64,000 nucleotides of DNA from UHGV virus genome UHGV-0141727; one strand, written 5' to 3'. Made by a program: the position numbers and the translations under genes. Source of the stretch: a virus. Positions 1 through 64,000 of this stretch are shown one piece after another. The notes beneath the pieces are model-generated. The model was not told the DNA's origin and ran no database searches. It saw only the letters and a program-made list of their open reading frames with translations. The number at the start of each line of letters is the position of its first letter. Position 1 is the first letter of the stretch.

Positions 1-1
1 C

Positions 2-115
2 GGAGAGTTTTTCGATATTGTCCGCAATGGTGATGAATTTTTCGAAACACAGAGTCGCAATGTAACCGACTGGATGCGGCTACCGGAACCGCCGCAGGAG
101 GTTAACCGTGGCTAA
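2..115 (+). CDS. 3' end of a gene running off the left edge (product unknown)
   Basis: Open frame from window edge to a stop near 113-115; followed by a 9-bp inverted repeat (about 138-170). Confidence 0.2.
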   Translation, partial: GEFFDIVRNGDEFFETQSRNVTDWMRLPEPPQEVNRG

Positions 116-291
116 CCTGCAACTTATCCTCAAAGGTGAAAAGATTTGAGGATTCGCATCATTAATAACACCGACAAGCATCCGGAAGATTATTTGGATT
201 GCTCGTTAGCAGAGCGCGTGGAATTGATATAAGAAAATCTCCGCACATCGGCAACACACAGCTAAATATGTTCGCAATAAAGGGTAAATCA

Positions 292-693
292 ATGGCTAAA
301 TTTCGGAGAACTATTATTTTTCTGGCAATGTTATCTGCCTGCCATTTATCACATGCATCGGTTATTGTTGCAACCGCCGCAACAACGGCAGCAATTAGCG
401 CCTCAGCCGCAAGCGAGCAGGAGCAACGCACTGCAATCAATGCATCCGCAAATACTACCACTGTAGCAGTCACGCAAGATAAGCCAAATATAGGCTTTGT
501 TACTTGCGGAAAACGGCATGGAGAGACGGTCGGTTCTCTTGGTTGCGCAGTGTGGCATGACGAACGAGCAGAAATTCCGTGGAAATCATGGCCTGGTTAC
601 ATTCTTGGCGAAAAGATACCCACCAGCTATGAAGTAAATGCTATTTCGTTCGATCAATATAACAGAGTCGCAACGGTCTACTTTTCTTATTAA
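292..693 (+). CDS. secreted hypothetical protein (N-terminal signal peptide)
   Basis: Internal start MAKFRRTIIFLAMLSACHLSHA is signal-peptide-like; purine-rich stretch upstream of the ATG. Confidence 0.4.
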   Translation: MAKFRRTIIFLAMLSACHLSHASVIVATAATTAAISASAASEQEQRTAINASANTTTVAVTQDKPNIGFVTCGKRHGETVGSLGCAVWHDERAEIPWKSWPGYILGEKIPTSYEVNAISFDQYNRVATVYFSY

Positions 694-705
694 CACGGAG
701 TGATT

Positions 706-999
706 ATGTGGCGCGGTAATAATCATGGCAGAAGCCATATGATACTTACCGAATATAAGCTAGACCACAAAACCAATAAATCGCGCTCAGTATATTTGCT
801 CCGGCACAATAGCCGCGTAAGGAATACCGTGCTGGAGCAAAATCTGACCGTTGAAATGGATAATTTCGGGAATTTCAGGCCAACAATATCGCTTGATGAT
901 TTCCCACGTGGTTTAAGCGAAAGAGAAGCAATGCTGAAATTAGCAGAATGGCTACAAAGATTGAGTATTGTTATTGAAGATAACTGGAGTCAACCATAA
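706..999 (+). CDS. hypothetical protein
   Basis: ORF with GGAG 7 nt upstream of ATG at 706; stop overlaps the next start (TAATG). Confidence 0.3.
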   Translation: MWRGNNHGRSHMILTEYKLDHKTNKSRSVYLLRHNSRVRNTVLEQNLTVEMDNFGNFRPTISLDDFPRGLSEREAMLKLAEWLQRLSIVIEDNWSQP

Positions 1000-1172
1000 T
1001 GAAAAACAGAAAGAAATTTTGGATTACTTTTTTGTTTGTATGCCTTTGCGGTTCATTTGTTTTGTTGGCTGGTGGTGTTGAATGGGGAACGATGGGATGT
1101 GGAGTTGGGAGTGGCTTTACGCTTCTTGCAGCCTGGGTTATCGCTGGCGTTCAGTCTGGAGGAGGGTATTAC
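999..1172 (+). CDS. small hydrophobic membrane protein (57 aa)
   Basis: Not in the ORF track (<60 aa); ATG overlaps the previous stop; translation MKNRKKFWITFLFVCLCGSFVLLAGG... is TM-like. Confidence 0.3.
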
Positions 1173-1195
1173 TAAGTAATTTTATTACCCCCTTC

Positions 1196-1251
1196 ATAAC
1201 GGATATCACTCTCGTGATAACGGATATTCCAATTTTGATAACGGATAAAGC
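1196..1251. promoter_or_regulatory. three direct repeats of ATAACGGATA spaced about 20 bp, just upstream of the 1255 ORF
   Basis: cATAACGGATAtcac / gATAACGGATAttcc / gATAACGGATAaagc at 1197, 1217, 1238. Confidence 0.4.
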
Positions 1252-1254
1252 CAA

Positions 1255-1464
1255 ATGAGGCATTTTTTAAGGCTGGTATTGGTTCTGGCGCTATTTGCTC
1301 CTCCGGCTGCGATGGCTGGAGAACAGCAACATTGCACAAAAGAGAATGAACACCCTTTCATCGTTATTCAATGTGATGACGGAACGGTGACAGTAGTTAA
1401 TGTAAGGGATAAACGTGCAGCCGTATGCCGTAAAGGCGAACCATGCAAGGAAATAAAACTATGA
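1255..1464 (+). CDS. small secreted protein (69 aa, signal peptide, 4 Cys)
   Basis: MRHFLRLVLVLALFAPPAAMA signal-like N-terminus; stop overlaps next start (ATGA). Confidence 0.4.
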   Translation: MRHFLRLVLVLALFAPPAAMAGEQQHCTKENEHPFIVIQCDDGTVTVVNVRDKRAAVCRKGEPCKEIKL

Positions 1465-2258
1465 CTAAAATCACTAAATTTCGCATATCAGAGATTATTG
1501 CACGCATCGAAATGTATGGACACGGCGCTGGATACACGGCAGATGAGGTATTGGAGCTTGCCCAAATAGCGTTAGCAACCTGCAAAGACGGTGAGAGTAT
1601 AAAGCTGATTGACTTGTTGGTGCTGGAGCTGCCAAAGCGTGGAGGGTGGCCTGATGATGTGCTCGATTGTCGCATGGTTAGAGAGGACTGCTGTGAACCA
1701 TCATATGGTTTCTTTGCTTTTGGCTCTGATCCAGCGAAAAGCCCGCGTGGGCGCAATTTTTGCCTTGAGGTCAGGCTTCCGATAAGTAACCTTGATCGCG
1801 AGGAATACACGGAAATAATTTCGCGCAAACAATACGAAGAGGCTCTTGAAGCATCCAATAAGTTAAATTTTGAGCAATGGCTGGGGCAACAACGCGAAAA
1901 AATCGACCTGGACTGCGGTTGTGTGTCTACTGAAACATTCATGCACTGGCTGCGGGTAGCCTATGAATCTGGCAACCGTCTGGATACTCATCCACAAGAG
2001 GTGCCGAAGCCAAGAGTAAGCACAACTCTGGAAAGGAGCTATCTTGAAACTGCATTAAAGATTAAGGCAGGCCATACGCTAGGCGTCATTGATGCCATGT
2101 TGGTTCATGAAATGGCGAAGGCTTTACTACCAGAAATTCCCGCGAATACGCCTACGCAAGTTCTGGCGCTAATGAACAAACACAATCTGCCCAGGGAAGC
2201 ATTCTGGTGCTTTGACCATGAACAGTGGAGATACTCATGCTATGAATGCCGGTATTAA
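1461..2258 (+). CDS. hypothetical protein (265 aa)
   Basis: In-frame ATG at 1461 overlapping the previous stop; long ORF with no recognised motif. Confidence 0.4.
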   Translation: MTKITKFRISEIIARIEMYGHGAGYTADEVLELAQIALATCKDGESIKLIDLLVLELPKRGGWPDDVLDCRMVREDCCEPSYGFFAFGSDPAKSPRGRNFCLEVRLPISNLDREEYTEIISRKQYEEALEASNKLNFEQWLGQQREKIDLDCGCVSTETFMHWLRVAYESGNRLDTHPQEVPKPRVSTTLERSYLETALKIKAGHTLGVIDAMLVHEMAKALLPEIPANTPTQVLALMNKHNLPREAFWCFDHEQWRYSCYECRY

Positions 2259-2697
2259 TGATGACTGGTGAGCTTGTAGTTCTGGCTACCCGCAGTACCC
2301 CTGGTTACTACAAATCATTGTAGTGGGTGGCATTTAACGAAATCGATCACCCTATCCTGAACTTCAGAAAGAAGGGCTTTTTCACGCGTCAGGACGTCAG
2401 GATATTGACGTTCTGGCCTTACCAGATGCCGGAGCTTCCCATTAAGCAGAATGGCCTCAGAAAACACTTTTACGCTGTGCTTTATCCCCTCTGTTTCACT
2501 TTTCAGCGTCAAAATAAAGCGCAATTGCTTATTAGCCTGATTCAGATTCAATACACGAATTTGCAGTTCGTCTATGCTGTTTCGCAATGGGATTGATGCC
2601 ACCACACTGGTGCAGTCTCTGATTGTCTGAATTGAACGGCTAACATTGAGAACGTTATTGTGCATGTGCCTGATCCACTAACTCCGGGAGGTTTCTT

Positions 2698-2949
2698 GTG
2701 TCAGATCGAAATATAGCAGCTAAAAGCCAGGAAGAGCGAGACAAGGTGAACGTAGACCTTGCCGCCAGCGGCGTTGCTTACAAAGAACGACTGAATATAC
2801 CGGTGATTGCAGAGCAGGTGGCCCGTGAGCAACCGGAAAACCTGCGCGCCTATTTCATGGAACGGCTACGGCACTACCGGCAGTTAAGCCTCCAGTTGCC
2901 AAAAGGGAGCGATCCGGTGTATCAGAACGAGGATGCACCAAAAAAATAA
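2698..2949 (+). CDS. hypothetical protein (83 aa)
   Basis: GGGAGG upstream of the ORF start at 2698. Confidence 0.3.
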
Positions 2950-2974
2950 CGGCAAGATGGGGGAGACATTAAAC

Positions 2975-3325
2975 ATGCTTAACTATCACGACAACACGCG
3001 TTCTATGCAGACAATCCGCACCAATACAGCGGTGGTTGATAGCTTTCCTGTACATACCCAAGGCCGTGAAGATACCGTGGAAGTGCGACGCATGTTGTGT
3101 CGCCGGTCACCAGGCCACCAGCACTTCATCGTAACGTTTAAAAGCGATGTAGAGCGCGCCGAGAAAATCTCTAACTCCACATCTCTGGTTAAGCCGTTGG
3201 CGGAGGTTATTGTGCGCAACAATAAGGCGCGCTTTGTCCTTGAGGAGCATCATTCTGATTTTAATGAAAAAATCGAGTCAAGCATTTTGCAATATATGAA
3301 TGGCACGTTCACGCCACCAATGTGA
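2975..3325 (+). CDS. hypothetical protein
   Basis: Internal ATG at 2975 preceded by GGGGGAG; ORF track gives 2933 as the longest start. Confidence 0.3.
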   Translation: MLNYHDNTRSMQTIRTNTAVVDSFPVHTQGREDTVEVRRMLCRRSPGHQHFIVTFKSDVERAEKISNSTSLVKPLAEVIVRNNKARFVLEEHHSDFNEKIESSILQYMNGTFTPPM

Positions 3326-3388
3326 TTAGCCCCCAGCGTGGCGCGCGTACAAACCCCGCTTTCACAAACTATGCCTTTTCAATGTATA

Positions 3389-3404
3389 CTGTATGAATAA
3401 ACAG
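3389..3404. promoter_or_regulatory. LexA (SOS) box CTGT-N8-ACAG upstream of humD
   Basis: tactgtatgaataaacagta matches the LexA consensus; 20 bp upstream of the humD start. Confidence 0.7.
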
Positions 3405-3424
3405 TATTATTGAGGTAAAACGCT

Positions 3425-3814
3425 ATGGGCTTCCCTTCTCCTGCGGCGGATTATGCAGAGAGCCGTATTTCTCTTGATCAGCAACTAATCAGACATCCTT
3501 CAGCAACCTACTTCATGCGGGCGGCAGACAGCCATCACCGTGAGGGAATATTGCAAGGTGCTTTGCTGGTGGTTGATTCCTCACTTACTCCGGTTGATGG
3601 TTCACTGCTTATATGCGCTATGGAGGGGGAATATCGCGTAAAAAGATACCGGAAGTATCCGCGCCAGCACCTGGAGGATTTAAGAACCGGGAAGAAAGAG
3701 GCGTTACCAGTAGATGACGATGGATACACGGGCAGTAATGCTGTTTTTGGTGTGATCACTCATGTCATCAATGATGCCCGAAGTGGGGAATTTGATGATT
3801 GTCCGGTGATTTAA
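3425..3814 (+). CDS. humD: UmuD'-like S24 peptidase / SOS mutagenesis protein (P1 HumD-type)
   Basis: 129 aa, LexA/UmuD-like C-terminal peptidase fold by pattern; LexA box immediately upstream; P1 has humD next to phd-doc. Confidence 0.8.
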   Translation: MGFPSPAADYAESRISLDQQLIRHPSATYFMRAADSHHREGILQGALLVVDSSLTPVDGSLLICAMEGEYRVKRYRKYPRQHLEDLRTGKKEALPVDDDGYTGSNAVFGVITHVINDARSGEFDDCPVI

Positions 3815-3856
3815 GCTGCAAAGTGCTGGTGCTTTATGCCTGTGAAGTTTATAGTT

Positions 3857-3880
3857 GTGTACACATAACGAGTACACGAG
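3857..3880. promoter_or_regulatory. palindromic GTGTACAC-type elements in the phd promoter region (putative Phd/Doc operator)
   Basis: tgTGTACAca and gaGTACACgag immediately upstream of the phd start. Confidence 0.4.
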
Positions 3881-3886
3881 GTGTTT

Positions 3887-4108
3887 ATGCAATCCATTAA
3901 CTTCCGTACCGCGCGCGGCAACCTTTCTGAAGTGCTCAACAATGTTGAAGCCGGGGAAGAGGTTGAAATCACCCGCAGAGGCCGTGAGCCAGCAGTAATT
4001 GTCAACAAGGCTACTTTTGAAGCCTACAAAAAAGCGGCGCTGGATGCCGAATTTGCATCCCTGTTTGACACTCTGGACTCCACCAACAAGGAACTGGTTA
4101 ACCGATAA
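3887..4108 (+). CDS. phd: Phd antitoxin
   Basis: 73-aa product [39 protein letters not shown]... matches P1 Phd as I recall it; stop overlaps the doc start. Confidence 0.95.
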
Positions 4109-4488
4109 TGAGGCATATATCACCGGAAGAACTTATTGCGCTTCATGATGCGAATATAAGCCGCTACGGCGGCCTGCCGGGAATGTCAGATCCGGGTAGG
4201 GCAGAGGCCATTATCGGGAGAGTTCAGGCCAGAGTTGCCTACGAAGAGATCACCGACCTTTTCGAAGTCTCCGCAACCTACCTGGTGGCTACTGCGAGAG
4301 GGCATATATTCAATGATGCCAATAAGCGTACCGCGCTAAACAGTGCGCTGCTATTTCTACGCCGTAACGGCATACAGGTATATGATTCTCCCGTGCTGGT
4401 GGAACTTGCGGTGGGGGCTGCAACTGGTGAAATCCCCGTATCTTCAGTAGCGGAAAAACTACGTGAACTATATGGTTCCAATATTTGA
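4108..4488 (+). CDS. doc: Doc toxin (Fic-fold kinase)
   Basis: 126 aa, [25 protein letters not shown]...; translationally coupled to phd. Confidence 0.95.
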
Positions 4489-4491
4489 AAA

Positions 4492-4517
4492 GAAGCCCGC
4501 TCAACCAGGCGGGCTTC
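4492..4517. terminator. hairpin between convergent doc (+) and the 4524 gene (-)
   Basis: GAAGCCCGC-tcaaccag-GCGGGCTTC; T-rich flank on the minus strand. Confidence 0.55.
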
Positions 4518-4523
4518 CTACTA

Positions 4524-5630
4524 TCACTCAATGATTTTTTCTGCTGTCAGCCAGCTAATTTCTTGCCTGTCTTTCGGCGGTTTTAGCATGTGGGCGTATT
4601 CAGCAACATTCTCCCACGGAATTGTTTTTGCCCACTCAACGATAGCATTGTGATCTGCAGTGAAGAGTGGAATGGTGTGCGATTTCAACCACTCCAATGT
4701 TGTAACGCCATGTTTTTTGGCGTGGTGCTGTGCATGATGCCGGGCTATCACTCGTAATGGCATTATCCATTCACTACCATCAGGCATCGAAAAGCGCATT
4801 GTCTTCGGCATATCTGATTCAAGAACAGCCTCCCTAATACCAGGAAACTCACCAAGAACCATACGACGGTAGTAATCGCTGTTTTTACCACCATATATTT
4901 CTGCAATGTTATCAAGATAACCTTGAGAAATAATGGGGGTATCTTCGGCGTTCAGCTTGATGGCTGTATAAATACCACATGGATTTTCTTCTGATTTAGC
5001 ACGACCATGATGGGAATCGTAAAAGTGTCCATGCTCCTCCTCTGAAGGAGCGGACATTAAAAGTATACGTGAATCGTCACTTACTAACGATGCTCTTAAC
5101 ATGCTGAATAGCCGATCGCCAGCAAGAGCCGCCTCCGTAACAATGATTAAAAGATGTTCAGCATAATATCCACCGAAACCTTCCTCATAATTTCGGTGAT
5201 ATGGCTTAATTTCGCAGCCCCAATATTCCCGGTAACGATGATTGATGCCGTTTCCATCGACTTTAAAATATTCTCTCAGCAATGGGATTCTGTTACTGAC
5301 TCTATCCCAATACGTACTTATGTATTGGATAACTTGCCTGCGACAATTATAGAACTTTGGGGAAACAATAACCGTTTTAGACTCAGGCATCAGGATTGTA
5401 TAAAGAATACTAATTATAGCGATAACCGTCTTTTGGCCTATCCCTTCAGGAGTGGTGACGCTGACTGCTGAACCTTTTTGTTGAATCGCCTCAACAATTA
5501 GCTTTTGCTGGTGGGTTAACTTAACACCCATCAACTCTTCTGCTGCTAATGCCCAGTCATGGCTATATTTGCTTACCAGCTCTCTCCACTCTGGTAATTC
5601 GGTGATGTTTTTAGGCGTCAGCATCAGCAT
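4524..5630 (-). CDS. terminase large-subunit (PacB-like) N-terminal ATPase-domain paralog, Walker motifs degenerate, no nuclease domain
   Basis: Aligns by eye to the N-terminal half of the 10979-12487 product (HQQKLIVEAIQQKG.. vs HQQQQIIQSVQETG..; AEHLLIIVTEAA vs AEHLLLILDEAS; YDSHHGRAKSEENP vs YESHHSRAKAEGNP); Walker A is PEGIGQKT in place of GHGTGKS. Confidence 0.6.
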   Translation of the reverse strand: MLMLTPKNITELPEWRELVSKYSHDWALAAEELMGVKLTHQQKLIVEAIQQKGSAVSVTTPEGIGQKTVIAIISILYTILMPESKTVIVSPKFYNCRRQVIQYISTYWDRVSNRIPLLREYFKVDGNGINHRYREYWGCEIKPYHRNYEEGFGGYYAEHLLIIVTEAALAGDRLFSMLRASLVSDDSRILLMSAPSEEEHGHFYDSHHGRAKSEENPCGIYTAIKLNAEDTPIISQGYLDNIAEIYGGKNSDYYRRMVLGEFPGIREAVLESDMPKTMRFSMPDGSEWIMPLRVIARHHAQHHAKKHGVTTLEWLKSHTIPLFTADHNAIVEWAKTIPWENVAEYAHMLKPPKDRQEISWLTAEKIIE

Positions 5631-6417
5631 CCTCCGCTACCTCTGCCTCCACATCTGCCGCGACTTCATCGGACTGTTCTTCTTTGGCCTGTTCTGCAAT
5701 CGCCGCACGGCATTTCGCCCTGGCTGTAGCGATGGCCTCAACTTTCACGTCATTAGGAATACTTGAGGTGACATACATATCCAGTTCTTCAGCACGGAAT
5801 ACTGTTTTGTCCAGGAATTCATCAAGCATCCAGGTTAAGGAAAAGTCGCAGGAAATCAGCTCTACTTCGCCTTCCGCGCCGTTTGGGAAATGGATAAACA
5901 TCTGCTTGCCCAGGCCAAGCACGCGACAAGCTGCCATCATTACTGCAAGTTCCAGGTCTTTGTTTTCACCTGCTACTGGTTGATCCACACCAGTAATAGT
6001 GCCGTTCAAATGGATATTATATGGCTGATATTTAGAGATGCGTTCTACACGCCATGTGCCGGTTAAGGTTCCCTGGCGGAAGATTATTGGCGTGACCGAA
6101 AGCGACAGCTCTCGAATGAGTTGTTGTGCTATGGCTGGGTCATACAGGGGATCTAACGCGATGCATCCATAAGACTGCGCCAGTTCAAACAATTCTTCCT
6201 GTGTGCACTGAATGCCTCTTGCCGTAATAAAACGTCTGACTCCCGTTTTTCCGTCACGCCAGATAGCAATGCCATTCTCACTATCTAACTCTTCGTCTAA
6301 GCCCAGGTATGTAAGGATGGTTCGCTCAATGGTGGCAAAGGGCAGGGACATATCATCGTTTACATCCACCAGCAGGCCGTTACGCAGGCGATATTGAATG
6401 TTTTTGGTATTTTCCAC
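5611..6417 (-). CDS. hypothetical protein with strongly acidic C-terminal tail
   Basis: 268 aa ending ...EEQSDEVAADVEAEVAEDADADA; co-directional and overlapping with flanking genes. Confidence 0.5.
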   Translation of the reverse strand: MENTKNIQYRLRNGLLVDVNDDMSLPFATIERTILTYLGLDEELDSENGIAIWRDGKTGVRRFITARGIQCTQEELFELAQSYGCIALDPLYDPAIAQQLIRELSLSVTPIIFRQGTLTGTWRVERISKYQPYNIHLNGTITGVDQPVAGENKDLELAVMMAACRVLGLGKQMFIHFPNGAEGEVELISCDFSLTWMLDEFLDKTVFRAEELDMYVTSSIPNDVKVEAIATARAKCRAAIAEQAKEEQSDEVAADVEAEVAEDADADA

Positions 6418-6423
6418 GTTAAA

Positions 6424-7086
6424 TCACTCCACAACAAACCAGTCACAGGCCAGCAGGTCGCCAACTGAAGGCACCCACGGAACAACTACACCTTGTGCAT
6501 TTTTTAAGGCGAAATAAGCACCATACGGAACGAAGTCGCCGGGGAAATATCCCTTAATGGCTTCCATTCGTGCCGGGTACTGTCCTTCAGGAACCAGCCA
6601 GCAGAATTGGTTTTCGCCGTTCCACCCGCGTCGAGCAACTTTCTTGCCATCCTTCAGCCACATCAGCGCGTCAGAAAAGTCGGCTGCTTCAAGGTCGATT
6701 TCTTCTTGTAGAGTAGCGATACCGCCAGCAGAAATAGTTACGTCCCTGGCTGTAATGAATGTCACCCCATTGTGACCTTCAATGCTGAGCAATGTCCCAT
6801 TTTCGAAGGCGTCGTTAACCCGGCTATAGCATTTTTCAAATGCTTTCTCTGGCACATAGACCAGATAGCCATTTTCAGCAGTGACGAGATATCCTCCTAT
6901 TTGCGGGCGGAATTTTTCCAAGAACACACCATCAACACGAAGCGTCATTCCTTTTGGCTCAACGACTTCGATACTGCCAAAAATGGGCGCATAATCTTCG
7001 CCGACAATAACAATATCTTTGATTTTCGATGCCCGAATGATGCTGTGGCATTTGTATTTGGGGAACACCTGAAAAGTGCTGACCAT
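6424..7086 (-). CDS. protein with C-terminal DUF2829-like domain (Tad2-like candidate)
   Basis: C-terminus ALMWLKDGKKVARRGWNG...DLLACDWFVVE resembles the DUF2829 hallmark as I recall it; about 130-aa N-terminal extension. Confidence 0.45.
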   Translation of the reverse strand: MVSTFQVFPKYKCHSIIRASKIKDIVIVGEDYAPIFGSIEVVEPKGMTLRVDGVFLEKFRPQIGGYLVTAENGYLVYVPEKAFEKCYSRVNDAFENGTLLSIEGHNGVTFITARDVTISAGGIATLQEEIDLEAADFSDALMWLKDGKKVARRGWNGENQFCWLVPEGQYPARMEAIKGYFPGDFVPYGAYFALKNAQGVVVPWVPSVGDLLACDWFVVE

Positions 7087-7100
7087 AATCCTTCCTCTAC

Positions 7101-7595
7101 TTAAAACTTTTCGTACTGAAGCGGTGTACGCTTGATTTCAACGCGGCCTTCCGATGTGCTACCAAAGCCACCAGCACCTCGCTCTGTTTCATCGAGTTCA
7201 TCAACTTCTACCAGCGATACCGGTTCAACACGCTCAAAAATGCCTTGCATGACCGCCATTCCAGGCTTGAGGCAAACACCTTCACCACCGGGATCTGTAA
7301 TCAGTTTTGCCATGATTTCACCGCGATAATCGGCGTCGATAATTCCTACGCAGTTAGCCAGGCGCGTATGCTTTTTGCAGCCCAATCCGGAACGAGGATA
7401 AAGTTTCAGACACCAGCCAGGAGGGATCGCCATAGCGAGGCCGGTATGCACCCACCAGCTTGAGGAAATAGCGCCGTTGCTATCGATACCAGGCGTTATT
7501 TCAACAGCAACAAAATCCATCGCCGCCGATCCGGCGGTGGCGTAAACGGGGAGTTTTGCCGCCGGATGAAGGCGTTTCACTTTCACGTTAATCAT
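7101..7595 (-). CDS. dut: dUTP diphosphatase (trimeric dUTPase)
   Basis: Motifs GIIDADYRGEI and RGAGGFGSTS. Confidence 0.9.
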   Translation of the reverse strand: MINVKVKRLHPAAKLPVYATAGSAAMDFVAVEITPGIDSNGAISSSWWVHTGLAMAIPPGWCLKLYPRSGLGCKKHTRLANCVGIIDADYRGEIMAKLITDPGGEGVCLKPGMAVMQGIFERVEPVSLVEVDELDETERGAGGFGSTSEGRVEIKRTPLQYEKF

Positions 7596-8080
7596 TGCTT
7601 TTTAGCTCTCCGGGTAAATGTATAAATCCGGCGTTTGATATGCGGAGCGGTCGGAACGGAGACGCAGGTATTCTCGATAACACCTTGTTCCTCCAGCGAT
7701 CGCACAGCACGCAAGAACTGTGATGCATCGCCACCGCCAGACAGCCAGAATTTGCGGGCATAGACGCTGCCATTACGGATAATTTCTGCGATCACCCGCG
7801 CTTGCGTCTGGCTTTCTCGATAGCCAAAGAGTTCTCTTGCCTCTCCTTGTGGGATAGCCAACTGGTAGCCTTTCCCGCTACGGTGACGGACAAAACCGTG
7901 AGCAATGAGGTTCTTCAGCTCATTTCGGGTGCGGATACACCCGTACTCAGGGAACTGTGTGTTGATATCACCAGGCTTATGCCATTCATCAGGACTATCA
8001 GCCAGGAGGGACAGAAGTTTCCCTGACAGCTCAGGATTAGTGGTTGGATAGCAGTTCAGGGATGGGTAGTAAGTTTTCAT
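7592..8080 (-). CDS. hypothetical protein (162 aa)
   Basis: ORF overlapping dut start and upstream gene stop by 4 nt. Confidence 0.45.
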   Translation of the reverse strand: MKTYYPSLNCYPTTNPELSGKLLSLLADSPDEWHKPGDINTQFPEYGCIRTRNELKNLIAHGFVRHRSGKGYQLAIPQGEARELFGYRESQTQARVIAEIIRNGSVYARKFWLSGGGDASQFLRAVRSLEEQGVIENTCVSVPTAPHIKRRIYTFTRRAKKQ

Positions 8081-8421
8081 TTGCGCCCCCTTGCCGGATA
8101 GCGCCCGGCATTTGCATCAGGGGCAATGAAGCCGCTGGTGGGGCGAGTGAAAACATGGTTAATTTTCTCGGTCATAGCGCGATAATTTTCCTGATAGTGG
8201 GCCAGGAGTTTTTCAGCAGCAATGACGGTTACTTTCCGGACGTAGCGTTCAGCTTCCTCCAGATTTCGCCAGTTTTTTTCGAGGGTAAACACGGGAACGG
8301 CATCAAGTCCGGTCATAACACCGAACACCACGACCGCCTGGTCGCGCTTAACGCCCGCAGTGAAGGTTATGGTGTAACCGTCAACAGTGAAGCGTTTTGA
8401 TTCCGTAATACGATTGTGCAA
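8077..8421 (-). CDS. hypothetical protein (first gene of the cre-downstream operon, TTG start as called)
   Basis: 4-nt overlap with the next gene; preceded by a 10-bp inverted repeat at 8421-8450. Confidence 0.4.
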   Translation of the reverse strand: MHNRITESKRFTVDGYTITFTAGVKRDQAVVVFGVMTGLDAVPVFTLEKNWRNLEEAERYVRKVTVIAAEKLLAHYQENYRAMTEKINHVFTRPTSGFIAPDANAGRYPARGRK

Positions 8422-8450
8422 AGTACCCTCCGCAATAGGCGAGGGTACTT
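8421..8450. promoter_or_regulatory. perfect 10-bp inverted repeat (AAGTACCCTC / GAGGGTACTT) between cre and the downstream operon
   Basis: Stem-loop directly 5' of the 8421 start; no U-tract. Confidence 0.4.
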
Positions 8451-8476
8451 TACATTAAAATGCACTGTCTAAAAAG

Positions 8477-8494
8477 ATTGTTAGAAAATTAATT
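8477..8494. promoter_or_regulatory. operator-like motif attgTTAGAAAATTAAtt
   Basis: One of at least 10 dispersed copies of the TTAGAAAAtTAA family. Confidence 0.45.
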
Positions 8495-9522
8495 CAGGAA
8501 TCCATCAGGCGACTATTTGCACCAACGGATGCCCCGCTACGGCGCAAATATCGCATAAGTGTTTCGGGCTTTTTCCATGTGCCTTCCTGCATGATCTCGA
8601 CCATTGACACCTGTTTCTCAGCCATATCAATTGCCGCACCAACACGCGCACTATGACCTGTCCACGTCCGGTATCTTCCTTTGTTCGGCGTGGCATCTCG
8701 CTTATTCAGCAATCCCCAGGCATCGCTGAATATTTTCTCCATCGCAGGAGCAGTAAGAGGCGTTGTCGTGATTCTGGCTTTATTACTGCGGTGTATTGGC
8801 GGGAATAGCACCGCGTCCGGATGTTCACGAAGTCCGGACACCTCCAGCCAGTCGTTTAGCACGGCGGTAGTGCAACGAGAAAGCACCTTATCAAGTCCGG
8901 CGGCGGTCGTGATGGTCTTCGTGTGTGAAATATGCAGCGTTACAGTGTCACCTGTTTGGTCCAGATCTCCGACACGGATGCGCGAGATTTCTGACATACG
9001 CATCAGGGTATTGTATGCCACGAAGAGAAACGCCCGATTGCGCAGGTCCACCAGCCGCTCGGAACGGGACAGCAATACGTCGAGCAATTTCAGATCATCC
9101 CACCGCAACGGTATAGCCTGGCCTGTACGCTCGCCTTTTTCCGTTGCCGCTTCGCGCCGGATGCGCCGCATGGCCAGAGATACACTTTTATCGTCTGACA
9201 GCGGCGGTAGGCCGCATTGCGAAAGCAGCATGTTAAGCATGGCATAGTGCTTATCAATGGTGGTCGAAGCCAGATCGGCTTCATGCAACTGGAGAAGATA
9301 CTCGCGGGCCATTTCCGGCGTAATCGGGAACCAGGGGCGCTGGCGCGAATTACACCACCGCGCCCAGGAATGAAAGACCAGACGGAGATCACGAAGTGTA
9401 TTTGGGGCATAAGCTCCCTGGTCGTTCATGAACTGCATAAAGTTTTTTGCAGCTTCCTGGTATTCGGTGCCAATATCGCGCAGAAAACCGCCAGAACCGC
9501 CGGAGATAACTAGTTCACCCAT
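8494..9522 (-). CDS. cre: Cre-family tyrosine recombinase
   Basis: Collinear similarity to P1 Cre as recalled (SWARWCNSRQRPWFP, VSLAMRRIRRE, GHSARVGAA). Confidence 0.9.
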   Translation of the reverse strand: MGELVISGGSGGFLRDIGTEYQEAAKNFMQFMNDQGAYAPNTLRDLRLVFHSWARWCNSRQRPWFPITPEMAREYLLQLHEADLASTTIDKHYAMLNMLLSQCGLPPLSDDKSVSLAMRRIRREAATEKGERTGQAIPLRWDDLKLLDVLLSRSERLVDLRNRAFLFVAYNTLMRMSEISRIRVGDLDQTGDTVTLHISHTKTITTAAGLDKVLSRCTTAVLNDWLEVSGLREHPDAVLFPPIHRSNKARITTTPLTAPAMEKIFSDAWGLLNKRDATPNKGRYRTWTGHSARVGAAIDMAEKQVSMVEIMQEGTWKKPETLMRYLRRSGASVGANSRLMDS

Positions 9523-9673
9523 GAAACTATTAAACCTCTATATACAGATGACGCTACGTGAAAAATAGAAAACTGACAGGGTAGTTATAAGTTAATTTTC
9601 AAAATTCAAGCCTTTGATTCGAGGCATGATTTTTCATCCTTGTCAATACTACCTGTTTACTGGAGATTATAGC

Positions 9674-9707
9674 CTAACTTTAAATAATGCCAATTATTTA
9701 AAGTTAG
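9674..9707. other. lox-like recombination site, 13-bp inverted arms around an 8-bp spacer
   Basis: CTAACTTTAAATA-ATGCCAAT-TATTTAAAGTTAG; arms share TAACTT..ATA with loxP; about 150 bp upstream of cre. Confidence 0.55.
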
Positions 9708-9874
9708 AAATCGGGACTTTTTTCCCAAAAAAACACCGACAAGATCACTTCGCAAATCTGTCAGCCATGCGGTAGCCGTTTCCTGGTTACATTTTCTAAT
9801 AGGAACAATCAAAAAAAAGCGGTTTTATCCTTTACTCACCTTGTTATTCAGCATAAATTTGTCACAGGACTTTT

Positions 9875-9890
9875 ATGTTAGAAAACTAAA
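9875..9890. promoter_or_regulatory. operator-like motif ATGTTAGAAAActaaa just upstream of the 9904 gene
   Basis: Same family as the other dispersed sites. Confidence 0.4.
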
Positions 9891-9903
9891 TCGAGTAGGA
9901 ATA

Positions 9904-10941
9904 ATGAGTAAGAAGTCGATCGAGAATGAGTACAAACGGTTCCTGCAAACCGCTGAACGGTGGAAAGAGCTGGTGGTCGCAAACTCTGTTTTCCATGATA
10001 CCAGTTACGTTGGCGAGGAATTTCGCCATGTTGCATTAACACATGATCCGGCTGTATTAGAAGAAGCTGAAAAATGCATAGCCGAATGGAAAGCCTTTGT
10101 TGATCTGTGTCGCAAGGATGATGACAAAGCCTCAAACATTGTTGAGTCGGTTTATTTACCGATCCCATTCATTGTTGAGGATACTAATCAGAGTACGCAT
10201 ATCGTTATGCAAAGCGCAACCACAACGAGAACATTTACGCGCGAAGACCTGCTGAAAAAATACGATAAAACTATAAAGAAAAGCATGAAAAACAGGATCT
10301 TTTCACAGGTTGTCGGTGCGCTTGAAGAAGAACGCAGATTCTTCGCCGCAGAACGTGAGGGCGAGGTATACCGCGCAAGAAAAGAAGGTTATACCGATGT
10401 GGTGATTACCACCAATATCGAGGGCAACAATGGACTTTCACGCTTCAGAGTGGGTACGCACGGTGCGCTGATCTTTGCAAAAAAAGCAAACACAGAGATT
10501 CCCGTTGTTAACAACGTTGGTGAGCGCCGCACCCTTACCATTTACACTGGCATTAAACCGCTTCCGTGCGGACTTCTCGGCGAATTTGACCTTTATCGGG
10601 TTCGTGACCTGGAAAAGCAGCAGCCAAGCTATGTCGTGAAGTCATATATCCTGAGAAACATTGATATCCGCAATCAGAGTTTAAAAAACAAATCAGAGAA
10701 AATGCTGTCCGAAGCTGATCCAGCCATACACCAGATCGTTAGCCGGAAAATTCAAGAAGCTAAAGATGCAATGGCAAGGCTGGATAAAATGGACCTGGAA
10801 CTACTGGAAGTTATGATTGCCTCCGGCGATGACCTGACAGGCATCCGCCTTACTGAAGCCAGGAAAAAATACGGTAAAAGCGTTGAAGAACGCTATGGGT
10901 ACACATTCACACAAACGATGTACGCGGCAAAACTCTGGTAA
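9904..10941 (+). CDS. hypothetical protein in the position P1 uses for c1 (candidate primary repressor)
   Basis: Start at 9904 preferred (AGGA 4 nt upstream); divergent from cre, convergent with pacB; operator-like motif in its leader. Confidence 0.5.
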   Translation: MSKKSIENEYKRFLQTAERWKELVVANSVFHDTSYVGEEFRHVALTHDPAVLEEAEKCIAEWKAFVDLCRKDDDKASNIVESVYLPIPFIVEDTNQSTHIVMQSATTTRTFTREDLLKKYDKTIKKSMKNRIFSQVVGALEEERRFFAAEREGEVYRARKEGYTDVVITTNIEGNNGLSRFRVGTHGALIFAKKANTEIPVVNNVGERRTLTIYTGIKPLPCGLLGEFDLYRVRDLEKQQPSYVVKSYILRNIDIRNQSLKNKSEKMLSEADPAIHQIVSRKIQEAKDAMARLDKMDLELLEVMIASGDDLTGIRLTEARKKYGKSVEERYGYTFTQTMYAAKLW

Positions 10942-10957
10942 TCGCAAGCCACCCACA

Positions 10958-10980
10958 AGCCCCGAATCGCCGGGGCTTTT
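10958..10980 (+). terminator. rho-independent terminator
   Basis: AGCCCCG-aatcgc-CGGGGCT followed by TTTT. Confidence 0.6.
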
Positions 10981-12487
10981 AAATGTCAATATCAGGAATA
11001 TCCACTTCTGCCAACACCTGATCGCGGAATGTTGCTAGTTCTGCACCAATGTCTTCATTAGCAGGCACGTAATCCACCAGCATAGTGAAGCAGTAGGTAT
11101 CCCATCTGTCCGGCGACTTGATGTTTAACTTCTGCCGCATGTGCTCCTTGCGCATCATCGCCACCTTCCCTTCTTCGTTAAGCATATACGGGATTTTTGA
11201 TGCCTGATCGGCAGTTTTGGGGTCACTATCGATACGCATACGCCCTGATTTAATGGCATCCCCTGCCATAATATTGGCGTAAGCACGCTGATTGACAAAG
11301 CGTTCTCTGTCTCTTAGCGCAAACATAGGTTTACCCCAACGGATGCGAACGGGATTAGCACCACGGCGGACAAGCTGCGCACACGTATCTGAACCAAAGC
11401 CATCAGCATCCACAGCAATGGTGATGTTCGGGTATTTATCAGGAGTGCATTCGTTATAGATAAAGTCGGCAAAAGCCAACGGGTCCATAGTGCCTGGCAT
11501 CTCCAGTATCTTAAAGTTCACAACACGTCGTTTCTCACGATAACCGGATACTTTGCATATATTGAGCACCGATTTGTCGCGACCATTACCGACGTCAGCG
11601 GTCGCTACCCAGCCCCAATCTTTCTCCAGCAACACTTTACGCCGTGCGGCGCGGTCGCACTCATCACGACCAAGCAAATACCCGTTAATTGCACGCGGGA
11701 ACTGGCCCAGCACCTTAACCATGTACTCCAGCGAATCCCTGCCGCCGTACTCCAGCAATTTCTCACGAATAAAGCTCGGTTCAACGAATGGAGATTCTTC
11801 AGAGTTAAGGACTATTGCCGTCCAGACTCCTTCCGGATTGCCTTCTGCCTTTGCCCTTGAATGGTGGGATTCATAAAAGTAACCGCTTGGACGCGTAGGC
11901 TGGGAAAGCATGAGCATACGGTTATCTTTCTGCGTTAACGCCCCCGTCATGACGTTAATCGCCTTATCGGATATGCCCGATGCTTCATCAAGGATTAGCA
12001 GTAAATGCTCCGCGTGCTCCCCCGCCAGTGCCTCTTCGTTACCGAGTCGATAACCTTTACAGAGCACTTCCCATATCCCTTTACGGGAACGCTCATAAAA
12101 CATGGTGTCAGACAGGACAAAATAGGTCTGTAACCAGCCGTGGCGCTTAACAGCATTCGCCCAAAACTGTTTCACGTATTTGAATACGCCTGTTTTTACC
12201 TGGCCTATTTTGTTCGCAACAATAATGACGCGGGCGTCGGGGAACAGGATCATAAAAATTAGTAGCAACATCGCGGTAAGGGACGACTTACCCGTTCCGT
12301 GTCCGGACGTAACGGTCGTCCTGCTCCCCGTCTCCTGCACTGACTGAATGATCTGCTGCTGCTGGTGGGAGGGGAACATCCCAAAAATATCGACAACCGC
12401 CTGGGTAAAGTTGTATCGATACCTGATAACCATATCGCGCCAACGTGGATCACTGGTCACGCACTTAATCTTACGACCACCAGCCAT
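10979..12487 (-). CDS. pacB: terminase large subunit (P1 PacB-type)
   Basis: 502 aa; Walker A GHGTGKS, Walker B LLLILDEASG, C-terminal nuclease-domain length; directly follows the small-subunit gene. Confidence 0.85.
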   Translation of the reverse strand: MAGGRKIKCVTSDPRWRDMVIRYRYNFTQAVVDIFGMFPSHQQQQIIQSVQETGSRTTVTSGHGTGKSSLTAMLLLIFMILFPDARVIIVANKIGQVKTGVFKYVKQFWANAVKRHGWLQTYFVLSDTMFYERSRKGIWEVLCKGYRLGNEEALAGEHAEHLLLILDEASGISDKAINVMTGALTQKDNRMLMLSQPTRPSGYFYESHHSRAKAEGNPEGVWTAIVLNSEESPFVEPSFIREKLLEYGGRDSLEYMVKVLGQFPRAINGYLLGRDECDRAARRKVLLEKDWGWVATADVGNGRDKSVLNICKVSGYREKRRVVNFKILEMPGTMDPLAFADFIYNECTPDKYPNITIAVDADGFGSDTCAQLVRRGANPVRIRWGKPMFALRDRERFVNQRAYANIMAGDAIKSGRMRIDSDPKTADQASKIPYMLNEEGKVAMMRKEHMRQKLNIKSPDRWDTYCFTMLVDYVPANEDIGAELATFRDQVLAEVDIPDIDI

Positions 12488-13851
12488 TAGTCATCCTCCG
12501 GCTGGTCTATCGCAATCTCGTCATCTACAGCATCAAAACCGGTATCCCCCGCGTCATAATCACCGTAGATATCAGCCGTGGCGGAAGGGTCTATATTCAG
12601 GTCTTCATCATTGGCCTCAAATTCACCGGCTTTACGTTCTCCGTTCCGGTCGTAATCCCCCATCCCAAGCCTATCAACGATTTTCGCTACTTCAGCCCGG
12701 CGTTGTGCAAGCCATTGTGGGAGTCCAGCTTGTTGCTCGGCAAACTGCTTCGCCTCTTTATCCAGTTGCTCATCATCAACATCGTTAACGTCAGAAACCG
12801 GAGGCTCCAGAAGTGAGATCGCTTTTGCCGCTCGTGCTGCCAGGATAGCCGGGACACTGACGCCCTGCCGCTCGATATATTCAGCAACGCCTATATCGTC
12901 CAGCTCCTCGCGCTCACGCATACGTATAGCGGCGGCGATAACTCTGGCGGCGCGTGCGTCAGCGCCAATGCGATACTCAATCTCTTTGCCACGCTGCTCG
13001 GCTTGCAGGCGAGTAATCGCCAGTTTTTCTCTGGCCTCAGCCTCTCTGAATGCCTGCTGGCGCGCGCCCTGCGCAAGTTTTTCATCCCCCTGGCGTAGCT
13101 TCTGCTCGGTCTGGTAGATGGCAGCCAACCTACTGATAAAGTCATTCATGTAGTAGGCCGCATCGCTTATTAGGCCGAGAAGACGCTGCCCTGGGTGCAT
13201 TCCCTCTGGCTGTGTATCGCCGAGGGCGTCAATCTCTTCCTGTAGTCGTTCCGCTTCCTGGTCAACGATGGCCTGATACTGAATTGCTCGTTCCTGCGCC
13301 ATCTGTATCGCAAGTCGTAAATGTTCTGTCGCGCCGTTCTTCATCATCTCACGGGCGACGTTGGTGGCAGGCAAAGTGGCGCTTTGAGCTGATGAGTCAG
13401 GGATCATTTGCAATGATCCCATGTTTCGTTGGGCTTTTTCGCTGCTTTTAGGGATCATTTCCCCCATTTCATCACAAAATGATCCCCTTACATCCTTGTG
13501 TATCTTGTTGTTATTACTTGACTTTTCTTTGTGATCCGCATTTTGTTTTTGCGGCATGGCGCGGAATCGTCCACCAGCTAACGATTTGTCAGTTTTTGTA
13601 AATTCTGTGCTTTTATCAGCCTTTTTTTGCTCTTTTTTTGGGCTTGCGGCGCTGCTTTTCGCGCGCTGTTTTGTGCTTTTCCCGGCAGCCTTAGCTTTCG
13701 CTTTAACCTCATTTTTTTTCATATTGAGATGCTTTCTGGCGGTGTTAAAGCTGAGGTCATGCTGCTCGCAATATTCCTTTATGGTGATCCCGGTTTCTTC
13801 TCTTAACTCCAGGAACTTAGCTCGATGCGCTTCCCAATTAATTAACGTCAT
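12487..13851 (-). CDS. pacA: terminase small subunit / pac-recognition protein (P1 PacA-type)
   Basis: N-terminal HTH, lysine-rich linker; coupled to pacB; GATC-rich pac-like repeats inside the gene. Confidence 0.6.
   Translation of the reverse strand: MTLINWEAHRAKFLELREETGITIKEYCEQHDLSFNTARKHLNMKKNEVKAKAKAAGKSTKQRAKSSAASPKKEQKKADKSTEFTKTDKSLAGGRFRAMPQKQNADHKEKSSNNNKIHKDVRGSFCDEMGEMIPKSSEKAQRNMGSLQMIPDSSAQSATLPATNVAREMMKNGATEHLRLAIQMAQERAIQYQAIVDQEAERLQEEIDALGDTQPEGMHPGQRLLGLISDAAYYMNDFISRLAAIYQTEQKLRQGDEKLAQGARQQAFREAEAREKLAITRLQAEQRGKEIEYRIGADARAARVIAAAIRMREREELDDIGVAEYIERQGVSVPAILAARAAKAISLLEPPVSDVNDVDDEQLDKEAKQFAEQQAGLPQWLAQRRAEVAKIVDRLGMGDYDRNGERKAGEFEANDEDLNIDPSATADIYGDYDAGDTGFDAVDDEIAIDQPEDD
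13400..13538. other. candidate pac site: five GATC-containing ATGATCC/GGATCAT elements within about 140 bp inside pacA
   Basis: GATC at 13403, 13415, 13454, 13481, 13534 in a repeated flank context. Confidence 0.45.
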
Positions 13852-14240
13852 AGGGAAGCCTCACGTTTTTTCACGGCGGCGTTCCATAGCTGGTTAGTCA
13901 TCGCCACCAACTGACGCTGCTCCTTTCGTAATTGAGCTTCTATCTTTCGGTTGGTGTTTTTCACCAACAGCCGACCGAATTCAGGAGTGCGCCCGCGCAC
14001 CTTGAACTGGTATCCATTCAGGCCATGTAGCCAATATTTCCGGGGGTATACGCGGTCGTCTATTTCGCAAATGGCACGACTGGAACGAACAAAAAAACGT
14101 ATGATGTTATTTACGTTTACGCGCGACACATGAAGGTGAGGATATTGTGCTTTTGCACGGCTGGTGATTTCGGTGACCGTCAGATAGCAGTCAGCCCTGA
14201 TCATGATATCCGCTATTTCGGCGCTACTGATTTGCTCCAT
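13848..14240 (-). CDS. hypothetical protein, possibly late promoter activator (Lpa-like) by position
   Basis: 130 aa directly upstream of pacA with a 4-nt overlap; operator-like site in its leader. Confidence 0.3.
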   Translation of the reverse strand: MEQISSAEIADIMIRADCYLTVTEITSRAKAQYPHLHVSRVNVNNIIRFFVRSSRAICEIDDRVYPRKYWLHGLNGYQFKVRGRTPEFGRLLVKNTNRKIEAQLRKEQRQLVAMTNQLWNAAVKKREASL

Positions 14241-14314
14241 TTATCCCCCGGATAGAAAAAGACCGAGGGGATGATAATCAGCTTGTTAATACTGAGAAGA
14301 CTGTCAAAAACATG

Positions 14315-14335
14315 ATGTATTAGAAAATTAATATT
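14315..14335. promoter_or_regulatory. operator-like motif atgtaTTAGAAAATTAAtatt
   Basis: About 80 bp upstream of the 14240 start. Confidence 0.45.
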
Positions 14336-14347
14336 AACTTACTAACA

Positions 14348-14731
14348 CTACCAGCGGGATAAACGAACAACATGCTTAACTTTTGCCTCCCACTTCCCTT
14401 TATGTTTGTTGATCACCGCCTGCGCCATCTTCAGACTGGCTTCAAAATCGGCTTTTCGACCACTATTGCCCACCAGCAACGCTCCGTCTATTTCGGGTAA
14501 GCATAAGTAATCCTGCTCGACGGTAAGCGGCATTGATGATGTAACCTGGCAGGCTTTCCATCTGAAGCGTATGCGCACACTCCTGACTGACATCACGACA
14601 TAACCTGATATTGTGCTCTTGTGTCCGGCGTCTGTGCGTGTAGCCTTGCATGATGTTATCTTGCAGGTGATGATGTCCCAACCAATGTGCATTGCATCCT
14701 CAATGCGTAATTTAGTAGCCTCGTACATCAA
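14348..14731 (-). CDS. hypothetical protein (127 aa)
   Basis: 4-nt overlap with the upstream gene. Confidence 0.35.
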   Translation of the reverse strand: MMYEATKLRIEDAMHIGWDIITCKITSCKATRTDAGHKSTISGYVVMSVRSVRIRFRWKACQVTSSMPLTVEQDYLCLPEIDGALLVGNSGRKADFEASLKMAQAVINKHKGKWEAKVKHVVRLSRW

Positions 14732-15303
14732 AAAACCTCCCAGTCAGTAGCGATAATATCGACACCAGTTGCAAACCAGTCTGTCTGCGCCTGTAAATCC
14801 CCATTCATCATTACCAGGCGAGGCATAACCATCACATCACAACCTTCAACAATATCGAATGCCTCTTCCGGCAGGAATTCGACGAGCTTTTCTTTGCTGC
14901 CAACACTGCCACGGAGCATCGATATATAGCTCCCTTTAGGCCATGATGTTCGCCGGGCATCAAGCCCCTTCATCATCCAGTAAAAGGCCGATGAGAACGG
15001 GATGTTCTTTTTGGCGATGAGCACGTTATTCGCTTCTGTGTACTTCAGGAACTTAACTAACCTTACCATCGACTCGGATAACGCAATGTACGGCTCATGA
15101 TTGATTGCTGACACGCTTACGCCGTGCAGTCCAACACTTACCACTGTCATATCACCGTTCTGTGCGGTTTCGATGTTGACGCCTTTACGAACTAACGCTG
15201 CATAAAGCTCCTCGCGCTTTTGCGTCCAGCATTCTCGTCGCCCTATAAAGTCACTCAAAACGAGATCATCTTCTGAATACGCGTTATCGTTCGCCGTTAA
15301 CAT
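14728..15303 (-). CDS. protein with C-terminal DUF2829-like domain (paralog of the 6424-7086 C-terminus)
   Basis: AFYWMMKGLDARRTSWPKG...DIIATDWEVF parallels ALMWLKDGKKVARRGWNG...DLLACDWFVVE. Confidence 0.4.
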   Translation of the reverse strand: MLTANDNAYSEDDLVLSDFIGRRECWTQKREELYAALVRKGVNIETAQNGDMTVVSVGLHGVSVSAINHEPYIALSESMVRLVKFLKYTEANNVLIAKKNIPFSSAFYWMMKGLDARRTSWPKGSYISMLRGSVGSKEKLVEFLPEEAFDIVEGCDVMVMPRLVMMNGDLQAQTDWFATGVDIIATDWEVF

Positions 15304-15756
15304 AACGTCTCCTTTTTTACACGCGCGACTATCCCCCGGCTGAACCGGTAGTGACGTCGTAACTTCGTATTAATTAAGGGTTACAGCCTGAGCGGCTATA
15401 TGATGAATTGAAAGGAGTTGTGGCGGTGGTGCCTCCACCTGCCAGGTTAGCCACGCCCGGCGACGACACTTATCAGAACGTAGTGAATGAAAATGGCTTC
15501 GTCACGAGCGCATAGCCGCAATTACCACAACGGAGAAGGCGCTCGTATTAATTAAACACCTTTTCCTGTTGTACGCCGTGCTATTCCGGCTGTCACACCG
15601 AATCGCCAGGATGGTGAGTCCCTGAGTCCGCTATCCTACCAACGGTGACTTGCACATTCCGGCTACCTGATGTGCCCATGCAGTGTTAGTAAGGCACCTA
15701 ACAGCTACACCAGACCGCTAACGACGCATGTGCCATACGCCGTGTTACAACCAAAT

Positions 15757-15832
15757 GTGGTGGCCCCTACCGGACTTGAACCGGTGACCGTGCGATTATG
15801 AGTCGCCCGCTCTAACCACTGAGCTAAAGGGC
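15757..15832 (-). tRNA. tRNA with CAU anticodon, ileX-like (tRNA-Ile2 lysidine type; tRNA-Met by anticodon alone)
   Basis: GGCCCTTTAGCTCAGTGGTTAGAGCGGGCGACTCATAATCGC...GGTTCAAGTCC...CCA; close to E. coli ileX as recalled. Confidence 0.8.
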
Positions 15833-16261
15833 CAGATTACTGTTAATTACGCTTACGCTTTTTGCCAGAACCGCGTAAGGCTTTTGCCGCTTGCTCTACC
15901 CCGTATGCAACCACCAGCAGAAACAATAATGTCCACTCCGGGTTTTTATCGGCAAACGCCCAAAAATCCATCACTTGCAGCCACCTTTTAAGACAAACAC
16001 CATTGCTGTTAGGTTGCGGTGCCGGGTGCCTCCCGGTGACGTTAACCAGTTAACAATTAACGCCGGATCACTTATGGATTCTCGTTACGCCAGTAAAAAG
16101 ACCACCTTTACTGTTTTAACTGTACCGCGTGCGCTTAGCCGCATTCACCGCAATGGTAAGAGCACTTGGCTGGCTGGGCGGCGATGACGCCTGTACGCAT
16201 TTGGTGATCCGGTTCTGCTTCCGGCATTCGCTTAATTAGCCAAATACTCTTAACGTTGCGA

Positions 16262-16348
16262 TGGCGGAGAGTAATGGAATCGAACCATCATCGCTTGCGC
16301 GACGGGACGGATTTCAAGACCGCTTGAGCACCATGCTCCCTACTCTCC
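16262..16348 (-). tRNA. class II tRNA, probably tRNA-Ser(UGA)
   Basis: 87 nt, acceptor GGAGAGT/ACTCTCC, loop CUUGAAA, long variable arm, T-loop GGTTCGATTCC, encoded CCA; anticodon stem is imperfect. Confidence 0.55.
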
Positions 16349-16500
16349 AGTGATTGTGGTGGTCGGTGCTGATCTCCGACTGCGCCTCTTTTTTTCATAG
16401 CCCATAAGGCCGGTCAGTGCGCTTGATGACTGAGGCATCGATATTTACTACGCCGCGTCGTTGCCATAGGGCGGACTTGCGCGCCAGCAACGCGCATTCA

Positions 16501-16588
16501 CCACAACGGTAAGGGTACTTCGTAGGGATTCGAACCCTCTGCCAAGCACGGCGATCTCCGACGTCGCAAAATACCCTTACCTGTTGTG
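16501..16588. other. tRNA-like element: T-arm-like palindrome between 16-17-bp inverted repeats
   Basis: CACAACGGTAAGGGTA ... AGGGATTCGAACCCT ... TACCCTTACCTGTTGTG; no canonical cloverleaf found. Confidence 0.3.
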
Positions 16589-16589
16589 T

Positions 16590-16665
16590 TGGTGCCGGTT
16601 AACGGACTCGAACCGCTGACATCCTGCTTACAAGGCAGGCGCTCTACCAACTGAGCTAAACCGGC
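16590..16665 (-). tRNA. tRNA-Thr(UGU)
   Basis: GCCGGTTTAGCTCAGTTGGTAGAGCGCCTGCCTTGTAAGCAGG...GGTTCGAGTCC...ACCA. Confidence 0.85.
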
Positions 16666-16669
16666 AATT

Positions 16670-16756
16670 TGGTGGGGAGTGATGGAGTCGAACCATCCGA
16701 GTCGCAATGACAGTAGATTTACAGTCTACCCCGCTACCCCTACGGACTAACTCCCC
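16670..16756 (-). tRNA. tRNA-Tyr(GUA), class II
   Basis: GGGGAGT acceptor, loop CTGTAAA, long variable arm, GGTTCGACTCC, CCA. Confidence 0.8.
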
Positions 16757-16761
16757 TAAAT

Positions 16762-16838
16762 TGGCGATGGTGGGTGGATTCGAACCACCGACCGACAGCT
16801 TAGAAGGCTGCTGCTCTATCCTACTGAGCTACACCATC
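16762..16838 (-). tRNA. tRNA-Arg(UCU)
   Basis: GATGGTGTAGCTCAGTAGGATAGAGCAGCAGCCTTCTAAGCTGT...GGTTCGAATCC...GCCA. Confidence 0.8.
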
Positions 16839-18151
16839 ACTTGCCGGGTACGTCTCCGGCGAGGGCTTCCACCTCCGTATGCTTTTCGGCGCACCGCGCC
16901 CTGGCTGCAATTCGGTAACAGGGGATGCACAACCCTGGCTTCCAGCGTGATTAGCGCCTTCAGCATGACGGGATATACCCGTTACAAGACATTATTCCAG
17001 AAAGCCATTAACCAATGGCTGTTACGCGGGAAGGACGTAACAGGTAAGGGCGCTGACCAGAAAGACCTGACCCTTCTCATTCATCTGGTTAATCACACCA
17101 GCGCCCTTGCCTGTTATGCCTCCCCGTTCCCTAATACACAGACGGGGACACTCTGCGGTCGATTTTTTGACGGGGGACGACTCATACCCCGTGGCGTCAG
17201 GCTTCTTAGGCCGCTACCATCATCAGATCATCGTTTGCATTTACTTTAATGGTCGGGTTCTAAACCGCCGCAAAGTCGCTAACCATGACGAAAACACTGA
17301 AAAAACACCCACCCGAAGGTGGGCAAATATCCCACTCGCGGTATTGCCACTTAGGCGTATGGTCAACCTGGCAACTCGGTGTCCTCAACGGGGAAGGAAT
17401 AACCCCGCCATACTTACCGCCGCGCCTGTCGCGGTTATCGCTACGTATCAACATAAAAGCCGACTGCCTGAGCAAGATTCACTTTCAAAGGCCCGCAGAA
17501 AGGAATCCATAGTCGGCTTTTATCTTGAAGCGGCTCTCTCTCCGCCCGTCACCGTCCTATCCCGGTTGTCGCGTTTGCCACGCCAGCCGTAACGAGGTTT
17601 AAAGTCTTTTCACGTTTTCATCACTCGACTGCCGTCTATGGCTGTTCGTTGCAGCGGGGGTGCCTCCCCCTGGGGATATCCCCGGCCTTACCCCCATTCT
17701 TTCAAAACACAATGCAAGGCCACATCCGCATAGGTGCATTACCGCAACGTTAAGGAGACTCAGAGTCAGCAAAATAAGAGGAAAACCCAACTCTGCGCCT
17801 CCTTAACGTTGAGGATGTGCACTGATGATGACCCGATGCAGCCTGGCCCACTTAACATACTCACTGCCAGATCATCATCAATGAACACCTTAAAAAGACC
17901 TTCCGTGGCTCAAGTCACTGTCGTTTACTCCGTAAAATGCTCTCGCTGAAACCACTTTACGCACTAAACCTGCCGGGCATGTATTTGCACGGTGCCGGAG
18001 CTTTCCCTTACCTTAAAATTTACTTTCTAACACTTAAATTTGTTTTATGCTGGTGGGGAAAGACAATGAAGTGACTATCAAACCCGCAAGCGACATGGGA
18101 AGCTCCCCACCAGCACGAAAAATTCTATGTTAAGTTAACCCCATAATCAAT

Positions 18152-18184
18152 ATGTTAGAAAAACAAATTTAATTTTCTAACATG
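18152..18184. promoter_or_regulatory. palindromic operator pair ATGTTAGAAAA-N10-TTTTCTAACAT
   Basis: Perfect 11-bp inverted arms; abuts the 3' end of the 18185 gene. Confidence 0.5.
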
Positions 18185-19393
18185 TTATTTCCAGTAAAGA
18201 TTTTCAACTCCACCGTTCTTCTTATCCCACTCGTTCGCCCATACCCGGCAAGCATCAATTATTTCCTGACGGCGATCGCCCTGCATGAACGGAATGCTTT
18301 CATGAAAGCTGCTTGGAATGCAGGCCACACTGAACACTGTATCAAACTCAGTCTGCTTGATTGCCTCCAACGTCTCTGGACGCATTTTCAATTCGTCGAT
18401 CGGTGCATCCTTAGAGTCCATAATCCGGCGATGCAAGCGTGGAAAATCCGTTTCAAGGTACGCCATAATTTTATCTGCCAGACATTCGTCTATGTCGGTA
18501 TTCCAGTCAGTTTCGAAGCCAGGAATTCGGTAGTAAAGCGGCGTTCCCCATACTGACGGGATCACATCCATCGTCAGCAGGCGGCTGGTTCTGATTTGCT
18601 GATGGTAATTTGCCGTCAGCAACGCTTCGCCACGTTGCCCAGTCTCCGCGACCAGACCATGCGGAAACTCATGGATATAGGCAATAGCTTCTCTTCCGTC
18701 ATACATTAGCGGGAATGTCTCTGGCCTTTGCCCCATGCCACAGGCGCGATTCAGATCATGACCAAGCTCTGAGCACTCTCGTTTCAATGTTTCAATAATG
18801 CTCTGCGCCGCTGCTAACTTTTTACGCAGTGTGACGAGTTCGCCTTGATACTCAACGCATTGCTGATTTAGCTTGGTTAAACGCTCTTTTAGTTCCCGAC
18901 GCTCTCTTTTCAGCGTGCGGTTATCTTTCTCCGCAACATCCAGTCGTTTTGTCAGGCTTGGCGGATAGTCTTTTTTGTAACGACTCAAATCGACTTCAGC
19001 AGATTTGCGCAGTGTATTTGCCTGCTCAAGACGCGCCTCCAGATTGCCGATCTCATTACGCATATTCGCGGCAAATTGATTAACTGCATCCCCCAGGCTT
19101 TCAACTGTCGCTGATACACCAGTGACTTGAGAAAAACGGATCAAGCCATCATTAACGGCTTGCTGATATTCCTCAAACTGATCCACCAGCTTATTGTAAT
19201 CAACTGCCCCATCATCAAGGAGCTGGTTGATTTCCGCCACCAGGTTATCTGTAGTGGCAATGACGCTCTCATGCAGTCGCTTTGACAGGTCATCGCCCGG
19301 ATTTCGTTTCTGTATAAGCGCGATTTGTGTCCGCAGCGTTTCAATTGCGGTTGAGATGATCTCCAGGCTTGATGATTCTACTTGCTGACTCAT
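18185..19393 (-). CDS. hypothetical protein (402 aa), central coiled-coil plus C-terminal domain of unknown function
   Basis: Heptad-rich charged segment about residues 100-220; operator-like motifs at both ends. Confidence 0.55.
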   Translation of the reverse strand: MSQQVESSSLEIISTAIETLRTQIALIQKRNPGDDLSKRLHESVIATTDNLVAEINQLLDDGAVDYNKLVDQFEEYQQAVNDGLIRFSQVTGVSATVESLGDAVNQFAANMRNEIGNLEARLEQANTLRKSAEVDLSRYKKDYPPSLTKRLDVAEKDNRTLKRERRELKERLTKLNQQCVEYQGELVTLRKKLAAAQSIIETLKRECSELGHDLNRACGMGQRPETFPLMYDGREAIAYIHEFPHGLVAETGQRGEALLTANYHQQIRTSRLLTMDVIPSVWGTPLYYRIPGFETDWNTDIDECLADKIMAYLETDFPRLHRRIMDSKDAPIDELKMRPETLEAIKQTEFDTVFSVACIPSSFHESIPFMQGDRRQEIIDACRVWANEWDKKNGGVENLYWK

Positions 19394-19417
19394 GTTTGTT
19401 CCCTTTCTTGAAATTAG

Positions 19418-19428
19418 TTTTCTAACAT
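19418..19428. promoter_or_regulatory. operator-like motif TTTTCTAACAT
   Basis: About 25 bp upstream of the 19393 start. Confidence 0.45.
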
Positions 19429-19502
19429 ATTTTATTAGTATGCAATTTCAATAAAAAGACTCAGGCAACAAAAAACCCGCCAACTGGCGGGTTTATGACC
19501 GT

Positions 19503-19829
19503 TTAGACGTGTTGGAGTAGCATGTATGCCATATAAATCAAAGCTATCAGTACGACAACTACCTCTGAAATTCTAAGCGCGCGCTTTACTATCTGCCGCT
19601 CACCGTGGGGTATACCATCCGAGTATTCCTGATCCGTCATTTTCCCCAGCCAGCTTACCGATAACAGAGCTGCATTCTCACTCATCTCAAGTTCACTTAC
19701 GGCCTCTCGTATAAGTGGAGCGGTTACTTTCCTGGAAGCAACTTTCATGGTTATGCTTCTGGTTCTTCCGGCGTCATCAGCAAACGTCAGATTTACGTGG
19801 TGTTTTCTGCTCAATGAACAAACTCCCAA
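19503..19829 (-). CDS. hypothetical protein with C-terminal transmembrane helix
   Basis: C-terminus VVVVLIALIYMAYMLL; start uncertain. Confidence 0.3.
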   Translation of the reverse strand: MGVCSLSRKHHVNLTFADDAGRTRSITMKVASRKVTAPLIREAVSELEMSENAALLSVSWLGKMTDQEYSDGIPHGERQIVKRALRISEVVVVLIALIYMAYMLLQHV

Positions 19830-20011
19830 TCATTGGCTTTCGCGCTTTCCGGGGTAATGCATACCTTGTCGCCGGTAACTATGTTTCGGGCTTCTAATGC
19901 CCCATCATCCATCTTTTTAAGCTCTATACAGAAAGAATGAGGCCATGAGCAGCGACGAGCAACAACGTTAGCACCGGCAGGGATAAGTTCAGCCACGTTA
20001 AGTAAACGCAA
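19811..20011 (-). CDS. hypothetical small protein (66 aa)
   Basis: ORF between flanking genes on the same strand. Confidence 0.25.
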   Translation of the reverse strand: MRLLNVAELIPAGANVVARRCSWPHSFCIELKKMDDGALEARNIVTGDKVCITPESAKANDWEFVH

Positions 20012-20025
20012 AACGATTTCTCCGT

Positions 20026-20472
20026 TTAATCAAGATTTACATATTCCGTGATAGCTTTTATGGCTTCATCGGCACTGCGCGCCTCAAAGCAGTAATAGCC
20101 TGCTTCCGTGAGGCGGGTCATCCAGACGAGCTGTTCGGGAGTCAGACGGTTTCTCCCGTGCTTCATCTCAATGCGCATTCCGTGATACCCACCACGAGCA
20201 AGGTCAATAGAAAGGTCCGGATAGCCCTTCTTCTGACCTTCTGCCACCATCTTAATGGCTGTCCTTTTGCCTCTCAGGCCGCCGTTCGGTGTTGAGTGTG
20301 TGTGTTCATACACGTATCGCATGTTGCGATACAGCCAATCCAGAACGCGAACCTGTTCGTAATGTTCGTAATTCCGTTTTAGTAAGTCAGGATTTCTTTC
20401 TAACTCTCTCAGTGCAGCAGCGTGCGGGGATATTTCAGAATACGCACTATGATGCCTGCGTCTTCGCATCAA
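20026..20472 (-). CDS. VRR-NUC domain nuclease-like protein
   Basis: Motif string VLDWL...PNGG...GYPDLSID...IEMK...LTPEQLVWMTRL fits the VRR-NUC / PD-(D/E)xK pattern. Confidence 0.6.
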   Translation of the reverse strand: MMRRRRHHSAYSEISPHAAALRELERNPDLLKRNYEHYEQVRVLDWLYRNMRYVYEHTHSTPNGGLRGKRTAIKMVAEGQKKGYPDLSIDLARGGYHGMRIEMKHGRNRLTPEQLVWMTRLTEAGYYCFEARSADEAIKAITEYVNLD

Positions 20473-20483
20473 ATTTCTAACAC
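20473..20483. promoter_or_regulatory. operator-like motif ATTTCTAACAC at the VRR-NUC gene start
   Basis: Family member immediately 5' of the start codon. Confidence 0.4.
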
Positions 20484-20658
20484 ATACTTCCTGAAATCAT
20501 GAACACGATAATAACAAGAGCGTTAGTTTTATCAAAACCGGGGGGAATACTACTAAAGAGATAGGCGGATGCAACAGGTCGGACTTGTTTTTAGAGTAAA
20601 TGGTGATGCGGGTCAACAAGCCGGGTAAATTGTATGTCATTTACCCAACTTGTTATTT

Positions 20659-20919
20659 TTAATGGTTTATTTTATCCGGTTCGTTAATTTCTGTAACCGC
20701 CTTGTCGATAGCGATCATCCATCCTTCATAGGATAAATCATCAACAAGGCCCACCAGCTTATCGTCAGTGTGCGGAAAATAAATCCATCCCCATTTCGAA
20801 GGGTTTTCTATATGCCGCAGCGTAAATACCCGCTTATAACGGTGGTATTCAAGGGCGTATCCCTTCCCTTGTGAGTACGCTTTTAAGTCGTCGATCGTAA
20901 ACCTACGATTCTTTCGCAT
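20659..20919 (-). CDS. hypothetical protein (86 aa; P1 has lxc/ulx near here)
   Basis: ORF abutting the upstream gene (stop 20922, start 20919, no gap). Confidence 0.4.
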   Translation of the reverse strand: MRKNRRFTIDDLKAYSQGKGYALEYHRYKRVFTLRHIENPSKWGWIYFPHTDDKLVGLVDDLSYEGWMIAIDKAVTEINEPDKINH

Positions 20920-20921
20920 AG

Positions 20922-21356
20922 CTACCCCATGATTCGATATTTCTCTATCGACTCGTCGTAACTTGTGTACACGTATGGCTCTGTATCATCAGCATAAGGC
21001 GCGACTTCCAGAGCATGAACGGGATTGTATACCGCGTCATTTTCCAGGCGATCGCTCGAATACAGATGCCCGGCTAAAACCGTAAGCGCCGGGCGACTCA
21101 TTTTGTAGATCTCTGCCACATCACTATCTACAACTTGTCCAAATGATATGTCGCCGCGCTCCAGCAATAACGTTTTAAGCGCAGGCCACCACGGCCCATA
21201 AAGGTGATAAAGCTGTGGATCTCTTTTCAGCCTTTCCACCATGCCATCCAGATATGCATCCAGAAACGCCTCTTCACTCCTGCCATTGAGCGCCTGCGGC
21301 AAAATGTCCTCAAGGTAGGATTCCGTCGGTTTTACAGTGTCAATTAATGTCGTCAT
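20922..21356 (-). CDS. hypothetical protein (144 aa) immediately downstream of the DarB-like gene
   Basis: ORF 37 bp after the giant gene. Confidence 0.4.
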   Translation of the reverse strand: MTTLIDTVKPTESYLEDILPQALNGRSEEAFLDAYLDGMVERLKRDPQLYHLYGPWWPALKTLLLERGDISFGQVVDSDVAEIYKMSRPALTVLAGHLYSSDRLENDAVYNPVHALEVAPYADDTEPYVYTSYDESIEKYRIMG

Positions 21357-21392
21357 TCAAATTCGGCCCCGGATGGGGCCGCTCCTTATCTG

Positions 21393-24300
21393 TTAGGCCG
21401 CATCGGCGATTATTTTACGCAGTTCATCTACCGAGTAACGCGTAGATACCATCCATGCCGGACGGTCAAAGTTCACATCAGCAACCGGGTTTGCTTCAAA
21501 ATTCCAGAAACGCCCGCCAATCTTCTTAATCGCGTCTTTGGCGTTCCGTATTGTCGAGGAACCAGGTTGGTCGGCAATGAGATAAACCGCACCGACGTCC
21601 TCGCTGACGCTCCACCAGCGCCCGCGAACACGCGCCTTAGCGCGAATCGGCTTATCATTGACCACAATGATATAGTCATCATTCGCCGCTTCATCAGCTC
21701 TGGCTTCAGCCACTGCCGCCTGCTCTTCTCTTTTGCTTTCAGCCTGTTCAAGCCTTTCCGCGATCTCTGATTCGGTGGCCCCGCCGTTTTTCAGCGATAC
21801 AAAGTCTTGCCACGTTGCTGATTTGAGCGCATCCGGCAACTCATTCACATAGTCACCGTCTTTCAACTCACGGGCGCGGCGGGTAGCCATTTCTACCAGG
21901 CGATTAACAGAAACAGCATCAGCAAAATCGTCCTTACTAATGTGTTTTTCATCAAATGCATTGATGACAGCCCCCACCTTAATCCACTGTGCTGCCGGTG
22001 ATTCCAGGGGGTTATCAGCCTGGACAATGGCGAGTTTCGCTCCATCTACCCCATTATTCGCCAACTGTTCCAGTGCCGCCCATCCATCTGCATCACTGAG
22101 TGATTTATATTGCTCAAACAATGCATCGCGCCAGGCCACCAGCGCAGAACGTGTTTTTTCGATCTTCGTCTTAATTTTCGCGATCTTGACCTGATTAAAC
22201 ATCCGTTCAATATCATCGATATTGCTAAAGGCTTTCATCCTGCCCTTGAATAAACGGTATGCCAGCACGGTCCTCCAGAATGATTCCAGACCTTCTCCGG
22301 ACGGTTTGCGGAACAAGCTAAGAATATCTTCAGAAGTGACTTTATTAAGCGAACGACCTGACAGACCACGCCCAGCCATCCAGTTTTCGAACTCCTGGGC
22401 AACATCATCCATCGTTGCCTGTGCGCCCCATGCCTGCATTCCCTGGATGTAATCATACCCATACAATGCCTGGAGGAATCCCTCACCGTCCACGATATTC
22501 AGCGGGTTATCACTGGCTTGTATTTTTGCCACTTCACGCTTCAGCGCCTCATCGTTGCCATCTGGATATATCCATCGTTCAGGTGCTATATCCGATGCTC
22601 GCCCGATTTTTTGGCCTATCACGCCATCATAGGCCGATGACAGCGCGATCTGACCATCATCTGTGCGATATGCCCAGTATTTAATAGCTGACCCACCGCC
22701 CCATGCATTACCAGGTTTACCAGCAATAACATTCATTACCCCATTGCGAATAGCATCATAGAACTGATCGCGAGTAAGTATTGTTGATAGCTGGTGGCAC
22801 TGAACACCACGCGCAGCCGTTGCGCGCGATTCAGCTACCCCCTCTTCAAAAGTTACCGCTTCAATCACAGAGTCAAACGGCAATGTAACGATTGACCCCG
22901 GTGATCGAGCGTAACGACTTGCTCTATCCAGCCAGGCGATACGGCAGAGGTATTGTGCTTTTTCACCGTCAATTTTTTCCACCCGGACAATCGCTGTTGT
23001 TTCGCGATCATCAATGACTGCACGGTAATAACTACCTTTATGCAACAGGATATTCTTGTCAGTGCGCATATATTCCTGTGGGTTCTGAATAACATCGATA
23101 CTGATATCCAGCACACCAGACTTAATAGCGCGCTCCACATCACCACGAGAGCGTTTCATTATGGTATCCGCGTCTTTTGCCCTGGTGATCGCAAACCGCA
23201 GCACCCGCGCACGTTTTCTGTAGCTACTCAACTGCTCAAGCGCGAATTTTTGCCCATTCCTGTTCGTACCCGCTTTTATCAGGTCGTCAAGATTTCGCTG
23301 GTAATACTCTATCTGTTCCATCGCGCTTTTCAGTTCTGTCTCCATCATGCCGATATCTTTTCCAGCGGCGTTTGCCGCTTTCAGGTAGATATCGAGTGCA
23401 TTGTTGGCCTCGCGCTGTGCTTTCAGTTTCAGACGTTCTTCACGCTCTTGCGCCTGGCGAGCCATGATTGCGCGGCGTTCTTCCGGGTTTGCCGCCAGCA
23501 TAATGGCGCGTTCATCAGCATCATCCGCATCACCATTGGCGATCTCTGACATGTCGGAGGTCATCACCATCTTGATCCAGTCTTTCTTACGTTTCAGCGT
23601 ATCCAGACGGAAGTCGTCGAATGTGCCTTTGCCACAATAGTAGTGAACATTGACCTTCTCTTGCGGTGAACCTACGCGCGCACCGCGCCCATTTCGTTGG
23701 TCGATACTGGCTGGTGTCCAGGGTAGTGTCAGGTGGTGGATATCGGTTGTCCCGATATGCAGGTTAATACCTACTTCAGCCTTCTTGTTACAGATAATGA
23801 TACGCGTGCGCCCTTCGTTATAGTCGGCGGCAATGCCTTCCATACCCTCAAGGCCAGCATCATTTTTAGCTGAGAGATAATCCTCATATTGGGCAAGTTT
23901 GCTGTAGTAGGTTTCCCATGCCCCTTCTTTGTATTCACCGTTTTTATTCGGAGTAGGTTCAGTCGGCTTATTCACCTTCTTCAGCTTGATGCCGCCAGCC
24001 TGGCTAACGGTCGTCGCATTGATAATGCCTATCTCCTGCTCCGGCATTTGCAGTGCACTGGCGATAATACGGCGCAGCTTCTGGTGCTGGGCTTTTTCAT
24101 CAATGAAGACAATTTGTTTACCGTTCTTCAGACCTTCACGAAGGTTTTCGATCAGCGCGGCATACTTCGGCGGGATGGGGTGTGATACCTGCTGCAGATC
24201 AATCCCGGCGGCAGCAATGGCCTTCAGTATTTCAGCTTCCAGTTCAATGCTGGCACGTATTTCAACATGCGCCGGATGTTCACTAAAGGTGGTCTTCACT

Positions 24301-27300
24301 ACCTTACTGGTGCGCGTACTAACCAGCCCACCAGCGCCGTCTTCTTCGGCCTCGTCTGCATCATCTGCCACTTTACCGCCAGCTACTTTTGGCAGGGCAT
24401 CAGCAATAGCTTTTACCTTGTCTGCAAGCTCAACGGGGAACTGGAATGTAATCGCACTGGCATACAGATCCGGATCTATAGCAACCTTATCCATGTCGCG
24501 GATGATGGAGAAGATGAAATCATCCGGTTTTTCGTTTGTGATATGCCCGTTTTCATCAACCGTCAGCGCATCTTTACTACTTAACTCCTGTGCACGCTTA
24601 CGAAGCTCTTCATAAGCAGCCTCCTGCTCCCCTGTCATCGGGATCTGCAAGGTATTCTCGACAATATCAGGGATTTTAACCGTCGCCCCGACGTCCGCAG
24701 CAGTCTTCAGAGTAGTCCAGCGATGGAAAATACCACGCAGGCCATCAAGGTTCTGGAAGCCAACCAGCCCCTGCTTCTCTTCCACTTCCCCGGAAATTTT
24801 CTGGACCTGAACTGTGGCTGTTTTACCAAACACACGAACGAAATCATCAGGCGTAATGATGCCCATGCGCATCCACTCTTCCTGCGGAATGACAGTAGAC
24901 AGCATGTTGAAGGCATCAATCGGACTGTTCACCAGCGGTGTTGCTGTCAGCATGACTACACCACGCCCGTTGTTGCGTTTCATCATGTACGCAGCTTTTA
25001 CAGCCATGTCGCGGGCCATCTTGGATACTGCCGGGTTAGGCAAATATGCCAGTTGTCCCGCTTCACGCCCGGCATTAAAGGAGTTGCGGTAGTTATGCCC
25101 CTCGTCGGCAATCACGCTATCGAAGTTCATATCCTCAAAGTACGGGATATTCTGCTTCTTCGTTGTACCGGTATTCGCGGCCTGATCCTTAATCTTGTTC
25201 TTCTTCTGCGCATCACGGTGTTTACCGGACGCCAGATCAAGACGCCCCATTTCCACAGCATTAAAGACAGCTTGCTGTGAGTTCTCCTCGATAGTTTTTT
25301 CTCGTAGCGGGATAGACGCGAATTGTTCTTTTGTCATGATGACCGTTCGCCAATTTGACGACGGGATCATGTTCATGCGCTGAACGATAACGGCGCTGGC
25401 GGACTCTTTCACAACATTTCTGGTAAGAGGCTGCCCGTTACTGTCGAGGCGGGGTTCGCCATTTTCATCAAGCACCGGCGCGGTCAGAATATTGCCGTCT
25501 TCATCACGAACTTCATCCAGACCGATAAACATCATATTTGCGAAGGCATCAGCACTGTAGAAGCTCTGTGCCTCGTGATACCAGTTCTGATAAACCGCCT
25601 TCGGAACAACAATACACGTGCGTTTAGTGCGACCTGTTTCGAAGTTATACGCCTCAAGCGCAAGCGCGGTCGTGGTTTTACCCAGCCCGGTACCTAATCC
25701 CATAATGCCGCGACCATCTTCTGACAGGCGACGAACTTCCTCATTCTGATAAGTCAGAGGAATGCGCTTTCCACTAATCCCTTCCAGGCCAAGCGGTGCG
25801 TTAGAGTGCGTGAACGGAATGAAGCCATTGAATGCGTCGTTATACTCGCGGGCTATCTGATCAGCCTGCGGGTGAGTGCGTAACCAGTCGTTAAAACTAA
25901 CTTCCAGTTGAGCAATTTTATCCAGGTACTCGTTAGCGTTCTGCCCACGCGGTTTAACACCGTTCAGGTAGTTTTCTAACTGGTTCAGGAAGCCGTCTTT
26001 ATTGTTGGCCTTCTTGAACTCATTCCCGTTTTTGCCGTTTACGGTTCGTAGCTGATAGCCGGTAAATACCCCGTCCTTACCTTCGTAATCGTCCGGAGAT
26101 ACCAGAATGCCATCGACGACTTTCAGGTCAGGTTCAGTGTACTTAAACTCGTCATAGCCCTGCTCTGCCAGGAACTCTTTTATCAAGCGGCGATCCAGCC
26201 AGCGGGCGTTCAGATTAACGGTGACTTTATTTAGTGGCGTGAAAATGCGTTTCTCTTCGATTTTCGCCAACTGACGCTCAAAGTTCGATTTCTGCTCACC
26301 TGTTGACGCATCACGCCAGCCCATCAGCAATGCTGTTTTGGTTGCAATATCGCCGCTGGTGGCGCGGTCCATCGGCAGCAGGCAGCCATACCCATCAATA
26401 GCGATATCATCAAATTTCGCCAGGTATTCAAGGGCCGCGTCGTCGTCCTCTGGCAGTTCACCAGCAAACGCCTCACGAAAGTCGCCCAGCGTTATAGGAT
26501 TAAGGGCTACATCACTGAAAAGATGTGCTATCACTTGTTCCGGACGTGTAAAGTCAATACCGGCAGCACCATCCGTTACATCAAGTCGCCCTGCCAGAAG
26601 GTCAGAAGTGGAACCATCCTGTTTCACGTTGCCAGTGAACGTCATCCAGTTTTTAGCTCCAGCTTCTGCAAGCCCATTCAGCTTAATCGCGTGCGGTGGT
26701 CCATACTTCGCAACTTCTGCTGCCGCCAGGCGGGATACATCTGCCAGTTTGGCATCAACGTTCACCCCCAGGTTACGCAAATCAAGTGCCTTGTTGATCA
26801 ACTGCCCTATCAACGCACCGCGCATAACGCGCTCCCTGTCTTTTTCTCGCTGTTTGCCAGCAAAGCGAATCATTGCTGCCACTTCATCACTGACAACCGA
26901 TGGATAGTCAGACGCGATCGCCGATATCTGGTCCCATGACAAAGCCAGAATCCCGTTTGTTGACTGGAACGCGATCTGCAGATCGCCAAACGTCGAAACA
27001 CCATATCGACTTACATCAAGCGCGGAGGATTTGGTTGTCGTGTCCTTAACCCATTTCAGGCCATCAAACTCATGCCAGATACCGCCTACAAGGCGCTTAT
27101 CCCCTACTTTTGCGCCCTGCCATGCCTGGGTAGTTACTCCGAGCAAATCCCAATTAATACGGCTTTCAAAACGGCGTGATAGAGCGGTTTTCATCGACTC
27201 ATTGGATACACGGCCATCCTTTTTCACCACCAGGGTATTGCGGAAGCTGGTGCGTTCCATGTCGCCATAAACAAATCGCTTCCCTTCGGTTGTAAACCAT

Positions 27301-28244
27301 TTCCCTTTGAGGAAGGTATCCCAAAGGACGTTTGCCGATTTGAGCGTTGCATCATCCGTGTCGGGGATCATCTCCAGGAAGGTTTCCGGGTGTTTACGCA
27401 ATACCCATACGTCCACCACGGTATCTGTACCGGATTCGCTGAACGTACCAGAAGGCATACGATGTGCGCCCAAAAATTCCGCTTTACGGCTGACTTTATC
27501 GCGCAATTTTTTGTATTTCGTACCATCAGTCATGCCATTCGGCACCACCAATACAATTAGTCCACCAGGCTTAACCTTGTCGATCGTGCGCAGCACAAAA
27601 TAATTGCCAACGTTCTTCTCGTTTGCATATGCCGGATCAAGCCCGGCGACGCCGGAACGCCCTTCGCCAAACGGTACGTTACCAACTGCGTGGTCATACA
27701 TTGCATCTTTCGCCGCCAGCGCCTCAAACGCCCCGATATTCACATCATCTTCCGGGTGCAAAAGCTGGTTTATTCGACCGGAGATCGGAGACAGTTCGGC
27801 GCTGGTCATTATCATGCCCTGCCGTTTTGTCTCCTGGAAAATACCTGTGCCTGCTGACGGTTCCAGTACGTGACCGCTATCAATACCGTAGTCGCCGAAG
27901 AGATCCCATATACCTTCTGCCATAAACTGTGGCGTATAGTATTCGTATTGGCTGCCCTCACCATCTGTCAGGCCGCCTTCACCGGTATACCCGGCAAGAA
28001 TCTGACGCTGTTCGTCAGTTAATTTCGCCCCATCGAAGCCGGGCGGAAGGGAATTAAGAAGATCTACTGCGGCGTTGTTTGCTGCCCGGCGTGTTTTCTG
28101 AATACTGACGCCATCGACTTTCTTAACGCCAAAGGTCACTACAGCTCGCGGTTTATGCAACCGACTAACAATTTCAATCAGCGCCCCAATGCTGGTGGCC
28201 TGGCTAATTGAATCAATTATTTTGTCCAAAGGAAGCCCCCTCAA
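21393..28244 (-). CDS. darB: DarB-like giant protein: N6-adenine methyltransferase domain fused to a DExH (SF2) helicase
   Basis: 2283 aa; SAM motif VLEPSAGTGIF, NVPFG (NPPF-like), helicase motif I GLGTGLGKTT, motif II DEGHNY, motif VI QRNGRGAR. Confidence 0.7.
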   Translation of the reverse strand: MRGLPLDKIIDSISQATSIGALIEIVSRLHKPRAVVTFGVKKVDGVSIQKTRRAANNAAVDLLNSLPPGFDGAKLTDEQRQILAGYTGEGGLTDGEGSQYEYYTPQFMAEGIWDLFGDYGIDSGHVLEPSAGTGIFQETKRQGMIMTSAELSPISGRINQLLHPEDDVNIGAFEALAAKDAMYDHAVGNVPFGEGRSGVAGLDPAYANEKNVGNYFVLRTIDKVKPGGLIVLVVPNGMTDGTKYKKLRDKVSRKAEFLGAHRMPSGTFSESGTDTVVDVWVLRKHPETFLEMIPDTDDATLKSANVLWDTFLKGKWFTTEGKRFVYGDMERTSFRNTLVVKKDGRVSNESMKTALSRRFESRINWDLLGVTTQAWQGAKVGDKRLVGGIWHEFDGLKWVKDTTTKSSALDVSRYGVSTFGDLQIAFQSTNGILALSWDQISAIASDYPSVVSDEVAAMIRFAGKQREKDRERVMRGALIGQLINKALDLRNLGVNVDAKLADVSRLAAAEVAKYGPPHAIKLNGLAEAGAKNWMTFTGNVKQDGSTSDLLAGRLDVTDGAAGIDFTRPEQVIAHLFSDVALNPITLGDFREAFAGELPEDDDAALEYLAKFDDIAIDGYGCLLPMDRATSGDIATKTALLMGWRDASTGEQKSNFERQLAKIEEKRIFTPLNKVTVNLNARWLDRRLIKEFLAEQGYDEFKYTEPDLKVVDGILVSPDDYEGKDGVFTGYQLRTVNGKNGNEFKKANNKDGFLNQLENYLNGVKPRGQNANEYLDKIAQLEVSFNDWLRTHPQADQIAREYNDAFNGFIPFTHSNAPLGLEGISGKRIPLTYQNEEVRRLSEDGRGIMGLGTGLGKTTTALALEAYNFETGRTKRTCIVVPKAVYQNWYHEAQSFYSADAFANMMFIGLDEVRDEDGNILTAPVLDENGEPRLDSNGQPLTRNVVKESASAVIVQRMNMIPSSNWRTVIMTKEQFASIPLREKTIEENSQQAVFNAVEMGRLDLASGKHRDAQKKNKIKDQAANTGTTKKQNIPYFEDMNFDSVIADEGHNYRNSFNAGREAGQLAYLPNPAVSKMARDMAVKAAYMMKRNNGRGVVMLTATPLVNSPIDAFNMLSTVIPQEEWMRMGIITPDDFVRVFGKTATVQVQKISGEVEEKQGLVGFQNLDGLRGIFHRWTTLKTAADVGATVKIPDIVENTLQIPMTGEQEAAYEELRKRAQELSSKDALTVDENGHITNEKPDDFIFSIIRDMDKVAIDPDLYASAITFQFPVELADKVKAIADALPKVAGGKVADDADEAEEDGAGGLVSTRTSKVVKTTFSEHPAHVEIRASIELEAEILKAIAAAGIDLQQVSHPIPPKYAALIENLREGLKNGKQIVFIDEKAQHQKLRRIIASALQMPEQEIGIINATTVSQAGGIKLKKVNKPTEPTPNKNGEYKEGAWETYYSKLAQYEDYLSAKNDAGLEGMEGIAADYNEGRTRIIICNKKAEVGINLHIGTTDIHHLTLPWTPASIDQRNGRGARVGSPQEKVNVHYYCGKGTFDDFRLDTLKRKKDWIKMVMTSDMSEIANGDADDADERAIMLAANPEERRAIMARQAQEREERLKLKAQREANNALDIYLKAANAAGKDIGMMETELKSAMEQIEYYQRNLDDLIKAGTNRNGQKFALEQLSSYRKRARVLRFAITRAKDADTIMKRSRGDVERAIKSGVLDISIDVIQNPQEYMRTDKNILLHKGSYYRAVIDDRETTAIVRVEKIDGEKAQYLCRIAWLDRASRYARSPGSIVTLPFDSVIEAVTFEEGVAESRATAARGVQCHQLSTILTRDQFYDAIRNGVMNVIAGKPGNAWGGGSAIKYWAYRTDDGQIALSSAYDGVIGQKIGRASDIAPERWIYPDGNDEALKREVAKIQASDNPLNIVDGEGFLQALYGYDYIQGMQAWGAQATMDDVAQEFENWMAGRGLSGRSLNKVTSEDILSLFRKPSGEGLESFWRTVLAYRLFKGRMKAFSNIDDIERMFNQVKIAKIKTKIEKTRSALVAWRDALFEQYKSLSDADGWAALEQLANNGVDGAKLAIVQADNPLESPAAQWIKVGAVINAFDEKHISKDDFADAVSVNRLVEMATRRARELKDGDYVNELPDALKSATWQDFVSLKNGGATESEIAERLEQAESKREEQAAVAEARADEAANDDYIIVVNDKPIRAKARVRGRWWSVSEDVGAVYLIADQPGSSTIRNAKDAIKKIGGRFWNFEANPVADVNFDRPAWMVSTRYSVDELRKIIADAA

Positions 28245-28340
28245 AACCGTTAAATCCGCCTTAAGCGGTACGGTTTGAGAGGGTATGGAGTGTGTTAATT
28301 TCGCAGAATCACACCCCGAAGGTTCTTACTCAAAAGGGGA

Positions 28341-28838
28341 TCATGGTTGAACCTGGATAACATCACCGTTCTTAACGGTAATGATTTTGTTCAGAAGAAC
28401 GATTTGCGGGAAATTTCCAGCATACCAACTGAACGAACCAATCACTTCATACTGGCCTGGTGGTACGTTTTCGAACTCAAATTTGCCTTGAGCATCTGTC
28501 AGGACAGTTCTGTCATATTCCGCAACCCTGCCGTCGATTATTTCTAAGGTCTGAGTGTCGTAATCAATTTTGGGGGTATTTTTGATATATGAAGTATACG
28601 GACGCAGTATGATATTGGAGCCAGCACCAATCTTCACATCCCCTCCGCGAGTTACTCCAAATAATTCCCCCTTAACCTTACCTGTGCCTTTTTTCGGCAA
28701 TGCCTGATATTCCTCGACAGGGAATGCCGGGCGTTTAACAAACTGTTTTACTTGCTGAGGCTTGTTGTATGTCTGAACCGGAGCACATCCTGATAATGCA
28801 AATGCACAAACAATAGTCGCTAATATTGCTTTTTTCAT
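28341..28838 (-). CDS. lipoprotein with carboxypeptidase-regulatory-like beta domain
   Basis: Start at MKKAILATIVCAFALSGC (lipobox LSGC); GKFEFENVPPGQYEV motif. Confidence 0.55.
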   Translation of the reverse strand: MKKAILATIVCAFALSGCAPVQTYNKPQQVKQFVKRPAFPVEEYQALPKKGTGKVKGELFGVTRGGDVKIGAGSNIILRPYTSYIKNTPKIDYDTQTLEIIDGRVAEYDRTVLTDAQGKFEFENVPPGQYEVIGSFSWYAGNFPQIVLLNKIITVKNGDVIQVQP

Positions 28839-29025
28839 AACTTTCTCTTTTCTCAAATAAATAACGCAAACCAATAATAACTAGTGTTATCATTAACTTA
28901 GCGCAACTTAACTTTTCTGTTAGATAATACATTGAATAAAGTTAAAGATGAATGCCGTTTAATAATGTTTGGTGTAATAGAAATCACATTCTCAACATAG
29001 TTATTGCTCTTTTTTCATTCGGAGC

Positions 29026-29517
29026 ATGATTATGATCAATAATGAACCTCGCTGGCTTATTGAAGCCCGTAAAAATATTGGAGTCACCGAAATAAAAGGA
29101 GCGAAACACAATCCTGAGATCGTCCAGTTCTGGCGGGATATTAAGCGCAGCGGAATTAAAGACGACGAAACGCCGTGGTGCGCTGCATTTGTTGGTGCAA
29201 TGCTGGAACGTGTAGGTATCCGCTCAACAAGATTTGAGTCGGCAAAATCCTATCTGGATTGGGGCGAGAAATTAGATACACCGGCATACGGATGTATCGT
29301 TGTATTTACTCGCGCAGGCGGTGGGCATGTAGGCTTTGTTGTCGGACGCCGCGCCAATGGCGATCTGCTTGTCTTGGGTGGGAACCAGGGGGATGCTGTT
29401 AATATTCGCGCATTCCCAACATCAAGAGTGTCTGGCTATCGCTGGCCTGCTGGCGAACCACGCAATACAGCTCTGTTACCAGTCGGAGACGCAGCAACCT
29501 CAACTAATGAGGCATAA
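29026..29517 (+). CDS. CHAP/NlpC-P60-like peptidoglycan hydrolase (TIGR02594-like)
   Basis: Cys motif TPWCAAFVGAM and His motif GGHVGFVVG; true start may be the ATG at 29032. Confidence 0.55.
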   Translation: MIMINNEPRWLIEARKNIGVTEIKGAKHNPEIVQFWRDIKRSGIKDDETPWCAAFVGAMLERVGIRSTRFESAKSYLDWGEKLDTPAYGCIVVFTRAGGGHVGFVVGRRANGDLLVLGGNQGDAVNIRAFPTSRVSGYRWPAGEPRNTALLPVGDAATSTNEA

Positions 29518-29521
29518 AAAA

Positions 29522-29540
29522 GCCCCGGCCAGGCCGGGGC
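29522..29540. terminator. GC-rich hairpin with T-tract on the minus strand (ends the antirepressor operon)
   Basis: GCCCCGGCC a GGCCGGGGC preceded by AAAAAA on the plus strand. Confidence 0.5.
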
Positions 29541-29548
29541 ATCACACT

Positions 29549-29761
29549 TCAAGTTACGATCCAATCATTACCGACTGCATCCGCCGTCGATAAATCGACT
29601 TCCCGGATCTGGTATCCATTAATACAAAACCATCCAGTGGTAGAGCTATTATCAGGCCAGACCCATACACCAACACTCCATGCTTTACGGCGGCACACTT
29701 CAGCCTGTCCTTCCCTGATTTTTTTTACCGCCTGCATGATGTCCATCACTCGCCTCCCCAA
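29549..29761 (-). CDS. hypothetical protein (70 aa), last gene of the immI-like operon
   Basis: ORF overlapping the upstream gene end. Confidence 0.35.
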   Translation of the reverse strand: MGRRVMDIMQAVKKIREGQAEVCRRKAWSVGVWVWPDNSSTTGWFCINGYQIREVDLSTADAVGNDWIVT

Positions 29762-30453
29762 CCGATTACCTGGAATTGCCCCATCCTTGGGTGATACCAG
29801 CGTTTTCCTCGGTGTTCAGCCTCCGACATCATCAGGGTAAAGGCATTCATGAAGGGAGATAAGGCCACAATAGTACGACGCGACAATACCCCCTCTGGCG
29901 TCAAAAACTCATGCGTATCTGTGGGGATCCGGTAAGCGTTGACCAAGTTACGGCATTTGGCTTCAGTCAGGCCGCATTTCGCCGCTAACTGGCGATAGCC
30001 AATGTAACCTTCCGGCATGTTGCCCTTCTTGATCTGCTCGACGGTTTCAGCGACCTGGCTAACCTTTGACTCAACAGCATGAAGCCGCTTTTGCTGCTGA
30101 ACTGCATTCGCAGCCATTGCAGCGATCATCTCTATTTCGGTCAACGGCTGGCGTACTTGTTCTTCCAGTTCGCGCCAGCGGTCCACCAGCCGGGCGGTAA
30201 ATTCGGGAGAAAGCTGCGCAACGACAATGATACTGTCACGCTTGCCTTGCTCGCCTTCGAAGAAATAGGCTTTTGTGTATTTATTAGGGCTAAGTGATTG
30301 ATTATTCTCAACTGTAGCCAATGGCGTATGTTGGATAACTCCTTTAGCAACAAGTCTTTCGATGCTGCGTTTAACATCAGAGTGACGACTTCCCACCAGT
30401 TCCGCGATCTCAATGCTGGTCATTGATGGCTTTTCGAGAATGCAGATATCCAT
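29746..30453 (-). CDS. Rha-family phage regulatory protein / antirepressor-like
   Basis: N-terminal MTSIEIAELVGSRHSDVKRSIERL is Rha-like; start overlaps the upstream stop. Confidence 0.5.
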   Translation of the reverse strand: MDICILEKPSMTSIEIAELVGSRHSDVKRSIERLVAKGVIQHTPLATVENNQSLSPNKYTKAYFFEGEQGKRDSIIVVAQLSPEFTARLVDRWRELEEQVRQPLTEIEMIAAMAANAVQQQKRLHAVESKVSQVAETVEQIKKGNMPEGYIGYRQLAAKCGLTEAKCRNLVNAYRIPTDTHEFLTPEGVLSRRTIVALSPFMNAFTLMMSEAEHRGKRWYHPRMGQFQVIGWGGE

Positions 30454-31001
30454 CAGTGAGCCTCCGCAATGCCGGGATTGGTAATATTGCGATACCAGGG
30501 ATTAGTGTTTGGTTGTGGGGAAGTAGAGAAACGACCAGTGAGAACGCCATACTGATCAGGGATCAGAGAACGGGCTTCTTTTTCAGTTGCGGCAATTGCG
30601 AAGTGATCACAATGTTTTTGCAGGGAGTGGAAACGCCAGATGAATTCTGGACGTGAGCAAGGATTGGCATTAACCATAGTTACGGCCTCATGTACAGGTT
30701 TAACAACCTGCAACCCGCTGCTAAACGGGTGGCAGGACGTGACGGGGTTAGCAGACTGGCGTACATGAAACCAGCAGGCCGAAGCCTCCCCATCACGCCC
30801 CACCATAATTTGGGCGTAACGTGGTTTACGGACACAAAAATACCGCAATATCGGATATCTGCGGTTGTCCGCATGTACATTCAGGCTGCTAAACCCGGTC
30901 GCAGAATTTGCTACGACGGCATGAATATAAGCCTGAACATTAGAAAGATCAACAGAATTTTTATCAGATGCTGTTTTTTTGTGACGATGTAAATCATACA
31001 T
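30453..31001 (-). CDS. hypothetical protein (182 aa), first gene of the immI-like operon
   Basis: Cys/His-rich ORF; operator-like motifs directly upstream. Confidence 0.4.
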   Translation of the reverse strand: MYDLHRHKKTASDKNSVDLSNVQAYIHAVVANSATGFSSLNVHADNRRYPILRYFCVRKPRYAQIMVGRDGEASACWFHVRQSANPVTSCHPFSSGLQVVKPVHEAVTMVNANPCSRPEFIWRFHSLQKHCDHFAIAATEKEARSLIPDQYGVLTGRFSTSPQPNTNPWYRNITNPGIAEAH

Positions 31002-31006
31002 TCCTG

Positions 31007-31037
31007 ATTAGAAACATCAATTTAATTTTCTAACACA
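31007..31037. promoter_or_regulatory. operator pair ATTAGAAAC-N10-TTTTCTAACAC
   Basis: Inverted pair immediately upstream of the 31001 start. Confidence 0.5.
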
Positions 31038-31092
31038 CAATTACGAGCGATGATTTTTCCGCCGCACGGTTATTGTACAGTCAATCGCAACA

Positions 31093-32052
31093 TCATCCCC
31101 GAAAGCCCTCCGGAATTGACCAGTCTTCCCGGTCAAATTCAGACCGATAGCCACGCTGTTTCATCTGGTCAAATGCTTCATTGATGGTTGCACATCCCTG
31201 GGAACCAGAATAATCCATAGAGAAATCCAGGGCGCTGGATCGTTTGGGCTTATTCACCGTGGTAGCACTACGTATCCATGCAAATTTTTTTGCCAGTTTT
31301 TCAGCGGTACGATACAGAGCCTGCCGTTTTGCGTACCCCTCGTCTGAACGACGCTTTGCAGCTCTCGCTTTTGCCGCCGCCAAACAGTGGTTGGTATGTT
31401 CTTCCCTGATTACTGTTTTTTTATCCAGCAAGCCATTATCCGCTTGAGAACTATCTGCTGGTGAAGCCTTTGGCTGAACCGCGCATGATCTTTCTCTTCT
31501 TTTGGCTATAGAGTGACTCTTATTTTCTATTGGCTGTTCATTTTGAACATGGGGGGACTTGTTCAATTTGAACAGGGGGTGCCCAGTTTCAAAAAAATAA
31601 CGAACCTTTGAAATCAACTGCTTAACCAGTTTTGTGGCGTTGGCAAATTTGATGCCCTGCTTACTCCCTATCTCCATTGCTACATGAATGAAGTGGAGAA
31701 ATTGTGTTGTAAACCGGTACACGTTACACACCTGAGCATTGTTATTCGCTACCTGATGCTGCTTAACAAGCATTCCGCACTTCGTCGCTTCGGTAAATGC
31801 CCGGCGCACAGTAGAAATACTGCGTCCTGTAATCTCGGACATATCAGCATATGAGCGACGGATCATGTATTCATCGGTAGCTCCTGCCAGGTTGGCGAAC
31901 TCGGCAATAATGGCGCTATGTGAAGGGGAAAGAAAACCGCTATGACGAGCAAAAAAACTCAACTGATGACCTTTGATTTTTTTGTGGTATTCAGTGTTGT
32001 TTTTATACTCAGAAGTGTTGAAAGTTACTGGAACTGAATTTAAAATACTCAT
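31093..32052 (-). CDS. hypothetical DNA-binding protein (winged-helix-like); regulator or replication protein
   Basis: 319 aa; MSEITGRSISTVRRAFTEATKCGML is HTH-like; basic C-terminal half. Confidence 0.35.
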   Translation of the reverse strand: MSILNSVPVTFNTSEYKNNTEYHKKIKGHQLSFFARHSGFLSPSHSAIIAEFANLAGATDEYMIRRSYADMSEITGRSISTVRRAFTEATKCGMLVKQHQVANNNAQVCNVYRFTTQFLHFIHVAMEIGSKQGIKFANATKLVKQLISKVRYFFETGHPLFKLNKSPHVQNEQPIENKSHSIAKRRERSCAVQPKASPADSSQADNGLLDKKTVIREEHTNHCLAAAKARAAKRRSDEGYAKRQALYRTAEKLAKKFAWIRSATTVNKPKRSSALDFSMDYSGSQGCATINEAFDQMKQRGYRSEFDREDWSIPEGFRG

Positions 32053-32114
32053 CAGATAGTTCCGTGAAAAATCTATCTACCGTATAAATCTATGCCAGTG
32101 GATTTATACACCCA

Positions 32115-32146
32115 AAAGCCGCTACTCAGCGGCTTTTGCTTTTTTG
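32115..32146. terminator. bidirectional intrinsic terminator
   Basis: AAAGCCGCT-actca-AGCGGCTTT followed by TGCTTTTTT. Confidence 0.55.
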
Positions 32147-32222
32147 GCAGTCGCTACCGGAGCAGTGACCGCGATCCTACTCGATCACGTGCCGTCGGAT
32201 CAACAGTGTATAAAAACACACT

Positions 32223-32238
32223 GTGTTAGAAAATTAAG
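32223..32238. promoter_or_regulatory. operator-like motif GTGTTAGAAAATTAAG
   Basis: Between the 32251 gene end and the terminator. Confidence 0.45.
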
Positions 32239-32250
32239 CTAGCTTTTAGC

Positions 32251-33249
32251 TCACATCCTCTTAGACACAAAGATCAGCGGAGTCACCGTCTTGTTCTCTT
32301 TCACCGGTATTTCTTGTTGTTTATTGGCTGATATTGGCAGACCATAAGTGGCATTAGCCCCTAGGGATTCAAGCATCGCTGCGACAATGCGTGCATCATC
32401 CTCTGACTGCATACGGCAGAGCGCCCGGCGCTGTTCTGCGCTGATAAAAACAGGCATTTCCTGGATAGCATCACGCAAAATACGGCGGCATTTCTTCGCG
32501 TTCTCCCCCTGGCTTTCCATCATCGCGGCCTGGTCGCGTAGTTTGTCGCGAAGCTGCATATTTTCCACTTCAAGATGTATCAGTTCCGATTCCAGAGCTT
32601 CACGCTGTGCTGATTCAATCATTGCTTGTTGACTTTGCATTTGTGCAAAGTGATGAACAATATCTGTAGCCTGATTGTCAGTGAAACCTTGATCCATCAG
32701 CGACGTGTGCATAACAGCTTCACGCTCTTCAACGGACTCCATCATCGGTATCTGTTTATCGAGGCTGATATAGTTCGGCACGGTAACGTAATCAAATCCA
32801 TGAAAGGAGTTTACTATTGACACGAAAGAATCAGGTCCAATAGTCGCCCATGACCAACCGCCAGCATTTGAGTTGATCAATCCTTGAACAATATGCCCTG
32901 TATATGAATCAAGAATTTCTTGGGTGTGCGTAATGACACCATTATCGTCAATAGAAATATCAACTGTTCTGTTAGATGGCACATTTTCCAGAAGAAGAGG
33001 CTTACCATCCATCATAACAACGCAAACCTCTGGCAAATCTAGTGATTTAGTTTTGTTGTAATACATCGAGCGGCGACCATGACCGTAATATCCAAATAGC
33101 TCACCAAGAGCCATGCGCTCTTTAACTAGCGGTGATGTTATGGTTTTTCGCACAGCCTCAATAATGTATTTTCGGTTGTTCTGCGGTGTATGTTTGCGGA
33201 TTTTCTCTACCAGGGAGAAGCGATCCGTAACGGTATTCAGTGATTGCAT
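32251..33249 (-). CDS. putative head-processing protein (Pro-like) by position after portal
   Basis: 332 aa immediately downstream of the portal-like gene; no catalytic motif confirmed. Confidence 0.3.
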   Translation of the reverse strand: MQSLNTVTDRFSLVEKIRKHTPQNNRKYIIEAVRKTITSPLVKERMALGELFGYYGHGRRSMYYNKTKSLDLPEVCVVMMDGKPLLLENVPSNRTVDISIDDNGVITHTQEILDSYTGHIVQGLINSNAGGWSWATIGPDSFVSIVNSFHGFDYVTVPNYISLDKQIPMMESVEEREAVMHTSLMDQGFTDNQATDIVHHFAQMQSQQAMIESAQREALESELIHLEVENMQLRDKLRDQAAMMESQGENAKKCRRILRDAIQEMPVFISAEQRRALCRMQSEDDARIVAAMLESLGANATYGLPISANKQQEIPVKENKTVTPLIFVSKRM

Positions 33250-33262
33250 TATTTCCCTCCGG

Positions 33263-34948
33263 TTAATTATTGCTCATCACAAATTTTGCAAAGTTGATTA
33301 ATTGTTCTTGCGTCCAGTTTTCCGGATCGTCACCGGACGACAACGGCGCGGATTCGTACATACCATGCTCGTTGTTTTGCTCTGATTCATTCGCCTTAAA
33401 CTCTTTGATCATTACGTTGAGAGTGTCATCGTCGATACGAAGCTGTTCGGTGAACAGATAGCGCATAAACGCGTCGCTACCCGCCAGTTTCGGGTTGTTC
33501 TGGATCTGGTCCATTATTTGCGAGATGACAGCTACGAAGTTGGCGCGCGCATCCAGCTCTCGGTTTTCCTCTTCCTGGATAGCTGTGTTCATTGAGTTGA
33601 ATTGCACGTCATAAGGACGGTTTTTTTCGGTGTAAACCTTCCCGTATTTATAAGCGAGGTGAATGTCATGAAGCCGATAAATAGTCCGCTGGGCGGCCTG
33701 TCTGATCCAGTTCGCGCGTAATGCGGCCTGGATAGCTGTTTGCTGCCAACCGCCTTCTCCAAGCCCCCCACTCATCTGATCAGCCCAGCCAAGCATTGTT
33801 GCGTCAATGCCGAGGCTTGCCGCGAGCTGTCGGAGATGAAACATAACGTCTTCGATACCACTGATATCTGCGGGTATAGATTGCGTATCAATGGTGATCC
33901 CGTTCTTCCCATCCCCCATGACAGGTATCAGATGGTTAAGTACAGATGGGAGAGCATTAGAATTAATTGACCGTTGCGCTACGAGGTCGCTATGGCGCTT
34001 CAGTGCCTGGCTGACCCCGCGCGTATAATTCGCCGCGTTTACCGGATCTATCGTGTTCGTTGTGAGTGCAATCAGGCGATCAATTTTTGCAGCGTTGTTT
34101 CGCGTTGCTTTCAGCGCAGCAAGCGCGGCACATAAATTCAGGTAGGGTTCATAACTGTATTCAAGAAACGACGTACCGTAGTTCTGTGTCTCCATTAACG
34201 GCTTGTCCTGCTGTTCACTAAGCAAGGAATAGCCTGTAGTGCCGTAAGTTACTGGCATTACTTTATGCTGAGGCGTCCAGTACGGGTTTTTCATGGAAAC
34301 CAGATTCCACGGCTCGGTTATAACTCTGCGCAAAGTATGCGTGTCCAGAATGTAATCACCGCTGAATCCGACAAGTTGGCTACCGCGATAAAACTCCTGA
34401 ACGAAATGAGGGAGCGTGTAATAGCTCGACTCAATTCCAGTTATCCCCTTCCCTTGCTCTGCATATGGACGGATATACGACACACCGAAAATAGCCATGA
34501 TCATGGCCCACGATGGAAGGCCATCATTAATCATTGAGCTTAAATCAGCGGTCAATTCCTCACATCGACTTACAGCCTCCTTATCCGCCCCATTTTTCGG
34601 AGCGAGAATAAATGCGAGGCCTGTTTTTTTTGATGGAGCCAGAGAATGCGCAATGTGAATGTTTAATGCTGTGGAGATAGTCGGACTTTTCGCCATCGTC
34701 TCCAGTATGTTGTATTTTTGCAGGCGGTCACTCGGTAATTCTGCCGATATAGATACTGTATCCGCCGCGCTTGTCATTCCATCGCTATTGCTCCCCAGGA
34801 TGCCTGGACGCAAGGCGGACAGGCCAGAACGAGCAACGACGCTATGCCCGCTCGCAAATACGACCGGATCGGCAGGCGTAACATCACCACCGCTGAAGGC
34901 TTTCTTCAATGCCGACAGAAAGCCCTTGTTTTTGTCTTTCGTTGCCAT
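33263..34948 (-). CDS. putative portal protein (Prt-like)
   Basis: 561 aa, size and position consistent with a portal; no motif confirmed. Confidence 0.4.
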   Translation of the reverse strand: MATKDKNKGFLSALKKAFSGGDVTPADPVVFASGHSVVARSGLSALRPGILGSNSDGMTSAADTVSISAELPSDRLQKYNILETMAKSPTISTALNIHIAHSLAPSKKTGLAFILAPKNGADKEAVSRCEELTADLSSMINDGLPSWAMIMAIFGVSYIRPYAEQGKGITGIESSYYTLPHFVQEFYRGSQLVGFSGDYILDTHTLRRVITEPWNLVSMKNPYWTPQHKVMPVTYGTTGYSLLSEQQDKPLMETQNYGTSFLEYSYEPYLNLCAALAALKATRNNAAKIDRLIALTTNTIDPVNAANYTRGVSQALKRHSDLVAQRSINSNALPSVLNHLIPVMGDGKNGITIDTQSIPADISGIEDVMFHLRQLAASLGIDATMLGWADQMSGGLGEGGWQQTAIQAALRANWIRQAAQRTIYRLHDIHLAYKYGKVYTEKNRPYDVQFNSMNTAIQEEENRELDARANFVAVISQIMDQIQNNPKLAGSDAFMRYLFTEQLRIDDDTLNVMIKEFKANESEQNNEHGMYESAPLSSGDDPENWTQEQLINFAKFVMSNN

Positions 34949-35180
34949 GATTCACCGCAAAAGGTTTCCGATTTCGTGGCAGCTTATCCAGTGTGTGATT
35001 TCATCAGTAATTTTTCGTTGTTTTCACTATATGCTGATGTTTTTTCATATGCGGAAATGCTTTTCCAAAAACGCAACCGCCAAACAAAGAAGTTATGTTT
35101 ATAAACATTTTTGTTGTGTTTTATATCTTTTGTGTTATTATTCTTGTCGCCCATGATGGATAAATTGCATAAGGAAACTT

Positions 35181-35363
35181 GTGAAGTATTCAGAGTTCAA
35201 ACGCTGGTTAATCCAGCAAGGGGCAGAGTTCAGGAAAGCGCCAGGTGGCGGCAGTCATCAGAAAGTGAACCTGAACGGAAAGCGGTCGGTTTTCCCGGAC
35301 CACGGTTCAAAGGAAATGCCTGAACCGCTACGCAAGAAAATAATGAAGGACCTGGGGCTTTAA
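35181..35363 (+). CDS. hicA: HicA-family toxin (mRNA interferase), GTG start
   Basis: 60 aa, ...GGGSHQKV...FPDHGSKEMPEPLRKKIMKDLGL matches the HicA pattern. Confidence 0.8.
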   Translation: MKYSEFKRWLIQQGAEFRKAPGGGSHQKVNLNGKRSVFPDHGSKEMPEPLRKKIMKDLGL

Positions 35364-35393
35364 GCCCCAGCCTTTTTCACTAGGAGCTTCTCT

Positions 35394-35825
35394 ATGTTTA
35401 ACTATCCGGTAAAACTGGAGCGCGACGACAATACCGGCGCGTATGTCGTATCATGCCGCGACCTACCATTGTTTAATTCCGTGGGTGACTCAGTTGAAGA
35501 AGCGTTGCTTGAGGCTGGTTATGGATTGGTCGCAGCGGTTGCGATTGAGATTGAAGAACGCCGACCTGTTCCCACTGGTAGCGAGCCAAAAGAAGGTGAG
35601 TACGTTGTCTCTTTGCCAGTGCTACCAGCAATGAAGGCTGCACTCCACAACGCGATGATAGAAACCGGCACACGCAAAGCAGAGTTGGCGCGCAAACTCG
35701 GAAAAAATGGAACACAGATTGATCGGCTTCTCGACGTCGAACATTCATCGAAAGTTGAAACTGTCGAGTTGGCACTGCATCAACTGAATAAAAATATCGC
35801 CGTATCTGTCACACCAATGCGGTGA
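35394..35825 (+). CDS. hicB: HicB-family antitoxin with C-terminal HTH
   Basis: 143 aa; C-terminal GTRKAELARKLGKNGTQIDRLL; immediately downstream of hicA. Confidence 0.75.
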   Translation: MFNYPVKLERDDNTGAYVVSCRDLPLFNSVGDSVEEALLEAGYGLVAAVAIEIEERRPVPTGSEPKEGEYVVSLPVLPAMKAALHNAMIETGTRKAELARKLGKNGTQIDRLLDVEHSSKVETVELALHQLNKNIAVSVTPMR

Positions 35826-35937
35826 CTGCTCCCCGCCCTGGCTGGGCGAGGATTTACGGGGTATTTGTTAAAAACGCTCTATTCAAAGAAGAAATACCGA
35901 ATCCCCCGGAGGTTATCCGGGGTGTCCGGTCGCCAGG

Positions 35938-37323
35938 TCAGGTTTCCAGCCCAAAATCGCTTTGTTCTGTTTTGGCTTCGAACATCGTGAAGTTAAGCCC
36001 TTTCCCCTCTCCATGTTCCAGTTCAATCTCATTAGAAACAGCGGTCAAAATACTACGTAGATCGACATCTCCACCGCCGAACATATCGCCCAACGCCTGC
36101 TGTTTATGAATCAGTTCGTCGTTGATTTTTTGTGCCATTTTTTTGAATGCAGCCCCCATGCGCTTCGCGCTTCGATTATTTGCCACGATGAATAGCGCCA
36201 ACGCCTCAGCTTCCGGCGTGCTATCACCGAAGAGTCCGCGCTGGGCTATCACCTCTTCCACTGCCTGACCGTTGTCTTTGGCTTCACGAACAAGGTTAAT
36301 CGCGTCCTGGAGTGCTGCTATAGCCTGTTTATCCAGACCGTTCACCTGCTCTATACCATCAACCAGACCAGTTACAGCATCATGATGTGCATCGCCAGAA
36401 ATCGACTGCATTTGCGCAAAGTCACTGGCTGCTGTATTAAGCGCGGTCAGGATATTGCGCATTTCCGGATCCGGTTCTTCCGCCACAAGCCGAACAAGTC
36501 GCTCATCCTTATAGGCTTTGGCAAAAATCGCATTCTGAATGCGATCGATAAGCTGTTTCGTTGGACGTCCATCGGCTGTAAGCAAACCTGCCGTCGCGGT
36601 ATCGCCTATTTCGTGCAAAAACGCACGAATAAACGCATCATTGGACCGCGCCAGTAGATTGCCATCATCTGAAGGATTAAATAGCGCCATGACGCTCTCA
36701 GTGAGAAATTGCGCATCCGCATACGCTTTCTCACTTGCAGCCATCTCTTGCAGATCGCTGATGTTTGAGTCGCGTGCAAATTGAGCACGATCAACGTCAG
36801 TGAGGCGCTCGCGAACCAGTACAGGCATCACCATTGCCCTGACGTCTTCGGGATTAAGGCCAAACTCTTTAGCGTGATCGATAAGATATTGTCGGTAATC
36901 TTCAGCCTGCCCTTGTTCATAAGCACGCCAGATTCCCATGCTTCGACCATTACCAGACTCAACGACATTATCCGGACCAACAATCGGGGAACCATGACTA
37001 CTCATACCCGAATCAGTGAGTTGTGCCGGGCGTAAATTGGCGGCGATACGGTTAACCTGGAGCTTACTTGACAGTCGGGTGCGATCGCGAGGCTGGAGTT
37101 CCTCCGGAAATGACGGATTTATACTTCCGTCCAGGTTGTTAGAAATGATGAGCTTTTTGGCATCAATAACCTTGAACGCTGTTTTAACTTCGTCGCCTTT
37201 GCTGGTGACGACATAGCTGCTACGCCCCAACTTCGTCTCTTGCTTTTCAAGAGATGACACCACAGCGATAACCCCCTCAATGTTCGCTGCGGCTAGAAGT
37301 GCTGATGTTACGTTTTGAGTCAC
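35938..37323 (-). CDS. hypothetical protein (461 aa) in the DarA-like operon
   Basis: Long ORF co-directional with the holin/DarA-like genes. Confidence 0.3.
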   Translation of the reverse strand: MTQNVTSALLAAANIEGVIAVVSSLEKQETKLGRSSYVVTSKGDEVKTAFKVIDAKKLIISNNLDGSINPSFPEELQPRDRTRLSSKLQVNRIAANLRPAQLTDSGMSSHGSPIVGPDNVVESGNGRSMGIWRAYEQGQAEDYRQYLIDHAKEFGLNPEDVRAMVMPVLVRERLTDVDRAQFARDSNISDLQEMAASEKAYADAQFLTESVMALFNPSDDGNLLARSNDAFIRAFLHEIGDTATAGLLTADGRPTKQLIDRIQNAIFAKAYKDERLVRLVAEEPDPEMRNILTALNTAASDFAQMQSISGDAHHDAVTGLVDGIEQVNGLDKQAIAALQDAINLVREAKDNGQAVEEVIAQRGLFGDSTPEAEALALFIVANNRSAKRMGAAFKKMAQKINDELIHKQQALGDMFGGGDVDLRSILTAVSNEIELEHGEGKGLNFTMFEAKTEQSDFGLET

Positions 37324-37414
37324 AATTAACCACCTTTCTGTAAAAAAGGCAGTGTAAAAAGTGTGTTATTTCGCTGACTATTTTAAGAAGAAAGGGGCAT
37401 TCTGCCCCTCTCTT

Positions 37415-37786
37415 TTACGCTGCATACCCGTTAGCTGAAACCCAGTTTACGGTCTGTTCTTTGGCCTGGTCGAGTGTCAAAAATTCACCAATATATTGAG
37501 ATATGCCTCTCAAAGCATCGATGAACTCCATTTGTGATGATTTAGTAAATGCACCACTAAGGAAGTCAACAACAATTTTAGGCGTTTCTTGTGCCGCCGG
37601 TTGCACTTCCTCTTCTTGCTGTTGCGCTGGATTATTCGATGAACCAAGCCCCAGCTTCATCATCACTTCAACTATCCGCACGCCAATAGTGACACGTTGT
37701 ACCGCAGTCGCGCTTTTTTGCGCTGACATCAGCTCAGACAGTTCTTTGCCTAAGCTAAGGCGCTCCGTTACTGATATTTTCACCAC
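37415..37786 (-). CDS. hypothetical protein (123 aa)
   Basis: ORF overlapping the upstream gene end. Confidence 0.3.
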   Translation of the reverse strand: MVKISVTERLSLGKELSELMSAQKSATAVQRVTIGVRIVEVMMKLGLGSSNNPAQQQEEEVQPAAQETPKIVVDFLSGAFTKSSQMEFIDALRGISQYIGEFLTLDQAKEQTVNWVSANGYAA

Positions 37787-39732
37787 ACGCCCCCTTGTTG
37801 TATCTCTGCCAAAATGTTGATCAGGTGATCGGCTGCCGCACCAACAAGTGACTCGTTCTCATCATATCGACCTGCGTTGATAAGAACATTAGCTGCCTCC
37901 TGAATGCGATCAAACTCCGCTCTAATCACCGTCAAATCACGGGACGTAAACTGCAACGGCACGGATTTCAGATATTCCAGCGCACTGTCCGCCTCCTGAT
38001 CAGCCTCACTAACGACTGGCCCATCTGAACCTGTATCAGACTCTTGGGGGGATTCAGGTTCAGACTCAGGTACTGGTACTGGTACTGCTTCCGGTGCCTG
38101 ATCTAATGTCTGTTCAGCTTCGACTACTTCTGATTGATTCTGAAGCGCGTCATAGATATCCATTATAAAAAGGTTCTCCCCATCTCCAAGTGGATAAGCG
38201 ACGTTAGGAAATGCTTTGCGGAAGAGGATTTTTATCTGCGCCTTAAAGGTTTTCAAGTCGCTTCCAAACAGATCAACATAGCCATCAATATGGTTCGACA
38301 TACTGGACGCAACCAATTCGCCTGCAATCTCTTTCAATTCATCGTCACCAGGGAGATATAGCAACTCGTACTGACTGACTTCTTCGTCTGTCAGTTTGCG
38401 GTCATACGTAATGATTCCGTGACGAGCATATTCGTAATACGGATCAGCCTGATCAGGACGGTCAAGTACAGCTTTATTTCCTTCAGGAACCGCACCAACA
38501 CCCGCCGGGCGAGATTGGAGCGCATAGCGATATTTACCAACCTCCAGGGGATCAGGATGTGATTCTGGTTGTGGCTCCTGTTCAGGCTGCGGCTGATCAG
38601 TTGGCTCAGGCTGGCCCGGCAACACATCCACTTTGTATTGATCAGCATTATGTTCACGATAGGCTTTAAGTAATTTGGTTGCAGCGTCCGCTGAACTCCC
38701 ACCTTTAACAGCACTGACATCAATACTGAAATTGCCTTCTGGTGCCTCAATCGTGACAAAGCTATCACTGCCTGACGTGACATACTTAACTACAGCACCA
38801 TTATCCAGCGTTGTTTGGCCTTCTGTAGCAAGATTATGTTTTATGTGTCGCAGTTGATCATTGAAGGCACGCTCTTTAGTTCCTTGGCTCTTAGCTGACA
38901 ATAAATTATCGCGTTTAGCCTGCAATTCCGCGTTAAGGGCTTTTTGTGCGTCTAATTTATTCTGCATATCATTGAGTGTTGAGCGTTTCTCTGCCAGCCC
39001 CCGCTGTGCGTCTTCAACCTGCTCAATCAGCACAGAACGTTCTTCTGCCAGCTTGTCGGCTTCATTGAGATACCCCTCAATATCAGCCTTCATTTTGTCT
39101 TGGCGCTCCTTTGCTTTTTTGAATTTTGCACTATTACGCTCAATGAGGTTAGAAAGCGCCTGGCATACCTGGCTCAGAGATACATCACGCCCACCGATTG
39201 GCGCAACAACATGCGTAACGTTTCTTTTGTTAAGAAGAAACTGAAACGCAACCAGCTCGTCATCCCCTTTAATTCTTGTGCCGTCTGCGGTTGGAGAATG
39301 GAAAATTATGCTTGTCGTTTGCCCATCGGTTAGAGGTATTTGTGCTGTTACAACAGGGATATTAGCAACCCGGCGCACGCGCCCAATGATTGCCCCACCG
39401 ATACTATTACGTCCGTCTTCATATTCACCTGCCTCATCCGTACCCGCAGCAATGTCAGTGCCATTCAGGCCGCGATTAAGCGCCCGGACAAATGCTCGCA
39501 TTGTTTGCGCTAACCGCAATTTTGTTGTGGTTATAGCTTCGAACATTGCCTCATTGGTAGTTACCAAAATTTCGTTGCCCATATAGGCCAGCTCGATATC
39601 TTCCAGCGTCGCAGGCTCGATAAGTAAATCATCCTCGGTGATATCTTCCGCCACCCAACGATTAGGCGTATATCCAGTGAGCGTATCTGCAAAAGTGGAC
39701 TGGATATTTATTCGAATAGGTTTCTTTATCAT
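37780..39732 (-). CDS. DarA-like protein (size and position match P1 DarA)
   Basis: 650 aa downstream of holin/antiholin-like genes, as in the P1 lydA-lydB-darA operon; proline/acidic linkers. Confidence 0.35.
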   Translation of the reverse strand: MIKKPIRINIQSTFADTLTGYTPNRWVAEDITEDDLLIEPATLEDIELAYMGNEILVTTNEAMFEAITTTKLRLAQTMRAFVRALNRGLNGTDIAAGTDEAGEYEDGRNSIGGAIIGRVRRVANIPVVTAQIPLTDGQTTSIIFHSPTADGTRIKGDDELVAFQFLLNKRNVTHVVAPIGGRDVSLSQVCQALSNLIERNSAKFKKAKERQDKMKADIEGYLNEADKLAEERSVLIEQVEDAQRGLAEKRSTLNDMQNKLDAQKALNAELQAKRDNLLSAKSQGTKERAFNDQLRHIKHNLATEGQTTLDNGAVVKYVTSGSDSFVTIEAPEGNFSIDVSAVKGGSSADAATKLLKAYREHNADQYKVDVLPGQPEPTDQPQPEQEPQPESHPDPLEVGKYRYALQSRPAGVGAVPEGNKAVLDRPDQADPYYEYARHGIITYDRKLTDEEVSQYELLYLPGDDELKEIAGELVASSMSNHIDGYVDLFGSDLKTFKAQIKILFRKAFPNVAYPLGDGENLFIMDIYDALQNQSEVVEAEQTLDQAPEAVPVPVPESEPESPQESDTGSDGPVVSEADQEADSALEYLKSVPLQFTSRDLTVIRAEFDRIQEAANVLINAGRYDENESLVGAAADHLINILAEIQQGGVW

Positions 39733-40370
39733 GCATCTTCCTCCAGGCGCGCTATTTCTTCTTTCAATACGCGAGTTTTCGCCAGTTCCTGCGCCATCTC
39801 GGTTCTAATGATTTCAGTTTCTCTTGTTGCGCGGTCTGAATTACCTTGCACCTGATTTAATTTTTCTTTGGCCCTTTCAATATCCTCGCGGATCGCATCG
39901 CGAGATTCCTTTGCCTCTGCTAGTTTCTGCGCATTGGACTTAACGCCTTTTATTTTCTTATTCCCATCATCAATATCTTTCGCCGCACGAGCTAACTTAC
40001 GCGCCAATGATTTCTGAAATGATGATGCGCCTTTATTAAATAAAGCAGCCAGTGATTGCCCTAAAGCCGTCAGCGTTTTAACAGGCTTGAAAGGAACAAT
40101 TTTTCCGTTCAGTTTTACACCAGAAATATCACCAGTATCATTAACCTGAACGTCCATCGTCTGCTCATCGATTCCGATAAGGGTAAACGTGCGCGTCATG
40201 ATCCCGTCTTTCTTCCTGCCATTACTGGCGGGGATCACCCTCGCTATCTTGTAGCCTCCTTTACCGATTTCTTTGACGAGTTTTGCCAGCCCCTTTTCGT
40301 TTAACTCATCATAATTAAGAAGAACATAATTAGACTTATTTGACATTCCAGTCTCCTTCACACTTTTCAA
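39729..40370 (-). CDS. hypothetical protein (213 aa), coiled-coil C-terminus
   Basis: ORF between the membrane-protein gene and the DarA-like gene. Confidence 0.3.
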   Translation of the reverse strand: MKSVKETGMSNKSNYVLLNYDELNEKGLAKLVKEIGKGGYKIARVIPASNGRKKDGIMTRTFTLIGIDEQTMDVQVNDTGDISGVKLNGKIVPFKPVKTLTALGQSLAALFNKGASSFQKSLARKLARAAKDIDDGNKKIKGVKSNAQKLAEAKESRDAIREDIERAKEKLNQVQGNSDRATRETEIIRTEMAQELAKTRVLKEEIARLEEDA

Positions 40371-40782
40371 TCATAAACTGGCGTTCTATGCAGTCATTGA
40401 TAGGGAAAATGCGATAAAGCGGATTCAGGCGGCAATTACCGTTAGTCAATGTGACCTTTAGATCCCACTTCGCTGGCTCAAGATATTTCGTGTCGATGAG
40501 CAAATATTCTTCTCTCTCACCGCGTTTTGATGCGTCAACTGGTCTTGTTTTCCCCGAAATAACCACAGATGGATTTTTCAAGTCCTGCAACCAATATTCG
40601 ATTTGTGCATTGCTTACCCAGCTTCGCTTAACGCGAAGCGACACAGGAAACGCTATAGCAGACTCTTTCACTACAGCTTCGCCAATGCTCAAAATATCAA
40701 CACTCTTGCGACGAAATAAGAAACGGTCAATAACGGCAACAAATGCCATGATAAAAATGAAATAATTTCCAAAGTCACCCAT
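40336..40782 (-). CDS. membrane protein, possibly antiholin (LydB-like by size and position)
   Basis: N-terminal TM FIFIMAFVAVI; 148 aa; abuts the holin-like gene. Confidence 0.3.
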   Translation of the reverse strand: MGDFGNYFIFIMAFVAVIDRFLFRRKSVDILSIGEAVVKESAIAFPVSLRVKRSWVSNAQIEYWLQDLKNPSVVISGKTRPVDASKRGEREEYLLIDTKYLEPAKWDLKVTLTNGNCRLNPLYRIFPINDCIERQFMIEKCEGDWNVK

Positions 40783-41108
40783 TACTTCTCTCCACCTTTT
40801 CCCCCACTCGCTATTACGCTTAAGAGATTCAAGACGTTACTAGCTCTGGACTTCAAGCCCTGTAAAATTTCACTTCCGTTGTTACTGGCAATCAGAACAA
40901 CGCAGTAAATGATGCCTTCCGGCCATTCATAGCTATCAGCCACCCAAAATCCCGCAAGCCCAGCAGTTACCGCAGTAAACAATTCACTCGCGAGGTTGAG
41001 CAGTGACGCAGAAATGCGCCCGTCTCTAACTCCGAGAAGGAATACGCCGGTTCCACTCAGCAGGGATGTTATGACTGCTACAGCCAGATTTTCATAATCT
41101 GCAAACAT
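40782..41108 (-). CDS. holin-like small membrane protein
   Basis: 108 aa with 2-3 predicted TM helices and a charged C-terminus. Confidence 0.4.
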   Translation of the reverse strand: MFADYENLAVAVITSLLSGTGVFLLGVRDGRISASLLNLASELFTAVTAGLAGFWVADSYEWPEGIIYCVVLIASNNGSEILQGLKSRASNVLNLLSVIASGGKGGEK

Positions 41109-41572
41109 ACCCCTCCAGAAATGACGTTTAACGCGGCTTCAACTTATCCAGTTTGTTATTTCCCGACTAAATGCCATTCACACAAAATGGATGCATATGA
41201 TGGCCCGGTGGTCCGTAAACCTCGTCACTCAGAGCGTGGAGGATGCCAAATTCGCGTATCAACAAAATGGTCCAAACACGGCTTTAAAGAGAAATACGCT
41301 TGAATGCGCAAGATGTGAGCTGATTCTTGAGGACAAAATGATGACATGTGAGTCTTCACAAGCGTCATTCAGTGAATATAATACCGACTCTCTCAGATAC
41401 TACTAACTGGGTGTTCATTATGCCCGCCGTCATTGACTAGACGGCGGGCTTTTTTTGTGCCGAAGGATAGCGTTGCTCAAAAAAAACACAAAACCGCACG
41501 CTAATGAAGCCCTCAACAAAAGAGGGCTTGAAATATCAAAAAAAATAGTGCTGATTGGATTGTTATGATTGT

Positions 41573-41995
41573 TTATGCAGGCATCTCAGGCCATGAGATA
41601 TCTGCATCAACAGAAGTGTCAACTCTATTAAGAAGAACTCTATACCTCTTTAACTTTGTCAACATTTCTATTTCCTCATCAGTGGCAATATCCATATCAA
41701 CAGCATCCTGAAGCGTTGATATTTTTATGCTCACATCATTCATAAGACTACTTTTGGTGTTTTCAGCAATGCTGACTCTCTCCTCTAAGCTCATAGGTTG
41801 TGGGTCAGATAACATTGGATAACCATCGCCATTTGCAATTATTATTTTCCCATTGCCATACCCTGATAACAGTTCATCATATAAGTCATCAGGTATATGT
41901 ACAGCATCGGACGGCCATGAACCGTTTTTATCGTAATCTTCTTTTAGTCTATCGTCGTAGAAACCACCAGTCTCTTTGCTGTAATACTTTGCCAT
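41573..41995 (-). CDS. tail fiber assembly protein (Tfa/gpU-like)
   Basis: 140 aa directly downstream of the tail fiber gene; typical Tfa layout. Confidence 0.7.
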   Translation of the reverse strand: MAKYYSKETGGFYDDRLKEDYDKNGSWPSDAVHIPDDLYDELLSGYGNGKIIIANGDGYPMLSDPQPMSLEERVSIAENTKSSLMNDVSIKISTLQDAVDMDIATDEEIEMLTKLKRYRVLLNRVDTSVDADISWPEMPA

Positions 41996-42026
41996 TTAAA
42001 AACCTTCATTCTAATTAGCTATATTT

Positions 42027-45000
42027 TTAATACCCATAAGCAACATACTGTGCATATATTTTATCAGTGGAGCTACTTTTTACTGTAAAACCAGTGGCAG
42101 AGTTGTTGTATGTATAAAGAATTGCATTAACAGCATTCCCGCTATGAGGTGAAATCACAACTGCCGCACACGACTCAGGAAAAGAAGTCGGAAATTTAAC
42201 TACGCTTCCTGGAGTAACAGCCGCTATAGTCCCCCACTGCATCATCACCTTAGTTGATGTATCCTTATGCCATCCATGAATGTTGGCATATGCAGTATTT
42301 TTAGCCTGATATTTCGTGTTGAAATTACTATAGTTACCAGGGGTAATCTGACCAGCGGCAGATAAATTCCCCATAACCCTTACATGACCATCAGCACGTC
42401 CTAATTCTACGCGACCATCACCGCCATCTATCTTTAATGGAGTGTAAACGACATCACCATTAACATTTTGCCCAGTGGTTGATATCTGGAAACTATATCC
42501 AGTATTAGTTATTAGGAATCCATAGTTATTATTATAAGTTAGGCGTATAGCATTTTGGCTGCTGGATATAATTTCACCGGTAACAGTACCACCTGTTGTT
42601 GGTAACGCACCAACATGACTTGCCGTTAATGTGATATCTGCAGAACCATCAAAAGCCACGCCACTTATTTTTCTGGCAGTTTTTAACTTTGTAGCTGTAG
42701 CTGCATTGCCACTTGTATTTTGATTCCCGGCAATATTAACGCCCGGAAGATTGATGTTTGCTGAACCATCAAACGAAACCCCGCCTATTGTGCGTGCTGT
42801 TTGCAGTTTTGTGGCAGTTGCAGCATTGCCGGTAGTGCTCTGATTGCCTGTTTTATTCACGCCCGGCAGGTCGATGTTTGCGGTGCCATTAAATGAAACA
42901 CCACCAATAGTTCTTGCCGTTTGTAATTTCGTTGCAGACGCCGCGTTTCCGGTTGTGTTCTGGTTGCCCGTGGTATTTACACCAGGGATGGAATCTTTCG
43001 ATGTGTAGACCTGCGCCCACTCAGACCAACTAGCTGTATCAGTATCTCGTCGCGAACGTACATGTACAGGCGCATGAGCACCACTTGTACCGCTCCAACC
43101 TATGAACAACTCGCCTTCACCAGCGGCTGTTGCGCCCTTAAGATGAAGCACATTCCCGTAAGCAGAAGGATAGCCGTTGTTGTACGCCTCATACATCTGC
43201 AATCCAGTGGTAGCACCTTGCGTTGTACTGGTGAGCGCAGTAACACGCCCTCTGGACGTAATTGTTGGTATCGAAATGTTCGCAGAACCATCAAACTTAA
43301 CACCGTTGATTGTGCGGGCTGTTTGCAGTTTTGTAGCGGTTGCCGCATTACCTGTTGTGTTCTGGTTACCGGCAATGTTCACACCCGGCAGGTTGATATT
43401 GGCGCTGCCATCAAATGCCACCCCGCCGATTGTGCGGGCCGTCTGAAGTTTCGTTGCGGTTGCCGCATTACCGGTTGTGCTCTGATTACCCGTTTTATTC
43501 ACGCCAGGCAGGTCGATATTAGCACTGCCATCAAATGACACTCCACCGATCGTTCGAGCTGTCTTGAGCTTTGTGGCAGTATCGGCGTTCCCGGTCAGCG
43601 TACCAGTAATCCCACCGCCAACTTTTACGCCGTTACCGATGGACACCAACCCAGTTCTTAAGTTTATAGAAAATGGTCTTAATGGCCCGATGTCACCATT
43701 TTCACCCTCCCCTTCATTTGTCGGGATAAGATGAAGATATTCCTCGGATCTCCTGAAGATAAGGCCAAAGGCCTGGTTAAATATTCGAAGGGCATTTATT
43801 GTGCCAATTTTTAGCTGCCCCCCCATTGTGTCGCCAGAACGCTGAACGGCGTTACCAGCTTGAGAAGCAATATCCGTTAAGCCAAGATCTTCAGGGGTCA
43901 GAGTAATATCTGCCGAACCGTCAAATGCCACACCGTTAATCTTTCTGGCTGTTTTTAATTTCGTCGCAGTATCGGCGTTCCCGGTCAGCGTACCAGTGAT
44001 CCCCGCGCTGAAAGTCTGGCGTGCACTCCATGTGTTAGCCGTGCTCAACAGGGGGATTTTTTCACCGCTGGTACCGAGTTCTCTTAAACCAAGGTATTGG
44101 ATAACAGCCAGAGTGCTTGTTTTAGCCAGAATATCGCGACCGACTGACGTTAAATCAGTCTGGGCTACAGTGTCTGTTCCGGTAAAGTACGGTAATTTAT
44201 TTGCCCCCGTCGCCAGGCCAGCGAGCGCGGTTAAGGTTGCGTCGAGAGGCTGCTTACCTGCAAGGGCATTTGTCATTGTAGTCGCAAAGTTCGGGTCATT
44301 GCCCAGTGCTGCGGCAAGCTCATTCAGGGTATCAAGAGCTTCTGGTGATGAGCCGACCAATGCAGAAATAGCGGCACGAACATAAGCGGTTGTTGCAATC
44401 TGAGTGTTGTTCGTACCTTGTGACGCCGTAGGAGCTGTTGGAACCCCCGTAAATGCCGGGCTTAATAACGGCGCTTTAAGAGCTAACGCATCATTAATCG
44501 TCTGGCTAAACTGGGGATCATTGTTTATTGCATCTGCAATTTTTTTCAGCGTATCCAACGCTGAAGGAGAACCATCAATAAGGGCGGTTATTGCGGCCTG
44601 AACAAAGGCAGTGTTTGCGATTTGTGTACTGTTTGTACCTTGTTCCGGAGTTGGAGATTTAGGTATACCAATAAACTCCGGGCTATCAACCGGAGCTTTT
44701 AGTTTGTTTAACGTGCTGATAGCAAGAGGTGTTGCGGCTTTATATTCTTCGTCACTATCCAAAGCACTGGAAAACTCAACACCAACAGCACGATTAGCAC
44801 GATATTCAGTGCTAATCATATCTGCGGTAACGGCTTGAGCATTGTCAGGCACGATCACGCGGCATAGCTCAATCTGGTTAGATGCTATTTCCTCATCAAC
44901 GAGAGCAATAATTCTCGCTGCGCTAATATCCGATGAACTATCTACCTGGCTGGTTTTCACTCCATGTTCGTAATTAGCTTCAAGAACGATGATTGTCGTT

Positions 45001-45296
45001 ACACCAGCTTCTACAGGAACAAGAACATCACTGACTTGCTGCACGGATATCTGACATTTACCCACGTCAATTGAAGCCGCCCCTTTTCCCTCTGTTTTCT
45101 CGGATGTAATCCGCACAAACAGACCATCCCCTGGCACCGGGTCAAACCCACAGTACACTCCGGGCAGAACGATATTTTTCATCTTCCTGTTTAGAGCTTC
45201 GGTGCTATACAGCTCAAAGTATTGCATGTCTGCAATTAGTGGAGCGGAAATGTCCGAAGATAAGGTGACAATATTCTTTACTTTATCTGCGCACAT
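42027..45296 (-). CDS. tail fiber protein with tandem repeats
   Basis: 1089 aa; at least 8 tandem 29-aa units TGNA(A/D)TATKL(K/Q)TAR(T/K)I(G/N)GV.FDGSA(N/D)I. Confidence 0.8.
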   Translation of the reverse strand: MCADKVKNIVTLSSDISAPLIADMQYFELYSTEALNRKMKNIVLPGVYCGFDPVPGDGLFVRITSEKTEGKGAASIDVGKCQISVQQVSDVLVPVEAGVTTIIVLEANYEHGVKTSQVDSSSDISAARIIALVDEEIASNQIELCRVIVPDNAQAVTADMISTEYRANRAVGVEFSSALDSDEEYKAATPLAISTLNKLKAPVDSPEFIGIPKSPTPEQGTNSTQIANTAFVQAAITALIDGSPSALDTLKKIADAINNDPQFSQTINDALALKAPLLSPAFTGVPTAPTASQGTNNTQIATTAYVRAAISALVGSSPEALDTLNELAAALGNDPNFATTMTNALAGKQPLDATLTALAGLATGANKLPYFTGTDTVAQTDLTSVGRDILAKTSTLAVIQYLGLRELGTSGEKIPLLSTANTWSARQTFSAGITGTLTGNADTATKLKTARKINGVAFDGSADITLTPEDLGLTDIASQAGNAVQRSGDTMGGQLKIGTINALRIFNQAFGLIFRRSEEYLHLIPTNEGEGENGDIGPLRPFSINLRTGLVSIGNGVKVGGGITGTLTGNADTATKLKTARTIGGVSFDGSANIDLPGVNKTGNQSTTGNAATATKLQTARTIGGVAFDGSANINLPGVNIAGNQNTTGNAATATKLQTARTINGVKFDGSANISIPTITSRGRVTALTSTTQGATTGLQMYEAYNNGYPSAYGNVLHLKGATAAGEGELFIGWSGTSGAHAPVHVRSRRDTDTASWSEWAQVYTSKDSIPGVNTTGNQNTTGNAASATKLQTARTIGGVSFNGTANIDLPGVNKTGNQSTTGNAATATKLQTARTIGGVSFDGSANINLPGVNIAGNQNTSGNAATATKLKTARKISGVAFDGSADITLTASHVGALPTTGGTVTGEIISSSQNAIRLTYNNNYGFLITNTGYSFQISTTGQNVNGDVVYTPLKIDGGDGRVELGRADGHVRVMGNLSAAGQITPGNYSNFNTKYQAKNTAYANIHGWHKDTSTKVMMQWGTIAAVTPGSVVKFPTSFPESCAAVVISPHSGNAVNAILYTYNNSATGFTVKSSSTDKIYAQYVAYGY
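42640..43990. repeat. tandem coding repeats inside the tail fiber gene
   Basis: Near-identical 87-nt units visible in DNA and protein; spurious ORFs in other frames. Confidence 0.6.
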
Positions 45297-45298
45297 AA

Positions 45299-45745
45299 TT
45301 ATCCCTCGACCTGTTCAATGGTCATGAGCAAGCTGTATCGCTTACCTTTGAATAAGGTGTCCTGTTGAGTGCAAACAACCCCAAAAGCCTGATCCTCTGC
45401 ATCTACGAGAACCAGCGTATTGAAATCGTAAGGTGTATCGTCCGGCATCGTTTCTTGTGGAAAAGCGGCATTAATCGTAATGACACCATCGAGGCTGGAA
45501 AGAATGAGATTGGATTCAGCAAAATGCTGTGCATCACTTAACTTGAAGTCGAGCGGAATATCAGAAATAGTCCAGCCACCAGCACTATTTACCGTCACAA
45601 GATCTGACTTGCACCAATAAGCCTTTGTCATAACAAAACGCTCACCCCTGCCGATTGCAGACTCTGCACGGCGAGAGTAGTAGTAAGAAAGGAGTTGCGC
45701 CTTGTAAATACTTGAATCGCTTTGAGATTTTAAAGTTTCAGCCAT
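45299..45745 (-). CDS. tail/baseplate-associated protein (148 aa)
   Basis: Adjacent upstream of the tail fiber gene. Confidence 0.3.
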   Translation of the reverse strand: MAETLKSQSDSSIYKAQLLSYYYSRRAESAIGRGERFVMTKAYWCKSDLVTVNSAGGWTISDIPLDFKLSDAQHFAESNLILSSLDGVITINAAFPQETMPDDTPYDFNTLVLVDAEDQAFGVVCTQQDTLFKGKRYSLLMTIEQVEG

Positions 45746-45861
45746 AAGAACATAGCCCCTTTAACAAGCAATAAATCGAAGGGCAGTATGTTCAGTTTGT
45801 GATTTCCGGTGGTCTTCTGTTTTAAGAAATGGCCCCACCCAGTTTGGCGGGGCCTGGTTTG

Positions 45862-46704
45862 CTAAGGTGCAAAATTATAATCCAGCGCCCAGGCGTCGAG
45901 CGGGAGTTCATCGAGATGAAGCACTCTTTCCGTCGTCCGGTCTGGCCTTCCTGCGAACTGGATGCCGTCTAATTGAATGATCGTATCGCTAATAGATAGT
46001 TCATCGACCATCTCTTGCGTCGTGTACACCCCCTCAATAAAGGACACTTCCGCAGATAAGCAATTCAGGATCTCCGCCATTTCCGGCAATGTTGCGCTCA
46101 ACTGGAAAGAAACACCATCAAACACGATATGCAATGGCAATAGCGGCGCTATAACCGTATCAAAATCAGCAAGTAGCTTCTGTACAGCAACGTCTCGGTC
46201 ATCGCTATCATAAGCTCGATACAGCTTATTTTGGTTGACGACAACCAGCCCTCTGGATGTCAGGAAAAACTCACCATATTGTGCCTGAGCGGTCGGTATT
46301 TCATTTGCGGTCGCGAAGAATGAACCATAGGGATGTTTTTCTGTATCGACAGGCGCATACAAAGGTTCCCATGAGACGGGGATTGTGCCAAATTCACGCC
46401 AGAACGTTTGCTCTATCGGCCTTACTGTTCCTTTGAAGTGCACCTCATCCAGTCGTTGAGCTAATAGCATTGGCCTGCGTGTTTTGTCCGTTTCTGTGAT
46501 AACAAAGAAACGACCATATTCAGCAATGCGAGTGTCCATATCCTCGCTTGCCATTGTGAAAAACGATTTACGGTTGCTTATTCGCGTGAGAATAGGTTCA
46601 ACCGATTCATTCCACACGTCCTGAATCGTATCAACAAAGGCGGCCCACAATTTAGAATCCTGTTTAAATTGCGTCAGACGCTCTTTTAGCCAGTTATTCT
46701 GCAT
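45862..46704 (-). CDS. baseplate protein (280 aa)
   Basis: Synteny in the baseplate cluster. Confidence 0.3.
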   Translation of the reverse strand: MQNNWLKERLTQFKQDSKLWAAFVDTIQDVWNESVEPILTRISNRKSFFTMASEDMDTRIAEYGRFFVITETDKTRRPMLLAQRLDEVHFKGTVRPIEQTFWREFGTIPVSWEPLYAPVDTEKHPYGSFFATANEIPTAQAQYGEFFLTSRGLVVVNQNKLYRAYDSDDRDVAVQKLLADFDTVIAPLLPLHIVFDGVSFQLSATLPEMAEILNCLSAEVSFIEGVYTTQEMVDELSISDTIIQLDGIQFAGRPDRTTERVLHLDELPLDAWALDYNFAP

Positions 46705-46713
46705 TGTGACCTC

Positions 46714-48144
46714 TTACGGATAGGTTATGCTGAACGTTGATGATTCCACGTCCAGATAAACAAAATCATTAAAGTACACAGCTTCTTTCATGTTCTGCGT
46801 AGCCACGTCATAAGACAGGAACATATCCAGCGATTCGATTACTCGCCAGATATCTTTTACTTTGACCTGTGCATAACATTGCTGTGAGTCGTCATCACTC
46901 TGCAATAGCTGGCTAAATGACATGGAGTCTTTACCGAAGTTCTCCTCCAGTGCCGCTTTAATTGCAGTTAGCGCGTCATCCACCAGCACACTCTTTTTTA
47001 CGATACCGGTAAATTTGATGTTGAACGGCTGTTCATTGGTGGCGACGTATTCGAACTTCTTATTCAGCTCATTAGGGATACTCTCAAGGGCTGATAATAT
47101 CTCTGTTTTCAGAGCTTCCTGTGTTACGCCGGGCTTATGCCCACAAAAGAAAATTTTGTTGATATTACGCACATCAAAGCCCGTTATTTTCTCCTGTAGC
47201 GCCTCCCCCCACACGTTAAGCCATGACGTGCCACTGACCACGTTCTGAATGAACTGGCGGTAATCACCGCCCCAAACAACCTGCTCATCGTAGGCCACAT
47301 AATACTGCGCCCTGTTTCGGGTTTCCTCGGTAGTTTCCATGCCACCACCGCCAGAAATGATCGAATCGGTTTTTACTTCCAGTGATTCGACATACCCGGA
47401 GATGTTCCCTGCTGGTTCAAGTTTCTGGCCTTCAGCCAGCGTGTAATCACCGAGGCTTGCCATAATATCAATGCGTACCTGACTCCCTGCCGCTGGCATC
47501 ATCCCCATTGATCCATCACCGAAGCGCACGCCGATCTGTTCTGTCGGCTTATAAACCAACACATAATGTTTACTGTTATCCCTGGACATGCGGAATAGGG
47601 GGTTATGTGTCCATTTTTCCTCGACACCATTAGTTATCACGACAACTTCCAGGCTGGCGACTTCTGCTGTTAACTCACGGGAAAGTAACAACGTCAGGAA
47701 TGGTGTTTCTTGCACCACGTCGAACGTTATGCTGACTGCTTCATGCTGTTTTACTTCTATGCCGGATACTGTTTCACCAGCAGGGATAACAACACTACTG
47801 CTTGTTGCAATTGGTGTCTGGTCGCTTGTCAGTAATTCAGCCCCTCCGGGTAGCGTAATATCCCTGTCGGTTTTGTTGGTGATGGAAACAGTGCCGTATG
47901 ACGCATCGACCAAACGACCGACATAGCCACGGTCTTCCGCTGCCGCGAGAATACTTGCTCTGCGCGTCGCGGTGGAAATGAATCCTTCTGTAAGTGCACG
48001 GCTTGCAAATGTACGCGCAATATAAACAATCTGCGCGCCCAAAACGGACTGCATTTGAATAAACTGGCTGTTTACAAATCGCGCCCACCAGGGGTTTTCG
48101 TTCAGCTTGGCATTAAACTTGTCCAGTAATTCGGTAATACTCAC
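46714..48144 (-). CDS. baseplate J-like protein (476 aa)
   Basis: Size and position between a gp25-like gene and tail fiber genes. Confidence 0.35.
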   Translation of the reverse strand: MSITELLDKFNAKLNENPWWARFVNSQFIQMQSVLGAQIVYIARTFASRALTEGFISTATRRASILAAAEDRGYVGRLVDASYGTVSITNKTDRDITLPGGAELLTSDQTPIATSSSVVIPAGETVSGIEVKQHEAVSITFDVVQETPFLTLLLSRELTAEVASLEVVVITNGVEEKWTHNPLFRMSRDNSKHYVLVYKPTEQIGVRFGDGSMGMMPAAGSQVRIDIMASLGDYTLAEGQKLEPAGNISGYVESLEVKTDSIISGGGGMETTEETRNRAQYYVAYDEQVVWGGDYRQFIQNVVSGTSWLNVWGEALQEKITGFDVRNINKIFFCGHKPGVTQEALKTEILSALESIPNELNKKFEYVATNEQPFNIKFTGIVKKSVLVDDALTAIKAALEENFGKDSMSFSQLLQSDDDSQQCYAQVKVKDIWRVIESLDMFLSYDVATQNMKEAVYFNDFVYLDVESSTFSITYP

Positions 48145-48515
48145 GCTGTATCTCCGCTATCTTTCTGCATAACAACATTCACGGTGCCTCCTTTTGCCTG
48201 GAAGCTAATTAGTAACTGGTCTTCAGAGACAGTCGCGCAGCGGATCGCCTGGAGTCCAAGCCCTGGTAAGTCCTGCTGTAGCTTCGTCATCATTCGCGCT
48301 TCAATCGCCACTTCAACAATGTGTGACGTATCAGAACCGAAGGGTTCGTGTTTGAACTCCTCCATCGGATTCCCCCATGACGGCAATCCGTAAACGCTGC
48401 CATTTGGTGTCCGTAGCCATTCATCGAGTCGGGCTATCCAGGCGTTTGTGTCGCCTTCAGCGATCACCACCCCGCTCTCGTTTGTCTGAAGGCGGGCATC
48501 AATCTCATAAAGCAT
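48141..48515 (-). CDS. baseplate wedge W/gp25-like protein (124 aa)
   Basis: Size and position after the tape-measure-like gene; 4-nt overlap with the next gene. Confidence 0.35.
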   Translation of the reverse strand: MLYEIDARLQTNESGVVIAEGDTNAWIARLDEWLRTPNGSVYGLPSWGNPMEEFKHEPFGSDTSHIVEVAIEARMMTKLQQDLPGLGLQAIRCATVSEDQLLISFQAKGGTVNVVMQKDSGDTA

Positions 48516-48520
48516 CGGTC

Positions 48521-51500
48521 TTAATCCTCCAGTAATTTGTCAAGAGATGGGTCATTGATAGTCGTGCTGGCACGCTGACGAGGTTGTGGTTGTGATGTGT
48601 TCACAACTTTGTCCTGATCGCCTTTGCGGTTGTCTTTGCTTACGCCAAGAATCTCTTTGAGAACGGAATAAACGTTCTCCAGTGCTTTCAACATAGCCGG
48701 ATCGTTATTTGCGGTATCTGTTGTTAGCATCTGCCTTATTCCGCTTCGAGCGAGGTCCGTGACGGTTGGTAGCTGAGGAGGCATTGCAAGGAACGGTTCT
48801 TTAGCAGCCACGCCCGAAGCAAACAGGCTTTGATTGATTGCGCCAGTCGTGTCCCTGATCGTATCCGCCGTTTTCTGTATGCCACCATTCAGCCAGCCGC
48901 CAACACTTCTTGTTAACGGACTAATAGCGCGAGCAACATCGGTATTCTGTCCAGAGGACTGCAATACAAAGTCATTTAACATTCCGGTGCTATCGATACC
49001 GCCAACAAGTCGCGAGAGGTTATCTCCAACGGCGGGGAGGACGGCGGAGCCTACCTGTTTAAGCCCTGACACCGTTGAATCAAATAGCGAGCCAAAGAAG
49101 CCCCTGTCCTCACCTTCAACCACCTTGTAGCCGTTGTCGTAAATCTGCACACCCGCCGGTGTCGATGTGGCACGCTTCCCGCTGATGGTTGCCGGACTCT
49201 CCGGAAGCAGGTCAATGGTTTCTGTATCGCGGTTAACGTTGCGCTTTTGCTGTATAGCCGTAGTGATATCGGCGATCTGTTCCGCCTTCTGGAAACTAAA
49301 GTTTTTGCCCGTTGCTCTGGATATTTTTTCAACAAGGAACTTATCCAATTGCTTGGCTTTTGCTGCTAACGAGGACATCTCTTCCGGAGAACTGACAGGG
49401 CCGAGATTTAGCCCCATATTGGGATCTCCCCCAACTATCCCGGCGATGACGCCCCCAACACCGTCTGCACTCATTAACCGATCCGTCAATCCGGCTGCGG
49501 CGGAAGAGTTGCCACTAGCTTTCGCGTGGCTGATCGCCTGGGCATTTTCCTGTTGAGCCGCCTTCGGTTTTTTAGCTGCCTGTGCGTGTTGAACCACATC
49601 AGTAGGGGTAGGCATTACAGCCTGGGCTACGCTTGACGCAGGAATAGCAGAAGATGAGCCATTGGCGTATTTGACTTTGCTACCGACACTATATTGGGAG
49701 TTGCGAGCGATTAGAGGACCGCCCTTTTCCTTCTGGATTTTATTAATGTGTTCCAGCGTTTCATCATTGAATTGCCCTTCCCAACGCCCAGTTTTAGCGT
49801 TGAATGAACCAAGAGCTGTTTTGATGAAATTGTTGTTAACCGCCGGGTTCCCCCCCTCCTTCGTCGCAATAGCGCGAACAAGGTGCGTCATAACTTCAGG
49901 GTTACTAACGTCTATTTTATCGTTGGGGGATACCCCTAGATATTTGCTGACGTTTTCAATGTACTGATTGGTGTTGTTCTCTGTTGGTGGTGCCCATTTT
50001 GAAATGATGCTGGATACTGTTTGCAGCTTCTGATACCCGGCGGCAGCACTTGTACCGTTGTAATAACTCGATACCTGGTTTGCCAATGCCCGAATCCCTT
50101 CTTCGGGCGTATTAAACCGCGCAAAACGCTGTTCGCCTTTCGCGTTCGGCGCTTCCAGTACCGCCCCCTCCTGATTTGCAAAAACCAGGTTCCCCAGGTT
50201 GTTATTCCGGTAATTCCTGTTCTTGGCGTTGCTTCCGCCTATATTCAGATCAGCCGTTATTGTATTTTTTTCAGGCGCTTTAAATTCGTCTGGCGATTTG
50301 TAGCCGTGTTCACCCACGCCATCCTCACCTCTGCGCCCGCCCTGTAGCTGTCGGGCCAGATCATTAATTGCGGCTACCGTTTGCTTGGTGCCATCTTCAA
50401 CGGCTTTCTTAACCTGCGCAGTGCCTTCGCTGCTTGATGAGAACGATTCTTTTAGGCTGCTGAATGCGTTCTTCGACGCGTCGATAGAACTATTTATGCC
50501 GCGAGCGATATTGCTGGTATCAAGACTCTGAAGTTTTTGTCCGACACCTTCAAAGCCTAGCGCGGACATCCCCTCGCCAATGAGGTTAGCCGCTCCCGTC
50601 ACCAGACCGCCCATATCCAGGACGTTAGCAGCGGCGTAGGCGCTCTTTTGCTGTGTTGTAACGTCCTGCCCTTCCTTCAGGTTATAAGTCGCCCTCTGCG
50701 CTTCTGTGTCGCTGTAGCCGTCTACGGCATCATAACCAACCATAGCCACCTGGCCGATGACTGGAATCGCCCTGAATCCGGCCCTTGCGGCAACACCTCC
50801 GGCAGCTTTGAGAGCCACTTTTCCAGCTTCTTTTTTCGCGATGTTTTCACCAGTGGCAACGGCAACCTTACCCGCCTCTTTCCTGGTAAGGCTTTCCCCA
50901 GCGGAAGTTGCCGCTTTACCAGCGTCTTTCCCTGCCGCTCCACCAGCCGCCGTTTTGGCTACGCTTTCTTCAGTGACCTTACCTGCTCTGGTTTTAACTG
51001 AAGATTTATCACCCGATGATTTTGGTGAGGTACTACCCTCGTTCCCACCAGCATTTTTTGTCCGATTTTTTTCCTCGCCCGCACTGTTGTTTTTGCCTGG
51101 CTGATTTTTTTTCCCCTCTTTGCCTTCCTGACTCCTGCCCGTCTCAGTAGGTTTGCTGGTGTTTTTTCCCTTCTTGCCCTTGTTTTCTTTACTGTCTCCA
51201 GTGCGGCCCGTGTTGCCACCACGTGCACTGCTACGACCGCGTGTAGGGGATATTTTGGAACGTAATCTGCCACCGCCGAGGAGGTCGCTCAGTTTTAGCC
51301 CACTCTCCTGCGACTTTCGTAGTTTCCGGATCTCTTCGGATACAGTTTCCAGCTCATCAATTATCTGGCTGTCGTTGCGTTGAAGAACTTTCGTTTGTTC
51401 TTCGATCGCACGTACAGATTTTTCTTTAACGGCTTCAGTAAATGCCTTTGCTGAACCGGGCGCGTTATCTGGAGTCTTCCTTTCATTGTCAGGTGCCGGG

Positions 51501-52384
51501 TAAGTAATGGCGGGGGCTTTTGCGACCACCGGTGCGCCAGCCGCCTTGTCGTTGCCATTATCTATCCATTCTTTCAATGATTTAGCCTTACCAGTAATCT
51601 CGCGGCTGATATCAAATACGCCCCGTGCTGCCATCCATAGTGGACCACCAGCCCCTACCCCGGCAGCATCGGTTACAGCTCCATCGTCGGCTTTCCCTGA
51701 ACCATCAACCCCCATAATGGAACCGAGTTTTCGCAGGAACCCAACCTGTAGTTTTGCCTGTGCGCGTAGCTCATTCTGGCGTGCGAGATCCTCGTTTTTT
51801 TTCTGAGAGGCAAATCGTCCGTTGCTATCCCGTAACGGTGCACCAGAGGTGCTCTGGCTTTCTCTAACTGGTTGTTCTTGCCTTGCAGGCTGAATGTCAG
51901 GAGTGAGCAACTGAATGCGCTCTGGCGATGACTTCGTGGCTTTGCCTTCAGCCAGTGGTGCTGTTTTTGATTCCGAATGAGCGGTGCGGTGATCTGCTGC
52001 TGCTTTTTGCGGATTATCTATCTCGCTAGTGTTGTTTATACGTAATCTCTGTTTCCTGGTAGGGAGCCGGTCTTTATACGGCCCCTGTGTGAAACTGTTG
52101 CGTTGCGCCCCTGCTTTCCCTGTTCGGGCCAAGCGACGACTTACGCGTCCTTGTGGTGCGTCGCTGGTATCAGGATTGCGTCCGTAAGACTCAAGTGCTT
52201 TTTTTATTTCTGAAAGCGCAGCTAGCTCTTTCGCGTTTGCCGTTTGTATTGCGTCGATTATCGCTATTCGGTCTTTTTTATCGTTCAAAATAACCTCACT
52301 TACATCGGCGGTGATCACCCTGTTTTTTTGGCGTGGGCTTTGTATTTCTCTTCCAGTGCTTTTTCCATATGGAGTGCCCGCCAC
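48521..52384 (-). CDS. tail tape-measure / injection (Sit-like) protein
   Basis: 1287 aa, lysine/alanine-rich low-complexity N-terminal third; position matches P1 sit. Confidence 0.5.
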   Translation of the reverse strand: MAGTPYGKSTGREIQSPRQKNRVITADVSEVILNDKKDRIAIIDAIQTANAKELAALSEIKKALESYGRNPDTSDAPQGRVSRRLARTGKAGAQRNSFTQGPYKDRLPTRKQRLRINNTSEIDNPQKAAADHRTAHSESKTAPLAEGKATKSSPERIQLLTPDIQPARQEQPVRESQSTSGAPLRDSNGRFASQKKNEDLARQNELRAQAKLQVGFLRKLGSIMGVDGSGKADDGAVTDAAGVGAGGPLWMAARGVFDISREITGKAKSLKEWIDNGNDKAAGAPVVAKAPAITYPAPDNERKTPDNAPGSAKAFTEAVKEKSVRAIEEQTKVLQRNDSQIIDELETVSEEIRKLRKSQESGLKLSDLLGGGRLRSKISPTRGRSSARGGNTGRTGDSKENKGKKGKNTSKPTETGRSQEGKEGKKNQPGKNNSAGEEKNRTKNAGGNEGSTSPKSSGDKSSVKTRAGKVTEESVAKTAAGGAAGKDAGKAATSAGESLTRKEAGKVAVATGENIAKKEAGKVALKAAGGVAARAGFRAIPVIGQVAMVGYDAVDGYSDTEAQRATYNLKEGQDVTTQQKSAYAAANVLDMGGLVTGAANLIGEGMSALGFEGVGQKLQSLDTSNIARGINSSIDASKNAFSSLKESFSSSSEGTAQVKKAVEDGTKQTVAAINDLARQLQGGRRGEDGVGEHGYKSPDEFKAPEKNTITADLNIGGSNAKNRNYRNNNLGNLVFANQEGAVLEAPNAKGEQRFARFNTPEEGIRALANQVSSYYNGTSAAAGYQKLQTVSSIISKWAPPTENNTNQYIENVSKYLGVSPNDKIDVSNPEVMTHLVRAIATKEGGNPAVNNNFIKTALGSFNAKTGRWEGQFNDETLEHINKIQKEKGGPLIARNSQYSVGSKVKYANGSSSAIPASSVAQAVMPTPTDVVQHAQAAKKPKAAQQENAQAISHAKASGNSSAAAGLTDRLMSADGVGGVIAGIVGGDPNMGLNLGPVSSPEEMSSLAAKAKQLDKFLVEKISRATGKNFSFQKAEQIADITTAIQQKRNVNRDTETIDLLPESPATISGKRATSTPAGVQIYDNGYKVVEGEDRGFFGSLFDSTVSGLKQVGSAVLPAVGDNLSRLVGGIDSTGMLNDFVLQSSGQNTDVARAISPLTRSVGGWLNGGIQKTADTIRDTTGAINQSLFASGVAAKEPFLAMPPQLPTVTDLARSGIRQMLTTDTANNDPAMLKALENVYSVLKEILGVSKDNRKGDQDKVVNTSQPQPRQRASTTINDPSLDKLLED

Positions 52385-52438
52385 TGCGGTAATTGTTCAA
52401 CGTCACTAACTGGCTGGTAGCCGTATAACGTCAGGTTA

Positions 52439-53260
52439 TTAATAATGGTTAGCCATCCATTCAGATCTAATTGATGGGATAAACTCTCTATTGAGAAATG
52501 GGGCGTACAGCGTGGTAGTCACGTCTGCACCCTCCTTAGCGTTTTTGCAGCGTTGTGGCGGTAGGATCAGGCGGCTTGTGCCTCGTTCAATAGCCATTTT
52601 TAAGCCGTGGCGAAGGTCTTTCTGCATGAGCTGAATGCGAGCTACCAGAGGGGTAAACTCGGTTTCCAGTGCCATGTTTTCAATGATATCGAATCGTCTG
52701 TTTGCAGCTTGTGTGAAGTCTTCTGGATCGTCGTTCAGAGATGTACACAAGGCCAACTCAGCTATGCGGAGACGAGCAACCTCAGCACTGTACTCTGGAG
52801 TTTTCATATCAGGCAAAGTGGCGCGCATACGTTCAAGCAATTCAGCGCCTTTCCCTGTTAATGGTTTAAGCGTCCACTCGGTTGGTACTCCGTTTATAGG
52901 GACCATAGTTTTAATAAACGGCGGGACAGTCAGGATTTCTACCGTTTCGGCAAGGTCTGAAAGGTTAATATCTGCGTGATGAACGTTTCCACAGTGACCA
53001 CACTCGTATGAGTAAGTCATTACGGCATCTGGTCTGGAATTGACAAAGATCCACCAAAGCGCGGTTCTGCGATCCTGAACTGTCCAGTTTGAGCTGTCGT
53101 TAATTTCGCCGTCTTGCATGGCGTTGAGGTATTCTGTTGTGGTTGCCTCGTCTTCTGCCGGATTGATGTCTGAATATTTCAGGGCATCTTTCACAGTAGG
53201 TGCATGAAACTGAATTTCTATTTCAGGCTGTGAAGGCAATGGGAATTTGGGAATGTTCAA
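52439..53260 (-). CDS. hypothetical tail-region protein with CGHCG motif; start reassigned to TTG at 53260
   Basis: GGAGGA 4 nt upstream of TTG at 53260; the longer TTG-initiated ORF to 53386 would overlap origin motifs. Confidence 0.35.
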   Translation of the reverse strand: MNIPKFPLPSQPEIEIQFHAPTVKDALKYSDINPAEDEATTTEYLNAMQDGEINDSSNWTVQDRRTALWWIFVNSRPDAVMTYSYECGHCGNVHHADINLSDLAETVEILTVPPFIKTMVPINGVPTEWTLKPLTGKGAELLERMRATLPDMKTPEYSAEVARLRIAELALCTSLNDDPEDFTQAANRRFDIIENMALETEFTPLVARIQLMQKDLRHGLKMAIERGTSRLILPPQRCKNAKEGADVTTTLYAPFLNREFIPSIRSEWMANHY

Positions 53261-53331
53261 GGATTCCTCCAGAAAAGTCGGTACTCGTTTGGCTGGAGGA
53301 TAGGGAGTGTGTGATTTTGACTTTAACCTAT

Positions 53332-53401
53332 TTATCCACAGGGTAGATCCAATAAATAGATCCCAAAGAGAACCAGTAAGATCCAAAGAAGATCCCGGAT
53401 C
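53332..53401. other. origin elements: DnaA box TTATCCACA plus five GATC sites
   Basis: TTATCCACA at 53332-53340; GATC at 53346, 53359, 53381, 53391, 53398. Confidence 0.6.
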
Positions 53402-53438
53402 GCTGCGAGCCGCGCCATCACTGGCCTAAATGGAGATC

Positions 53439-53544
53439 AACATTGACTATGTGCGATTTAATGTTGACTATGTGCGATTTTATGTTGACTGTACGCGATT
53501 TAATGTTGACTATATGCGATATAAACATTGACTGTATGCGATAA
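53439..53544 (+). repeat. five contiguous 21-bp direct iterons (consensus ATGTTGACTATGTGCGATTTA)
   Basis: Head-to-tail units at 53439, 53461, 53482, 53503, 53524; second DnaA box TGTGGATAA at 53566-53574. Confidence 0.75.
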
Positions 53545-53622
53545 TTCTCTCAGCCCTCAGACGGCTGTGGATAAGTATCTTTCATTTGGCTATAAAGCCC
53601 CGTCAATCAAGGAAATAACAGG

Positions 53623-54507
53623 ATGGTAGATGACAAAAAAGGCTTTCTGAACGTTGAGGAAATATCAGGGAATACCGGAGAAATCCACAGCTTAAAGCCT
53701 AACAATAATAGCACTATTCAGCCGATAGCTTTGTTGCGGCTTGGGGTGTTTGTTCCCACATTGAAATCTACCAGTGTTGCTTTACGTCGCAAGAACGCCG
53801 GTTTAACTAACTCCACTGATGCGACAGAAGAACTGTCCAGCCTGAAGATTGTAGAGCAGGAAGGGTATCAGGGTATTGAGATTCATGGGCCACGTCTGGA
53901 TATGGATACTGATTTTAAGGTGTGGATAGGCATTACATCTGCATTGTTTGACTATAAACCAGATAATGATGGTGTGATCACCCTGACATTCTCTGAATTT
54001 GTGGATCGTTGCGGTTATCCAAGGAAGCGGCTGTCCAAGGCTTTTCGCAAGAGCATTGGCGACTCTCTAACGCGTATTCAGCAGACGTTGCTGAAGTTCA
54101 ACTTGCCCACCAGCAAAGAACATGTTCGTTATATCCAGATGAATTTATTGGCATTTAGTGAACTTGATACTGAAAATGACATTATAAGAATCCAACCGCA
54201 GAAGCAGTTGTCTGAGTTGTATTACGTTGACTATAAGCGAATATTGAAGCTCAAAATGCTCGATAAACTTGGCAGGAAAGAGACAGCCAAGGTGCTTTAT
54301 ACGTTTTTCGAAGCGTTACCTTCAAACCCTGCGCCAGTGAGTATTGAGCGCCTTCGCGCCAGATTGAACCTCAAATCATCGGTTAGCGTTCAGAACAGTG
54401 TGATTCGTAAAGCCATGAAAGACTTGGAAGCTGTTGAATATCTTAAATTTTCAGAGATAAAGAATGGTCGGAAAATAGGTTTCCAGATCCATAAACGAAA
54501 TCCATAA
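53623..54507 (+). CDS. repA: iteron-binding replication initiator (RepA-like)
   Basis: 294 aa flanked by iteron clusters; segments such as IQPIALLRLGVFVP and GPRLDMDTDFKVWIG resemble P1 RepA as recalled. Confidence 0.7.
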   Translation: MVDDKKGFLNVEEISGNTGEIHSLKPNNNSTIQPIALLRLGVFVPTLKSTSVALRRKNAGLTNSTDATEELSSLKIVEQEGYQGIEIHGPRLDMDTDFKVWIGITSALFDYKPDNDGVITLTFSEFVDRCGYPRKRLSKAFRKSIGDSLTRIQQTLLKFNLPTSKEHVRYIQMNLLAFSELDTENDIIRIQPQKQLSELYYVDYKRILKLKMLDKLGRKETAKVLYTFFEALPSNPAPVSIERLRARLNLKSSVSVQNSVIRKAMKDLEAVEYLKFSEIKNGRKIGFQIHKRNP

Positions 54508-54737
54508 CATTGACTGTGTGCGATTCCAAGCGTTGACTATACGCGACAAACATTGACGCTGGCGGATTTAGTTATTAACTTTTTCACATGATCAATGGAT
54601 AAACCAGCTATTTCATTGAGTATTTGTCGCTTATAGTCAATCTTTCCTCATTTCTTGTCGTGTGTAGTCAATGTTTTGTGATCGGGATCGAGTACAGTCA
54701 ACATTAGTTGTAAGCCATTTCGCCTATAGTCAACATT
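54507..54737. repeat. downstream iteron cluster (incA-like), mixed orientation
   Basis: Direct units at 54507, 54529, 54550; inverted units near 54627, 54658, 54689, 54721. Confidence 0.65.
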
Positions 54738-54754
54738 TCTCCATCAGCAGTCTT

Positions 54755-55044
54755 AAGGGCAATTTCTACACCTCTCTGTAGGTGTAGGATTTGCCCTTAA
54801 AGATGGGAGATTGAGGGCAATTCTTACACCATTAGTGAGTTGGTTGGAGCTTTAACGGCTAACATCATTTGTAATTTATTGATTAATAAGTAATGTGTAA
54901 AAATCACCCTCAGATAGCATCGTATGTTATAGCTATTTTTATAGCACACCTGTTAAGTGTTTTTTGAATGTAACTCATTGATTTTGTTGTGATGTGTAAA
55001 AAATGCCATCATTGACGTAAACAGCAGGTGTAGAAATTGCCCTC
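54755..55044. repeat. second repeat family (A/G)AGGGCAATTTCTACACC, four copies around an AT-rich core
   Basis: Copies at 54755, 54781 (inverted, imperfect), 54813, 55027 (inverted); TGTGTAAAAA twice in the core. Confidence 0.5.
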
Positions 55045-55087
55045 AAGTTTGCCCCTTCCCCACCTTCTCGCACTTTAATATTGCATT

Positions 55088-55825
55088 TCAAAACTTGATC
55101 ACGTTGCTGGCGGCGCTTTTAAGTGCGCTTGTTGCTAAACCAGCAGCTCCATTGACTAATGCGGACAGGCCGGAACCAGCAGATGTGTATCGCTGGAACG
55201 TGATCGGATAGGACAAGAATTCGGACACCTGATCACGTGAGCGGCTGATCTCTCCTATCTGAGTAGGAAATACACGCATTTCCTCTTCCAGCTCTTTCCC
55301 GCCTTCCTGTGTAACGCGGTATAGCCTGATATTCATGAGATAATCTGGCGGCAGGTTTAGCGTACCATCGCTATTGGTTACACGGGCGCGGCGCTCCTTG
55401 AACCAATTCATTATTTTGCCGTCTTCTGTGTCTCTGACCGTCATTGTTACCGGTCCGGCGGTTACGTGCGTTGGCTTATTGAACTCGACGCTACCAATGA
55501 TTTTGCTTTCTGTTTCAATATTCCCGCTACTGTAAGTTATGTCCTTAACGAACATATCAAAGCCGCTTAATCCGTCTACATCTACCGTCCACTGCCAGCC
55601 CTGGGCATAGCGGATACGCATAGCCGTAGCAACTACGTTCTTTCCGTAAGCGATGTCATTGCCATAGCTCCCACTAACGCCACTGCCAGACACCGCTCTA
55701 TCCAGAATGTCGCTGATAAGGTTGCTGGTGAATGATTTCGCGCTAAACGATACCGCACTGGCTAGCGTTTGCGTTGCAGCACTAAAAATACTCACGTAGC
55801 CCTCCGTGTTAAAAAATGGTAGCAC
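55088..55825 (-). CDS. phage structural (tail) protein, 245 aa
   Basis: Synteny in the tail/sheath cluster. Confidence 0.3.
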   Translation of the reverse strand: MLPFFNTEGYVSIFSAATQTLASAVSFSAKSFTSNLISDILDRAVSGSGVSGSYGNDIAYGKNVVATAMRIRYAQGWQWTVDVDGLSGFDMFVKDITYSSGNIETESKIIGSVEFNKPTHVTAGPVTMTVRDTEDGKIMNWFKERRARVTNSDGTLNLPPDYLMNIRLYRVTQEGGKELEEEMRVFPTQIGEISRSRDQVSEFLSYPITFQRYTSAGSGLSALVNGAAGLATSALKSAASNVIKF

Positions 55826-56360
55826 CAGGGATAATGGCCCGGTTGGCTGCCATTTTTTCTTCTATCTCCTGAACACGCGCGTAGAGCGTCGCCTCATCAG
55901 GAAGATCGGAGTAATCAAACTTGCCATCAATTGACGCCCTTCGCTGGCGGGCAACGTTGCGGACATTGATAAGTGCTTCAAGATATTCCTCAAGCATTCC
56001 GATAATCGCAGGTGGCACTTGCCACTCATCCAGGTTGCGATCGCGGAGATTTACAAGGTATTGCATCTTGAAAGGCCAGCGTTCAGAACCGGTAAGCTCA
56101 AGTTCGACAAAACCGGCAATCTCGTCGGCGTAAACCAGAAGTCCGTTGTGGTCAGTGACGTGGACCAGAGACAGATAATCATCCGGAACAGGGATCGCCG
56201 TACCGTCTGCTTTCTCCAGCTTTAATGCCTTCACTACTCCCGCTCTGTCCTGGTAAGTAGTCAATGCTTTGATCAGGAATGCTTTCAGTGTCTCCTCTTC
56301 CCGTACAAGAAGAGGATTGAATCGCGCTTTAACGCTTTCTAATAGTTCAGAAGGTGTCAT
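55809..56360 (-). CDS. phage structural protein, 183 aa
   Basis: Overlaps the downstream gene start. Confidence 0.3.
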   Translation of the reverse strand: MTPSELLESVKARFNPLLVREEETLKAFLIKALTTYQDRAGVVKALKLEKADGTAIPVPDDYLSLVHVTDHNGLLVYADEIAGFVELELTGSERWPFKMQYLVNLRDRNLDEWQVPPAIIGMLEEYLEALINVRNVARQRRASIDGKFDYSDLPDEATLYARVQEIEEKMAANRAIIPGATIF

Positions 56361-56411
56361 AGATGCTCCGGACGGAGGGGGATAACCCCGCTCTTTTGAG
56401 CGGGATCGGTA

Positions 56412-56903
56412 TTACTCAACCCAGTTGTACACAATACGCAGGGTCGGTCTGACAACCGCCGTTACATCTTCTGATGAGAAATCAACGGCATCGGAATACA
56501 CTTTGCAGTGTGAGTAAGTACGTGACAGACCTTTGCTGTCACCGCTGTTAGATTCAGCGGCAGCCTGGAAAGAGATATCCAGATATTTCTTCTCATAAAC
56601 CATCTCTTTGACGGCAGCGAGTACAACACCTTCAATCGTCTCCGCACAGGTAACCTGAAATTCACCTGAGTTACGCAGCGGACCGTGTTGGTTGAACTTC
56701 ATACCGCCTGGTGCGTAGTCTTCTACGTCTTCACGCGTCATTTCCGGTAACTGCGCAGTGCGGATCAGCACTGACAGATTTTCGTATCCCTTAATGGTCA
56801 TCCAGTATTCAGTGCCAATTAATTTTTCGCCTGCTGCCAGGTTCTTGTTGAATCTGGCTTTCAGGAAGGCGAGATCGGCTTTTGTGTTTGAAAAACCGGC
56901 CAT
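56412..56903 (-). CDS. phage structural protein, possibly tail tube (163 aa)
   Basis: Size and position in the block downstream of the sheath-like gene. Confidence 0.3.
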   Translation of the reverse strand: MAGFSNTKADLAFLKARFNKNLAAGEKLIGTEYWMTIKGYENLSVLIRTAQLPEMTREDVEDYAPGGMKFNQHGPLRNSGEFQVTCAETIEGVVLAAVKEMVYEKKYLDISFQAAAESNSGDSKGLSRTYSHCKVYSDAVDFSSEDVTAVVRPTLRIVYNWVE

Positions 56904-56911
56904 AATTACTC

Positions 56912-57529
56912 CTAAACAAAAACAGATGAGATATTGCTGCGGTTAATAGATGTGTTACCACTGCATTGCAGAGTGACCGTGTTGTGGGTGAAATAGCCTT
57001 CCGATGTGCGCGGGGCGTCAAGCTGATAGCTGACGCTTTTGATCACAACGTTCGTTAACATCACGTTTCTGCCGATATTTATCGTTACGGCTTCCGGGAT
57101 TCGACCAAAAAGAGCAACGTCGTTTAGTTCTGGCGATGCCATTTTCAGCAACGTCGTTATGGCGTCGTTTACCTCAGTTTTTGCGTTGGACATCGCTAAA
57201 AAATCCAGCACCAGGGTAAACTCCGGCGGCTGCTGCCCTTCCCACACAAGGGTGGAGTTGAGGCGGCTTTTGGTTGTGCGCCCGCTTATCACCTGTGCCA
57301 CGCCAGTAAGAGCTGACGTCGCCTCGCTGATAGCGCCTAACACACTGCCCATTGCCTTATCTTCGAACGGCGACTGCCACAGAGACGTTAATTCGGCAGA
57401 GGAACCTTCGCCGATATATCCGATGACCATATCCTCGCTTGATATGATGTATGCTTTCATTAGCGGACTGATTCCGTCCGCAACGTTAGCGCCGCAAATC
57501 ACTGCTATTTCTCCCAAACAGGCCACCAT
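56912..57529 (-). CDS. phage structural protein, 205 aa
   Basis: Synteny. Confidence 0.3.
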   Translation of the reverse strand: MVACLGEIAVICGANVADGISPLMKAYIISSEDMVIGYIGEGSSAELTSLWQSPFEDKAMGSVLGAISEATSALTGVAQVISGRTTKSRLNSTLVWEGQQPPEFTLVLDFLAMSNAKTEVNDAITTLLKMASPELNDVALFGRIPEAVTINIGRNVMLTNVVIKSVSYQLDAPRTSEGYFTHNTVTLQCSGNTSINRSNISSVFV

Positions 57530-57547
57530 TACAGGTGGCTTACATCA

Positions 57548-58294
57548 TTACAGACCGCGTTTTTTGCGAATGCGGATAGACTTACGGCGGCGAGTGTTAG
57601 CTATCGACGTATGTGCCTTACGGCGAGCTTTTTTCAGCGCCTGCTTTTGTAAGGACGTCATGCGACGCGGGCGCGGGCGTTTGCGGATGATAGTAACCTT
57701 GCCATCACGAACGACTTTTTTGCTGACAGCTTCGAGCATTGCGGCATTGCCACCAGCAACGGTGTAAATCGCAATGGCTTCTTCCATCATTTCACTATCG
57801 CTTTCTGACAGTGCGTCAAATACGCGTTCTGCTGCCGCGTCATCTTCGTCATCGATCATCTCGGTGACGTCGTCCTGATCAGCGCCCAGGGCCACAGCCG
57901 CGTTAGCCAACGCCGCGAGTGCGTCGTTATATGCGTCAACCTGTTCGTCGGTCAGTTCCGTGTCTTCGTCAATGTCGGCCAGGCCAGCCATTGTGATTGC
58001 CAGCGCATCAAATGAATCCGCTTCAGGGTCGCCATCTTCTACCCAGCTCGCCAGCATTGAAGCTGCCAGACTGCGGATGTCACTTAGTGCACGGGATTCC
58101 ACCGCTTCCATCATTGCGGCTTCGATATCCGCGCCATCGGTTCCATTCTTGGCACTTTCCAGGATGGCGTTATCGCCACTTTCAAAACAACCAGAATCTT
58201 TGGCGCTTTCCAGTATGGCTGTATCTGCGTTACCGGCTGTTTTGCCTGCAAATAGCGCGCGCATGAATGGATCAACAACAGAATAGTTTTTCAT
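57548..58294 (-). CDS. phage protein with acidic core and highly basic C-terminus (248 aa)
   Basis: D/E-rich middle; C-terminal RKRPRPRRM...RRRKSIRIRKKRGL. Confidence 0.3.
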   Translation of the reverse strand: MKNYSVVDPFMRALFAGKTAGNADTAILESAKDSGCFESGDNAILESAKNGTDGADIEAAMMEAVESRALSDIRSLAASMLASWVEDGDPEADSFDALAITMAGLADIDEDTELTDEQVDAYNDALAALANAAVALGADQDDVTEMIDDEDDAAAERVFDALSESDSEMMEEAIAIYTVAGGNAAMLEAVSKKVVRDGKVTIIRKRPRPRRMTSLQKQALKKARRKAHTSIANTRRRKSIRIRKKRGL

Positions 58295-58337
58295 TAGGAA
58301 ACCTCATTCATCCCCGCGTTTCAGCGGGGAAGATAAA

Positions 58338-59993
58338 TCAACGCATCAGGATTGGTTTGCCGAGGATTCGACGAGCAGTGCCTGTTGGACACACGGACCA
58401 TTCCACTTCCCACAAGTCGATGTCTTTTTGAGTTACCTTGACCACATAAGGGTCAGAACCTTGAGATTCATCGCGTGGTGTAACCAGCGCACCAGCCGCA
58501 TAAAAACGGTCCAGAAGATCTGTCAGTGCGTTAGTCAGACTTTCCTGCGTTACGCCATCAGGTTCATGCTTGATTGCCTGAGCAACTTCATAGAAATTGC
58601 GGGCAATTGCATTCATCAGTGATGAAACGTGCTGGAATCGCAGATAGTTATTTTTGCTGTATGTCGTCAGGGAGTCGTCGATGTAGACAGAACCATCCGC
58701 TGCAACGCTTACTGGGTTAATACGAGCGGTCACATACGCTTCACGATCGATTGTGCCAATCCCGGAGAGTCTGGTGATGTTCTGGCGATCAATGATTGCG
58801 CGAGACAGACCAGCCGGGGCGTAATGCCAGCCGCCTACATCAGACACAAGCGCAACGCCTTTAGCTTTTGCCACAAATGCGTCGCAACTGATTCCGTAAA
58901 CCACATTCATACCGCTGAAAGTGTCACGGCATGAGTACGGGAAGTGATAACGTGCAGCCTGGTGGGATTTGCCGAAACCATGTGATTTAGCTTCCGCGAT
59001 AGCGTTATCACCAGTCTGAGCACATTTCAGGTCGTAGAACATATCCACGCGAACGTCTTCTGCCAGCGAATTAATTTTTGCCAGCACGGATGCGTCGTAG
59101 CAGCCCATAGAAAGCAGCGCGGTATAATTAACTTCTGACGCTTCGAGAACCTCTAACGCTTTCAGATAATCATCAGTGTCAATTGAGGACAGATCGCCAT
59201 CTGTACCGCCTTCAAACGCTACATCTTCGAAAGTCAGCAAGTGAGCGGAGTCTTCGGCACCATCAGCCAGTACAGCTCCAAGCCTGGTGGACTGACTTTC
59301 TAACAACGCAGGAATCCATGCTGGCTGGCCCATATCGTTCGTTGCATCCGGATCGAAAGAAACCTGGTAGCTTTCCAGCGTTTCTACAGAACCATCGGTC
59401 TGTGTCTCTTTCAGTTCCAGAGTGAACAGGTCATTTTCTTCGTCCTCACGGGTCAGTGATAACGTGCGGTTTGTCGAAGCATCACCGTCCTTTATGTAGA
59501 AAATAGCCAGTTCACTGCCGGAAATTTCAGGTGTTTCGCTTGCAGCGAAAGTTACCGGAGAAGTGGCTCCAGAAACGGCACGAACGGTCAGTGTATCGCC
59601 GATATTTACCGTTGCTTCGGTCGGAGCAATTTGCAGAGTTTTTGCTGACTTGGTGCTTTTCGACCTGGCCTGAACAGAAACGGCAATGCCCGGTACTTTC
59701 ATGTCTTTTGCGCATACGCGAACCACATAACCGGTGCCGCCTTTTACTGCGCGTTCAACGTGGCGATATGGTTCAAATGCGGCCCCGGTGCGCGGGTGAA
59801 GAGGTGAACCTAACACGCTCTGATAGTTGGCTGCTGTAACCTGCAAAACCTTGCCTGGTGCCCCTCTGCGGGAAATAACCAACCCGGCAAAGACGGAAGC
59901 ACCGCCAGATGTGTTGGACAGGGTAGCATCGGCATTTACGTCCGCTACCGCAACGCCCGCCGCCTGACCAACAGAAAAACCAATTTTATTCAT
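58338..59993 (-). CDS. putative tail sheath protein
   Basis: 551 aa, size and position as P1 gene 22 relative to the capsid-like gene. Confidence 0.4.
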   Translation of the reverse strand: MNKIGFSVGQAAGVAVADVNADATLSNTSGGASVFAGLVISRRGAPGKVLQVTAANYQSVLGSPLHPRTGAAFEPYRHVERAVKGGTGYVVRVCAKDMKVPGIAVSVQARSKSTKSAKTLQIAPTEATVNIGDTLTVRAVSGATSPVTFAASETPEISGSELAIFYIKDGDASTNRTLSLTREDEENDLFTLELKETQTDGSVETLESYQVSFDPDATNDMGQPAWIPALLESQSTRLGAVLADGAEDSAHLLTFEDVAFEGGTDGDLSSIDTDDYLKALEVLEASEVNYTALLSMGCYDASVLAKINSLAEDVRVDMFYDLKCAQTGDNAIAEAKSHGFGKSHQAARYHFPYSCRDTFSGMNVVYGISCDAFVAKAKGVALVSDVGGWHYAPAGLSRAIIDRQNITRLSGIGTIDREAYVTARINPVSVAADGSVYIDDSLTTYSKNNYLRFQHVSSLMNAIARNFYEVAQAIKHEPDGVTQESLTNALTDLLDRFYAAGALVTPRDESQGSDPYVVKVTQKDIDLWEVEWSVCPTGTARRILGKPILMR

Positions 59994-60027
59994 GCTGCTC
60001 TTTTCCTCTTTATCGAGCGGATTAGAG

Positions 60028-60055
60028 AAGTCTCCCCATTTGCATGGGGAGACTT
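60028..60055. other. stable intergenic stem-loop
   Basis: AAGTCTCCCCAT-ttgc-ATGGGGAGACTT; U-tract only on the plus strand. Confidence 0.4.
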
Positions 60056-60058
60056 TTA

Positions 60059-60337
60059 TCAGGCTTCGCCGACCGTGAAGCTGTCACCTACCGTCACTTC
60101 TTTGGTTGACGGTTCAACGCTGACGGCGCTTACGCTCTTTGGGGCTTCATTAACCGTTACGGTGCATGTTGCCGTTTTATTGCCATCGGTGGTTTTGATA
60201 GTGAGCACTGCCTGACCTGCTTTAAGTGCGGTACAGGTTTTGCCATCTACGCTCACAATTTCCGGATGATCTGACTCGATAGTGAAAGATTTATCTGTCG
60301 CATCGGAAGGTGTAATAGTTACCTGAATATCAGCCAT
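60059..60337 (-). CDS. bacterial Ig-like (Big_2) domain protein
   Basis: GGAGG 5 nt upstream of ATG at 60337; ...KAGQAVLTIKTTDGNKTATCTVTV is Big_2-like; ORF track start 60349 is probably the RBS. Confidence 0.6.
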   Translation of the reverse strand: MADIQVTITPSDATDKSFTIESDHPEIVSVDGKTCTALKAGQAVLTIKTTDGNKTATCTVTVNEAPKSVSAVSVEPSTKEVTVGDSFTVGEA

Positions 60338-60478
60338 TTTTTCCTCCATATAGCCCCTTATTCAGGGGCTGGTCTTACTTCTTTTTGGGTGTTTTTCGTG
60401 TCTTTGAAGTGCTCGCGGCGATAGTTTCACCTTCGTTTACTTCAATTGCCGTTGGTGAAACTGACACGTTCGCCACTG

Positions 60479-62176
60479 CTACTTTTTTTCGTTGATTTGC
60501 CCGCTCAACATGTCAATCGCACCTTCTTTCGAACGTGTCAGGCGAAGGCGAGTGAAATAGTTCTCACCGTTGCGCGGATGCACATCGTTGATTGCTTTGC
60601 CCCAAAAAGTGGTGCGGTTCACTAGGGCTGGATTTGTTTCGTGGACATACGGAATAGCAGGCACAGCATCACCTGCGACCAGGCCTGCTTTACCAATGCC
60701 TTCGCCACGACCATAGAAATAGATGTCGTCCAGGCCGAAGTCGTAGCCATATTTCTGGAATTGTTTGCAGATAGGCTTCGGCACTTCGTAGATACGAATG
60801 GAACCAAACAGGGTGCCGATGTATTGAATGTACGGCGACTGTACATAGCCCGGTGCCAACTGGAAGTGCTGCGGCGGTAAGGAACGCAGGAAGTTAGCAG
60901 CATCGCCACCAGCAAAGCCACCACGGATACCGGTGGTCAGGGTGCGGTCAGCCATCTCCTGTGACAGCGCGTTCACAACATGGCGAATTAAACCAACCCA
61001 CGACTCGTAGTTCTGCGCTTCTGGCAGTGCCACATCAAATTCACGACCGTAAACGGTGTGGAATACCAGAGTGCGCAGGCGCATCATATCGATTTCGTGG
61101 GAAATCCAGTTGCGCATTGCAGAGAATTGCAATGCTGCCAGTTCGAGTCCGTGTTCACGGCTCAGGTCAGATGCAGCCATAACCGTATGTTCGGATGCGA
61201 TCACGTACTCCGACGGGCGCAGGGCGTAATTGCGCATGGACTGGTTAATGACTGGTATCAGGTTCGGATTGCGTTCAATGTTGATTTCAACCTGAACAGC
61301 GATTTCAGTGCCTTCTGCTGGTGCTTCATTAAAGGTGATATCGATAACGCCGGTATCGTATCGAACCTTTGCCGTCACAGAGAAAGAGTTGCCGTTGACG
61401 TCTTTGTCGTTGAAATACAGGTTGCCGTCACCATCATCTACTTTGGACGGTTTGCGGTTAATCAGCAGTTTGTTGTAGCCCTGGCGCAGCGGGCAGGCCT
61501 GGCCTTCGAAGTTCTGGATATCAAACTGGAAGGTGGTTTTTCTGCCATCGCCTTTTTCGGTCAGGATGTACAGGCGTTTCATCTGCGAATACACGCCAGC
61601 AGACTGCATGTTCAGTTCATCGCCCTGCTCGAATGTACCGAATTTTGTACCAGCAACGTTGGTCAGCTCGTAAATATTGGTTTCATCACGATCACAAGGG
61701 ATAAACGTACATGCGTCGCTGGTGGCTGCGCCGAGAGAAGCAGGCAGGATCAGTGCGGCATATTGTGCAACCTTCATTACACCATCGGAGGTGCGCATGT
61801 CCTTGGCTACTGATTCAAACATGGCTTTGCCAGCGCCTTCATGCGTCTCTTTAGCGGACTCCATCATCAGGCGCTCAAGTGCCACATGGGCGTTGGCTAA
61901 TACATCGCTTGCCGGATAATGCCCATACTGGCGTTTGTATTCATGAATAGACATGGCCCAGCTACCAATGATCTGGCGAGCTGCTTCTGGTTCAACGCCT
62001 TCAAACATAGGCTCTTTCTGGATAGCTTTTTCCAGGTTAGCCATCATCACTTCGTTGTCGGCAATCATGTTACCGGCAGCATCAGTGGTTGGATCGACGG
62101 TCATAGCCATGACGCTTGCCGCCCGATTCATAATCTCGCGCTCGCGCTTACGAGCTGGCTCAATGTTCTTGTTCAC
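60479..62176 (-). CDS. putative major capsid protein with N-terminal scaffold-like region
   Basis: 565 aa, charged/helical N-terminal 100 aa; ends in slippery A_AAA_AAG; Ig-like gene downstream. Confidence 0.45.
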   Translation of the reverse strand: MNKNIEPARKREREIMNRAASVMAMTVDPTTDAAGNMIADNEVMMANLEKAIQKEPMFEGVEPEAARQIIGSWAMSIHEYKRQYGHYPASDVLANAHVALERLMMESAKETHEGAGKAMFESVAKDMRTSDGVMKVAQYAALILPASLGAATSDACTFIPCDRDETNIYELTNVAGTKFGTFEQGDELNMQSAGVYSQMKRLYILTEKGDGRKTTFQFDIQNFEGQACPLRQGYNKLLINRKPSKVDDGDGNLYFNDKDVNGNSFSVTAKVRYDTGVIDITFNEAPAEGTEIAVQVEINIERNPNLIPVINQSMRNYALRPSEYVIASEHTVMAASDLSREHGLELAALQFSAMRNWISHEIDMMRLRTLVFHTVYGREFDVALPEAQNYESWVGLIRHVVNALSQEMADRTLTTGIRGGFAGGDAANFLRSLPPQHFQLAPGYVQSPYIQYIGTLFGSIRIYEVPKPICKQFQKYGYDFGLDDIYFYGRGEGIGKAGLVAGDAVPAIPYVHETNPALVNRTTFWGKAINDVHPRNGENYFTRLRLTRSKEGAIDMLSGQINEKK

Positions 62177-62266
62177 GGTTAAACCCTAAATTCGGGCGCG
62201 GCGTGAAGATTCTTTTGACGAGGTGACAATACTCACTTTGTTATTTAGTCAATAGCATTAGAAAAA

Positions 62267-62334
62267 TAATTTTCGTTAACAATCTTGTGTTAGTATGGTT
62301 TAATCTTAATTTTCTAACATAAAACATTAGAACA
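62267..62334. promoter_or_regulatory. cluster of four operator-like motifs in the divergent region
   Basis: cATTAGAAAAAtaa, gtGTTAGTA, TTTTCTAACAT, cATTAGAAC. Confidence 0.5.
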
Positions 62335-62727
62335 ATGGCGTACAAGATCTTCGTTTCATACAAAAATGGTGCTAAAAGCCATTCTCTGAACACAAGCAGC
62401 AGATGCCTTGTAGAAGCTCAACTGTCATCAATCCTTACTGAAAGAGACATTCTTTCCTTGGCTGAACGAATCGTGATTCTCCATTCAGGTAAGGCTATTC
62501 TTAATGTTCCTGCGCTTACCCCGCCTTCTGACGTTTTGGCATCTGTTAAGTGGCCTCAAATCGGCACACCTGTAAGAGTGGAAGATCCTGTAACCACCAC
62601 TCTTTATATGCCGAAGTCAGTAAGGGATTGGCTTGCTGCGGTTGGTAATGGGAAGGTCAGCGCGGGGCTTCGGAAGTTAGTGGAAATGGCTGATATTCCG
62701 GAGCTGAAAAATGCATGGAGACAGTGA
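62335..62727 (+). CDS. hypothetical protein (130 aa)
   Basis: ORF directly after the operator cluster. Confidence 0.4.
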   Translation: MAYKIFVSYKNGAKSHSLNTSSRCLVEAQLSSILTERDILSLAERIVILHSGKAILNVPALTPPSDVLASVKWPQIGTPVRVEDPVTTTLYMPKSVRDWLAAVGNGKVSAGLRKLVEMADIPELKNAWRQ

Positions 62728-63197
62728 GCAGAGGACACATGAGTCACGCGAACCCATCGAAAACACAATATCGTTTAATGCTGGCTATCGCGTCAGCTAT
62801 ACCAACCAGCCTGAATCCACCCGCTGGCTATCCCGCTATTGTTGATGATTGTTTTCAGTATTACGGAGAAGACATCCTGAGCCAGTCCAAAGCGCTCAAG
62901 CAGTTATGTAAGGCAGGTATTCTTCACTGTATCGGAGATCCGGACGATTTTGTTGTTATGCTGGCGGATCGTGACTCTTTTCTGCTGTCATGGAAAGCCG
63001 GGGCGCGCGAAGCGCGTTTGGGCAATGGTATTGGCTACATCGACTATAGCGATTGTCCGCTGGCATTTGCTGGTGGATATATGCATTGGCATGAGCGAAA
63101 TAGAGGCCGTCAGCGCCAGTATCGCTTGAGTGACTTTAACGTCTGTCACGGTTTCGAAGAAGCTGACAGCCAGGACATCTGGCTTCAGGAGCCTTAA
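62715..63197 (+). CDS. hypothetical protein (160 aa)
   Basis: Overlaps the previous gene end. Confidence 0.4.
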   Translation: METVSRGHMSHANPSKTQYRLMLAIASAIPTSLNPPAGYPAIVDDCFQYYGEDILSQSKALKQLCKAGILHCIGDPDDFVVMLADRDSFLLSWKAGAREARLGNGIGYIDYSDCPLAFAGGYMHWHERNRGRQRQYRLSDFNVCHGFEEADSQDIWLQEP

Positions 63198-63517
63198 CCC
63201 CCCTTCCCTTCCCAAATCTCCCTATTCCTTTGGTTATTCAGTACGTTTCGTTGGTTGCATTCATCGATAGTGCTGAATAACTGTTCAGTGTATGCCGGAT
63301 ACTTGTTTAACAGCACAGGCGTGTCCTCTGGCACTATGCAAGGGGTATAATCAATCAGATTTCCCTGCGGTTTGCTGGTGGCTTCTACGGTAATTTGCAT
63401 TGGCACGCTGATTGATTTCTTTTGCCCGTTCCCGCTGCATCCTGATAACGTCATCAGGCACACGCACATCATTAACCCCAGCATTGCGTAAAGCAGTTTC
63501 AAGACGAGTAATTTCAT
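63194..63517 (-). CDS. o-spanin-like lipoprotein (Rz1-like)
   Basis: Lipobox LSGC; starts inside the i-spanin gene in another frame and extends past its stop. Confidence 0.5.
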   Translation of the reverse strand: MKLLVLKLLYAMLGLMMCVCLMTLSGCSGNGQKKSISVPMQITVEATSKPQGNLIDYTPCIVPEDTPVLLNKYPAYTEQLFSTIDECNQRNVLNNQRNREIWEGKGG

Positions 63518-63809
63518 TCTGGCTTTCCTCCCGTTGTTTGATCAGGCTGGTATTCAGTTCTGCTGTTTTGCGCTGGTACTCCTTCTCCAGTGTTTTAATT
63601 CTTTCGTTTTCAGCCATCATGGCAGATCGCGATTTTTCACTTAACTGCAATGCGGTAGAAAGCGTGTTGTTCTCGCTTTCAAGTTGTGATTTTGAGTCTT
63701 CCAGGGAACGGATATACCTGATGTGATCGATAACTGCCGCCGTAGTACGGTAAATTCCATAAATGGCTAAAAGCGCAACTACTATCAAAATTATCTTTTT
63801 CAAAACCAT
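63351..63809 (-). CDS. i-spanin-like protein (Rz-like)
   Basis: N-terminal TM IILIVVALLAIYGIY then coiled-coil; embedded lipoprotein ORF. Confidence 0.55.
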   Translation of the reverse strand: MVLKKIILIVVALLAIYGIYRTTAAVIDHIRYIRSLEDSKSQLESENNTLSTALQLSEKSRSAMMAENERIKTLEKEYQRKTAELNTSLIKQREESQNEITRLETALRNAGVNDVRVPDDVIRMQRERAKEINQRANANYRRSHQQTAGKSD

Positions 63810-63881
63810 CCTCTTCAGATTTTTTGTTGGTGTGATATGTGTACCAATTTGTAACCATTTATGGGCTTAAATGGTGTGGTT

Positions 63882-64000
63882 ATGGTTCCTTTTTAGTGTT
63901 GCTTTGGAGCGCATCGATTACACCTTGTGGCATGATCAAACTGATTGCCGGACTCATTACTTCATCGCCCAGTAGAGAACCGGTTAACGTAATAGCTACA
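63882..64000 (-). CDS. 3' end of a gene entering from the right edge (possibly a lysis gene)
   Basis: Open frame from the window edge to a stop near 63882, just upstream of the spanin pair. Confidence 0.25.

What the first reader, a model, noticed from the sequence alone, without database searches (positions are those of the whole stretch)
4524..8460. Six-gene accessory operon downstream of cre with counter-defence flavour
Between cre and the convergent phd-doc module, six co-directional, translationally coupled genes sit where P1 carries cra/ref/mat. They are two unknowns, dUTPase, a protein with a DUF2829-like C-terminus, a protein with a poly-acidic tail, and a terminase-ATPase paralog. 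The operon is preceded by a 10-bp perfect hairpin and an operator-like site. Taken together this looks like a regulated anti-defence or superinfection-interference cargo island rather than core phage machinery.
Basis: partly seen in the sequence, partly recalled or inferred. Interest (0 to 1): 0.7.

Follow-up and report, generated by a model that had tools for sequence, protein, structure and literature searches.

The report
Early accessory operon with Tad2 sponge
This is a real six-gene operon of a D6-like (P1-related) phage-plasmid in which one gene is a clear relative of proven phage "sponge" proteins that soak up bacterial immune signals and one is a dUTPase, while the other four, including a catalytically dead copy of the DNA-packaging ATPase, have no known function.

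Summary
Six co-directional, tightly coupled minus-strand genes (8421-4524) lie between the Cre homologue Dre and convergent phd-doc, behind a conserved hairpin and an operator-like site. The window is a D6-like P1-family phage-plasmid.

The block is syntenic in dozens of such plasmids, but modular. D6 lacks gene 6, pK91 lacks genes 4 and 6, and P1-like elements carry genes 4-5-6 or subsets between ssb and hxr.

- **Gene 3:** a trimeric-type dUTPase.
- **Gene 4:** a Tad2-family domain, about 48% identical to MoTad2 (a His-ADPR and cUMP/cCMP sponge), fused to a widespread Dec-like N-terminal domain that has no Pfam family.
- **Gene 5:** the P1 IsaA homologue, fold uninformative.
- **Gene 6:** a PacB paralogue that has lost Walker A Lys, Walker B Asp-Glu and the nuclease domain.
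- **Genes 1 and 2:** lineage-restricted unknowns.

The operator-like site belongs to a 12-copy intergenic family, three copies at positions matching P1 C1 operators.

The counter-defence reading is supported for one gene only, and a 2025 survey already reported Tad2 in 93% of D6-like elements. The "variable cargo island" reading is only partly right. Verdict: a new member of a known kind, of moderate interest. The IsaA/dead-terminase pair is the open question.

The parts
8477..8493 (+). Operator-like 17-mer ATTGTTAGAAAATTAAT (core TGTTAGAAAATTAA, perfect copy), between the dre stop codon and g1
   Evidence: There are 12 copies at up to 2 mismatches in the window against 0.72 expected, and all are intergenic. 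Copies also lie upstream of the C1 homologue (9876-9889) and of lpa (14318/14334). These positions match P1 Oc1 and Olpa, and this copy matches P1 Oref/Omat. The P1 operator consensus itself gives 0 hits. The site is invariant across D6-like relatives.
8417..8454 (-). Conserved stem-loop (14-nt arms, 10-nt loop). Its 3' arm contains the GGAGGG Shine-Dalgarno sequence and the UUG start codon of g1.
   Evidence: RNA fold dG -23.8 kcal/mol, z -5.0, 0 of 200 shuffles as stable. Inverted repeat confirmed. 98.8% of cells are paired across 6 distinct relatives, with one compensatory U-A to C-G change and two G.U changes, but the sample is small (79/500 shuffles match). No Rfam match.
8077..8421 (-). 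g1, 114 aa, unknown function (D6 orf117/orf2)
   Evidence: phrog_1968 at E 4e-44, unknown function. No Pfam, NCBIfam, PADLOC or PDB match. Found only in D6 among phage records. 76-82% identical among D6-like relatives.
7592..8080 (-). g2, 162 aa, unknown function; possibly a winged-helix protein (weak hint only)
   Evidence: phrog_6669 at E 2e-86. Only 12 clusters in 5.8 billion proteins, all Enterobacteriaceae. Single-member sub-threshold Pfam hints to PadR, RQC and Trans_reg_C, E 0.1-0.2. Overlaps g1 and g3 by ATGA.
7101..7595 (-). g3, trimeric-type dUTPase (Dut), 164 aa
   Evidence: Pfam PF00692 at 48.9 bits (cut-off 22). NCBIfam NF001862 at 116.6 bits (cut-off 103). Aligns end to end with solved dUTPases at E 1.9e-23, with motifs I, II, III and V intact. 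In motif IV the Arg is replaced by Ala (GMAVMQ), and this is conserved in the lineage.
6811..7065 (-). g4 N-terminal domain (aa 8-92): widespread uncharacterised ~85-aa phage domain, Dec-like
   Evidence: 967 representative clusters at E<=1e-3, mostly 85-200 aa stand-alone proteins, motif CHK..A.KI...GGY.V.YEDGY.SYSP..AFE.GY. No Pfam family; phrog_11049. The profile hits the phage L Dec OB-fold domain 6e3c_C at E 2.5e-4. 9 of the top 149 representatives also carry a C-terminal Tad2 domain.
6427..6690 (-). g4 C-terminal Tad2-like domain (aa 133-220)
   Evidence: PF11195 at E 1.7e-22. PDB matches: MoTad2 9eib/8v3e at E 5e-20, HgmTad2/AcrIIA7, SPO1 Gp34.65 and SptTad2. W155-N156-G157, W204, S207 and D210 align with the HgmTad2 gcADPR-pocket residues W21/N22/G23, W87, S90 and D93; the T92 equivalent is Gly. 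It has the long MoTad2-type insertion; a short-insertion allele exists in relatives.
5611..6417 (-). g5, IsaA homologue, 268 aa, with an acidic C-terminal tail (aa ~243-268)
4524..5630 (-). g6, ATPase-dead PacB (large terminase) paralogue, 368 aa: pseudo-ATPase domain (aa ~1-265) plus a conserved ~100-aa C-terminal domain (nt 4527-4835) in place of the nuclease domain
   Evidence: 34% identical to PacB, E 3e-52. Walker A is GKS in PacB but GQK, GHK, GRP or GET in the paralogues. Walker B is DE in PacB but TE, MD, DS or NS. The C-terminal domain is 93-100% conserved among D6-likes, while aa 75-135 are 26-50% identical. 49% identical paralogues follow isaA in P1-like genomes. The C-terminal domain stands alone in Cronobacter phage JK004 and is fused to a DUF1351-like protein in Xanthomonas phage SAC.
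4495..4510 (-). Terminator-like hairpin plus T-rich tail, 14 nt after the g6 stop, facing the doc stop
   Evidence: Consensus scan. The overall count of such sites in the region is not above chance (7 against 6.0), so this is a weak annotation.

Best explanation
The block is a composite, non-essential early operon of D6-like P1-family phage-plasmids. It joins a lineage-specific set (g1, g2, dut) to a P1-family-wide 'isaA module' (Tad2 fusion, IsaA, dead PacB paralogue).

Shown by homology:
- g3 is a trimeric-type dUTPase. It would keep dUTP low during phage DNA synthesis.
- g4 carries a Tad2-family domain of the MoTad2 clade with the ADPR-type pocket residues retained. It most likely acts as a sponge that sequesters TIR- or cyclase-made immune nucleotides (His-ADPR or gcADPR, possibly cUMP/cCMP), so that Thoeris- or Pycsar-type effectors are not triggered.
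- g6 is a PacB paralogue that cannot hydrolyse ATP or cut DNA.

Inferred:
- The operon is repressed by the D6-type C1 repressor through the operator-like site at 8477-8493 and is switched on early after infection or induction. This parallels the C1-controlled ref, mat and ssb-isaA operons of P1.
- The conserved hairpin limits g1 translation by burying its Shine-Dalgarno sequence and UUG start.
- IsaA and g6 are always adjacent and overlapping, so they probably work as a complex that acts by binding rather than catalysis.

The roles of g1, g2, g5 and g6 remain unknown.
For: - **Operon anatomy and coupling:**
- **Lineage and synteny:**
- **Modularity:** D6 lacks g6. pK91 has dre-g1-g2-dut-isaA only. 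E. albertii pEA32_2 has ssb-Tad2 fusion-isaA-PacB paralogue-hxr. SJ46 has the Tad2 fusion plus isaA. MH422554 has isaA plus the paralogue.
- **Dut:**
- **Tad2:**. Experimental function of the closest relatives: 10.1101/2024.01.03.573942 and 10.1101/2025.08.24.671296.
- **Dead ATPase:**
- **Operator family and positional homology with P1 operators:**
- **Hairpin:**
- **Non-essentiality and variability of the isaA region in P1:**
- **Faster divergence of g2, g4, g5 and g6 (53-82% identity) than of dre and dut (88-94%):**
Against: - No promoter meeting the sigma-70 scan criteria lies between dre and g1. The operon may instead be read through from the strong promoter-like site upstream of dre (9693-9666).
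- The operator motif is my inference. No repressor binding has been shown, and the P1 consensus is absent.
- The Tad2 domain is fused to a 130-aa N-terminal region, unlike every characterised Tad2. The AF2 model of g4 failed (pLDDT 46), so tetramer and pocket geometry are untested.
- The residue equivalent to HgmTad2 T92 is Gly.
- Dut motif IV lacks the usual Arg.
- Four of six products have no functional evidence at all.
Confidence: 0.55

Rival explanations
1. The whole six-gene operon is a dedicated counter-defence island. Each product would neutralise a different host immune system: the Tad2 fusion against signalling systems, Dut against uracil- or dNTP-based defences, the acidic-tailed IsaA as a DNA or protein mimic, and the dead PacB paralogue as a decoy for terminase-sensing receptors.
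For: - The Tad2 homology is strong.
- g4 and g6 show allelic, mosaic diversification of the kind seen in arms-race genes.
- g2, g5 and g6 diverge faster than dre and dut.
- Terminase ATPase domains are sensed by Avs2, Avs3 and Upx (PMC13601566).
- A second Tad2-domain protein lies elsewhere in the window.
Against: - Only g4 has any defence-related match. PADLOC, Pfam, NCBIfam and PDB are silent for g1, g2, g5 and g6.
- Avs2 and Avs3 recognition uses the terminase-bound ATP and active-site residues, which g6 lacks. A simple decoy is therefore not expected to bind them.
- The short acidic tail is variable in length and nearly absent in P1-type IsaA.
- The block is largely fixed in the lineage rather than shuffled.
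Confidence: 0.2
2. The block is mainly an early DNA-metabolism accessory operon, with the Tad2 fusion as a passenger. Dut sanitises the nucleotide pool. IsaA plus the PacB-like protein would bind DNA or replication/recombination proteins during early replication.
For: - In P1-like genomes the isaA module directly follows ssb in the C1-controlled Pssb operon.
- The conserved C-terminal domain of g6 occurs alone near a DnaB-like helicase in Cronobacter phage JK004. In Xanthomonas phage SAC it sits at the end of a DUF1351-like protein next to recombinase, exonuclease and SSB genes.
- dut is the best conserved gene of the six.
Against: - isaA is dispensable for P1 lytic growth.
- The gene-neighbourhood evidence rests on two distant phages.
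- The hypervariable pseudo-ATPase core is unusual for a housekeeping DNA-metabolism factor.
Confidence: 0.2
3. IsaA and the dead PacB paralogue interfere with DNA packaging. They would either temper the phage's own PacA/PacB pacase or poison the pacase of co-infecting P1-family rivals, by forming non-productive complexes.
For: - g6 keeps the PacB ATPase-domain scaffold at 34% identity while losing catalysis. That is the classic design of a dominant-negative subunit.
- Its core is hypervariable between otherwise near-identical elements, as expected if it tracks rival terminases.
Against: - There is no experimental or comparative evidence of interaction with PacA, PacB or portal.
- IsaA shows no similarity to PacA.
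- If the operon is C1-repressed, it would be off in lysogens, where exclusion would matter most.
Confidence: 0.08
4. g6 is a decaying relic of a duplicated pacB with no function of its own.
For: The catalytic motifs and nuclease domain are lost. GC content is lower than in its neighbours (43% against 48-52%). It is absent from D6 and many relatives.
Against: - Intact full-length ORFs persist in lineages only 35-50% identical to each other.
- The C-terminal domain is 93-100% conserved among D6-likes.
- The overlap with the isaA stop codon is conserved.
Confidence: 0.04

Closest known systems
Tad2 (Thoeris anti-defence 2; Pfam PF11195, formerly DUF2829), especially MoTad2/ModTad2 from a Myroides odoratus prophage (PDB 9EIB, 8V3E)
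   Same: The g4 C-terminal 88 residues align end to end with MoTad2 at E 5e-20, about 48% identity. They include the long insertion after beta2 and the W-N-G and W..S..D pocket motifs. MoTad2 sequesters His-ADPR (type II Thoeris) and cUMP/cCMP (Pycsar).
   Different: g4 is a 220-aa fusion with an N-terminal Dec-like domain and a linker, whereas characterised Tad2 proteins are small stand-alone tetramers. The T92-equivalent pocket residue is Gly and varies (G/D/A/C) among P1/D6 alleles. Ligand and oligomeric state are untested. This sequence is not among the 18 Tad2 homologues tested in 10.1101/2025.08.24.671296.
Phage D6 orf117-orf113 block downstream of dre (MF356679/NC_050154, AY753669) and P1 ssb-isaA-IS1-isaB region
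   Same: D6 has the same gene order dre-g1-g2-dut-DUF2829-isaA at about 80% nucleotide identity. P1 IsaA is 46-47% identical to g5 and lies in a C1-controlled operon.
   Different: D6 has a truncated 146-aa g4 and no g6, with a pdcA-like gene in that place. P1 has neither g4 nor g6 and carries IS1 plus the unrelated isaB after isaA.
PacB / large terminase subunit (TerL), and stand-alone TerL-ATPase paralogues such as T4 vs.8
   Same: The homology to the PacB ATPase domain is clear. It is a stand-alone ATPase-domain paralogue, like T4 vs.8 (PMC13601566).
   Different: Walker A Lys and Walker B Asp-Glu are lost in every g6 homologue examined. The nuclease domain is replaced by an unrelated, conserved 100-aa domain. 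T4 vs.8 keeps its Walker motifs.
Trimeric dUTPases (E. coli Dut and phage Duts)
   Same: Full-length alignment with motifs I, II, III and V intact, above the curated cut-offs.
   Different: The motif IV Arg is replaced by Ala (GMAVMQ). There is a 16-residue C-terminal extension after motif V. Activity was not tested.
P1 C1 repressor/operator regulon (Oref/Omat, Ossb, Olpa, Oc1)
   Same: The motif is an asymmetric, AT-rich 17-mer, repeated in intergenic regions. Copies lie at positions homologous to P1 operators: downstream of cre/dre, upstream of c1, and upstream of lpa.
   Different: The sequence differs from the P1 consensus ATTGCTCTAATAAATTT (10 of 17 for this copy; 0 hits at up to 3 mismatches). 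The C1 homologue is 345 aa. Binding has not been demonstrated.

Membership tests
Tad2 (Thoeris anti-defence 2) sponge family | PF11195 Tad2-like domain above the Pfam gathering score | tested here: met
   80.2 bits against a cut-off of 25, E 1.7e-22, residues 136-219.
Tad2 (Thoeris anti-defence 2) sponge family | Sequence homology to structurally and functionally characterised Tad2 proteins | tested here: met
   MoTad2 at E 5e-20, HgmTad2/AcrIIA7 at 3.6e-10, SPO1 Gp34.65 at 4e-9 and SptTad2 at 4e-8.
Tad2 (Thoeris anti-defence 2) sponge family | Conservation of ADPR-type ligand pocket residues (HgmTad2 W21/N22/G23, W87, S90, T92, D93) | tested here: inconclusive
   W155, N156, G157, W204, S207 and D210 are conserved; the T92 equivalent is G209 (alignment, residue list). 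The residue-level MoTad2 pocket list was not available in text.
Tad2 (Thoeris anti-defence 2) sponge family | Small stand-alone protein forming a homotetramer | tested here: not met
   g4 is a 220-aa fusion protein. The oligomeric state could not be assessed because the AF2 model failed at pLDDT 46.
Tad2 (Thoeris anti-defence 2) sponge family | Binds and sequesters an immune nucleotide and relieves Thoeris, Pycsar or CBASS defence | not testable with these tools
   Needs binding assays and phage plating.
Trimeric dUTPase | Family models above curated cut-offs | tested here: met
   PF00692 at 48.9 bits (cut-off 22), NF001862 at 116.6 (cut-off 103), TIGR00576 at 116 (cut-off 102.55).
Trimeric dUTPase | Five conserved motifs | tested here: inconclusive
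   Motifs I, II, III and V align with solved enzymes. Motif IV reads GMAVMQ, with Ala where solved enzymes have Arg.
Large terminase subunit (PacB/TerL) | Homologous N-terminal ATPase domain | tested here: met
   34% identity over 258 aa, E 3e-52, to the window's PacB.
Large terminase subunit (PacB/TerL) | Intact Walker A (GKS/T) and Walker B (hhhhDE) | tested here: not met
   Walker A reads GIGQKT, GIGHKS, GIGRPQ or GIGETS. Walker B reads VTEA, VMDA, IVDS or VINS. This holds in all seven paralogues aligned.
Large terminase subunit (PacB/TerL) | C-terminal RNase H-like nuclease domain | tested here: not met
   The PacB region after residue ~265 has no counterpart. g6 instead has an unrelated ~100-aa domain.
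P1 IsaA family | Full-length homology to P1 IsaA | tested here: met
   46.6% identity over 84% of g5, E 5e-65; alignment.
C1-controlled early operon (P1 type) | C1 operator overlapping a promoter upstream of the operon | tested here: inconclusive
   A member of a 12-copy intergenic motif family is present. The P1 consensus is absent, and no promoter passes the scan between dre and g1.
Known anti-phage defence systems (PADLOC) | Any PADLOC model hit | tested here: not met
   0 families for all six proteins at E<=0.1.
Phage L Dec-like OB-fold domain | Similarity of the g4 N-terminal domain to the Dec OB-fold | tested here: inconclusive
   The family profile matches 6e3c_C at E 2.5e-4 over 70 residues, and the single sequence at E 0.0015. 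No usable structure model.

The most novel reading that the evidence does not exclude
The translationally coupled IsaA + ATPase-dead PacB paralogue pair is a previously unrecognised P1-family system that acts on terminase-directed processes. It would either blunt host receptors that sense the terminase ATPase domain (Avs1-3, Upx) or poison the packaging motors of competing P1-family phages. The hypervariable pseudo-ATPase core would be the specificity surface, and the conserved C-terminal domain the anchor to IsaA or DNA.
Probability: 0.12. Interest if true: 0.8.

Novelty: new member of a known kind. Interest (0 to 1): 0.4.

Why it matters
P1 and D6-like phage-plasmids are common in clinical E. 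coli, Shigella and Salmonella, and they move resistance genes. Knowing which of their accessory genes disarm host immunity helps explain their host range and persistence.

- **g4:** it is an untested Enterobacterial member of the MoTad2 clade with a new fusion architecture and two natural pocket alleles. That makes it a ready-made system for asking how sponge specificity changes.
- **g6 with IsaA:** the dead terminase paralogue is the only part with real discovery potential, because terminase ATPase domains are now known to be major targets of bacterial pattern-recognition receptors.
- **Operator motif:** if confirmed, it defines the D6-type C1 regulon.

Tried and rejected
- **P1 C1 operator consensus:** searched in the window at up to 3 mismatches, 0 hits.
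- **P1 gene homology:** g1 against P1 C8 and g2 against P1 Ref show no similarity, so the block is not a diverged c8-ref-mat.
- **P1 IsaB as a remnant of the PacB paralogue:** rejected, no similarity.
- **IsaA as a PacA paralogue:** rejected by BLASTP.
- **PADLOC:** nothing for any of the six proteins.
- **PDB sequence searches for g1, g2, g5 and g6:** only chance-level hits.
- **AF2 model of full-length g4:** failed at pLDDT 46, so no fold search was run on it.
- **Rfam:** no match on 4400-9800.
- **Word-indexed homologue search of the g4 N-terminal domain:** only close relatives found. The exhaustive HMMER scan was needed to reveal the wider family.
- **Literature:** the Sauer & McDermott 2004 paper on the D6 immC region is not held.
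- **Plasmids carrying only dre:** these turned out to be IS26-deleted resistance-plasmid derivatives, not natural variants.

Full report
**What the window is.** The region 4400-8600 matches phage D6 at about 80% nucleotide identity. It matches many non-mobilizable ~90-kb Escherichia and Salmonella plasmids of replicon cluster 1704 at 81-99.6%. The neighbours are PacA/PacB, a 345-aa C1 homologue 80% identical to D6 C1, the Cre homologue Dre, and phd-doc. The element is therefore a D6-like member of the P1 family of phage-plasmids.

**Checking the observation.** Six minus-strand ORFs run from 8421 to 4524, with junctions of -4, -4, +14, +6 and -20 nt and Shine-Dalgarno sequences ahead of g4, g5 and g6. 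RefSeq annotators call the same six genes in relatives.
- The hairpin exists and is stronger than described. It has 14-nt arms, dG -23.8 kcal/mol, and z = -5.0. Its 3' arm contains the GGAGGG Shine-Dalgarno sequence and the UUG start of g1.
- The dre-g1 spacer is about 90% identical across relatives whose coding DNA is roughly 80% identical. In the most diverged copy (pK91) the stem is kept through one compensatory U-A to C-G change and G.U changes. Six distinct sequences are too few for statistics.
- One correction: P1 carries c8, ref and mat downstream of cre, while cra is upstream. g1 and g2 are unrelated to C8 and Ref.

**The operator-like site.** The P1 C1 operator consensus is absent from the window. 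The 17-mer at 8477-8493 does belong to a family with core TGTTAGAAAATTAA.
- There are 12 copies at up to 2 mismatches against 0.72 expected, and all are intergenic.
- Copies lie just upstream of the C1 homologue (9876-9889) and as a pair about 80 nt upstream of lpa (14318/14334). P1 has Oc1 and Olpa at these places.
- The copy between dre and g1 corresponds in position to P1 Oref/Omat. In P1 the isaA gene is likewise in a C1-controlled operon, Pssb/Ossb.
- I infer that this is the D6-type C1 operator and that the operon is an early, repressor-controlled unit. This is inference only. No promoter passing the sigma-70 scan lies between dre and g1, whereas a strong promoter-like site (11 of 12) precedes dre.

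**Gene by gene.**
- **g1 (114 aa) and g2 (162 aa).** These are lineage-restricted proteins with PHROG families of unknown function and nothing else. g2 gives only isolated sub-threshold winged-helix hints.
- **g3, the dUTPase.** It scores above curated cut-offs and aligns along its full length with solved enzymes. The only oddity is Ala in place of the motif IV Arg, conserved through the lineage.
- **g4, the Tad2 fusion.** Residues 133-220 are a Tad2-family domain (PF11195, E 1.7e-22). The closest solved relative is MoTad2 at E 5e-20, about 48% identity, followed by HgmTad2/AcrIIA7, SPO1 Tad2 and SptTad2.
  - MoTad2 sequesters His-ADPR of type II Thoeris and cUMP/cCMP of Pycsar in separate pockets.
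  - Mapping the HgmTad2 pocket residues onto the alignment shows W-N-G and W..S..D retained, with Gly at the T92 position.
  - Among P1/D6 relatives the domain comes in two alleles, with or without a 9-residue stretch in the insertion after beta2. That is the region that forms the second pocket in long Tad2s. The T92-equivalent residue also varies.
  - Residues 8-92 belong to a large uncharacterised family: 967 representative clusters, mostly 85-200-aa stand-alone phage proteins, no Pfam model, phrog_11049. Its profile weakly matches the OB-fold of the phage L decoration protein Dec at E 2.5e-4.
  - Nine of the 149 best representatives of this family also end in a Tad2 domain, so the fusion recurs.
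  - The AF2 model of g4 was unusable.
- **g6, the dead PacB paralogue.** It is 34% identical to PacB over the ATPase domain. In all seven homologues aligned, the Walker A Lys and the Walker B Asp-Glu are replaced, and by different residues in different lineages. The nuclease domain is replaced by a ~100-aa domain.
  - That C-terminal domain is 93-100% conserved among D6-likes, while the pseudo-ATPase core (aa 75-135) drops to 26-50% even between otherwise near-identical elements. This is a mosaic pattern.
  - The C-terminal domain occurs alone in Cronobacter phage JK004 near a DnaB-like helicase. In Xanthomonas phage SAC it sits at the end of a DUF1351-like protein beside recombinase, exonuclease and SSB genes.

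**Comparative picture.** The order dre-g1-g2-dut-g4-g5-g6 is shared by 44 plasmids covering at least 80% of 4524-9522. A comparable number carry g1-g5 without g6, as D6 itself does.
- pK91 has dre-g1-g2-dut-isaA only.
- Plasmids with dre alone are IS26-deleted resistance derivatives.
- In P1-like genomes the isaA module lies between ssb and hxr in several versions: Tad2 fusion + isaA + PacB paralogue (E. albertii pEA32_2), Tad2 fusion + isaA (SJ46), isaA + paralogue (MH422554, 813R1), or isaA + IS1 + the unrelated isaB (P1).
- isaA is therefore the constant, and the slots on either side of it are variable. Wherever the paralogue is present it overlaps the isaA stop codon.
- Protein identities to relatives are 88-94% for Dre, 89-92% for Dut, 76-82% for g1, 72-74% for g2, 65-75% for g5, 65-82% for g6 and 53-96% for g4.

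**Interpretation.** The best-supported account is a composite early accessory operon. Two functions rest on solid homology: dUTP hydrolysis and immune-nucleotide sequestration by a Tad2-family domain. The dead PacB paralogue must act by binding rather than catalysis, probably together with IsaA.

Whether that pair serves counter-defence, DNA metabolism or packaging interference cannot be decided here. The first idea gains some plausibility from recent evidence that Avs2, Avs3 and Upx sense the terminase ATPase domain, and that T4 has a stand-alone ATPase paralogue, vs.8 (PMC13601566). Avs2 and Avs3 read the bound ATP and active-site residues, though, and g6 lacks these. The DNA-metabolism idea rests on gene neighbourhoods.

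**Novelty.** The genes are already annotated as hypothetical, DUF2829 or dut in D6 and in many plasmids. A 2025 survey already reports Tad2/AcrIIA7 in 93% of D6-like and 56% of P1-like phage-plasmids (10.1101/2025.09.12.675607).

Five things appear not to be described in the literature I could search:
- the Dec-like/Tad2 fusion architecture and its alleles;
- the consistent loss of catalytic motifs in the PacB paralogue and its coupling to IsaA;
- the D6-type operator motif;
- the hairpin that buries the Shine-Dalgarno sequence;
- a second Tad2-domain protein at 14728-15303.

I rate the finding a new member of a known kind, with moderate interest.

Noticed in passing
window 14728-15303 (-): This is a second Tad2-domain protein: 191 aa, PF11195 at 40.4 bits against a cut-off of 25, residues 103-190. 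Its N-terminal ~100 aa differ from g4. It lies upstream of a 127-aa ORF, the operator pair and lpa, and is only 28% identical to g4 over the domain. The element therefore carries two putative sponge fusions.
   Followed up: partly
window 8479, 9876, 14318, 14334, 18019, 18153, 18169, 19414, 20469, 31022, 32224, 62306: Twelve intergenic copies of TGTTAGAAAATTAA are likely the D6-type C1 operator set. Two sites form close inverted pairs (14318/14334 and 18153/18169), like the bivalent P1 operators.
   Followed up: partly
window 9666-9693 (-): A near-consensus sigma-70 promoter-like site (TTGGCA-16-TATAAT, 11 of 12) lies upstream of dre. It could also drive read-through into the six-gene block.
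   Followed up: no
P0033-P0061 (relatives of g4), alignment A6: The Tad2 domain comes in two alleles among P1/D6 fusion proteins. One has the segment PEGQYPARMEAIKGYFPGD and the other has LAGSVNLH---GI. The pocket residue after PSV also varies (G/D/A/C).
   Followed up: partly
P0066-P0214 (representatives of the g4 N-terminal domain): This is a large family of ~85-aa phage proteins with the motif CHK..A.KI...GGY.V.YEDGY.SYSP..AFE.GY and no Pfam model. It is usually N-terminal to variable extensions, including Tad2, and a PHROG profile annotated as MazG-like pyrophosphatase (phrog_37613) also matches the domain. It is weakly similar to the phage L Dec OB-fold.
   Followed up: partly
L020 4001-4297 (Cronobacter phage JK004); L019 2382-3794 (Xanthomonas phage SAC): The conserved C-terminal domain of g6 occurs as a 98-aa stand-alone protein two genes after a DnaB-like helicase. 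It also occurs at the C-terminus of a 470-aa DUF1351-like protein next to recombinase, exonuclease and SSB genes.
   Followed up: partly
L011 (NZ_CP010154.1), L012 (NZ_CP058720.1): These are IncY-typed resistance plasmids that keep dre, and in L011 also c1 and part of pacB. IS26 has removed the whole six-gene block, and resistance or other cargo (mph(A), pga, sil) sits next to dre.
   Followed up: no
window 7101-7595 (g3), residues ~110-116: dUTPase motif IV reads GMAVMQ, with Ala where solved dUTPases have Arg. This is conserved in all D6-like relatives examined.
   Followed up: partly
window 4524-5630 vs rest of block: g6 has a lower GC content (43.2%, GC3 40%) than g1-g5 (48-52%) and the window mean (48.2%). 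This fits a separate origin for this gene.
   Followed up: no
L010 (NZ_CP149812.1) and others: The phd-doc module next to the block is itself variable. It is absent in pEHP91H1-2, where humD directly abuts g6.
   Followed up: no

What the first reader, a model, noticed from the sequence alone, without database searches (positions are those of the whole stretch)
4524..5630. Terminase large-subunit paralog with degenerate Walker motifs and no nuclease domain
The 368-aa product aligns by eye to the N-terminal ATPase half of the bona fide PacB-like terminase at 10979-12487. Its Walker A is PEGIGQKT rather than GHGTGKS, its Walker B is VTEAA rather than LDEAS, and the C-terminal nuclease half is replaced by unrelated sequence. 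A catalytically dead terminase fragment could act as a decoy or packaging-interference factor, or be a diverged remnant.
Basis: seen in the sequence. Interest (0 to 1): 0.6.

Follow-up and report, generated by a model that had tools for sequence, protein, structure and literature searches.

The report
Dead terminase-ATPase paralogue in phage-plasmid
A P1/D6-type phage-plasmid carries, besides its real DNA-packaging enzyme, a second, well-conserved copy of that enzyme's motor domain that has lost every catalytic motif, is fused to an unrelated small phage domain, and varies like a swappable cassette, so it most likely acts as a non-catalytic mimic of terminase in some phage-host or phage-phage conflict.

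Summary
The minus-strand ORF at 4524-5630 (368 aa; likely start at 5624, giving 366 aa) is 34% identical to the ATPase half of PacB (10979-12487) at E=3e-52. An AlphaFold model of residues 1-264 matches solved terminase ATPase domains.

The family has about 8 sequence clusters and occurs in 164 PLSDB plasmids of Escherichia, Salmonella, Klebsiella and Shigella. Every member has lost the Walker A lysine, the Walker B Asp/Glu and the C-motif.

It is not a remnant. The ORFs are intact and pN is well below pS.

Residues 265-368 are not random sequence. They belong to a widespread family of roughly 100-aa phage and plasmid proteins with no Pfam entry and no solved fold. One relative shows the fusion arising in place, just downstream of ban.

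The gene follows isaA, and in P1-type elements it lies downstream of a C1-controlled operator. Reference P1 has IS1-isaB in exactly its place.

Only the pseudo-ATPase domain is a hypervariable cassette. It is 51% identical between plasmids whose neighbouring genes are 90-99% identical.

Function is untested. I favour a non-catalytic terminase mimic: a decoy for terminase-sensing immunity, or a packaging interferer.

The parts
4524..5630 (-). PAR gene, the PacB-ATPase paralogue. It encodes 368 aa from the first ATG. The probable real start is the second ATG at 5624 (366 aa). The stop codon is at 4524-4526.
4839..5630 (-). N-terminal pseudo-ATPase domain (aa 1-264), with the terminase large-subunit ATPase fold. 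This is the hypervariable cassette.
   Evidence: AF2 pLDDT about 90. Foldseek top hits are the TerL ATPase domains of P74-26, Sf6 and T4. Allele identity is 49-89% while the flanks are 90-99% identical.
5427..5450 (-). Degenerate Walker A (P61-EGIGQK-T68). The Lys position of PacB's GTGKS is Gln here and is Q/H/R/T/E in other family members.
5127..5153 (-). Degenerate Walker B (L160-LIIVTEA-A168). The PacB Asp is Thr here. The Asp/Glu pair reads TE, AE, MD, VD, LN or NS across the family.
4527..4838 (-). C-terminal domain (aa 265-368). It belongs to a widespread family of about 100-aa stand-alone phage and plasmid proteins with the motif MPDGSxWxVP...IAxHRA...TLPLF...DWA.NNM.W.DV...GW.NG.
4490..4516 (.). 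GC-rich hairpin followed by a T-run directly after the PAR stop codon, lying between PAR and the convergent doc gene. It is a likely terminator that ends the operon.
5611..6417 (-). isaA homologue (268 aa, 47% identical to P1 IsaA). Its end overlaps the PAR start by 20 nt. Its function is unknown.
6424..9522 (-). Upstream same-strand genes with short or overlapping junctions: cre-like recombinase (8494-9522), two unknown genes (8077-8421 and 7592-8080), dUTPase (7101-7595) and a Tad2-like/DUF2829 protein (6424-7086). This is a probable operon ending with isaA and PAR.
9666..9693 (-). Promoter-like site (TTGGCA-16-TATAAT, 11 of 12 matches) upstream of cre. It is a consensus match only.
10979..12487 (-). 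Bona fide PacB (terminase large subunit, 502 aa) with intact Walker A and B motifs and a C-terminal nuclease half.
12487..13851 (-). PacA (pacase A subunit, 454 aa). It is the partner of PacB and is unrelated to IsaA.

Best explanation
PAR is a functional, non-catalytic molecular mimic of the terminase ATPase domain.

Shown:
- It descends from a single duplication of the pacB ATPase domain.
- It keeps the fold and about 40% of the PacB-invariant positions, but has lost the Walker A Lys/Ser, the Walker B Asp/Glu and the C-motif in every member.
- It was fused in frame to a small stand-alone early-gene protein.
- It is accessory, and it is under purifying selection.
- Its pseudo-ATPase domain alone is exchanged as a hypervariable cassette, independently of the resident PacA, PacB and IsaA.

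Inferred:
- It works by binding, not by hydrolysing ATP or cutting DNA.
- It is made early in lytic growth.
- Its partner is something variable that normally recognises the terminase ATPase domain.

My preferred specific mechanism is a decoy that occupies host sensors of the large terminase (Avs1-3 or Upx type) before the real PacB appears late. Without bound ATP and without a nuclease half it would fail to trigger their oligomerisation. The C-domain would add steric block or a second contact.
For: - Paralogy and fold.
- Family-wide loss of catalytic motifs, with 38 of 92 PacB-invariant columns retained.
- Selection: intact ORFs, and pS 0.64 against pN 0.30 for the N-domain.
- Accessory status: 164 of 744 PacB-bearing plasmids carry it. 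D6 and reference P1 lack it.
- Cassette behaviour: L070 and L071 are 96-99% identical in PacA, PacB, Cre, Dut, IsaA and the PAR C-domain, but 51% identical in the PAR N-domain. The nucleotide breakpoints are sharp.
- Early-operon context: in P1-type elements PAR is the last gene downstream of the C1-controlled operator Ossb. In another lineage it directly follows ban.
- Neighbours include a Tad2-like anti-Thoeris-type domain.
- Published work shows that Avs2 and Upx need only the TerL ATPase domain and that Avs2 and Avs3 read the active site with its ATP. It also shows that T4 has a stand-alone TerL-ATPase paralogue, vs.8, which its authors suggest may be an anti-defence protein (bioRxiv 10.64898/2026.04.30.721860).
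Against: - No direct functional evidence of any kind.
- No terminase-mimic anti-defence protein was found in the papers searched.
- Avs2 and Avs3 recognition depends on active-site residues and ATP that PAR lacks, so PAR may simply not bind them.
- Sensors that read conserved features do not obviously predict a hypervariable decoy.
- Expression timing in the D6-type context is unknown. No P1-type operators or late promoters were found in the window.
- The C-domain's usual neighbours are recombination and replication genes, which points to a different kind of partner.
Confidence: 0.3

Rival explanations
1. PAR is a packaging-interference factor or dominant-negative pacase subunit. It keeps PacB's surfaces for PacA, for other PacB subunits, for the portal or for DNA. 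It therefore forms dead complexes that block pac cleavage or motor assembly. The target would be competing P1/D6-type phages, or the element's own pacase as a timing brake.
For: Retained PacB-invariant patches lie outside the active site: the N-terminal P.W..Y motif, QQ..I, GxFYxxHH, I.LN.E..P and G.FP. Catalytic motifs and the nuclease half are absent. PAR is accessory and polymorphic, as exclusion determinants often are. PacA itself is fairly variable between elements, at 74% identity.
Against: N-domain alleles only 51% identical coexist with 96-98% identical PacA and PacB. The variation therefore does not track the resident pacase. A poison subunit would also have to spare that pacase. In P1-type elements the gene lies behind a C1-controlled operator, so it would not be expressed in the lysogen that needs protecting. 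Known packaging-interference proteins such as SaPI Ppi and PICI Rpp target the small subunit and have unrelated folds (my own knowledge).
Confidence: 0.25
2. PAR is a replication or recombination accessory adaptor. The C-domain is the functional core and acts on an SSB, recombinase or helicase-linked process. The dead ATPase domain is a scaffold or DNA-binding module that may link replication intermediates to packaging.
For: The free-standing C-domain proteins lie next to recombination and replication genes:
- ban/DnaB in P1-like plasmids.
- Rad52-type annealase, NinB and NinG.
- A Cas4/PD-(D/E)xK nuclease near a relaxase.
- In Xanthomonas phage CP2 the domain ends a 511-aa protein directly upstream of Erf, an exonuclease and SSB.

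In P1-type elements PAR lies in the ssb operon. The C-domain is the most conserved part of PAR, at 86-98% identity and dN/dS about 0.08.
Against: This does not explain why the N-domain is a hypervariable cassette while its neighbours are nearly identical. It does not explain why a terminase domain specifically was recruited. An N-domain-only variant exists (P0025).
Confidence: 0.2
3. PAR is a decaying remnant of a pacB duplication and has no function.
For: Catalytic motifs are lost. The gene is absent from D6 and from reference P1. isaA is dispensable in P1 by CRISPRi (PMC10695390).
Against: Full-length intact ORFs persist in 164 plasmids across at least 6 alleles, although synonymous sites are saturated. 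pN is well below pS. The fold is predicted with confidence. Translationally coupled start overlaps are conserved in three genomic contexts.
Confidence: 0.03

Closest known systems
PacB, the large subunit of the P1/D6 pacase (terminase large subunit, TerL)
   Same: PAR is homologous over the whole ATPase domain: 34% identity at E=3e-52, the same PHROG 5902, and the same fold. It also shares the N-terminal extension and the GxFYxSHH patch.
   Different: PAR has no Walker A Lys, no Walker B Asp/Glu, no C-motif and no nuclease domain. It is not adjacent to pacA. It is accessory rather than universal. Its alleles are 49-89% identical where PacB is 91-98% identical.
T4 vs.8, a stand-alone paralogue of the gp17 terminase ATPase domain (bioRxiv 10.64898/2026.04.30.721860)
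   Same: It is a second, non-packaging copy of the terminase ATPase domain in a phage genome, restricted to one lineage and of unknown function. Its authors suspect a role in defence or anti-defence.
   Different: vs.8 keeps its Walker A and B motifs and activates EcAvs2. PAR has lost both motifs and carries an extra C-terminal domain. The two derive from different terminase lineages. I did not compare their sequences.
Packaging-interference proteins of phage satellites (SaPI Ppi, PICI Rpp); named from my own knowledge
   Same: Under one of the rival explanations, the outcome would be similar: a non-catalytic protein that disables or redirects a helper or competitor terminase.
   Different: Their folds are unrelated, they bind the small subunit, and they are encoded by satellites rather than by the phage itself. 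The resemblance is functional analogy only and was not tested here.
PHROG 17928 / Xanthomonas phage CP2 ORF36-type proteins and the roughly 100-aa stand-alone family (all 'hypothetical')
   Same: The C-terminal 100 residues of PAR belong to this family (E 4e-14 to PHROG 17928; 79% identity between the P0007 C-domain and stand-alone P0287).
   Different: In those proteins the domain stands alone or follows a DUF1351-like region. Only in PAR is it fused to a terminase-type domain.

Membership tests
Functional terminase large subunit (TerL/PacB) | ASCE/RecA-like terminase ATPase fold | tested here: met
   The AF2 model of aa 1-264 has pLDDT about 90. Foldseek against the PDB returns the TerL ATPase domains of P74-26, Sf6, T4 and D6E at E 1e-9 to 1e-6.
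Functional terminase large subunit (TerL/PacB) | Walker A with Lys followed by Ser/Thr after the P-loop glycine | tested here: not met
   The window reads GIGQKT, and relatives read GIGHKS, GIGRPQ, GVGTTT and GIGETS. The Lys column is Q/H/R/T/E, whereas 42 PacBs have invariant GTGKS.
Functional terminase large subunit (TerL/PacB) | Walker B hhhhDE (Mg-binding Asp and catalytic Glu) and the C-motif | tested here: not met
   The family reads TE, AE, MD, VD, LN or NS where PacB has invariant DE. PacB's QPTR is variable in PAR.
Functional terminase large subunit (TerL/PacB) | C-terminal RNase H-like nuclease domain | tested here: not met
   PAR has no similarity to PacB residues 265-502. The PacB C-terminal end matches the Sf6 gp2 nuclease, and PAR does not. 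The PAR C-domain has a different predicted fold of a beta-hairpin plus helices.
Functional terminase large subunit (TerL/PacB) | ATP hydrolysis, DNA cleavage and translocation activity | not testable with these tools
   This needs biochemistry.
PHROG 5902 (PacB-like proteins, 'unknown function') | Profile match over the full length | tested here: met
   E=1.9e-133 over residues 7-367 against profile positions 3-358 of 359. The profile evidently includes PAR-type members, because it also covers the C-domain.
Stand-alone small-protein family (C-terminal part of PHROG 17928) | Conserved motif MPDGSxWxVP...TLPLF...DWA.NNM.W.DV...GW.NG, and a profile match | tested here: met
   phmmer found 185 representative clusters at E<=1e-3. 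See alignments A3 and A4. The match to PHROG 17928 has E 3.9e-14.
Known anti-phage defence systems (PADLOC-DB) | Match to any defence-protein model | tested here: not met
   No hit for PAR, IsaA or the three upstream proteins.
Known anti-defence proteins | Demonstrated inhibition of a defence system, or homology to a known anti-defence protein | not tested
   No dedicated library was available. The only hint is the neighbouring gene's Tad2-like domain. Text searches found no terminase-mimic anti-defence protein.

The most novel reading that the evidence does not exclude
PAR is the first example of a phage-encoded mimic of a viral 'pattern' protein. It would be an early-expressed, catalytically dead copy of the terminase ATPase domain that occupies host terminase sensors (Avs1-3 or Upx type) without activating them. 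Its hypervariable cassette would record an arms race with those receptors.
Probability: 0.25. Interest if true: 0.85.

Novelty: new variant of a known kind. Interest (0 to 1): 0.62.

Why it matters
Terminase large subunits are treated as single-copy, universally catalytic hallmark genes. They are also the main protein 'pattern' sensed by bacterial NLR-like immunity.

A conserved, selected pseudo-enzyme copy with a swappable recognition-like domain would be a new class of phage accessory protein. It is present in about a fifth of P1/D6-type phage-plasmids, which are important vehicles of resistance genes in Enterobacteriaceae. It is missing from the laboratory P1 reference because IS1-isaB sits in its place.

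Depending on the outcome, it would be either a decoy against terminase-sensing receptors or a terminase poison used between competing phages. Either would be directly testable with existing P1 genetics and with Avs and Upx assays.

It also matters for annotation. Some records call it 'terminase large subunit', which is misleading.

Tried and rejected
- IsaA as a PacA paralogue, which would have made a second small-plus-large terminase pair: no similarity.
- P1 IsaB as a remnant of PAR: no similarity. P1 keeps only the first 9 nt of PAR.
- Pfam, NCBIfam and PADLOC for PAR and IsaA: nothing significant.
- PDB sequence profiles for IsaA and the C-domain: nothing.
- The AFDB50 fold library was unavailable.
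- P1-type C1 operators and Lpa-type late promoters in the window: none.
- Repeated operator-like 14-mers upstream of cre: none convincing.
- P1-type pac hexamer clusters near PAR: none.
- Co-variation of PAR N-domain alleles with the resident PacA, PacB or IsaA: absent.
- Other length-deviant PacB-like hits (P0038, P0045, P0053) are truncated true PacBs with intact Walker motifs, not further pseudo-ATPases.
- Literature searches for a described function of PAR or IsaA, or for terminase decoys: none found.

Full report
**What is there.** The window is a D6-like member of the P1 group of phage-plasmids. It is about 82-84% identical in DNA to phage D6 and nearly identical to E. coli plasmid pEC361_3.

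The finding's ORF lies on the minus strand at 4524-5630 and encodes 368 aa. The terminase large subunit PacB is at 10979-12487, also on the minus strand, next to pacA at 12487-13851. BLASTP of the two proteins gives 34% identity over residues 7-263 against 8-264, with two gaps and E=3e-52.

[quoted passage not shown] The second half of PacB has no counterpart in the paralogue. The likely start is the second ATG at 5624, giving 366 aa. The GGAGGA sequence abuts the first ATG, and homologues and RefSeq use the second. I call the protein PAR.

**Fold and loss of catalysis.** An AlphaFold2 model built on 51 sequences gives pLDDT of about 90 for residues 1-264. Its best PDB matches are the large-terminase ATPase domains of P74-26, Sf6, T4 and D6E.

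The family is small in sequence space. It comprises clusters P0001-P0007 and P0025, plus a P1-type allele present in GenBank P1 isolates.
- In every member the Walker A lysine is replaced by Q, H, R, T or E.
- The Walker B Asp-Glu pair reads TE, AE, MD, VD, LN or NS.

I compared the family with 42 PacB sequences. Of the 92 ATPase-domain columns that are at least 90% conserved in PacB:
- 38 are kept unchanged in PAR;
- 13 are fixed to another residue;
- 41 have become variable.

The variable columns include the Walker A Lys/Ser, the Walker B DEASG, the QPTR C-motif and a conserved Arg. The retained columns lie outside the active site: the N-terminal P.W..Y, QQ..I, GxFYxxHH, I.LN.E..P, GG and G.FP. 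PAR is therefore a pseudo-ATPase that keeps the scaffold and some surfaces of PacB.

**It is not a remnant.** All alleles have intact reading frames although synonymous sites are saturated. Between the window and the P0004 allele, pS is 0.64 and pN is 0.30 for the N-domain. For the C-domain, dS is 0.098 and dN/dS is about 0.08.

In PLSDB, 744 plasmids hold a PacB-like gene, and 164 of them also hold PAR. About 45 of the 164 have PAR in the D6-type position and about 119 in the P1-type position. The hosts are Escherichia, Salmonella, Klebsiella and Shigella. In the rows displayed from these searches, the gene is annotated only as 'hypothetical protein'.

In a neighbour-joining tree the PAR sequences form one long-branched clade beside the enterobacterial PacB clade. 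This points to a single duplication followed by faster evolution.

**The C-terminal domain.** Residues 265-368 belong to a widespread family. A full HMMER scan of 1.84 billion representatives found 185 clusters at E<=1e-3. Most are stand-alone proteins of about 100 aa with a clear shared motif. The family has no Pfam model.

Its stand-alone relatives lie among early, replication and recombination genes:
- directly after the DnaB-like ban gene in other P1-like plasmids;
- next to a Rad52-type annealase, NinB and NinG;
- beside a Cas4-type nuclease near a relaxase;
- at the end of a 511-aa protein just upstream of Erf, an exonuclease and SSB in Xanthomonas phage CP2.

**Origin of the fusion.** In one lineage (P0007, locus L004) PAR sits immediately after ban. 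Its C-domain is 79% identical to the stand-alone 98-aa protein P0287. That protein occupies the same slot in related plasmids, where a 95-aa ORF stands in place of the pseudo-ATPase domain. The simplest reading is that a copy of the pacB ATPase domain landed upstream of a resident small gene and fused to it in frame.

**Genomic context.** In the window, PAR is the last gene of a same-strand run: cre, two unknown genes, dut, a Tad2-like/DUF2829 protein, isaA, then PAR. The junctions are short or overlapping, and PAR overlaps isaA by 20 nt. A hairpin-plus-T-run terminator follows, facing the convergent doc gene.

IsaA (47% identical to P1 IsaA) has no detectable relationship to PacA or to any known family. 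It is more widespread than PAR, occurring in 474 plasmids. The pair is therefore facultative.

In P1-type elements the order is ssb, isaA, PAR, then hxr on the opposite strand. The C1-controlled operator Ossb lies upstream of ssb. By analogy with P1, this suggests early lytic expression.

The reference P1 genome is colinear with these elements up to the end of isaA and again from hxr onwards. Between those points it carries IS1 plus isaB exactly where PAR would be. This probably explains why the gene has never been studied. In P1, isaA is dispensable by CRISPRi (PMC10695390). The isaA-IS1-isaB region is also a recognised variable region of P1-like plasmids (PMC6906374, PMC9603915).

**The hypervariable cassette.** This was the most informative result. 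I compared two plasmids, NZ_CP115379 (L070) and NZ_CP135715 (L071).

| Protein | Identity between L070 and L071 |
|---|---|
| PacA | 96% |
| PacB | 98% |
| C1 | 90% |
| Cre | 99% |
| Dut | 98% |
| Tad2-like protein | 98% |
| IsaA | 96% |
| PAR C-domain | 97% |
| PAR N-domain | 51% |

Nucleotide identity falls from about 98% to 33-78% only between the 3' end of isaA and the PAR domain border. It then returns to 91-100%.

The window shows the same pattern against both plasmids and against L005. Across the D6-type locus, the C-domains are 86-98% identical while the N-domains are 49-89% identical. The N-domain segment also has the lowest G+C content of the region, at 0.415.

A variant consisting of the N-domain alone exists (P0025). 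It again breaks at the domain border.

The alleles are old and each is under purifying selection. They do not co-vary with the resident pacase or with IsaA. This pattern is typical of specificity determinants in genetic conflicts. It argues against a housekeeping role with the element's own PacA and PacB.

**Mechanism.**

Shown:
- PAR is a selected, non-catalytic terminase-ATPase-fold protein with a second conserved domain.
- It is accessory.
- It is polymorphic in a cassette-like way.

Inferred:
- It acts by binding something that normally recognises the terminase ATPase domain.
- That partner is variable.

I give the highest weight (about 0.3) to a decoy for host terminase sensors.
- A recent preprint shows that Avs2 and Upx are activated by the terminase ATPase domain alone.
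- It shows that Avs2 and Avs3 read the active site with its ATP.
- It shows that T4 encodes a stand-alone TerL-ATPase paralogue, vs.8, which its authors suggest may be an anti-defence protein (10.64898/2026.04.30.721860).
- A mimic lacking ATP binding and the nuclease half, and made early, could occupy such receptors without triggering them.
- Against this, the same missing features might simply abolish binding.

The rivals are as follows:
- Packaging interference, or a dominant-negative pacase subunit (about 0.25). This is weakened by the lack of co-variation with PacA and PacB, and by likely repression in P1-type lysogens.
- A replication or recombination adaptor role driven by the C-domain (about 0.2). 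This is supported by the C-domain's neighbourhoods but does not explain the cassette.
- A functionless remnant (about 0.03).

**Comparison with what is known, and novelty.** PAR fails the defining catalytic and architectural tests of a terminase large subunit, so the 'terminase large subunit' label on some GenBank records is misleading. It matches no defence-system model, and I found no paper describing it.

The nearest analogue is T4 vs.8. That protein keeps its Walker motifs and lacks an added domain.

I rate PAR a new variant of a known kind: a pseudo-enzyme offshoot of the terminase family. It would rank higher if the decoy or interference role were demonstrated.

Noticed in passing
window 6424-7086 (-): A 220-aa protein has a C-terminal Tad2-like (Thoeris anti-defence 2)/DUF2829 domain (PF11195, E 1.7e-22). 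It lies two genes upstream of PAR in the same strand run. Its N-terminal ~95 residues are variable or absent in relatives (146 aa in D6 and L005; 61% identical to the otherwise near-identical pEC361_3).
   Followed up: partly
L003 (P1 NC_005856) 6534-8244 versus L002 (P1 isolate MH422554) 5980-7096: The reference P1 carries IS1 plus isaB exactly where about 119 P1-type plasmids and two GenBank P1 isolates carry PAR. Colinearity ends at the isaA stop codon and resumes at hxr. The laboratory P1 is therefore atypical at this locus.
   Followed up: yes
L069 5001-5801 (protein P0025): This D6-like element encodes only the PAR pseudo-ATPase domain (266 aa, no C-domain). The same element also lacks phd/doc downstream.
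   Followed up: partly
L013 (JAFAFU010000075.1, labelled 'MAG: Bacillota bacterium'): This 7-kb contig carries the P1-type PAR and an hxr gene 96% identical to that of P1. It is almost certainly an enterobacterial P1-like contig mis-binned into a Bacillota MAG.
   Followed up: partly
L006 5721-6578 and L007 5718-6578 (P1-like plasmids of Enterobacter and Cronobacter): Downstream of ban there is a run of three small overlapping ORFs of 95-96, 98 and 92 aa. The middle one is the stand-alone C-domain protein. In L004 the first ORF is replaced by the pseudo-ATPase domain. The functions of the flanking small ORFs are unknown.
   Followed up: no
window 9841-10941 (+): The C1-type repressor ORF is listed from a TTG start as 366 aa, while relatives are annotated at 345 aa. 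It is only 80-81% identical to the C1 of otherwise closely related plasmids. No P1-type C1 operator sequence occurs anywhere in the window, which implies a different immunity specificity.
   Followed up: partly
L068 2771-4306 (Xanthomonas phage CP2 ORF36): This 511-aa protein of PHROG 17928 ends in the same small domain as PAR. It sits immediately upstream of an Erf-like annealase, an exonuclease, an endonuclease and SSB. Relatives (P0197, P0190) have a DUF1351-like N-terminal region.
   Followed up: partly

What the first reader, a model, noticed from the sequence alone, without database searches (positions are those of the whole stretch)
6424..7086. DUF2829-like (Tad2-like) C-terminal domain, with a paralog at 14728-15303
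The C-terminus of the 220-aa product (ALMWLKDGKKVARRGWNG...DLLACDWFVVE) and that of the 191-aa product at 14728-15303 (AFYWMMKGLDARRTSWPKG...DIIATDWEVF) share a pattern I associate with DUF2829. Some members of that family (Tad2) sequester Thoeris signalling nucleotides. Both proteins carry extra N-terminal domains of 100-130 aa.
Basis: inference. Interest (0 to 1): 0.55.

Follow-up and report, generated by a model that had tools for sequence, protein, structure and literature searches.

The report
Two Tad2-like anti-Thoeris sponge genes
A D6-like phage-plasmid of Escherichia carries two genes whose C-terminal halves belong to the known Tad2 (DUF2829) family of phage proteins that soak up bacterial immune signalling nucleotides; the family call is correct and largely already known, and only the extra N-terminal domains and the second, divergent copy are new details.

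Summary
ORF A (6424-7086, minus strand, 220 aa) and ORF B (14728-15303, minus strand, 191 aa) both match Pfam PF11195 (Tad2-like) above the curated cut-off. Both predicted C-terminal folds match solved Tad2 structures best. The window is a D6-like (P1-family) phage-plasmid.

ORF A's Tad2 domain is 64% identical to Tad2_68, which experimentally inhibits type I and II Thoeris, and about 45% identical to ModTad2, the His-ADPR sponge. It keeps the pocket residues W155, N156, W204, S207 and D210. Its N-terminus is an OB fold like the phage L Dec protein. This module is usually a stand-alone phage protein and is also found fused to Acb2/Tad1-hairpin and crAss001_48 modules.

ORF B is a divergent Tad2 fold (GWNG replaced by SWPK) behind a dsRBD-like domain. 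Its position upstream of lpa-pacAB is conserved. Its nearest tested relatives were mostly inactive, so its ligand is unknown.

RefSeq already labels ORF A as DUF2829, and a 2025 survey reports Tad2 in 93% of D6-like phage-plasmids.

Verdict: a new member of a known kind, of moderate to low interest. No binding or infection data exist for either protein.

The parts
6424..7086 (-). ORF A, 220 aa, a two-domain Tad2-like protein. ATG at 7086 lies behind a GAGGAAGG ribosome-binding site; the stop is at 6424-6426.
6811..7086 (-). ORF A aa 1-92: an OB-fold module like the phage L Dec protein, with the motif F-x-P-x-I-GGYLV...GYLVYVPEKAFE..Y.
   Evidence: - phmmer to 6E3C E=7.5e-4.
- Family profile to 6E3C E=9.5e-5.
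- Foldseek to 6E3C E=2.4e-3, probability 1.0, 88 columns.
- pLDDT 72-91.
6697..6810 (-). ORF A aa 93-130: a beta-rich linker modelled with low confidence.
   Evidence: pLDDT is below 50. The linker is retained in D6 orf114 even though the OB core is deleted there.
6427..6696 (-). ORF A aa 131-220: the Tad2 (PF11195) sponge domain. Pocket residues are W155, N156, W204, S207 and D210.
14728..15303 (-). ORF B, 191 aa, a divergent two-domain Tad2-like protein. ATG at 15303 lies behind an AAGGAG ribosome-binding site.
15004..15303 (-). ORF B aa 1-100: N-terminal domain with an alpha-beta-beta-beta-alpha (dsRBD-like) fold.
14731..15003 (-). ORF B aa 101-191: Tad2-fold domain. W121, W176 and D182 are kept; the pocket Asn is replaced by P122.
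7101..7595 (-). dUTPase gene immediately upstream of ORF A on the same strand, with a 14-nt gap.
8494..9522 (-). Cre-like tyrosine recombinase, the first gene of the minus-strand block that contains ORF A.
9666..9693 (-). Sigma-70-like promoter match (TTGGCA-16-TATAAT, 11 of 12) upstream of the cre-like gene. It is a candidate promoter of the block cre / 114 aa / 162 aa / dut / ORF A / isaA-like / 368 aa.
   Evidence: consensus match only
4495..4510 (-). Terminator-like hairpin just after the last gene of that block (the 368-aa ORF at 4524-5630).
   Evidence: consensus match only
13848..14240 (-). lpa (late promoter activator, PF25716), downstream of ORF B on the same strand. The B-lpa-pacA-pacB order is conserved.
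14348..14731 (-). 127-aa ORF of unknown function between ORF B and lpa. Its start overlaps the ORF B stop by 4 nt.
15365..15377 (-). TTAATTAATACGA motif 62 nt upstream of the ORF B start. A second copy lies at 15543-15555. The proximal copy is conserved in phage D6.

Best explanation
The window is a D6-like (P1-family) phage-plasmid that encodes two Tad2-family proteins.

ORF A most likely acts as a stoichiometric nucleotide sponge. Its C-terminal domain would assemble into the Tad2 homotetramer and bury ADP-ribose-derived Thoeris signals in the pocket lined by W155/N156 of one protomer and W204/S207/D210 of another. The likeliest ligands are His-ADPR of type II Thoeris, and probably also 3'cADPR of type I. 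The Thoeris effector would then never be activated. The domain architecture is shown here; tetramer formation, the ligand and inhibition are inferred.

The N-terminal Dec-like OB module is a separable accessory. It is lost in phage D6, replaced in other alleles, and recurrently partnered with other sponge modules elsewhere. Its role is unknown.

ORF B is a second, independently acquired Tad2-fold protein, co-located with the early lpa-pacAB genes. It is probably also a small-molecule sponge, but for a ligand that cannot be named from current data.
For: Family and fold:
- Pfam PF11195 hits above cut-off for both proteins.
- PDB sequence hits to ModTad2, HgmTad2 and SPO1 Tad2.

Nearest tested relatives of ORF A:
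- The ORF A C-domain is 64% identical (56/87) to Tad2_68. Table S2 of Hadary et al. (10.1101/2025.08.24.671296) scores Tad2_68 positive against type II Thoeris (y/y/y). It also scores positive against type I after individual re-cloning.
- It is 44-50% identical to ModTad2, which was crystallised with His-ADPR.

Pocket residues:
- The SPO1 Tad2 contacts W25/N26/W73/S76/D79 and the HgmTad2 contacts W21/N22/S90/D93 map to identical residues in ORF A.
- In ORF B they map to W121, W176 and D182.

N-terminal extensions are compatible with activity: the 151-aa HgmTad2 control, with about 47 extra residues, was active.

Persistence of the Tad2 module:
- D6 orf114 and the dut fusion P0053 lost the OB core but kept the Tad2 domain at over 95% identity.
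- The N and C modules reassort independently among phage-plasmid alleles.

Genomic context:
- ORF A lies in an accessory block with dut and cre, not among morphogenesis genes.
- ORF B lies directly upstream of lpa-pacA-pacB, and so does a homolog only 46% identical.

An independent survey found Tad2 in 93% of D6-like and 56% of P1-like phage-plasmids.
Against: - No binding, oligomerisation or infection data exist for either protein.
- ORF A is a two-domain protein of an architecture that Hadary et al. deliberately excluded from their Tad2 test set (proteins also matching PDB 6E3C or PF21825). No tested protein has this layout.
- Specificity within the family is not predictable from identity alone. 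ModTad2 does not inhibit type I Thoeris, whereas Tad2_68 and Tad2_71 do.
- ORF B lacks the pocket Asn (SWPK in place of GWNG).
- The closest tested relatives of ORF B share only 26-33% identity. Tad2_69 and Tad2_80 inhibited none of seven systems, and Tad2_72 inhibited only type I Thoeris.
- I did not check how often Escherichia hosts carry Thoeris.
- The promoter and terminator calls are consensus matches only.
Confidence: 0.68

Rival explanations
1. ORF A is a virion protein. The Dec-like OB domain would bind the capsid as phage L Dec does, the beta-rich linker would form a spike, and the DUF2829 domain would sit at the tip with a role other than intracellular signal sequestration.
For: - The N-terminal domain matches only the phage L decoration protein, in sequence and in fold.
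- One homolog (P0023) carries a tail-fibre repeat, PF03406, at its N-terminus.
- Hadary et al. removed 6E3C-containing proteins from their sponge set.
- Two of three stand-alone OB genes examined lie near terminase or portal genes.
Against: - The gene lies between dut and an isaA-like gene in the cre-proximal accessory block, far from the morphogenesis genes.
- The viable phage D6 has an in-frame deletion of the OB core.
- The OB module is exchanged for unrelated N-terminal modules while the Tad2 domain stays at 80-99% identity.
- The OB module is also fused to Acb2/Tad1-hairpin domains, which are intracellular sponges.
- The Dec similarity is modest: E about 1e-4 over 39 residues, TM 0.48.
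Confidence: 0.07
2. ORF B has the Tad2 fold but is not an immune-signal sponge. It could be a regulator or adaptor tied to the lpa-pac early operon, working through its dsRBD-like domain, or a degenerate copy.
For: - The pocket Asn is lost, and the pocket Asp is not conserved in four of the distant relatives (P0135, P0138, P0139, P0142).
- The nearest tested relatives, Tad2_69 and Tad2_80, were inactive against seven systems.
- The family is very narrow: 18 relatives among 1.84 billion representatives.
- Synteny with lpa is strict.
Against: - The core Tad2 signature (G113, R118, W121, W176, D187, W188) is invariant across the family down to 20% identity, which argues for purifying selection on the Tad2 architecture.
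- Tad2_72, also of the 'W-P' type, inhibits type I Thoeris.
- About a quarter of tested sponges had no target among seven systems, and the authors read this as untested ligands.
- Placement in an early operon suits an anti-defence role.
Confidence: 0.3
3. ORF A targets mainly other signals, either instead of or in addition to Thoeris signals. Candidates are Pycsar cUMP/cCMP or CBASS cyclic dinucleotides, bound in the second pocket formed by the beta2-beta3 insertion, as in ModTad2 and HgmTad2.
For: - ModTad2 binds cUMP/cCMP in a second pocket and inhibits an E. coli Pycsar.
- The ORF A insertion has the same length class as those of ModTad2 and Tad2_68.
- Phage-plasmid alleles differ mainly by a cassette in this insertion.
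Against: - Tad2_68, the closest tested homolog, did not inhibit either CBASS or the Bacillus Pycsar, and was negative for the E. coli Pycsar after re-cloning.
- The residues of the ModTad2 cUMP pocket are not available in any text I could read, so they could not be compared.
Confidence: 0.2
4. ORF B is a type I toxin-antitoxin toxin, following the PGAP name 'MW1434 family type I TA system toxin'. Alternatively, the proteins are anti-CRISPRs, following the AcrIIA7 label.
For: - RefSeq names ORF B homologs this way on NZ_CP056699.1 and NZ_CP069647.1.
- HgmTad2 was first published as AcrIIA7.
Against: - The MW1434 label goes back to a purely bioinformatic list of S. aureus toxin-antitoxin candidates (PMC6266405).
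- The current NCBIfam release gives no hit.
- ORF B is a soluble 191-aa two-domain protein, unlike short membrane-active type I toxins.
- Li et al. could not reproduce Cas9 inhibition by HgmTad2.
Confidence: 0.02

Closest known systems
Tad2_68 (IMG/VR UViG_3300014659_000001, 87 aa), tested in Hadary et al. 2025
   Same: 64% identical to ORF A aa 134-220, with the same insertion length and the same GWNG...PW(V/T)PS(V/I)GD pocket motif. It experimentally inhibits type II and type I Thoeris.
   Different: It is a single-domain 87-aa protein. ORF A has 130 extra N-terminal residues (OB module plus linker) and is untested.
ModTad2 / MoTad2 (Myroides odoratus prophage; PDB 8V3E, 9EIB)
   Same: It is the best sequence and structure match in the PDB for both ORF A and ORF B. 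It is a tetrameric sponge for His-ADPR and has a second pocket for cUMP/cCMP.
   Different: 44-50% identity to ORF A and about 23% to ORF B. It is single-domain and does not inhibit type I Thoeris.
SPO1 Tad2 (gp34.65; PDB 8SME-8SMG) and HgmTad2/AcrIIA7 (PDB 8KBI-8KBM, 9KZR)
   Same: Same fold, and the same pocket residues Trp/Asn...Trp/Ser/Asp. Full-length HgmTad2 also has an N-terminal extension and is active.
   Different: 33-41% identity to ORF A. Their beta2-beta3 insertions differ. The HgmTad2 extension is helical, not an OB fold.
Phage L decoration protein Dec (PDB 6E3C)
   Same: ORF A aa 1-92 shares the OB fold and the motif F-K/R-P-x-(I/V)-GGYL...G-x-L-x-Y...AFE..Y.
   Different: By my recollection Dec is a capsid-binding trimer with a C-terminal beta-helix. 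ORF A carries a Tad2 domain instead, lies outside the structural genes, and its OB core is dispensable in D6.
Phage D6 orf114 (YP_009914791, 146 aa) and orf6 (YP_009914683, 191 aa)
   Same: Orthologous loci in the type phage. The orf114 Tad2 domain is nearly identical to that of ORF A, and orf6 is the ORF B ortholog next to lpa.
   Different: orf114 lacks the OB core through an in-frame deletion. orf6 is annotated only as hypothetical.
Tad2_69, Tad2_72 and Tad2_80 ('W-P' type DUF2829 proteins tested by Hadary et al.)
   Same: They share with ORF B the R-x-x-W-P motif in place of GWNG, and are its closest tested relatives at 26-33% identity.
   Different: They are single-domain proteins. Tad2_69 and Tad2_80 were inactive against all seven systems, and Tad2_72 was active only against type I Thoeris.

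Membership tests
Tad2 / DUF2829 (PF11195) | Significant match to the Pfam PF11195 model above the gathering score | tested here: met
   ORF A scores 80.2 bits and ORF B 40.4 bits, against a cut-off of 25.
Tad2 / DUF2829 (PF11195) | [quoted passage not shown] | tested here: met
   - ORF A: Foldseek top 24 hits are all Tad2 chains, TM (target) 0.61-0.87.
Tad2 / DUF2829 (PF11195) | Conserved ligand-pocket residues (SPO1 W25, N26, W73, S76, D79; HgmTad2 W21, N22, S90, D93) | tested here: met
   ORF A has W155, N156, W204, S207 and D210, all identical. ORF B meets this only in part: W121, W176 and D182 are kept, N is replaced by P122 and S by T179.
Tad2 / DUF2829 (PF11195) | Homotetramer (two interlocked V-shaped dimers) that creates the inter-protomer pockets | not testable with these tools
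   Only monomer prediction was available. N-terminal extensions are tolerated in HgmTad2 (151 aa, active).
Tad2 / DUF2829 (PF11195) | Sequesters a TIR-derived signal (3'cADPR, His-ADPR or N7-cADPR) and thereby inhibits Thoeris | not testable with these tools
   Inferred for ORF A from 64% identity to the tested Tad2_68. There is no basis for naming a ligand for ORF B.
Tad2 / DUF2829 (PF11195) | Small single-domain protein of about 70-110 aa, as in the characterised members | tested here: not met
   ORF A is 220 aa and ORF B is 191 aa, each with a folded N-terminal domain. This is typical of the characterised members rather than strictly defining: HgmTad2 is 151 aa and Tad2_73 is 158 aa.
Phage L Dec-type decoration protein | Dec-like OB fold at the N-terminus | tested here: met
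   Foldseek to 6E3C E=2.4e-3, probability 1.0, 88 columns. Profile hmmsearch E=9.5e-5.
Phage L Dec-type decoration protein | C-terminal trimeric beta-helix spike, capsid binding, and a gene placed among head genes | tested here: not met
   The C-terminus is a Tad2 domain. The linker is modelled at pLDDT below 50. The gene lies in the dut/cre accessory block. Capsid binding itself cannot be tested here.
Type I toxin-antitoxin toxin (PGAP 'MW1434 family') | Match to a curated toxin model; a short hydrophobic toxic peptide with an antisense RNA | tested here: not met
   The current NCBIfam release gives no hit. ORF B is a 191-aa globular two-domain protein. Rfam finds no antisense RNA at the locus.
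dsRBD (double-stranded RNA-binding domain), for the ORF B N-terminal domain | alpha-beta-beta-beta-alpha fold together with the RNA-binding motifs (GPxH loop, KKxAK at the start of helix 2) | tested here: inconclusive

The most novel reading that the evidence does not exclude
This reading has two parts.

(1) The Dec-like OB ('GGY') module would be a previously unrecognised anti-defence module or adaptor in its own right. It is usually a stand-alone phage protein of 80-110 aa. It is also found fused, in exchangeable cassettes, to three different modules: Tad2 and the Acb2/Tad1 hairpin, which are known sponge domains, and crAss001_48, whose function is unknown. On this reading ORF A is a bifunctional fusion.

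(2) ORF B, with a dsRBD-like domain plus a 'W-P' type Tad2 fold conserved next to lpa, would define a Tad2 subfamily that captures an immune signal not yet discovered.
Probability: 0.2. Interest if true: 0.65.

Novelty: new member of a known kind. Interest (0 to 1): 0.33.

Why it matters
If ORF A and ORF B work as proposed, D6-like phage-plasmids would constitutively or early on disarm signalling-based immunity in their hosts. These elements are widespread in E. coli, Shigella and Salmonella, including clinical lineages. Thoeris is the likely target, and a second unknown pathway is possible. This would help explain their stable carriage and cross-species spread.

ORF B and the OB module could also serve as baits for fishing out unknown immune signalling molecules, as ModTad2 did for His-ADPR.

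As an annotation matter, the result corrects a misleading RefSeq name ('MW1434 family type I TA system toxin') and the 'hypothetical' label on D6 orf6.

Tried and rejected
- **P1 C1 operator:** a search for the consensus ATTGCTCTAATAAATTT with up to 3 mismatches gave 0 hits in the window. C1-controlled expression could not be assessed.
- **NCBIfam:** no hit for either protein. The toxin-antitoxin toxin name was rejected.
- **ORF B single sequence against the PDB:** only E=0.54. A family profile was needed.
- **Sabonis et al. Nature paper (DOI 10.1038/s41586-025-08930-2):** not held. The ModTad2 residues that contact His-ADPR or cUMP could therefore not be compared.
- **P0132:** this 4941-aa hit to ORF B aa 55-123 is a plant-like repeat protein of xylanase-inhibitor domains. 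I treated it as spurious.
- **Pfam on the N-terminal OB module:** nothing for 19 members.
- **Pfam on neighbouring ORFs (368, 268, 162, 114 and 127 aa):** nothing.
- **Literature search for 'crAss001_48':** nothing found.
- **Neighbourhoods of three stand-alone OB genes:** only one lay near a Tad2 gene, which is too few to conclude anything.
- **Anti-CRISPR reading:** rejected on published negative data.
- **Multimer modelling and ligand docking:** not possible with these tools.

Full report
**What is there**

Both ORFs exist as described on the minus strand: ORF A at 6424-7086 (220 aa) and ORF B at 14728-15303 (191 aa). Each starts at an ATG preceded by a good Shine-Dalgarno sequence.

The window is a D6-like member of the P1 family of phage-plasmids.
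- The ORF A region is 99% identical to an Escherichia marmotae plasmid and 99.6% identical to an E. coli plasmid.
- It is about 80-84% identical to phage D6.
- It shows the typical cre / c1 / pacAB / lpa / tRNA layout and a C4 antisense RNA.

**Is the DUF2829 call right?**

Yes, for both proteins.

Pfam PF11195 'Tad2-like':

| ORF | Residues | E-value | Bits | Cut-off |
|---|---|---|---|---|
| A | 136-219 | 1.7e-22 | 80.2 | 25 |
| B | 103-190 | 4.4e-10 | 40.4 | 25 |

Against PDB sequences, ORF A aa 132-220 hits ModTad2 (9EIB/8V3E) at E=5e-20. It then hits HgmTad2/AcrIIA7, SPO1 Tad2 and SptTad2.

The AlphaFold2 model of ORF A has mean pLDDT 77.6. The two domains are confident and the linker at 93-130 is below 50. 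The 24 best Foldseek hits in the PDB are all Tad2 chains, and the next hit is the phage L decoration protein Dec, matching the N-terminal domain.

The two proteins are only 19-28% identical in this domain. They are co-resident family members from different subclades, not recent paralogs. No third copy is present in the window.

**Where ORF A sits in the family**

Table S2 of Hadary et al. 2025 lists the tested Tad2 proteins with their sequences.
- ORF A's C-domain is 64% identical (56/87) to Tad2_68 and 44% identical to ModTad2 in one alignment.
- Tad2_68 is scored positive against type II Thoeris. After individual re-cloning it is also positive against type I. It is negative against type IV Thoeris, two CBASS systems and two Pycsar systems.
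- ModTad2 binds His-ADPR in the canonical inter-protomer pocket and cUMP/cCMP in a second pocket.

The residues that contact gcADPR in SPO1 Tad2 are W25, N26, W73, S76 and D79. In HgmTad2 they are W21, N22, S90 and D93. They align with identical residues W155, N156, W204, S207 and D210 in ORF A.

The most likely mechanism is therefore the family mechanism. A homotetramer would bury ADPR-derived Thoeris signals and keep the effector off. His-ADPR, and probably 3'cADPR, are the best guesses for the ligand. Only the sequence and the predicted fold are shown here; the tetramer, the ligand and the inhibition are inferred.

**The N-terminal domain of ORF A**

Residues 1-92 form an OB fold whose only known relative is phage L Dec.

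| Test | Result |
|---|---|
| phmmer | E=7.5e-4 |
| Family profile | E=9.5e-5 |
| Foldseek | probability 1.0 over 88 columns |

Hadary et al. state that they removed proteins carrying PDB 6E3C or PF21825 in addition to a sponge domain. So this architecture is known to exist but has not been tested.

A profile search with the module alone found more than 100 stand-alone proteins of 80-110 aa. It also found fusions to PF21825 (crAss001_48-related) and to PF24729 (Acb2/Tad1 hairpin domain, another sponge family).

Klebsiella phages SopranoGao and vB_KpnP_ZX1 encode proteins that are 95% identical over the first 111 residues. One then continues into a Tad2 domain and the other into a crAss001_48 domain.

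Conversely, among phage-plasmid alleles the Tad2 domain stays at 80-99% identity while the N-terminal module is exchanged or diverges:
- P0013: N-terminal module 53%, C-domain 99%.
- P0012: N-terminal module 100%, C-domain 69%.
- Other alleles carry PGDW-type modules, and one carries a tail-fibre repeat.

Phage D6 itself has an in-frame deletion of the OB core. Another allele fuses dUTPase directly to the linker plus Tad2 (P0053).

The OB module is therefore separable and dispensable for phage viability, and it recurrently accompanies sponge modules. What it does is unknown.

The decoration-protein reading is unlikely because:
- the gene lies in the dut/cre accessory block;
- the OB core is deleted in D6;
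- the module is also fused to Acb2/Tad1-hairpin domains, which are intracellular sponges.

It is not excluded.

**Allelic variation**

C-domain alleles differ mainly by a cassette in the beta2-beta3 insertion. Two examples are P0036 (nine residues shorter, with GWNG changed to EWKG) and P0027 (eight residues longer). In HgmTad2 and ModTad2 this insertion forms the second pocket. I infer that ligand range is diversifying in this population.

**ORF B**

The family is narrow. There are 9 word-index hits and 18 relatives among 1.84 billion representatives. It occurs in 127 plasmid records, nearly all non-mobilizable Escherichia, Salmonella or Shigella plasmids about 80-95 kb long among the listed examples.

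Across the family, G113, R118, W121, W176, D187 and W188 are invariant. The pocket Asp (D182) is kept in all but four of the distant relatives (P0135, P0138, P0139 and P0142). The Asn is replaced by Pro.

The closest tested proteins share this W-P motif:

| Protein | Identity to ORF B | Result in Hadary et al. |
|---|---|---|
| Tad2_69 | 33% | inactive against all seven systems |
| Tad2_72 | 28% | active only against type I Thoeris |
| Tad2_80 | 26% | inactive against all seven systems |

ORF B lies directly upstream of lpa-pacA-pacB in this window, in D6, and in an element whose homolog is only 46% identical. From my knowledge of P1, lpa is an early, repressor-controlled gene. If the same holds here, ORF B would be expressed early, which suits an anti-defence role. 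This was not tested.

I think ORF B is probably a sponge for an unidentified ligand, at about 60-65%. The remainder goes mainly to a non-sponge role.

**Context of ORF A**

ORF A is the fifth of seven tightly packed minus-strand genes: cre-like, 114 aa, 162 aa, dut, ORF A, isaA-like and 368 aa. An 11/12 sigma-70-like match lies upstream of the cre-like gene, and a terminator-like hairpin follows the last gene. These are consensus matches only.

**Novelty**

RefSeq already names ORF A and its homologs 'DUF2829 domain-containing protein'. A 2025 survey reports 'Tad2 AcrIIA7 (anti-Thoeris)' in 93% of D6-like and 56% of P1-like phage-plasmids.

ORF B is annotated as hypothetical, or under the legacy name 'MW1434 family type I TA system toxin'. 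That name traces to a bioinformatic list and is unsupported by the current NCBIfam release.

The finding is a correct recognition of known-family members. The added value is:
- placement of ORF A in the Tad2_68/ModTad2 clade;
- recognition of the second, divergent copy;
- the modular OB / Tad2 / Acb2-hairpin / crAss001_48 association.

Interest is moderate to low.

Noticed in passing
window 6811-7086 (-); proteins P0148, P0169, P0093: The Dec-like OB module of ORF A is mostly a stand-alone 80-110 aa phage protein. It is also fused to crAss001_48 (PF21825) and to Acb2/Tad1 hairpin (PF24729) domains. Klebsiella phages SopranoGao and vB_KpnP_ZX1 share 95% identity over aa 1-111 and then carry different C-terminal modules.
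   Followed up: partly
L001 3771-4211 (phage D6 orf114); protein P0053: Phage D6 has an in-frame deletion of the OB core: it keeps the first 20 aa, the linker and the Tad2 domain. Another allele fuses dUTPase in frame to the linker plus Tad2. The OB module has been lost at least twice while Tad2 was kept.
   Followed up: yes
window 6427-6696 (-) compared with P0036 and P0027: C-domain alleles among phage-plasmids differ by a replaced cassette in the beta2-beta3 insertion, the site of the second pocket in HgmTad2 and ModTad2. Allele P0036 also changes GWNG to EWKG.
   Followed up: partly
window 15365-15377 and 15543-15555 (-): An exact 13-nt repeat, TTAATTAATACGA, occurs twice in the roughly 450-nt leader between tRNA-Met and ORF B. 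The proximal copy, 62 nt before the ATG, is conserved in phage D6. It may be a regulatory site.
   Followed up: partly
window 14728-15303 (-); NZ_CP056699.1, NZ_CP069647.1: RefSeq names ORF B homologs 'MW1434 family type I TA system toxin'. This legacy label comes from a bioinformatic toxin-antitoxin survey of S. aureus, and the current NCBIfam release does not support it.
   Followed up: yes
window 30725-30810 and 30878-30930 (-): Rfam finds the C4 antisense RNA and its a1/b1 target, the P1-type ImmI immunity region.
   Followed up: no
window 15758-16838 (-): A cluster of five tRNA genes: Met(cat), Ser(tga), Thr(tgt), Tyr(gta) and Arg(tct). This set differs from the one annotated in D6 (Ser, Thr, Asn).
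   Followed up: no
phage RCS47 FO818745.1 15522-15950: The RCS47 homolog of ORF A is annotated as 'part 1' next to an inverted repeat, so the gene is split by an insertion element.
   Followed up: no
window 3887-4488 (+), by collinearity with L002: A phd/doc toxin-antitoxin pair lies just beyond the end of the ORF A gene block, on the opposite strand. The coordinates are inferred from the offset to the E. marmotae plasmid and were not checked directly.
   Followed up: no
L005 2319-3258: In one metagenomic phage contig, a stand-alone 91-aa Tad2-like gene and a stand-alone OB-module gene lie two genes apart in the same run of small ORFs. Two other stand-alone OB genes showed no such neighbour.
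   Followed up: partly
protein P0132: A 4941-aa plant-like repeat protein (xylanase-inhibitor domains) scores E=2.7e-24 against ORF B aa 55-123 in 16 stretches. It is probably a spurious or compositional match.
   Followed up: partly
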